NCBI GenBank assembly: GCA_002269645.1
Contig: NIVC01000251.1
Location: 690,699 to 754,698 of the forward strand
Direction of reading: 5' to 3'
Length of the DNA stretch: 64,000 nt
From: Macrostomum lignano
Lineage: Eukaryota
In this document: positions 1-64,000 of the stretch, piece by piece
Layout: each line of letters opens with the position of its first letter
Numbering within the stretch: position 1 is the stretch's first letter
Notes under the pieces: generated by a model
What the model was told of the DNA's origin: nothing
What the model saw: only the letters and a program-made list of their open reading frames with translations
Databases searched by the model: none
Made by a program: the position numbers and the translations under genes

Positions 1-598
1 CATTATTGAAAAAACTGCATTTCTACCAACTTCCACACCGTGTAAATTTATATCGTCAAACTTCTTGAGTTGAGTCACTGTGAGTCGCCTCCAGCTAGGC
101 ACAATATAGTAAAACGCCTTGGTATTGGCAGTGACAGTATAAACAGTTAAAATGGGCGGCCACCCAGATCAAGGAAGCTAACTGTGCTGTTATGTCCTGG
201 AGGCGCCACTGTCGCTTAAAATGTAGGAGTAGCCTGTCTCATAGTCCCGAACCCCAACCTCTGGGCAATAGCAGTTTGCTACAGAACCCTCCAGCCTTAA
301 ACAGCTGGAGTAGGAATTAATCCTGCACCCACACCCTCCACCCTTGCAAGTTTATTATTGGTTGTCAAGGCCAAGCAGTCACCGATGGCTGACCCTACCA
401 GAGACGCAATAAACGCCCTGTAGTGTCAGAGGCAGTTTACTGTCCACTATATCGCTAATCTGCTAAACTAAACTAGTAGTTGCTGCGAAGAAGAAAAGTC
501 AGCCTTTTTTACAGTCGAAGTTGCCTGTTAGAAGGTGTCTGTTGCTAAAGAGACAATATTTATACATTTTCATCTCGTGTTTGTACCATCTTTGGCAG

Positions 599-35275
<34,677 letters not shown>

Positions 35276-35922
35276 ACGCGCCAGCCTTTTTAACTCAACT
35301 GAACTGAACTTTACACACGCTAACTTTAAGTACGTCGTATTTTGAGTGAGACTCTTTCTTCCTTTCTTTACCTTTGGGAACACAGTCATACGCCATGAGA
35401 CTACTTTGTAGGGTTTCCTTTGACTCCTCCAGACATTGTTCGTTTTAAGTGAGTGTGCTTTCTTAGAAAAGCTTTCGTTGTGTGTTTGAACTTTTGTTAA
35501 AAGCTTCCCTTAAAAAGTCGACTGAATCTGAATGTATAAACATTACTTTTTCAAACTTTTGCGCCCCTAATATTGGTTATAAGCAGGCTTTCTGTGTCTT
35601 TTCGTGTAGTACTTCATTTATTTAACTGTTTTTTCTCATTTTAAACTGTTTGTGTCTAAGCCTTGGACAGCTGATGTACAAGGACGCTTATACTTTATTT
35701 TCTTACGGTCGATAAGGAACGTCGCATTGTAGTGAATTTAGCATGCTCTAGAGGACGCATATAGATCTGAATGGGAATTTTGCCATAGAAAAATTTAGTC
35801 TATGGCAAAAACATTCGGCGCAAGAAAAAATTGTTTTATCCCTCACTTGTCTATGCGATCGTTGACCATAATAGCGGTCCCGACCATAGACTATTGAGTC
35901 AGTTTATACAGACCTGTAATAG

Positions 35923-36344
35923 TATAGTATTTGTCATGCTATCTCAGCCTAGAGACATCCAAACTCAGCCAGCCCATCTCAACAGTGCGATTTTTTACGT
36001 AAGCCAGTCAAGTTTTACCATAGACATGCTTCTTAAGGCCATGCTATCTCAGCCTGGGACATGCAATCTCAGCCACTTTTCAGATTCTTACTGACTTTTC
36101 TTGCTGCGTTCATTCATTGCTGTTTGTTGCCATTTCATGTCACGTTACAGAAATGATAGCATTGAGATCTGTTTGCAATTGAAATCTATATTGGCTGAGA
36201 TTGCATGTCCCAGGCTGAGATAGCATGGCCTTAAGAAGCATGTCTATGGTAAAACTCGACTAGCTCGAGCCAAAAAACGCATTGCGGAATGGGGCTGGCT
36301 GAGTTTGGATGTCCCTAGGCTGAGATAGCATGACAAAAGCTATA
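35923..36344. mobile_element. MITE / long inverted repeat (~155-bp arms), TA ends
   Basis: Arm 35923-~36077 is the near-perfect reverse complement of ~36191-36344. Confidence 0.85.
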
Positions 36345-37454
36345 TAATATTACCCAGGCTTTAAGGGCGATAATGGGAAAGCCAGAGACAACTGCTGCCC
36401 CTATAGTCTATGGCCAAAAAGTCTGACTTAATCTTTCGAGCATTAGCTTAGTCCTCTCATGTCTGCTAAAGGCTTACCATCGCACTCTAGCCTACAAATC
36501 AGCAACAATACGAGTATGAGCTTGGAAGATGAAGCTAGCGACACTAGCTATGAAACGGCCCAGACAAGCAGGATGGCGGGCCGCAACCAAGAACGCGGAC
36601 AAAGATCAGTGATGAGAGATGCACAGCCTAGTCATCGAAGTCTTGGGACAGAGGTTGAGTGACCGATCGATATCGCAAAATGACGAAGATTAACACGATT
36701 TCAATTGCTTGCATTAATTTGCGACAGATAATAAGAAGGAAATCAAAACCCAAAGGAGGCAAACTAACCAAGTTAATGCTCCAAAGAAGCAGTCTTTGGA
36801 GCATTTTGTCTATGACTTTGCAGAATTTTATCTATCATTAACTTAAGACACCAAAGTTTGCAGCAATGCACCGTTCTACTGCGGATTACATTTCGAAACT
36901 ACTGACTATTCAATCTGTTGTGTTATTATTCGCTAATCTACTTTCTCTTTAACAGAATTTTTTCATCCCGCCTATTGTTCATCTTTGCCATATGGAAGCT
37001 GCGTTCTCTAAGCCTTAGTAACAGAGGGCAATGTCTGAGCACTTAGCTTATTTGATAACCATGAAAGCAATATTTTGAAGGCCCAATTTTGTTTTTTTCA
37101 AATGAATTAGTGAGATAGGAACTCGTCAGTTTTTTATTACTGAATTGTCCATGTCAAAGCTCCACTGGTATGTGTTTGACATTGATATGCGGGTTTATCT
37201 GCAAATTTGTCGAATTACTTTTTAATCGTTTGGAGACGAGACAAGTCAAAGTACTGTGTTTTCTAAACTGATTTTTTGCATCGCATTAATTTGAGTTTTT
37301 ATTTCCTCGTGTGTTGTGTTCTGCACTGCGCCGCATGACTCTGTGCATCTGTCTGTCAACCCCCACCCCCTCCACCCCTATTGTTTTGGTTTATTTTTGG
37401 TGTTTTGGTCCGCGGAAGGGCTGATTGGCTGGGCCGGACAGCTGGCTCAGTTTC

Positions 37455-37800
37455 TCTCTCCCCTCGCGTTGTGCTTGGCTGACGTGAGCTAGGGCCGGTC
37501 GGGAGGGGTTGTGGGTGATGGGGTGGTGGGCTTGCAGCCTTCTCCCCCTCGCGTTGTGATTGGCTGGCGTGGGCTAGGGCCGGTCGGGAGGGGTTGTGGG
37601 TGGTGGGGTGGTGGGCTTGCAGCCTTCTCCCCCTCGCGTTGTTCTTGGCTGGCGTGGGCTAGGGCTGGTCGGGAGGGGTTGTGGGTGGTGGGGTGGTGGG
37701 CTTGCAGCCTCCCCCCAGCGCGGTGTGCTTGGCTGGCGTGGGCTAGGGCCGGTCGGGAGGGGTTGTGGGTGACGAAGTGGTGGGCTTGCAGCCTTCTTCT
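37455..37800. repeat. 85-bp G-rich tandem repeat
   Basis: 4 copies of CCCTCGCGTTGTG.TTGGCTGGCGTGGGCTAGGGCCGGTCGGGAGGGGTTGTGGGTGGTGGGGTGGTGGGCTTGCAGCC. Confidence 0.92.
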
Positions 37801-39630
37801 TAGCTTTTATTTAGTCCATGCTTTTGTTTTGGCTTTCGACTTGCTGTCGGGTCGCTCTGATAGTCTGCTAGTGTGAAGACTTATCTATGCTTGTTTTGTG
37901 GGGCAAGATAAACAGCTTTAATAAAAAGAAAGTGGCCTCAAGAGGCTCGTGCCGGCCCATTCGTGCCGCCAGCTCCAGCCACCAAGGAAGTGAGTGCGCA
38001 CACTTCTTTATCTTCTTTCCTTTGGTTGCCAAAGGGGGCAGCTAAGGGTTTGTATGTCTTGACGCCGATTAAGTTTAGGCTTTCGTAGGCATGCATACCG
38101 TACGCTATAGGTCAGGTGTGCATTCAGGAATGGAACCTGCATACAGTCTTGGGAGACTTGGCCTTTAACTGAATTTCCATTAAACGCCAGAGGTATGTCC
38201 TGATACAGCCTTCAATTTTTTATTGTCCTTTTGCTCCTCCAATGAATCCTTTGCTTAAACAAAAAGAAATGTTGTTTTTTTTGAACATTTTTTTACTGAA
38301 ACAATTGACACGTTTTACAAATTGTCTCACTTGACAATGATGATAACAGTGCTTCTGTGAAGCGTAATTAGGAAATCTCAAGCAGACTTACTTTCCTGGT
38401 GACCTTTCCTGTTTTATAGCCGATGAACGAGCGCGTGGACGCAAGAACTTTGACATTACAAGCAAAAATGATTAATATTGACTGGCGTGACGGTGGAGCA
38501 TGATAGAATGAAATCAATTATCAGATTATAATTGAATTAATCTGTCTTACAGACGGAACAAGGAGCTGCATACGGATTCATGCGACCTCGAAAACTTTGC
38601 TGAAGGCCAAGAAATGACTGAATAAAACACGGCCCTAAAAAATTTCTAAGACAGACTTTGCAAAGATTTTCTGTTTTGCACAGCGCCAACTGAGGCTTTG
38701 ACAATTAAAGTGTGTCCTGATCAAGAACGAAAATTATTCAAAGTTATTGAATCCCTTTGACCGTTCATTCGTGAGTCCGTCGCTCTAACTACTAAACTAC
38801 GGCCCTCTCATAGTTTCATATCATAAAATTTTGAGTAGCTATACAGCTCGGACAGACACACTTTTTGCATTTGGAACTCGGAGATCAGAAGGTGAGAGAT
38901 TGTCAGATTGAGAATTCTGCTGAGCAAGAACTGTAAAAAATAGAATCTTTCTATCTCCCTAATGCATTTTTGCAGCGGAAACTGACCTCTAGCAGTATAG
39001 CGGCGTCCTTCTGGTTGAGTTGTCCATGCTTGTAGATTAATGCAATATCGGAAATTGCGAATATTTGTGTAAATCTGGACGAGACGCTGAGCTCTAGGGC
39101 CTCCGGATATCAGAGAAACAGTTTACTTAGTCAGAGTATGGAGAAAAATGTTTAATGCGGCTTTTTATCCATCTTAATCCAGCAATAGGAGTATTAGGCT
39201 CTCTTAGCTGGGCCGTTTTTATCACAGCTTAAATCAAGTCTTATCATATAAATAGGCATTTTAAGCGTGTGATATAGCAAGATTTTCGCCTATACTATCG
39301 GGTAATATATTGCAATAGCTGATGGGGCAGCATCTGATTTTCCTGAGGTTCCTGCAGATTAACGATCAAGATGAGGATCTGCTTGTTATTATAGCTACTG
39401 AACTTAGAGCCCAGGAAAATTTGTCGTCCCGAAAACCCCGAGCAATAAGTGTGAAGCAAGTGTAAGGAATCTTTCTATTGGTTAGTAGGGCCACTACGAT
39501 TTCCTATTGGATGCTGGAGCGTTGGTTATTTCTACTATACAGCTGGCTAGTATATATGTGAGTGCAATCTGACGCTATCTTATCAAACTTACGGATTGAA
39601 TACATAATTTGCAAGGATTCGTGCTAAATC

Positions 39631-41337
39631 ATGTCCTCAAGCGTTGATCCAGCTAATGACGACGAAAAGTACAGAGAGTTCGCCGAGATGTCGCAGTACA
39701 TCACAGCTCTGGTGCTGTACCCGATCGTGTCACTTGTCGGCATGGCTGGCAGCGTGCTGTGCATCGTGGTGCTCAGCCAGCGTCAGATGCTAACCAGCAC
39801 CAATGCCTACCTAATAGCCCTGGCCGTTGCCGATCTAATGAAGCTGGCCAACGATTTCTTGTACTTTCCAGCAACGCTGCTCCAAATGAACGCGTCCCGT
39901 CGAGGAGGTGCCGTGTTTGCTCACCTGTATCCGTACGCGTTCTTTCTGTCGCAGTACACCAGCGGATGCGCGGCCTGGCTCACTGTGGTGGTCGCCGGAG
40001 AGCGTTTCCTAATGGTGACGCACCCGAACTGGAGCCGGTACACCTTGACTGTGCGCAAGTCTCGAATTGTGTCAGCGATCACCTTCTCGGCTGTCCTGTT
40101 GGTCACCTGGCCCTACCTGTTGCGCTACGAAACGGTGTGCGATGCGTCCGACAACAATTCGACGAATAGTCTAGACGGCGGCAACAATGACCCGGCGAAT
40201 TTGACCGAGTGCACTTGGAAACCAGTGCCAAGCCGTCTCTGGTCTAGCAGCGCTCTGGCCAGCTACTCCAAGTACTATGTGCAATGCCAGAGCTGCTTAA
40301 AGTCCCTGGTGCCGCTGATCATTCTGATTGTGCTGAACATTCGAATCGTCATGGCTGTTCGAGAAACTCGCGCCAACAAAAAGTTGGCATCGAGGAATCG
40401 AGTCACTGTCATGCTGGTGGTGGTGATCCTGTGCTACATCGGCTTCACCATGCCGGACTCGGCATTGTCCGCTTTAGGCTGGGGCTACACCGAAGTCACC
40501 TCCAATTTTCGGCGGGGAGTTCGCGAGATTAGCGACCTCCTTCTGGCCGTTAACTCCTCCGTCAACTTCTTTCTGTACGTAGTTTTCAACAAGGTGTTCC
40601 GGCAGAATCTGCTGGCTCTGTGCTGCAGGTCGGCTGCGGGCCCAGTGGAGGGGCGGCAGCAGACAGCCGGGCTGGGCTGTCAGGGCGATGGCTGCAGCCG
40701 GGCAGCGGCAGTGGCAAAGCACAACCTCCAGAAGCAGACCCGGGATACGACCGCTTGCGGTTCGTCGGCCACGAGCTGCGCTAAGAATGGGCAGAGGCAC
40801 GGCTGCGACAAGCGCCAGCAGCAGCGTTTGAACCGACCGGCTGGAGGGGGCAGCGAGTGCATCGCTGTGTCTGGCACCACCGGCGGGACAGCACTCGCCG
40901 AAGAGTGCGCAGCGGCGAAGACAAACCGAGTTCCGAATTCTGGCGTCACCAAACCCGACAACGATTTCGAGTTGGACAACGAGCTGAGTCCGCAGAGTTG
41001 GAACTTCCGTCGGCACAGTCACTGCCACGCCAAAAGCTTGGAGATTCATCCCGAGTATCAGCGGCTTCGTCCGACAGGCAGCAACCGGCGCCGCTGCGGC
41101 TCGCATCAGCAGTTCAGTCAGCAGGGCAAGCAGCTGCTCCATCATCAAGATCCCGGGATCGCCCGACAAAAAGAAACAGCTGATGCAGCTGACCTGAACC
41201 TCAGCAGGAGAACTGCTAAACGCCAAGTTGAAGTTGTTGTGACACTGGTTGTTCATCATCACGAATACGCGGCTCCAACTGAATGCGATGAACAAGAGGA
41301 GAGAGTGGCCAATGCCCCGCAAGTTAGCGATCTGTGA
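39631..41337 (+). CDS. Intronless class A (rhodopsin-like) GPCR, neuropeptide/FMRFamide-receptor-like, 568 aa with a long C-terminal tail
   Basis: Seven hydrophobic segments; TNAYLIALAVADL (TM2), LYPY...AWLTVVVAGERFLMVTHP (TM3, DRY-like ERF), NSSVNFFLY (TM7); these motifs are typical of invertebrate peptide receptors. Confidence 0.92.
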   Translation: MSSSVDPANDDEKYREFAEMSQYITALVLYPIVSLVGMAGSVLCIVVLSQRQMLTSTNAYLIALAVADLMKLANDFLYFPATLLQMNASRRGGAVFAHLYPYAFFLSQYTSGCAAWLTVVVAGERFLMVTHPNWSRYTLTVRKSRIVSAITFSAVLLVTWPYLLRYETVCDASDNNSTNSLDGGNNDPANLTECTWKPVPSRLWSSSALASYSKYYVQCQSCLKSLVPLIILIVLNIRIVMAVRETRANKKLASRNRVTVMLVVVILCYIGFTMPDSALSALGWGYTEVTSNFRRGVREISDLLLAVNSSVNFFLYVVFNKVFRQNLLALCCRSAAGPVEGRQQTAGLGCQGDGCSRAAAVAKHNLQKQTRDTTACGSSATSCAKNGQRHGCDKRQQQRLNRPAGGGSECIAVSGTTGGTALAEECAAAKTNRVPNSGVTKPDNDFELDNELSPQSWNFRRHSHCHAKSLEIHPEYQRLRPTGSNRRRCGSHQQFSQQGKQLLHHQDPGIARQKETADAADLNLSRRTAKRQVEVVVTLVVHHHEYAAPTECDEQEERVANAPQVSDL

Positions 41338-41929
41338 CTCAGAATTGTAACAAAAGTATCATAAAATACTGCCCAAATGTTGAACGCTCTATTACGAGTT
41401 ACAGGCTCATGGAAAGCTTTAAAAATGTTTATAAAATTTTCTGTAAAAAGTTTTTAGCAAAAGATGTGTCGTGACTTTTTTGAGGTTTTACAGCGTTACA
41501 TGTGAGCCCTGCACGCTCCTTAGTAGTCTCACCTGCAAAAGTAGCGATTGTTGTGTCTTGCGAGAGCTTGGTAGACAGGCCTGACCCCGATAGTCAAGAC
41601 TTCTATTCTGTCAAATTCTTACTTGTCAACTGATTTAAATAACTGTAATTTGTTTCTGAAATTGTTCCTTGGGAATACAAAATTGATTTGCTTGATTAAA
41701 CAGAAATTCTGAAATAAATCTGTAAATGGACCTCATTTATTGTTATTAAAAGCAATTTTCAGCTATAGTCAGTCACTCTGTTATTTTAACCTCCTGAGTC
41801 AATAAATGCGGTCGCGCTGACAAATGATAACAGCCAAAATCAACAGTGCTCGTTATCACAAAGCACCTTTTCTTAGACGATGATGCTGCAAGCCTCTTCT
41901 TAGACGATAAACTTCCGTTTCCATTCCAT

Positions 41930-42100
41930 GGGTGCTGGCGCCCCTTGGTGCTGGCGCCCCTTGGTGCTGGCGCCCCTTGGTGCTGGCGCCCCTTGGTGCT
42001 GGCGCCCCTTGGTGCTGGCGCCCCTTGGTGCTGGCGCCCCTTGGTGCTGGCGCCCCTTGGTGCTGGCGCCCCTTGGTGCTGGCGCCCCTTGGTGCTGGCG
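41930..42100. repeat. 16-bp minisatellite GGTGCTGGCGCCCCTT
   Basis: About 10 perfect copies. Confidence 0.96.
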
Positions 42101-42714
42101 CGCTTTAATCCACGCTACTGCAAGAACTGCGACTGTAACACACTGCACTAAAGTGAGTACAACATACAAAATACAATTGCCTATTCACGCTTATTTAGCA
42201 GTTTGCTAATTTAAGAATCTTCCAAAGTCAGTCAGTTTCCTCAGTCATCGACATTCACTTGCCGTGTCACTATGGATTATGTTTCCAGCGCACACGTTTG
42301 AGTAGCCGGAAATAAGAAACTCGAACCTGTCAGGCAGCCTCTTCCTGCATTTCACAGAGCACGATTCGCTTCAATTTCAACTTACAAGACGGACATTGTC
42401 ACGCGATATCTTCTACGAAACTATGGCCAGAAAAATCGTTGCAAAAGAAATGCGTTTAAAACAAAATTTGAATAGTTTTTTTGACCTCCTGATGGCATGA
42501 TGCGCGTTCGAAAAATGTGCGTAGGCGATTGGCACGAATCGAAGTCTCGAAAATTTTTCTAATTATTTTTGTGATTGGCTTTTACGTTTAATTATCACTG
42601 GTACATACACAAGCCATAAAGATTGCCTTCTAAAGGTACCAATGGATTTTACGGAATGATTTTCAATAGAATTGCAGACAGAAACATGTAAGAGTGTAGC
42701 GAGAGTTTTTTTTA

Positions 42715-43370
42715 AAAGGCGTGCCATTTCATTTGAGGGGGCGCCATTTAGGTGGAGGGGCGCGATTTCATTCGAGGGGGCGCCATTTCATTTGTGAGGG
42801 GCGCCATTTCATTTGAGGGGGCGCCATTTCATTTAAGGGGCACCATTTCAGTGGAGGGGCGCGATTTTATTCGAGGGGGCGCCATTTCATTTGTGAGGGG
42901 CGCCATTTCATTTGAGAGGGGCGCCATTACATTTGAAAGGGGCGCTATTTTGTTTGGAGAGGCGCCACTTCATTGGGGGGTGCCATTTCATTGGGGGGGT
43001 GCCATTTCATTGGGGGTGCCATTTCATTGGGGGGTGCCATTTCATTGGGGGGTGCCATTTCATTGGGGGTGCCATTTCATTGGGGGTGCCATTTCATTGG
43101 GGGGTGCCATTTCATTGAAGGGGGCGCCATTTCATTGGGGAAGAGTGCCATTTCATTGGGGGGGCGCCATTTCATTGGGGGGGCGCCATTTCATTGGGGG
43201 GGCGCCATTTCATTGGGGGGGTGCCACTTCATTGGGGGGGGCGCCATTTCATTGGGGGGGCGCCATTTCATTGGGGGGGTGCCACTTCATTGGGGGGGCG
43301 CCATTTCATTGGGGGAGTGCCATTTCATTGGGGGGGGCGCCATTTCATTGGGGGGGGGTGCCATTTCACT
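42715..43370. repeat. ~19-21-bp minisatellite GGCGCCATTTCATTGGGGG
   Basis: Tandem array. Confidence 0.93.
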
Positions 43371-43874
43371 TAAATCTTAAAAGTCATCCTAAAGGATCGC
43401 CCCTTCCAATGTCTTGGTATAGGCTACCAAGCAATTGAAATAAAAGCTTCCATTAAGTTAATTAGTCACTCGTGAAAAAACCTTTTTTTGCGTTTTTGCA
43501 TCAGTGCTGGATGGAATAGCAAAATGTATTTCAGATTAATTCTTCAAGAATCATAATTTCAAGCGTTCGACAAAGACGTCACACACTGGCAAACCTGGAA
43601 TCTCGACCGTACCCTCTACAGATTTTTAATTAGGCAGACCTGTAATATATCAACAGAAACTTTTTCCTTTTTCATTTCACTAACTAAGGGGCGAAAACTT
43701 TGCCAGGATTTCTTCGCGAAAATCAATTTAATTTAGATAAATCATTGAAATGGATTTCTTTTTATAATTATCAAAAATTTATTACCCACTTATTGTTTTG
43801 ATTTGTTCTACAATAACATTTTACTTCGGCTAGACTTAACATCAATCATAATTTTTATGACTAAAGTAGATGAA

Positions 43875-45575
43875 CCACAGCGAACCACAGTCACTGAAGG
43901 TCATAGACAGTCACTGATGGTCATACACAGTCACTGAAGGTCATACACAGTCACTGAAGATCATATACAGTCACAGAAGATCATATACAGTCACAGAAGA
44001 TCATATACAGTCACCGGAGATCATACACAGTCACCGGAGATCATATACAGTCACAGAAGATCATACACAGTCACAGAAGATCATACACAGTCACCGGAGA
44101 TCATACACAGTCACCGGAGATCATACACAGTCACAGAAGATCATACACAGTCACCGGAGATCATACACAGTCACAGAAGATCATACACAGTCACCGGAGA
44201 TCATATACAGTCACAGAAGATCATATACAGTCACAGAAGATCATATACAGTCACAGAAGATCATACACAGTCACCGGAGATCATACACAGTCACAGAAGA
44301 TCATACACAGTCACAGAAGATCATACACAGTCACCGGAGATCATACACAGTCACAGAAGATCATATACAGTCACAGAAGATCATACACAGTCACCGGAGA
44401 TCATATACAGTCACAGAAGATCATATACAGTCACAGAAGATCATACACAGTCACCGGAGATCATATACAGTCACAGAAGATCATACACAGTCACCGGAGA
44501 TCATACACAGTCATTGAAGATCATACACAGTCACTGAAGATCATACACAGTCACTGAAGATCATATACAGTCACAGAAGATCATATACAGTCACAGAAGA
44601 TCATACACAGTCACCGGAGATCATACACAGTCATTGAAGATCATACACAGTCACTGAAGATCATACACAGTCACTGAAGGTCATACACAGTCACCGGAGA
44701 TCATACACAGTCACCGGAGATCATACACAGTCATTGAAGATCATACACAGTCACTGAAGATCATACACAGTCACTGAAGATCATATACAGTCACAGAAGA
44801 TCATATACAGTCACAGAAGATCATACACAGTCACCGGAGATCATACACAGTCATTGAAGATCATACACAGTCACTGAAGATCATACACAGTCACTGAAGG
44901 TCATACACAGTCACCGGAGATCATACACAGTCACCGGAGATCATACACACTCACTGAAGATCATACACAGTCACAGAAGATCATACACAGTCACCGGAGA
45001 TCATATACAGTCACAGAAGATCATATACAGTCACAGAAGATCATATACAGTCACAGAAGATCATACACAGTCACCGGAGATCATACACAGTCACAGAAGA
45101 TCATACACAGTCACAGAAGATCATACACAGTCACCGGAGATCATACACAGTCACAGAAGATCATATACAGTCACAGAAGATCATACACAGTCACCGGAGA
45201 TCATATACAGTCACAGAAGATCATATACAGTCACAGAAGATCATACACAGTCACCGGAGATCATATACAGTCACAGAAGATCATACACAGTCACCGGAGA
45301 TCATACACAGTCATTGAAGATCATACACAGTCACTGAAGATCATACACAGTCACTGAAGATCATATACAGTCACAGAAGATCATATACAGTCACAGAAGA
45401 TCATACACAGTCACCGGAGATCATACACAGTCATTGAAGATCATACACAGTCACTGAAGATCATACACAGTCACTGAAGGTCATACACAGTCACCGGAGA
45501 TCATACACAGTCACCGGAGATCATACACACTCACTGAAGATCATACACAGTCACTGAAGATCATACAGTCACTGA
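43875..45575. repeat. 20-bp minisatellite TCATACACAGTCACCGGAGA (and variants) with higher-order structure
   Basis: About 85 copies. Confidence 0.97.
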
Positions 45576-45939
45576 TGGAAAATATAAACAGTCCCTAAAG
45601 GTTATACAGAGTATCTGATAATGATGAACTTACGTCATAGAAGATTGCATGTACGTCATTGAATGTCATGCAACTGCAAGATGATAGAATGATTCAAGAG
45701 GCAACAGAGGGCAGTACACAGTTTGGAGCAAAAATTATCAAGCAATTTGTGCTTTCTGACAGTAATTCGGCTTCTCAATGCCTATTGCGTGTCAGCATGC
45801 GGTTACCTAAGAAGATGAAGATTAGAATTTTTTATACGTAATTTTTTATAGAATGCAAGACTGACATGGAGTACTGAATAGAGAATTCTTGTGAAATAAA
45901 GATCTCGACCTCGTAATAGTGTTAAATTGTATTTACTCT

Positions 45940-46537
<598 letters not shown>

Positions 46538-47182
46538 CTCGCATAATACAATTGTTTTGATAAAACTGACGACACAAAAATGTCAATAGATCCAATCATT
46601 CAATCAGAACCAATGCACTATGGGGCGCCCCATTTATATCTATACATTATATCTAAGTCAGAAAAACACGCAGCTTTGAAGTGCCGCCAAAAACAGCAGC
46701 TACCTCCTATTTGAATACGCAATCGTCAAGCCCTCCCACATTGTCTGCATAAAAGGATGTTTCATTTAGGAATTTACTAAAGGTACAATTAATCCTCAAT
46801 ACTGTATTGAGCTGTGTCTGCATAAATTAATCATTAGACTTTTGAACTCCATTGAGTTAGCTCGTAAGGTTGAGCAAACTCACCGGCGTGAAAGATCAAT
46901 GTCGATTTTTTAAACGTGTGCAGCTAAATTACCGGTACTAATGGGCTTCGCTTCTTCCTTTTAACTTTTTACGAGTTCTGCCGACCAGGCTGTCCACGCA
47001 ATGAAACCAGAGTGTACTTTTAGCAGTTTTTTTTCAGAATTTTCTTAACTAAACCTGTCAAAAATAGTGGCTCACGGTTAATGAGTTCTATTGATCTATT
47101 GAATCGATGTCAAGAATTTAAACTTAGAACTTTTGTTTTAGCCAAACCCTAATTTTTAAACTCAATTTAATAAAATAAAAAT

Positions 47183-47470
47183 AGCGCTATTTCATTTGAG
47201 GGGCGCCATTTCGTTTGAGGGGCGCCATTTCATTTGAGGGGCGCCATTTCATTTTAAGGATGCCATTTCATTAAAGGTGGCGCTATTTCAGTGGAGGGGC
47301 GCCATTTCATTTGAGGGGGCGCCATTTTATTTGAGGGGCGCTATTTTATTTGAGGGCGCCATTTGATTTGAGGGGCGCCATTCGTTTGAGGGGCGCCATT
47401 TCATTTGAGGGGCGCCATTTCATTTTAAGGGTGCCATTTTATTAGAGGGAGCGCCATTTCATTTGAGAGG
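47183..47470. repeat. GAGGGGCGCCATTTCATTT minisatellite (related to the 42.7-kb array)
   Basis: Tandem array. Confidence 0.9.
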
Positions 47471-47754
47471 GTCATGGACAACTTAATTAGGCGGATTGGA
47501 AAATTCGTTTTATCGAAAAAAAACTCTTCAGACGTAGCAATTTTAATTTTTAACGAAAAATTGGGGATTTAATTATCATCTGAATTTGAAGATAATGACG
47601 ATATTGTCTTTATTAGTGACCTTTAGATTGGAAATAATAGTGCATTTCTTGCGAAATTTCTGCAACCTTATACTGGAAGAGATCGATGTAAAAATAGACA
47701 ATCAATGCCAATCAAAATGGAATTTCTCTTTCAGTTTACCCAACGAAATTCTGA

Positions 47755-48345
47755 GAAGTGGAGAGGGAAGGAGAAAAGAGGAGAGGAGAAGAGAAGAGAT
47801 GAGAGGAGAGGAGATGAGAGGAGATGAGAGGAGAGGAGAGGAGATAAGAGGAGAGGATAGGAAAGGAGAGGAGATGAGAAGAGAGGAGATGAGAGGATAG
47901 GAGAGAAGCGGAGAGGAGAGGAGAGGACAGGAGATAAGATGACAGGAGATGAGAAGAGAGGAGATAAGAGGAGAGGATAGGAAAGGAGAGATGAGATGAG
48001 ATGAGAGGAGAGGAGAGGAGAGGAAAGGAGAGGAGATGAGAGGAGAGGAAAGGAGAGGAGAGGAGAGGAAAGTAGAGATGAGATGAGAGGAGAGGAAAGG
48101 AGAGGAGATGAGAGGACAGGAGATGAGAGGAGAGGAGAGGAAAGGAGAGATGAGATGAGAAGAGAGGAGAGGACAGGAGATGAGATGAGAGGAGAGGAAA
48201 GGAGATGAGATGAGAGGAGAGGAGAGGACTGGAGATGAGAGGAGAGGAGAGGACTGGAGATGAGATGAGAGGAGAGGATAGGATAGGAGAGAAGAGGAGA
48301 GGAGAGAAAAGGAGAGGAGAGGAGAGGATAGGAGAGGAGAGTGAG
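47755..48345. repeat. (GAGAG/GAGAT)n purine tract
   Basis: Low-complexity pentamer array. Confidence 0.92.
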
Positions 48346-48974
48346 GGATGATTATGATTCACCTAATACCCAGTAGTTTAGCTATGGTAGCTACAGTGTA
48401 TTTCATACAGTGCATTAAAGTATGTAGAGCGATTTCGGATGCACAATAATTATAAGGGAGATCGCAGGAATAAAACGAAGCAATGCATGATATGAACAGA
48501 CTGTGGCACAGGAAATAATATACGAAATGCGATCAAGGAGAATCCAGTAGACTGCAGTATACATTTATACCATATATCTGGTAAGTACAAGCACACACTT
48601 TCGATGGGAAAACATCCCTCAAATACATGTGGTCCAAACGGCCGTTTTTTACAGCTTGTATTGCCTTCATAAACTATGTGTACCTATGATGCAGAACGGT
48701 TGCAAATAACGTTTATGCTGAAAGCAAAAGCCTATATAGACAAAGTTATGGGCTAAACCAGAAGTCATTGATGGCTGTACGAGCCTACACAACGTCCATC
48801 AGCTAATGCATTTCTGCCTCGAGTATGAACGCATTTGGACCAGCCTTCATCTTGCGGCCATTTTCTTAAAACCAGACACAGACAGTCAGAATGGTAAAGA
48901 AAAAAATGAAATCTTAGGCTCGAATTTCTAAGAATTCCGAATAAGATAAACATCTAGAATTTTTATACTAGCAG

Positions 48975-49862
48975 CTGGAAAATCGAGAGTGAGAGTTGAG
49001 AATAGAGATTGAGATTTTAAAATCGATGCTAAGATTTGAGAATCGAGGGTGAAATTTGAAAATCCAATGTGAGATTTGAGAATCCAATGTGAGATTTTAG
49101 AATCAAGGCTGAGATTTGAGAATCTAGGGTGAGATTTAAGAATCGAGAGTGAGATTTGAGAATCGAGAGTGAGATTTGAGAATCGATAGTGAGATTTGAA
49201 AATCAAGGGTGAGATTTGATAATCAGGGGTGAGATTTAAGAATCGAGAGTGAGATTTGAGAATCGATAGTGAGATTTGAGAATCGATAGTGAGATTTAAG
49301 AATCAAAATTGAGATTTAAGAATCAAGAGTGAGATTTGAGAATCAAGGGTGAGATTTTAGAATCGAGGGTGAGATTTAAGAATCGTGGGTGAGAGTTTAG
49401 AATCGAGGGTGAGATGAGAACCGAGGGTGAGATTTTAGAATCGAGGGTGAGATTTTAGAATCGAGGGTGAGATTTAAGAATCGTGGGTGAGAGTTTAGAA
49501 TCGAGGGTGAGATTTAAGAATCGTGGGTGAGAGTTTAGAATCGAGGGTGAGATTTAAGAATCGTGGGTGAGAGTTTAGAATCGAGGGTGAGATGAGAACC
49601 GAGGGTGAGATTTGAGAATCGAAAGTGAGATTTGAGAATCAAGAGTGAGATTTGAGAATCAAGGGTGAGATTAAAGAATCGAGGGTGAGATTAAAGAATC
49701 AAAGGTTGGGATTTGAGAATCGAGGGTGAGATTTGAGAATCGAGAGTGAGATTTGAGCATCAAGAGTGAGATTTGAGAATCAAGGGTGAGATTAAAGAAT
49801 CGAGGGTGAGATTTGAGAATCCAGGGTGAGGTTTGAGAATCGAGTGAGAGATCTGAGAATCA
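48975..49862. repeat. 20-bp minisatellite GAGATTTGAGAATCGAGGGT
   Basis: About 44 copies. Confidence 0.94.
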
Positions 49863-50744
49863 ATTTAACCTAGGATTCGGGACACATACCTTTTGGGCAT
49901 TAGGAAAACATTGCGCCAGGAAACAAGAGCGCAATCTCGCGAAAGCAAATGACAAGTTTGACAAATCCTCTTAAAATGGTTTCCAGGGCGCAGTCGGCTC
50001 TCAAATTGCAGCTGATTGCGTGCTGCATAAGATTTCCAGGCAACAATTGTTTGTTGGAAAAATTCAGCAGCTTGCAGAAGCTATTTTAAATCAGCCTACT
50101 AGTTAGCCTACTAGTAGTAGAAGAAAAGCGTTTTCAGTAAAAAATGAATAAAAAAGCAAAATTCTCTTCACTGACGTGAAATAACATTACAGTAAAATTA
50201 AGAAGCTATCTGAGAGCTTTTAATTTAGAAAATCTTTATTATAAGCACACTACATGCCAGTTTAAACAAATATACACAAACACAGCAAAAAGAGTTTTAT
50301 TAATAAGTTGGAAGTGAATTTTTGAATTAGAATACACGATGGAGTGAGTGCTTAATTGGCAGATCAATGCCAACTTTTGAACTGATATTATTTTTCTTTA
50401 TTACGGTACTGCCAGTGAATTTTAAACACGTTAAAGCTGCACAGTGAACGTGGAATGCATCGCCAAAGTTTCTGTTTACGCTAATATAGATCAAAATCAA
50501 TGGAATGTATTAAAAAGAATTGTAAATATCAATTTAAGGTAATTTAAGCTACTTTCAGTAGAAGTTTCGCGAATTTCGCGCGATAGTAACTTTACAAATG
50601 ATGAGGAATGCTATTCAATAAATCTACTAAATATTTTTCGTAATTAAGTTGCGGATGCAAACACAATGCATGGTATGGAATAATTACAGTTTCGATGCAT
50701 AAATAACTATGCAATTTCATGTATGATTGATAGAGCTTACTTTA

Positions 50745-50905
50745 TGCATTTTCGATACATATCGGCAATGTATAAAAGTGAACTTTGTACTATAGATTTA
50801 TCTAGTCTAATTTACATACTTTCGATACATATCGCCAATATAAAAAGTGAACTTCGTACTAGTTTACGCGAGTCTAATTTACATACTTTCGATACATATC
50901 GGCAC
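50745..50905. repeat. ~68-bp tandem repeat containing TTTCGATACATATCGG
   Basis: About 2.3 copies. Confidence 0.75.
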
Positions 50906-51005
50906 GATATTTAAAAACACAAACAAGGACAGAGCAGCGTGATGAAGTGTATAAGAATAAGTTAATTTTTAAAAACTTAGGCAACCCCCAGGATTCGAAC
51001 CCCTG

Positions 51006-51215
51006 TTACGGCGCCCAAACTCGCATTGAACAATCAGCTGATCCGGTGAATAAGCGGCTATTGCACACTGCCATCGCTGTCACAATGCCTTGATGCCGTT
51101 GCAAAGTTTGAGTGCGCAGCATATTGTGCAGGCTCCACACCGCTACCGACATGTCGTGCGACCCGGATAGCAGCTTCAGACCGGCGCTGGTTCGCATCAC
51201 AGACAGGCAACTCAC
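51006..51215 (-). CDS. TRAF7: TRAF7 exon 5 (last two WD40 repeats, stop)
   Basis: ttttag acceptor; TAA stop. Confidence 0.93.
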   Translation of the reverse strand: MSCLSVMRTSAGLKLLSGSHDMSVAVWSLHNMLRTQTLQRHQGIVTAMAVCNSRLFTGSADCSMRVWAP

Positions 51216-54200
51216 CTAAAAAGGTGAAAATTAAATTAATAATAACAATGAACCATGCTGAGTGAAAATCTCACTAGAATCTTATTTATGACCAAAGCTA
51301 GAATCTCATTATGACCCAAGTGAGAATCGCATTTATGACCTAATTGAGATCTTATTTATGACCAATGCTAGAATCTCATTTATGACCAATGCTAGAATCT
51401 CATTTATGACCAAAGCTAGAATCTCATTTATGATCCAAGCTAGAATCCCAATATGACCCAAGCTAGAATCCCATTATGACCCAAGCTAGAATCCCATTAT
51501 GACCCAAGCTAGAATCCCATTATGACCCAAGCTAGAATCCCATTATGACCCAAGCTAGAATCCCATTATGACCCAAGCTAGAATCCCATTATGACCCAAG
51601 CTAGAATCCCATTATGACCCAAGCTAGAATCTCTTTATGACAAAAGCTAGAATCCCATTATGACCCAAGCTAGAATCCCATTATGACCCAAGCTAGAATC
51701 CCATTATGACCCAAGCTAGAATCTCGCCATGACTGATTTAAAACTGATCACTAACCTGACTGGAGTGGCCTCTGAGCACATGAGACGGTCTGGTTGTAGC
51801 TGACGCAACCTCTTCAGTGCTGGTCACGGCCGATGAAGAGACTGCAGCCTCATCGTTACTATGCTCTCCATCAGTTTCGACAGCAGCAATGGCTGAAGCG
51901 CTGCCCAAAGCAGTTGCAGCGGTGCCAGCAGCAGAAACAACCGGTTCTTCCAGAGCTTCCCAAACCAGTAGGAAGCCGCAACCAGTGCCAGCAATGACAA
52001 AGTCTGGCAGAACTAGAACTGAATGCACATTATTGCCCTCCTCATCTGTGCACAATGAGCGCACAGTGGAGAAGTTACACAGATCGATGACTAGCACCGA
52101 GTTGCCGCAGCCAACGTACAGCAGCTGCTGGCTGACCACCAGGGCGCGAACCCAGCGCACAAATCCAGTTAGAGTACGCAGACAGATCCTGCTAGCCAGA
52201 TCCCAGACCTTCACCAGAGTGAATGAGCCCGAGAATAAATAGAGCTTGGAGACACACAGGGTGCTGACGCTGTCTGTGTGACCTTTGAGCGTCTGTCCAA
52301 TAGAGGGGGGAGGGGTGGGGATTGAGTAGAAACTGTAGACACAGGCTATAAGCTTAATTGCGCACCCGATAAGCATAGAGTAGCTTTGAAGAAATACCAA
52401 CAGACATTAGGTATCTCCTAACTATACCCAAAGACATAGAGTACCACCTAATAAATACGAGTACCTCACGGACATGTGGCCGATTAAATAAATACCTACG
52501 CGGATGGATAGTCAATAAATACCCAAGGACACAGACTAGATTAAACACATACCCAAGGACACAGAGTAGCTCAAACACATACCCAAGGACACATACTAGC
52601 TCAAACACATACCCAAGGACACATACTAGCTCAAACACATACCCAAGGACACATCTAGATTAAACACATACCCAAGGACACATACTAGCTCAAACACATA
52701 CCCAAGGACACAGACTAGATTAAACACATACCCAAGGACACAGAGTAGCTCAAACACATACCCAAGGACACATACTAGCTCAAACACATACCCAAGGACA
52801 GAGTAGATTAAACACATACCCAAGGACACAGACTAGCTCAAACAAATACCAAAGGACAGACTGGATCAAACACATACCCAAGGACACAAAACCGCTTAAA
52901 AACATACCCATGGACACATGCTAGCCTAAACACACCAAATAGAAGAGCCCCCACCTTCAAGCAGGTACCGAACTCCGCAGACGCGGGCGCCACATCCCAA
53001 ACTCGAATTGTATTATCCTGCGATCCAGAAAACAACACCGAACCAGTCAGCGCCAAGGACAACACGGGCCCGTCGTGTCCATCGAGAGTTTTCAGCAGCT
53101 CATTGCTACTGCTAACCTGCCACATTTTCACTGATTTATCGCCGCTAGCAGAGTACAGGTAGTCCCCGCCGCCCAGTAGGCACCAGATCGGGCCTCGATG
53201 ACCTACAAATGTACCTAGACATTTGAAGGTTTGCCAAACATTTCCTCCAGGCTGTACACTGGCTATAGATGACACCAGCTCGTTGACTACTACGATGGCT
53301 TCTTGTAGCCGATCTTGTTTGGCCAGCGAGTCCGCCAGGAGGTCCTGATGCTCAGCTTGGTTGATCTCCAGCAACTGTAGCCGGTCAGTCACGTGACGAT
53401 CAAGACGGTCGAGACGTTCGACAACGCCGCTGAGCATCACGCGTATGCGTTCGGATTCCGCCGTACGCTGTTCTAGCTGTTCTTCTAAGTGGCGAATCTG
53501 ATGGAAAATAGATAAAATACACGTGTTGCTTTATCACACTACTGAGTTAGTAATGCTGAACGTTTTTCGTCATAGGAGTCCTAAAAAATCACAGAGTTTT
53601 GAAAAATCTCAGAGTATTAAAGTCCCGAAATTTTGTATCTCTCTCTCTAAGTCTTTGATACCAAGTCTTCAAATCCCCAAAAAATCTCAAAGTCTCAAAG
53701 CCCCAAATAACCTGAGTTTTGAAGGCCCACCAAAAAATCTCAAAGTCCCGAAGTCTTAGAAAGTTCAAACTTTTGGAGTCCCAGAAAATCTTAAAGTCTC
53801 GAAGTCCCAAAAAATCTCAAAAGTCCCGGAGTCCCAAAAACTCAAAAGTCTCGAAGTCCCAAAAAATCTCAAAAGTCCCGGAGTCCCAAAAAATCTCAAA
53901 AGTCCCGGAGTCCCAAAAAACTAAAAAAACGCGGAGTCCAAAAAAATCTCAAAAGTCTCGAAGTCCCAAAAAACTCAAAAGTCCCGGAGTCCCAAAAAAT
54001 CTCAAAAGTCTCGAAGTCCCGAAAATGACGGCATAAACAAACCTGCTTCTCCATTCGCTGCCGGGCGCCAACGCAGACGCTGGAACAAGAAGTGCCATTG
54101 CCGCCGCAATCGGACTCGTGCTCCTGAAGATCACGCAGTTTCACAGTCAGCCCGCAGCCTCTGCTGCAAACTGCTGGACTATGCGGACAACAATTCTCGT

Positions 54201-55638
54201 GCTCCAACCGGTTGCCCAGACGTATTTCGGCGTTGCAACCGGAAGGATCAACTTCATAGCTGGAGCAGCCGCCTACCAGAGACGATGGAGATGTTAATCC
54301 GGAGTCTGGAGACTCAGCGTTCGGTCGTTTGACCCGGAGACCGTAGCGGCATCGAATGAGAAGGTCTCCAACTTGATCGCATAGTGCTAGATTGACAACT
54401 AGAGGCTTGGCAGGCACGTTGTGACGGGGGCAGGGCACTGGAGTGAAGGCGCGATTAAGAAAAGTTTGTATTAACTTTCTAGCAATGCTTTAGAGAGCGG
54501 TTTTTAGGTAATTGGGCCGATTTTCAAAGTGGTAATTGGGGCAATTTTTCAATGATAATTGGGGCCATTTTTCAATGGTAATTGGGGCCATTTTTCAATG
54601 GTAATTGGGGCCATTTTTCAATGGTAATTGGGGCCATTTTTCAATGGTAATTGGGGCGATTTTTCAATGGTAATTGGGGCGATTTTTAAAGCGGTAATTA
54701 GGGCGATTTTCAATGATAATTGGGGCGATTTTTAATGGTAATTGGGGCGATTTTCAAAGTGGTAATTGGGGCGATTTTCAAAGTGGTAATTGGGCCGATT
54801 TTCAAAGTGGTAATTGGGCCGATTTTCAAAGTGGTAATTGGGCCGATTTTCAAAGTGGTAATTGGGCCGATTTTCAAAGTGGTAATTGGGCCGATTTTCA
54901 AAGTGGTAATTGGGCCGATTTTCAAAGTGGTAATTGGGCCGATTTTCAAAGTGGTAATTGGGCCGATTTTCAAAGTGGTAATTGGGCCGATTTTCAAAGT
55001 GGTAATTGGGCCGATTTTCAAAGTGGTAATTGGGCCGATTTTCAAAGTGGTAATTGGGCCGATTTTCAAAGTGGTAATTGGGCCGATTTTCAAAGTGGTA
55101 ATTGGGCCGATTTTCAAAGTGGTAATTGGGCCGATTTTCAATGGTAATGGGGGCGATTATTCAGTGGTAATTGGGCCAATTTTTCAATGGTAATTGGGGC
55201 AATTTTTCAATGGTAATTGGGGCGAGTTTTCAATGGTAATGGGGGCGATTTTTAAAGCGGTAATTAGGGCGATTTTCAATGGTAATTGGGGAGTTTTTTA
55301 AAGTGGTAATTGGGCATTGGGGCGATTATTCAGTGGTAATTAGGGCGATTTTTCAGTGGTAATTAGGGAGATTTTCAAAGTGGTAATTGGGGAGTTTTTT
55401 AAAGAGATATCAAAGAGATATTTATCAAAGTACAAAGTGATTGGAATATTCTCTAAGAAATGACTACAGCAAAAAGCGTTCACCAACCAGTCTCATCCGC
55501 AATACACCGGTGACAGAAGCTGTCACCGCAAGAGGCTGTAAATGGATTTCTAAACACGTTGCCGCAGATTCTGCACAGCAAACCGTCTGGTGGCGGCGAG
55601 GCGAACACCGTCGGCGGCGGGTCAGCGTCGGCTTCCAT
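51006..55638 (-). CDS. TRAF7: TRAF7-like RING E3 ligase with C-terminal WD40 repeats (5 exons, 611 aa)
   Basis: Exons 55638-55488, 54437-54043, 53497-52955, 52292-51756 and 51215-51006 splice in frame (1836 nt). Motifs matching TRAF7: VFASPP..LLC, VVNLALCDQVGDLLIRCRYG, EVDPSGC, FKCLGTFVGHRGPIWCL, LTGFVRWVRALV, TQTLQRHQGIVTAMAV...VW. Confidence 0.95.
51270..51725. repeat. 23-bp minisatellite CCCATTATGACCCAAGCTAGAAT, TRAF7 intron 4
   Basis: Tandem array. Confidence 0.93.
51756..52292 (-). CDS. TRAF7: TRAF7 exon 4 (central WD40 repeats and low-complexity insertion)
   Basis: ggacag and gttagt; 537 nt. Confidence 0.92.
52515..52915. repeat. 30-bp minisatellite ACACATACCCAAGGACACAGACTAGCTCAA, TRAF7 intron 3
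   Basis: Tandem array. Confidence 0.93.
52955..53497 (-). CDS. TRAF7: TRAF7 exon 3 (coiled coil and first WD40 repeats)
   Basis: catcag and gtgggg; 543 nt. Confidence 0.93.
53575..54022. repeat. ~27-bp minisatellite AAAAAATCTCAAAAGTCCCGGAGTCCC, TRAF7 intron 2
   Basis: Tandem array. Confidence 0.9.
54043..54437 (-). CDS. TRAF7: TRAF7 exon 2 (RING end and TRAF zinc finger)
   Basis: ctccag and gtttgt. Confidence 0.92.
54505..55400. repeat. 24-bp minisatellite GGTAATTGGGCCGATTTTCAAAGT, TRAF7 intron 1
   Basis: Homogeneous core with degenerate flanks. Confidence 0.95.
55488..55638 (-). CDS. TRAF7: TRAF7 exon 1 (start codon and RING)
   Basis: MEADADPPPTVFASPPPDGLLCRICGNVFRNPFTASCGDSFCHRCIADET; gttggt donor in phase 1; absent from the ORF track. 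Confidence 0.88.
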
Positions 55639-55814
55639 GCATTTTAACAATATTTTCGATACATATCGGTTTTATGGTAATGGTTAGTTTAAAAGACTTA
55701 GCTTGTGAGACAATATATGTATGTACTAGCTAAATTCCTACATTATTTGGCTAGTTGTAAAAGTAGTTCAATAATAGTAGTATAGCATATTAAATATATT
55801 CAAAGCAACGTTAT

Positions 55815-56170
55815 AAAATTGGCGCCAAAATTAAGGAATGGCGCTAAACTATAGTGATGAATGGCGCCAAACTATAGTGATGAATGGCGCCAAACTATAG
55901 TGATGAATGGCGCCAAACTATAGTGATGAATGGCGCCAAACTAGTGATTAATGGCGCCAAACTATCGTAACGAATGGCGCCAAACTGTATAGTGATGAAT
56001 GGCGCCAAACTAGTGATTAATGGTGCCAAACTATCGTAACGAATGGCGCCAAACTGTATAGTGATGAATGACGCTAAACTGATATGAGCAATTGCGCCAA
56101 ACTATCGTGATGAATGGCGCCAAAACTATCGTGATAAATGGCGCCAAACTGAATTGAGCAATGGCGCTGA
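55815..56170. repeat. 23-bp minisatellite ATGGCGCCAAACTATAGTGATGA
   Basis: Tandem array upstream of TRAF7. Confidence 0.9.
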
Positions 56171-56382
56171 ACTAGATCGTGGAAGGACAGCACCAAACGA
56201 AGGATGGTAAAGAAGTACAAAAGACTCACTAAATTACATATATGCAAACGTCAGTGAGTCAAGAAATGCTATAAAACACCTAAATCTTAACACTGAAAAG
56301 CTGGACCACTTTCTGGATAAATATGGTAAATAAATAACACAAACTAAAATGCACTTAAATGCTTGATCCTACGAGCTACATA

Positions 56383-56714
56383 GGGTCGGTCTAGTGCGGT
56401 GCTCTTATGTGCTAGCGGCCCAGGCTCGATTCCAAGTGCACATATTAGTTTGGGGCCAAATTGGAATCTCGGCTTGGCTCTGCTCGTGCAATTATGCAAT
56501 TAACGCCCTTGACGGCCAGCCCCCCGACGCACAGTGAAGTGTACATGCCTAACGATAAATAAAGCCAGGGCCGCTGCAGTACACTCCTGTGTGCCTGTGC
56601 GTATGACTGCGTACGTATCCGCGCGCTTGTATGCCTGCTCAGGGGAGCCGGAGGAATGGAGAATAATACCTCTCGCCGGGTATGTGACAAAGAGTGCCAG
56701 GATGCATACAGTCC
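56383..56714 (+). mobile_element. tRNA-derived SINE, copy C
   Basis: Same family; B-box-like motif and shared core. Confidence 0.78.
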
Positions 56715-57310
56715 CATGTTTCTCATTAAGAAGCTAGATGCCTACATCAGAAAAGACCCGCGCTCACAGCACAAAGAACCGTTAACGAACACACGAGCTT
56801 GCCCGAAAATTTTTTACTTTACAAGCCAGACCAAAAAATTTACGAAGCATTCAAGGGTGTGACAGACCAGCTCAGCTCAGCGTATAGAAAAATTAAATTA
56901 TCCCATCAGCACCTCCCTTTGACTGGAAAATTCTCCGCCAAGAATGATAGATTGGATACCTAAGAACTGCATCCTTGAAACATGCATCTACCATCTGTAT
57001 CTGCTCAAGACACTTCTGTGAGTAACAGAATATTAGATTGCGTGATGGGAAAGCTTTTTGCCACCAAAATCTTATTAAATATGAATGCAAGCAGACCGGT
57101 TGCTCTGTTTAGCTTCTAGAATTTTGGCGGGAACCGCCTGGCTAATTGGCTCATCTTGAAAATAAAAGTACGTACATCAAAATAACTGCAAAAAAGCAAA
57201 TGGTAGCAACTCTATTCAAAATTTCCATCATTCATTCGTCAATCTACTGAGTTAAATAATGAAATGTTTTTTTACTTAGCTGGCAATGACCCAACTAACA
57301 GTTGGCCATG

Positions 57311-57630
57311 TGGTACCGTAGCCTCGTGGTCTTAAAGAGTTCTTACGTACCAGCGGCCCAGGCTCGATTCCAAGTGAAGTCGATTGATTTGGGGTCGAAA
57401 TTGGAATCTTGGTTTGGCTCTGCTCGTGCAAATAACGGCCTTAAGGGCCAACCTTCAAGGCACAGTGAAGTGTACATGCCTAACGATAAATAAAGTTAGG
57501 GCCCCTGAGTATGACTGCGGAAGTATCCGTGCGCTTGTGTGCCTGCTCAGAGGCGGAATGGGCAGTAATGCCTCTCGTCGGTAGTGCGACAATGTCGGTT
57601 AAAAGTGCGTTACTGGAACACATAGTCCTA
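57311..57630 (+). mobile_element. tRNA-derived SINE, copy D (most complete head)
   Basis: A-box-like TAGCCTCGTGG and B-box-like GGCTCGATTCC; shared core; CCTACCTAACTA tail. A further short fragment lies at about 58313-58335. Confidence 0.78.
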
Positions 57631-59642
57631 CCTAACTATTTAACTTTGTGCCCGTAAAATACTCGTAATGAAATAATAATTTGACATTAACTATCCCTTT
57701 CTGGGAGAACCGTTACATTACAAATTTACAACACAAAACAGTCAGCATTTGCATTAATACAGAAACATGTGTTCTAGGATTTAAGCATCTGCGTCTTTGC
57801 ATAGCCATCTGTTAAAGACAGAAAATTCCACGACTAGACAACCAAGGCGAGGGCGAGGAGAGAGGCACAGATTCCCCAGGGACTCTAATCTGTTCGGAAG
57901 ACACGAGCTAGGGGGGGGGACTGGAGGACACCAGCGAGTAGCGAGAAAATGTACTAAAAGAGCCGAAGGGAATATTATTAGACAAGAAAAAAGGCTAAGA
58001 GACGGCTGCTAAGCTAGGAGTCGAACGCATCGCCCATATGGTCATAAAATAGGCACAGTTTTACTATCATCGAGGAGAGAATAGATACCGATCAAGTTTC
58101 TCGTCAGCATAGGGTGAAAGCGACAGTAATAGTACACGTAGCACGTAGCTTGGGGAATTGTAGTCTATCTATCTAAATAAAAAAACTGATATATTGTGTC
58201 ATAAGTCATTTCGAATCGATGTTTTTTAACGTCATAGCGTTTCCAAGTGACGTGCTTTCACAGGGTTGAAATCTCACAACGTAGAAAATCCAAATAGGTC
58301 CTATGAATCTGAATTGGAATCTCGGCTTGGGTCTGTTTGTACAATCAATATTTTTGTCATCCCGAATTTGGACCCTGGATGCAGATTGCAGTGTGATTTT
58401 GAGGCTTAAAATTCACTTCAAAATTAATAATCTGAATTGATGAATGAAACTGTGACAAAAAATTGATCAAAAAATGTCTCACGCTGGCATGGAAGCCTTT
58501 GTTAACCATGAAATTATAAAAATGAGACTGTAAGCTATAAAGATTAGAACGAATCGATAAACGGAATTGAAGCCCCCTATAACGAAGGTAAGCAAACACA
58601 GTTTAGGTGCATGCAGCATGCAGTGTTTTTATATTGGTTCTGTACTCCCCAATAATCTCAGTGTATTTACTTACTTCTCTCAAACCCGACCAATCGTTCT
58701 GAGTACTTTAGCCTAATCCCAATATACACAAACCCTGGACAGACCTTGAGTGCCTATGAGATTAACAAACATTATTAAGCATTGGGAGAATTTCTTTAAA
58801 CACAAAAATTCTGTCGGTTAGTTAAATATGTGAAAAAAAGAAACATTAAATTTCTCGGTCTGAATGATTTTTTGTTGATTGTTGAAAGTAGGCTACTAGC
58901 GGTCGATTGCTTAAGCAACTACTGAAGGGTACAAGAGTGCAGCCAATTGCTGCTAGTGCTATAAGGGCGCGGGCATGCATTCGGTGAGGGATTAGGAACC
59001 AACAATTAATAATTTGCTTTTTAAGCACTCCAAACTTCAAGCATACAATAATAATGCTTAACGCACCCCCTCTCTGAATTCACACGATTTTGGGAATCCT
59101 TGAAAAGATCGAAGCCCTTCAGCAATGTTTTATGGAATACATACATGTACAATACAAAAAGTAATGACTGCTTGAGAATTAAACTATAGTGACTGCTACT
59201 TACTAAAACGCATTGAATGGTCACAAAAGTCTAGGATGTACTTATGCCGAATTATGACCTCATAAATATATTCTATATTCTATATTAACTAAGATCTGCA
59301 TGCTAGCTAGGGAGTGAAACTAATAAAACATACTAGCGTGAATAATTAGACTGGAAACTTTCGCGAGCTAATTTTCTAAGGATTAGGCCTCCAGGGTCAA
59401 CAGAGAGGGCTGACAGAATTAACAGGCCGGGGAAAGGTTTAACTGGAAAAAGAAAATTACTTCTCAACTAAAGGCTACTCGCTCACTTTTCTGTCAAAAA
59501 TATAATTGAAGACGCAATACGAAAGCCCTATGTAAGCGTGACCCACAGACAGAAAGTACAATTTTAAGCAAACCAGCAATAAGATGCTACATATCTATCT
59601 CACTCTACGAAGAGCAAATAAATACGTCTGTTAATAGTATAA

Positions 59643-60626
59643 TATAGGATTTTTCGTTTGATTTCATAAAATAGCCATTTGATTTCGTCCATAGAAGTTG
59701 GCAGCGCGGCCATAGAGTCTATGGCAATAAAGTGCACTGTTTTCCGATTGAATTCATAACTTTGCCACTTCATTTCGACATACCCAGTAGAAAGGCAACA
59801 GAAAAGTCGATGCGCTTGTCCAGTACAGAAAGAACTGTTAAAAACAGAAAGCTGTGTATTTAAGTCACATGAGGAAGTAGGCAGTTCAACAGTGAAATCA
59901 GTTATGTCCGCCAAAGTTAATGCTCGTTCGCAGCAACAAGCTACAAATTTCACATTATCTGCTGCTCATTGATGCACAGGGGCAGAAACCGCATCACATG
60001 TCGTTCCTAGGCAAGGCACTTCGAGGCGGAAATTTCCTCTAGTGCAACGTAGCCGCAGCGGAAAAGCACCATGAGTCTCCACTGCGTTAGGTTGATGCCA
60101 TCAGGCGGATTGCTAAGTTCCTGTTGAAGCTCAGGTGTTGCTAGCTGGCGTTTAAGCGAAGCCTTGAGACAACTGTGTGCCTGCTCCGCGGCGTTAAGAA
60201 ATGGAGTACACTTCACTATGGAGTACACTGTCTGTTTGTTGATGTTGAGCCATCGTGCTATGTCCGTCACTTTCTCACCCCTGTTCATTGCTTCAATGAC
60301 AAGATGCCTTCTGTCGTTTCCAATGGACGCGTATGCAGCCATTTTTAGGCACACAAGGAAGGTGACTGTTGCCCAAGAAGAGGACACGTTCATATAGGCT
60401 TTTCATTTCTATGAGAGGTTTGGCCATAGATATTCACCCACTGATATCCCAGCCCCCTCTGGCAGTGTTTGAGCCACTCCGCACGCCAAGTCGAAATGAA
60501 GTAGCAAAGTTATGAATTCAATCGGAAAACAGTGCACTTTATTGCCATAGACTCTATGGCCGCGCTGCCAACTTCTATGGACGAAATCAAATGACAATTT
60601 TATGAAATCAAACGAAAAAACCTATA
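59643..60626 (-). mobile_element. Internally deleted Tc1/IS630-type DNA transposon, 137-bp TIRs, TA ends
   Basis: Near-perfect TIRs at 59643-59779 and 60490-60626; ORF 60393-60007 fuses an N-terminal HTH to the C-terminal PFLNAAEQAHSCLKA segment, homologous to ORF 32973-33362. Confidence 0.9.
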
Positions 60627-62454
60627 ATATTTTAGGGATTTCCTCATTATCGCTTTTAAAGCCTGGGTAATATTGTGATTATATCATAGACTATGTGGCA
60701 GAGTTATACAAGCGCCTGAGCTGCCACAGATAATAAAACACTAGATATTTCACTCTGCATTGAGTAAAGCCATTTTTTGTGTTATAGTCTATGGCTCAAA
60801 AGAGTGTCTACTCATTGGGTGTGCGTCAGCGTGCGCATGACAAGAAAAAGTGCTATAGTTGCTCCAAAAATGAATTTTGACGCAAGGCACTGCTGTTTGA
60901 CGACGCACCCATGTTCGTTCACGCTACTAACCAAAGAGTAGTTGCAAAAATCTAAACAAGAGCGAACTATCTAGGGTTATAGTATCTGTGTGAGCTGCAT
61001 CGATGTATATGGGCATGGGGTGTGAGTGTCAACCATAGATTTAAAATGATTTAATGAGTAACTATACAGTTAAATTATAAAAGCGTGAATACAGAAGCAA
61101 AACGAAGCTATTAGGTACAATTTAGTATTTTACGATCCCATATGGAATTTAAGGATTAACATCTAGCTATAAAAGCAGCTATAAAATGTTCAACTGACTT
61201 ACAAATTGAAGATTGAAGATTTGTAAGCCCAAGCCATAGGGCGAAAAGGTTTTTTTGGAATTCAGCTAGCGGGCGAAAATTTAAGCCTCTAGAAAAATAC
61301 ATCTTCACTTCTAGCTAATGCATTACTGGAATTCTTCTTGGCTTTTTCCGCACAAAAAATCCCGTCTGGAATCAGCGTATGAAGCTTTAAGTTTTTGTCG
61401 AATACAATTTTGACTCCAATGACTTCTGTTCGATTTGAAATCTTGAACAACGGCGCATACACGTTTGCGTGAGGCAATGCAGAATTTTCTTCAATTAAAA
61501 ATGCACGAATGGACGAGGTATGGAATATGAGGCTTTGAGAATTCGGAGAAAAATCACCCCCCTCAGTGACGGCGCAGGGGGGGGCAGCTGCCCCCGGGTG
61601 ACCACAGGTCACTGCCTCAATGGGGGTGCCCACCCCACCATCCCCACGGCCCTCAAAAAGACCCTAGGAAGGGAGGGCAGATGGTCATCCCTTGCTATGC
61701 AACTTGGATAAATGATTAAAAATGCATTTTTATAAGAAATTTCGTGTTGTACATTCATTTTGTAAGAAGTGTGTCAGAATTTGTTCGTAATTTTTTACTT
61801 CCTTAGAAGGGTACTAAGAAAGTAAAAAAGTTTCTTAAAGGACTAAAACTGCACGTCTGGGGGGAGGGGTTCCATTTTGATCCATGACATTATCTTGACT
61901 ATAAGAAGCAATAGTGAAAAAAAAACTAAAACCGCACAAAAATAATACTATTCGGAATGGGACATAAATATAAGAGCTTTCTAGTCTAAAGGCCGGTGTT
62001 GGTTGTTGGTTACAATGGAACGCTTGCATATTAGCTGGCGAAGAAGCAGTCAGTCTGGGCAATGCAATTAATATACAGCATTGCAATAAGTAGGCAATCA
62101 ACAATCGTACTTTTCCAAGTTGCAATAGCAAGGCGCCTTTACGTTTCCTACAGTTTCCCACTCTGACAGCAGGACCTGAAGGGAAGAGGTGCTTAATTTT
62201 CAATACTAATTTTCCTCACCCCGTACATGCGGTTAGAATACTGCTGACCAATAATGCAAGACGGATCGAGCCATTGGACGAAGCATACACTGGACGCAAG
62301 AGAGAAGTAGTCATATAAGTGGGAACAGTTGGCTAGCTTTAGGACGAATCTGACGCTAGAAGAGTACTTTCATTTGGCATATAATTTACATGTAAAAATG
62401 AAAACTGAGAATTTCTCTAACGAAGGCAATGAAGAACAATAGTTCGAGACCAGA

Positions 62455-64000
62455 ATGACACAAGTTATTCGAGGCGATACAGTCTATAGCTTGGGTCCGT
62501 GCCTTGGCAAAGGCGGTTTCGGCACCTGCTACAAGGCGGTGGAGCGATCCTCAACGCACCCGTTGAGCGAGTAGTAGCTCTGAAGAAAATCAGCCAACAG
62601 ATGGTTAAAGAAGCGGCCAAGGAGCCGTACCTCAGATACGAGATCGCGCTGCACAGCCAGCTGGCACACCAAATGTCGTCGAACTTTTTCTGACATTCTC
62701 GAGCAACGACAGTATCTATTTTGTTCTCGAATATTGTAATAAGAAGTCGCTGGCAGACATCATTATCCGCTTTACTACTCTGCCAGTCGATGTGGCGGCT
62801 TACTACTTTTGCCAACTAATTGCTGGTCTAAAGTACATTCACGGGTGCCGAATTCTGCACAGAGATTTGAAGCTCAGCAATATCCTTGTCGACGCAAACG
62901 ACGTAGTAAAGATAACTGATTTTGGATTGTCCTGCACAATTACAAGAAGCTATTTGGAACGACACCTATCGTGTGGTACGCCGAATTACTTAAGTCCCGA
63001 AGTTCTGCTGAGACAGGGTCACACAGTTAAGTCAGACATATGGTCATGCGGAGTTGTACTATACGCGTTGTTTGGCGGAGTACCGCCTTTCCAAGCGGAA
63101 GAACTCTTGGAAATATATAGAAACATTGTGTCCGGTAGCTACCAATTTACAAAGTATCACACTGACGATCATCTTAAGCATCTGATAGCCCGACTGCTGC
63201 AACTAGATCAAGAGGAGAGACCGGAACTCGACGATATTCTGCAGCACGAGTTCTGTCGCTACGGAAAACAGTACGAACATCAGTTAATGCAAGACGAAAA
63301 ATCAGCAACTACATGCGCAAATCTAGGCAATAGTTCAAGCATTAGTACAATGTCGAAAAGCCTCACTAACTTGTTTGGCAAGCCTAAACAGGCGACAAGC
63401 CAGGAAAAACCGGAGCAAAACGAAAAGCATCAGAAAGCTTTTCATCCTTCAAACTTGAACGGTGTACCACGGAGCCTCACAGTTGTCGATTTAAAACTGC
63501 GGCGTACAACCAATCTACTGCAGTATTTTCGTAATAGACCAGCTTGGAAAAAGCGTGCTACAGACTTTCAAGCTGGCTGGCTAACTTGGTGGCGCGACAA
63601 GACCTCCACAGTTGGCTTCTATTATCAGTTGTCAACTGGTTACAACTGCGCTCTCTACAACGATGCCACCAGCTGTCTGTACCATAGAGAAACCGGACAG
63701 GCCCACTTTCTAAACCTGCAGTCAAGCCGACGCATTCACACCGAGAGCTCCGCTAATTTAGAGACGATCAACAAATTCTACGAACCAATGCTACGCGACA
63801 TTATCGAAGAGTTTCAAGACGTCTCATCGACAAATCAGCTTGGCGAGCAACTTAGCTGGGTGAGCCAGAACAATGGCCAAGGCAACGAAACAATCGACTA
63901 TCTCACTAGATGGACAACTTGTTGCAACGAAACCTATCGAGTATTCTATTTCTCGGATGACTCGATTCAAGTCAACTTTGCAACTGCGTTTGTGCTTCGA
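62455..64000 (+). CDS. Intronless divergent polo-like kinase (kinase domain and two polo boxes), 3'-partial, with two apparent 1-nt deletions (gene with assembly errors, or pseudogene)
   Basis: LGKGGFGTCY, VALK, EIALH, HRDLKLSN, DFG, CGTPNYLSPE, DIWSCG; PB1-like WLTWWRDKTSTVGFYYQLSTG..ALYND; PB2-like YLTRW...FSDDSIQVNF. The frame is open from about 62672 to the window end; shifts lie at about 62545-62570 and about 62670. Confidence 0.88.

What the first reader, a model, noticed from the sequence alone, without database searches (positions are those of the whole stretch)
54425..55580. TRAF7 RING has swapped its His and Asp zinc ligands (C3HC3D to C3DC3H)
Seen: splicing exon 1 to exon 2 gives C-RI-C-GNVFRNPFTAS-C-G-D-SF-C-HR-C-IADETVP-C-PR-H. 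Established: human TRAF7 reads ...CGHTFCRRC...CPVD, and in the RING cross-brace ligands 3, 4, 7 and 8 form the second Zn site. Inference: ligand 4 (H to D) and ligand 8 (D to H) changed reciprocally within the same site, preserving Cys2-His-Asp coordination. This looks like a compensatory swap. A standard RING pattern would miss it, and exon 1 is absent from the ORF track.
Basis: partly seen in the sequence, partly recalled or inferred. Interest (0 to 1): 0.72.

Follow-up and report, generated by a model that had tools for sequence, protein, structure and literature searches.

The report
Flatworm TRAF7 RING with swapped His/Asp
The Macrostomum lignano TRAF7 gene really does encode a RING finger whose second zinc site has Asp where relatives have His and His where they have Asp; this is a real, inherited and rare variant, but whether it is "compensatory" is only weakly supported.

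Summary
The window is Macrostomum lignano contig NIVC01000251.1. On the minus strand at 51006-55638 lies a five-exon, all GT-AG gene with TRAF7 architecture: RING, TRAF zinc finger, coiled coil, WD40 propeller. It is identical to GenBank model BOX15_Mlig018441g1.

Splicing exon 1 to exon 2 gives C22-x2-C25-x11-C37-G-D39-x2-C42-x2-C45-x7-C53-x2-H56. The Asp codon GAC and the His codon CAC are present at all four assembled loci of the three gene copies. GenBank's transcript-derived models use the same junction.

Named metazoan TRAF7s (human, sponge, Hydra, Lingula, Bugula) all have His at ligand 4 and Asp at ligand 8, so both changes are derived.

Among 150 family representatives, ligand 8 varies freely (D 85, C 22, H 8 or more) while ligand 4 stays His. 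The Asp-to-His change therefore needs no compensation. Asp at ligand 4 occurs only twice, here and in one marine choanoflagellate-like protist, and both times ligand 8 is His.

The likeliest history is a permissive His at ligand 8 followed by His-to-Asp at ligand 4. That would keep a Cys2-His-Asp site. Zinc binding itself is untested.

Verdict: a new variant of a known RING type, of modest interest.

The parts
51006..55638 (-). TRAF7 orthologue of Macrostomum lignano (BOX15_Mlig018441g1). It has 5 exons and encodes 611 aa: RING, TRAF zinc finger, coiled coil, WD40 propeller.
   Evidence: The gene model has GT-AG at every intron. It is identical to PAA46919.1/PAA87062.1. Pfam WD40 scores 4e-31. 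The best non-Macrostomum hit is Lingula TRAF7-like, 33% identity over 99% of the query.
55488..55638 (-). Exon 1: Met1 to Thr50 plus the first base of Val51. It encodes RING ligands 1-6 (C22, C25, C37, D39, C42, C45).
   Evidence: The sequence is 100% identical in L001, L006 and L007, and 99.3% identical in L005.
55522..55524 (-). Codon GAC = Asp39, at RING ligand position 4. Other TRAF7s have His here.
   Evidence: Read directly from the sequence. GAC is present in all four other loci. The position aligns with His in 128 of about 140 family members that have a residue there.
54438..55487 (-). Intron 1 (phase 1). It splits the loop between ligands 6 and 7. Most of it is a 24-bp minisatellite (54507-55404, 38 copies).
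54043..54437 (-). Exon 2: RING ligands 7-8 (C53, H56), the linker helix and the TRAF-type zinc finger.
   Evidence: PDB TRAF5 zinc finger matches at E = 7.8e-6.
54421..54423 (-). Codon CAC = His56, at RING ligand position 8. Metazoan TRAF7s and TRAF6 have Asp here.
   Evidence: Read directly from the sequence. CAC is present in all four other loci. The spacing C-P-x-[H/D]-x9-N matches Lingula and other TRAF7s.
52955..53497 (-). Exon 3: coiled coil and the first WD40 blades.
51756..52292 (-). Exon 4: WD40 blades, with an Ala/Ser-rich insert of about 50 aa.
51006..51215 (-). Exon 5: last WD40 blades and the TAA stop codon.

Best explanation
This is the real, expressed TRAF7 orthologue of Macrostomum lignano. 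Its RING finger keeps the normal cross-brace fold and six Cys ligands, but in zinc site 2 the two non-Cys ligands have changed places (C3-D-C3-H instead of C3-H-C3-D).

Shown:
- The sequence, the splice junction, and its presence in three gene copies at four assembled loci.
- Purifying selection on the gene.
- The derived state of both positions relative to other metazoans.
- A confident RING plus zinc-finger fold prediction that matches solved TRAF5/TRAF6 structures.

Inferred:
- Site 2 still binds Zn2+ through Cys37, Asp39, Cys53 and His56. That is the same Cys2-His-Asp set, with the same net charge, as in TRAF6 and TRAF7.
- The exchange is sterically cheap. From memory, the Asp O-delta and the His N-delta-1 through which RING histidines usually ligate both hang from C-gamma.
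- The likeliest order of events is D-to-H at ligand 8 first. That change is tolerated alone and recurs in the family. It made H-to-D at ligand 4 acceptable afterwards. This is permissive epistasis rather than strict mutual compensation.
- The residues that contact the E2 enzyme in other RINGs (Ile24 after ligand 1, Pro54 after ligand 7) are kept, so the domain most likely still works as an E3 ligase module.
For: - Gene model and identity to GenBank transcript-derived models.
- GAC and CAC at all four assembled loci of the three gene copies.
- dN/dS between copies is 0.10-0.13 overall, with no change at all in RING codons 22-56.
- AlphaFold2 gives mean pLDDT 90.8, and 95-97 across the RING. The best PDB matches are TRAF5/TRAF6 RING-zinc-finger structures (7l3l TM 0.73, 3hcs).
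- Family survey of ligands (4,8): (H,D) 85, (H,C) 22, (H,H) 8, (D,H) only in M. lignano and P0123, and no (D,D) or (D,C).
- P0123 (CGD...CLEH) occurs in two independent marine metagenome assemblies. Its nearest relatives are His-8 sequences of the choanoflagellate-like group.
- A separate clade with Cys at ligand 4 also mostly has His at ligand 8 (4 of 5).
- Asp at ligand 8 is an accepted zinc ligand of the C3HC3D type (TRAF6, 3HCT): PMC3166285. His or Asp at ligand 8 are also known variants in plant RINGs: PMC6118397.
Against: - No metal-binding or activity data exist.
- The structure tool returns no coordinates, so the geometry of D39 and H56 around a metal could not be measured.
- The association of Asp-4 with His-8 rests on one independent replication. 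The chance probability is about 0.06-0.1, given 8-13 His-8 lineages among about 128 His-4 representatives.
- The order of events in flatworms is unknown. No other platyhelminth TRAF7 could be retrieved.
- The N-terminal region of this protein is otherwise relaxed. About 45 aa of the second TRAF zinc finger are missing. dN/dS for residues 2-182 is 0.4-0.5, against 0.05-0.08 for the rest (small counts). That leaves room for a decaying RING.
Confidence: 0.5

Rival explanations
1. The two substitutions are independent and nearly neutral, with no epistasis. Ligand 8 drifts among D, H and C in this family. Ligand 4 happened to become Asp, which is an adequate zinc ligand whatever sits at position 8. 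The 'swap' is then a coincidence of two single-base changes (CAC to GAC and GAC to CAC).
For: Ligand 8 varies widely while ligand 4 stays His. Each change is one transversion. Only two Asp-4 lineages are known, so the association is statistically weak. One member of the Cys-4 clade (P0170) has Asp at ligand 8, which shows that a site without any His can exist.
Against: Both known Asp-4 lineages sit on His-8 backgrounds, although His-8 is a minority state (about 6-10% of representatives). No (D,D) or (D,C) combination was seen among 150 representatives. Ligand 4 is otherwise almost invariant, which argues that it is not free to drift.
Confidence: 0.28
2. The RING is degenerating. Asp39 is not a metal ligand, site 2 is weakened or lost, and this TRAF7 works mainly through its WD40 and coiled-coil parts as a scaffold, without E3 ligase activity.
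For: Part of the second TRAF zinc finger is missing relative to Lingula, Hydra, sponge and protist relatives. dN/dS is higher in the N-terminal 182 residues (0.4-0.5) than in the rest (0.05-0.08). Pfam RING models match only ligands 1-6, at marginal scores.
Against: All six Cys are retained, and the two remaining positions hold zinc-competent residues. The RING codons are unchanged in the three copies, and all the N-terminal replacements lie at residues 85-160, outside the RING. Ile24 and Pro54 at the E2 interface are kept. AlphaFold2 models the RING at pLDDT 95-97. The same arrangement is maintained in an unrelated protist found in two metagenomes.
Confidence: 0.18
3. It is an artefact: an assembly or sequencing error at one of the two codons, or a wrong exon 1-exon 2 junction.
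For: The WormBase/UniProt models (P0002-P0004, P0104) omit exon 1.
Against: The codons are identical at four loci of the assembly, including a paralogue diverged by dS about 0.05. The RNA-based GenBank models use the same junction. The splice sites are canonical. There is no other RING half anywhere in the window. Neither ligand codon lies at the junction.
Confidence: 0.02

Closest known systems
Metazoan TRAF7 (human TRAF7; Sycon, Hydra, Lingula and Bugula TRAF7)
   Same: The domain order is the same: RING, TRAF zinc finger, coiled coil, seven-blade WD40. RING spacing is the same, with six Cys ligands, the C-x-I-C and C-P motifs, and the linker N-x-A-x3-Q-x-G-x-L-x-I-x-C-x-Y-G. The C-terminal ...VW ending is shared. 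Identity to Lingula is 33% over the full length.
   Different: Ligand 4 is Asp rather than His, and ligand 8 is His rather than Asp. About 45 aa of the second TRAF zinc finger are absent. There is no long Ser-rich N-terminal extension, so the RING starts at residue 22. An Ala/Ser-rich insert sits in the propeller.
C3HC3D RING type (TRAF6; PDB 3HCS, 3HCT, 7L3L)
   Same: The predicted fold superposes on TRAF5/TRAF6 RING-zinc-finger structures (TM 0.58-0.73). Site 2 has the same composition, two Cys plus one His plus one Asp.
   Different: The His and Asp occupy each other's positions. Neither survey read here (PMC3166285, PMC6118397) lists a RING class with Asp at ligand 4, and a full-text search for such class names found nothing relevant.
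Choanoflagellate and other holozoan TRAF7-like proteins (Hartaetosiga, Salpingoeca, Stephanoeca, 'Clim') and the metagenomic protein P0123
   Same: His at or near ligand 8 is usual in this group (CPIH, CKSH, CPQH, CPSTTH). P0123 has exactly the same C3-D-C3-H pattern (CGDTFC...CLEH).
   Different: These are only about 30-35% identical to the flatworm protein and belong to a different clade, so the shared pattern is convergent. Most of them keep His at ligand 4.
Plant RING-D and other minor RING types (RING-S/T, RING-G, RING-v, RING-C2)
   Same: They set a precedent for non-Cys/His residues, including Asp, at RING metal-ligand positions.
   Different: RING-D has Asp at ligand 5, in site 1. None of these types has Asp at ligand 4.

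Membership tests
TRAF7 (RING-zinc finger-coiled coil-WD40 E3 ligase) | N-terminal RING finger with cross-brace ligand spacing | tested here: met
   The spacing is C-x2-C-x11-C-x-D-x2-C-x2-C-x7-C-x2-H. Pfam PF00097 scores 22.3 bits against a cut-off of 21 on the fragment. AlphaFold2 gives pLDDT 95-97, and Foldseek matches TRAF5/6 RINGs. Two ligand identities are non-canonical.
TRAF7 (RING-zinc finger-coiled coil-WD40 E3 ligase) | TRAF-type zinc finger(s) after the RING | tested here: met
   Residues 114-159 align to the TRAF5 zinc finger (7l3l) and to the family C/H columns. The second finger is truncated by about 45 aa.
TRAF7 (RING-zinc finger-coiled coil-WD40 E3 ligase) | C-terminal WD40 propeller in place of the TRAF-C/MATH domain | tested here: met
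   Pfam WD40 scores 4e-31 with five or more stretches, plus beta-propeller families, across residues about 270-611.
TRAF7 (RING-zinc finger-coiled coil-WD40 E3 ligase) | Closest relatives outside the species are annotated TRAF7 over the full length | tested here: met
   Lingula TRAF7-like hits at E = 4e-82 with 99% coverage, and JGI 'TRAF7' P0006 is also found. The top hits of the N-terminal profile include Sycon, Hydra and Bugula TRAF7.
C3HC3D RING type (TRAF6/TRAF7 type) | His at metal ligand 4 | tested here: not met
   Asp39 (GAC) in all copies.
C3HC3D RING type (TRAF6/TRAF7 type) | Asp at metal ligand 8 | tested here: not met
   His56 (CAC) in all copies.
C3HC3D RING type (TRAF6/TRAF7 type) | Two zinc ions bound in a cross-brace; E2-dependent ubiquitin ligase activity | not testable with these tools
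   This needs metal analysis, a structure and ubiquitination assays.

The most novel reading that the evidence does not exclude
The RING cross-brace tolerates permutation of its non-Cys ligands only if the site keeps one imidazole. On this reading, Asp at ligand 4 is allowed solely on a His-8 background, and this has happened at least twice independently, in a flatworm and in a choanoflagellate-like protist. That would be a natural, recurrent example of permissive epistasis inside a structural zinc site. It would also define an undescribed functional RING class, C3DC3H, which motif-based annotation misses.
Probability: 0.35. Interest if true: 0.55.

Novelty: new variant of a known kind. Interest (0 to 1): 0.4.

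Why it matters
RING fingers are among the most abundant E3 ligase domains. They are usually recognised by fixed Cys/His patterns, in which ligand 4 is treated as an essentially invariant His.

A naturally maintained RING with Asp at that position and His at ligand 8 would extend the accepted ligand repertoire. It would explain why this protein carries no RING annotation in public databases. It also offers a simple two-residue system for testing order-dependent (epistatic) evolution of a metal site, using the single and double swaps in TRAF6 or TRAF7.

The finding does not bear on any major open question. Its biological consequence for the flatworm is unknown.

Tried and rejected
1. A word-index homology search with only the RING and zinc-finger peptide found nothing, not even the species' own proteins.
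2. The third protein search, with an alignment of the window protein and P0107, returned the same WD40-dominated candidates and no new TRAF7. No other flatworm TRAF7 was obtained, so the swap could not be dated.
3. A metagenome scan for close relatives gave one locus, L008. On translation it is an unrelated C3HC4 RING.
4. A literature search for flatworm TRAF7 was unproductive. The listed papers were general flatworm papers, and the one that mentions TRAF7 at all, a planarian immunity review, only notes it as an atypical mammalian TRAF. A search for RING classes named C3DC4 or C3DC3H found no relevant hits.
5. I considered His43 (CGDSFC-H-RC) as a substitute ligand for site 2 and rejected it. 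It directly follows ligand 5, which belongs to site 1 at the other end of the domain. The second Asp-4 protein (P0123) has Lys there. This is inference from the cross-brace topology.
6. I looked for an alternative first exon that restores CGH. There is none in the 64-kb window.
7. I considered sequencing error and rejected it on the basis of four loci and transcript-derived models.
8. The structure tools give no coordinates, so metal-site distances could not be measured.

Full report
**What is in the sequence.**
The feature lies on the minus strand. A 56-aa ORF at 55480-55650 encodes MEADADPPPTVFASPPPDGLLCRICGNVFRNPFTASCGDSFCHRCIADET and runs into a donor, ACTG|gttggt. A 180-aa ORF at 53896-54438 begins just after an acceptor, ctccag|TGCCCTGCCCCCGTCAC.

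Joining the two at this phase-1 junction gives ...CIADET-V-PCPRHNVPAKPLVVNLALCDQVGDLLIRCRYG.... Three further exons follow, all with GT-AG introns. The complete CDS is 1836 nt and encodes 611 aa: exon 1 55638-55488, exon 2 54437-54043, exon 3 53497-52955, exon 4 52292-51756, exon 5 51215-51006.

The RING therefore reads C22-x2-C25-x11-C37-G-D39-x2-C42-x2-C45-x7-C53-x2-H56. Asp39 is GAC at 55524-55522 and His56 is CAC at 54423-54421. No other RING half exists in any frame of the window.

**Whose gene it is, and whether the sequence can be trusted.**
- The full-length product is 99-100% identical to Macrostomum lignano proteins.
- It equals PAA46919.1/PAA87062.1 (BOX15_Mlig018441g1), apart from the initiator Met.
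- The window contains NIVC01000251.1:738704-749333 as an exact substring.
- The Mlig_3_7 assembly holds four loci of this gene. Two are identical in CDS (L006, L007), one is Mlig018441g2 (L001), and one is the more diverged Mlig007688g1 (L005).
- All four have GAC and CAC at the two codons and the same exon boundaries.
- The GenBank models were derived from StringTie/TACO assemblies of RNA-seq and from mapped de novo transcripts (PMC5730564). The exon 1-2 junction therefore has indirect RNA support.
- The WormBase/UniProt models start at exon 2 and so miss the first RING half.

Artefact is essentially excluded.

**Family assignment.**
Pfam finds WD40 repeats (4e-31) and only partial, marginal RING matches covering ligands 1-6. 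The PDB sequence search finds the TRAF5 RING and zinc finger.

The best hits outside the species are Lingula 'TRAF7-like' (33% identity, 99% coverage) and other TRAF7s. An N-terminal alignment (A1) shows residue-for-residue correspondence through the RING, the linker helix and the first TRAF finger. It also shows that about 45 aa of the second finger are missing in the flatworm.

AlphaFold2 on residues 10-164, with a 29-sequence alignment, gives mean pLDDT 90.8 and 95-97 over the RING. The best structural matches are TRAF5/TRAF6 RING-zinc-finger crystal structures (7l3l TM 0.73, 3hcs).

The gene is a TRAF7 orthologue. It is not a member of the C3HC3D ligand class, because both defining non-Cys positions differ.

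**How unusual the ligand pattern is.**
A profile of the N-terminal region was run against 1.84 billion representative proteins. It gave 1,324 hits at E <= 1e-10, and I examined the best 150. I aligned them to the profile and read out the eight ligand columns.

| Ligand 4, ligand 8 | Count | Notes |
|---|---|---|
| H, D | 85 | the common state |
| H, C | 22 | |
| H, H | 8 | five more have C-x4/5-H spacing |
| H, E/S/T/other | a few | |
| C, H | 4 | one protist clade |
| C, D | 1 | same clade as (C,H) |
| D, H | M. lignano plus P0123 only | |
| D, D or D, C | 0 | |

Named anchors:
- Human/cetacean, Sycon, Hydra, Lingula and Bugula TRAF7 are (H,D).
- Pleurobrachia is (H,C).
- The choanoflagellates Hartaetosiga and Salpingoeca infusionum, and a 'Clim' protein, are (H,H).
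- Stephanoeca has CPSTTHD.

The flatworm state is therefore derived at both positions within Metazoa.

**Is it compensatory?**
Ligand 8 plainly varies with His-4 in place. The D-to-H change at ligand 8 therefore needs no partner change. Published surveys also list His and Asp as ligand-8 variants (PMC6118397; PMC3166285).

Ligand 4 is the constrained position. The only other Asp-4 protein is P0123 (CALC...CGDTFCKAC...CLEH). It occurs in two independent marine metagenome assemblies. Its nearest relatives are His-8 sequences of the choanoflagellate-like 'LPxGxxC' group. There, Asp-4 arose on a pre-existing His-8 background, independently of the flatworm.

P0107 is a marine metazoan TRAF7 from a JGI sample. 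It has (H,H) with CPIHD and is the closest complete N-terminus to the flatworm's, at 37% identity. It shows that the putative intermediate state exists in animals, but its taxon is unknown.

Together this favours a permissive sequence (H,D) to (H,H) to (D,H), rather than strict mutual compensation. The statistics are thin. The flatworm is the discovery case, so there is one replication, with a chance probability of about 0.06-0.1. The Cys-4 clade's preference for His-8 counts as one more, non-independent, hint.

**Mechanism proposed.**
Site 2 would be Cys37/Asp39/Cys53/His56. That has the same donor set and net charge as the Cys2-His-Asp site of TRAF6 and TRAF7. From memory, RING His ligands generally bind through N-delta-1, which is attached to C-gamma just as an Asp O-delta is. 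Either residue can then supply a donor atom from either backbone position with little rearrangement. This stereochemical argument is inference from general knowledge and was not measured here.

Ile24 and Pro54, which contact the E2 in other RINGs, are retained.

Between gene copies dN/dS is 0.10-0.13 overall. The RING has no substitution at all. The six to seven amino-acid replacements in the N-terminal 182 residues all lie at positions 85-160. The gene is clearly under purifying selection. The RING itself is too short for the copies to be informative about it.

**Rivals.**
- Independent neutral changes without epistasis remain quite possible (0.28).
- A decaying RING with a crippled site 2 is less likely, given the retained Cys set, the conservation and the convergent protist case. 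The truncated second zinc finger and the higher N-terminal dN/dS keep it alive (0.18).
- Artefact is about 0.02.

**Novelty and interest.**
The protein is deposited only as 'hypothetical protein' or 'TRAF-type domain-containing protein'. Its stored Pfam annotation lacks any RING family. I found no description of a RING class with Asp at ligand 4.

It is a new variant of a known kind. It offers a neat, testable case for metal-site evolution and a caution for motif-based RING annotation, but it is not a major surprise. I score interest at 0.4.

Noticed in passing
window 55633-55642 (minus strand); L005 2985-3000: The start-codon region differs between the gene copies by three changes within five bases. 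The window, L006, L007 and L001 read AAAATGCATG|GAAGCC. That gives a genomic ATG, no AG acceptor, and TGCATG, which equals the last 6 nt of the M. lignano spliced leader ...TTGCATG. The paralogue L005 reads AAAATTCCAG|GAAGCC, a good acceptor with no ATG. Trans-splicing of the leader onto L005 would supply the AUG and give the same N-terminus. It may also explain why GenBank calls these CDSs 'partial'. One possibility is that leader-derived sequence was copied into the genome; this was not tested.
   Followed up: partly
window 1-64000; e.g. 671-2140, 19960-21336, 43886-45567; gene introns 54507-55404, 53730-54025, 52519-52934, 51274-51723; 5' flank 55836-56150: The window is packed with more than 40 different minisatellite arrays of 19-30 bp units. 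Each of the four TRAF7 introns carries its own array, and these account for the different gene lengths of the copies (4.6, 5.6 and 7.4 kb). This fits the reported 15% simple and tandem repeat content of the genome.
   Followed up: partly
window 54043-54120 (minus strand; protein residues about 157-182): Relative to Lingula, protist and other TRAF7s, the flatworm protein lacks about 45 aa of the second TRAF-type zinc finger (CPHxxxGCxFxGxxxxLxxHLxxCxYE...). The N-terminal 182 residues also show higher dN/dS between copies (0.4-0.5) than the rest of the protein (0.05-0.08).
   Followed up: partly
window 51800-51960 (minus strand; protein residues about 480-530): An Ala/Ser/Thr-rich insert of about 50 aa (AAGTAATALGSASAIAAVETDGEHSNDEAAVSSSAVTSTEEVASATT) lies inside the WD40 propeller. 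It is absent from other TRAF7s, and some WormBase models splice it out.
   Followed up: no
window 60007-60393 (minus strand): A 128-aa ORF has helix-turn-helix matches typical of transposase N-termini (HTH_23 5e-6, HTH_28 1e-5, weak IS630/Sleeping Beauty HTH). It is probably a DNA-transposon remnant.
   Followed up: partly
window 62455-62700 (plus strand): A short ORF, MTQVIRGDTVYSLGPCLGKGGFGTCYKAVE..., looks like the glycine-rich loop of a protein kinase and is possibly the first exon of a neighbouring kinase gene. Pfam found nothing for the 39-aa piece alone.
   Followed up: partly
window 45939-46537 and 47760-48341: There are long simple repeats, (TAG)n with about 200 copies and (GGAGA)n with about 115 copies. 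They create long spurious ORFs on both strands.
   Followed up: no
L002 3358-4539 and L003 3457-4638 (marine metagenome contigs): An unidentified marine eukaryote, probably a choanoflagellate relative, encodes a TRAF7-like protein (P0123) with the same C3-D-C3-H RING (CGDTFC...CLEH). It appears in two independent assemblies (SOLA22 ERZ23498367; ERZ1764460).
   Followed up: partly
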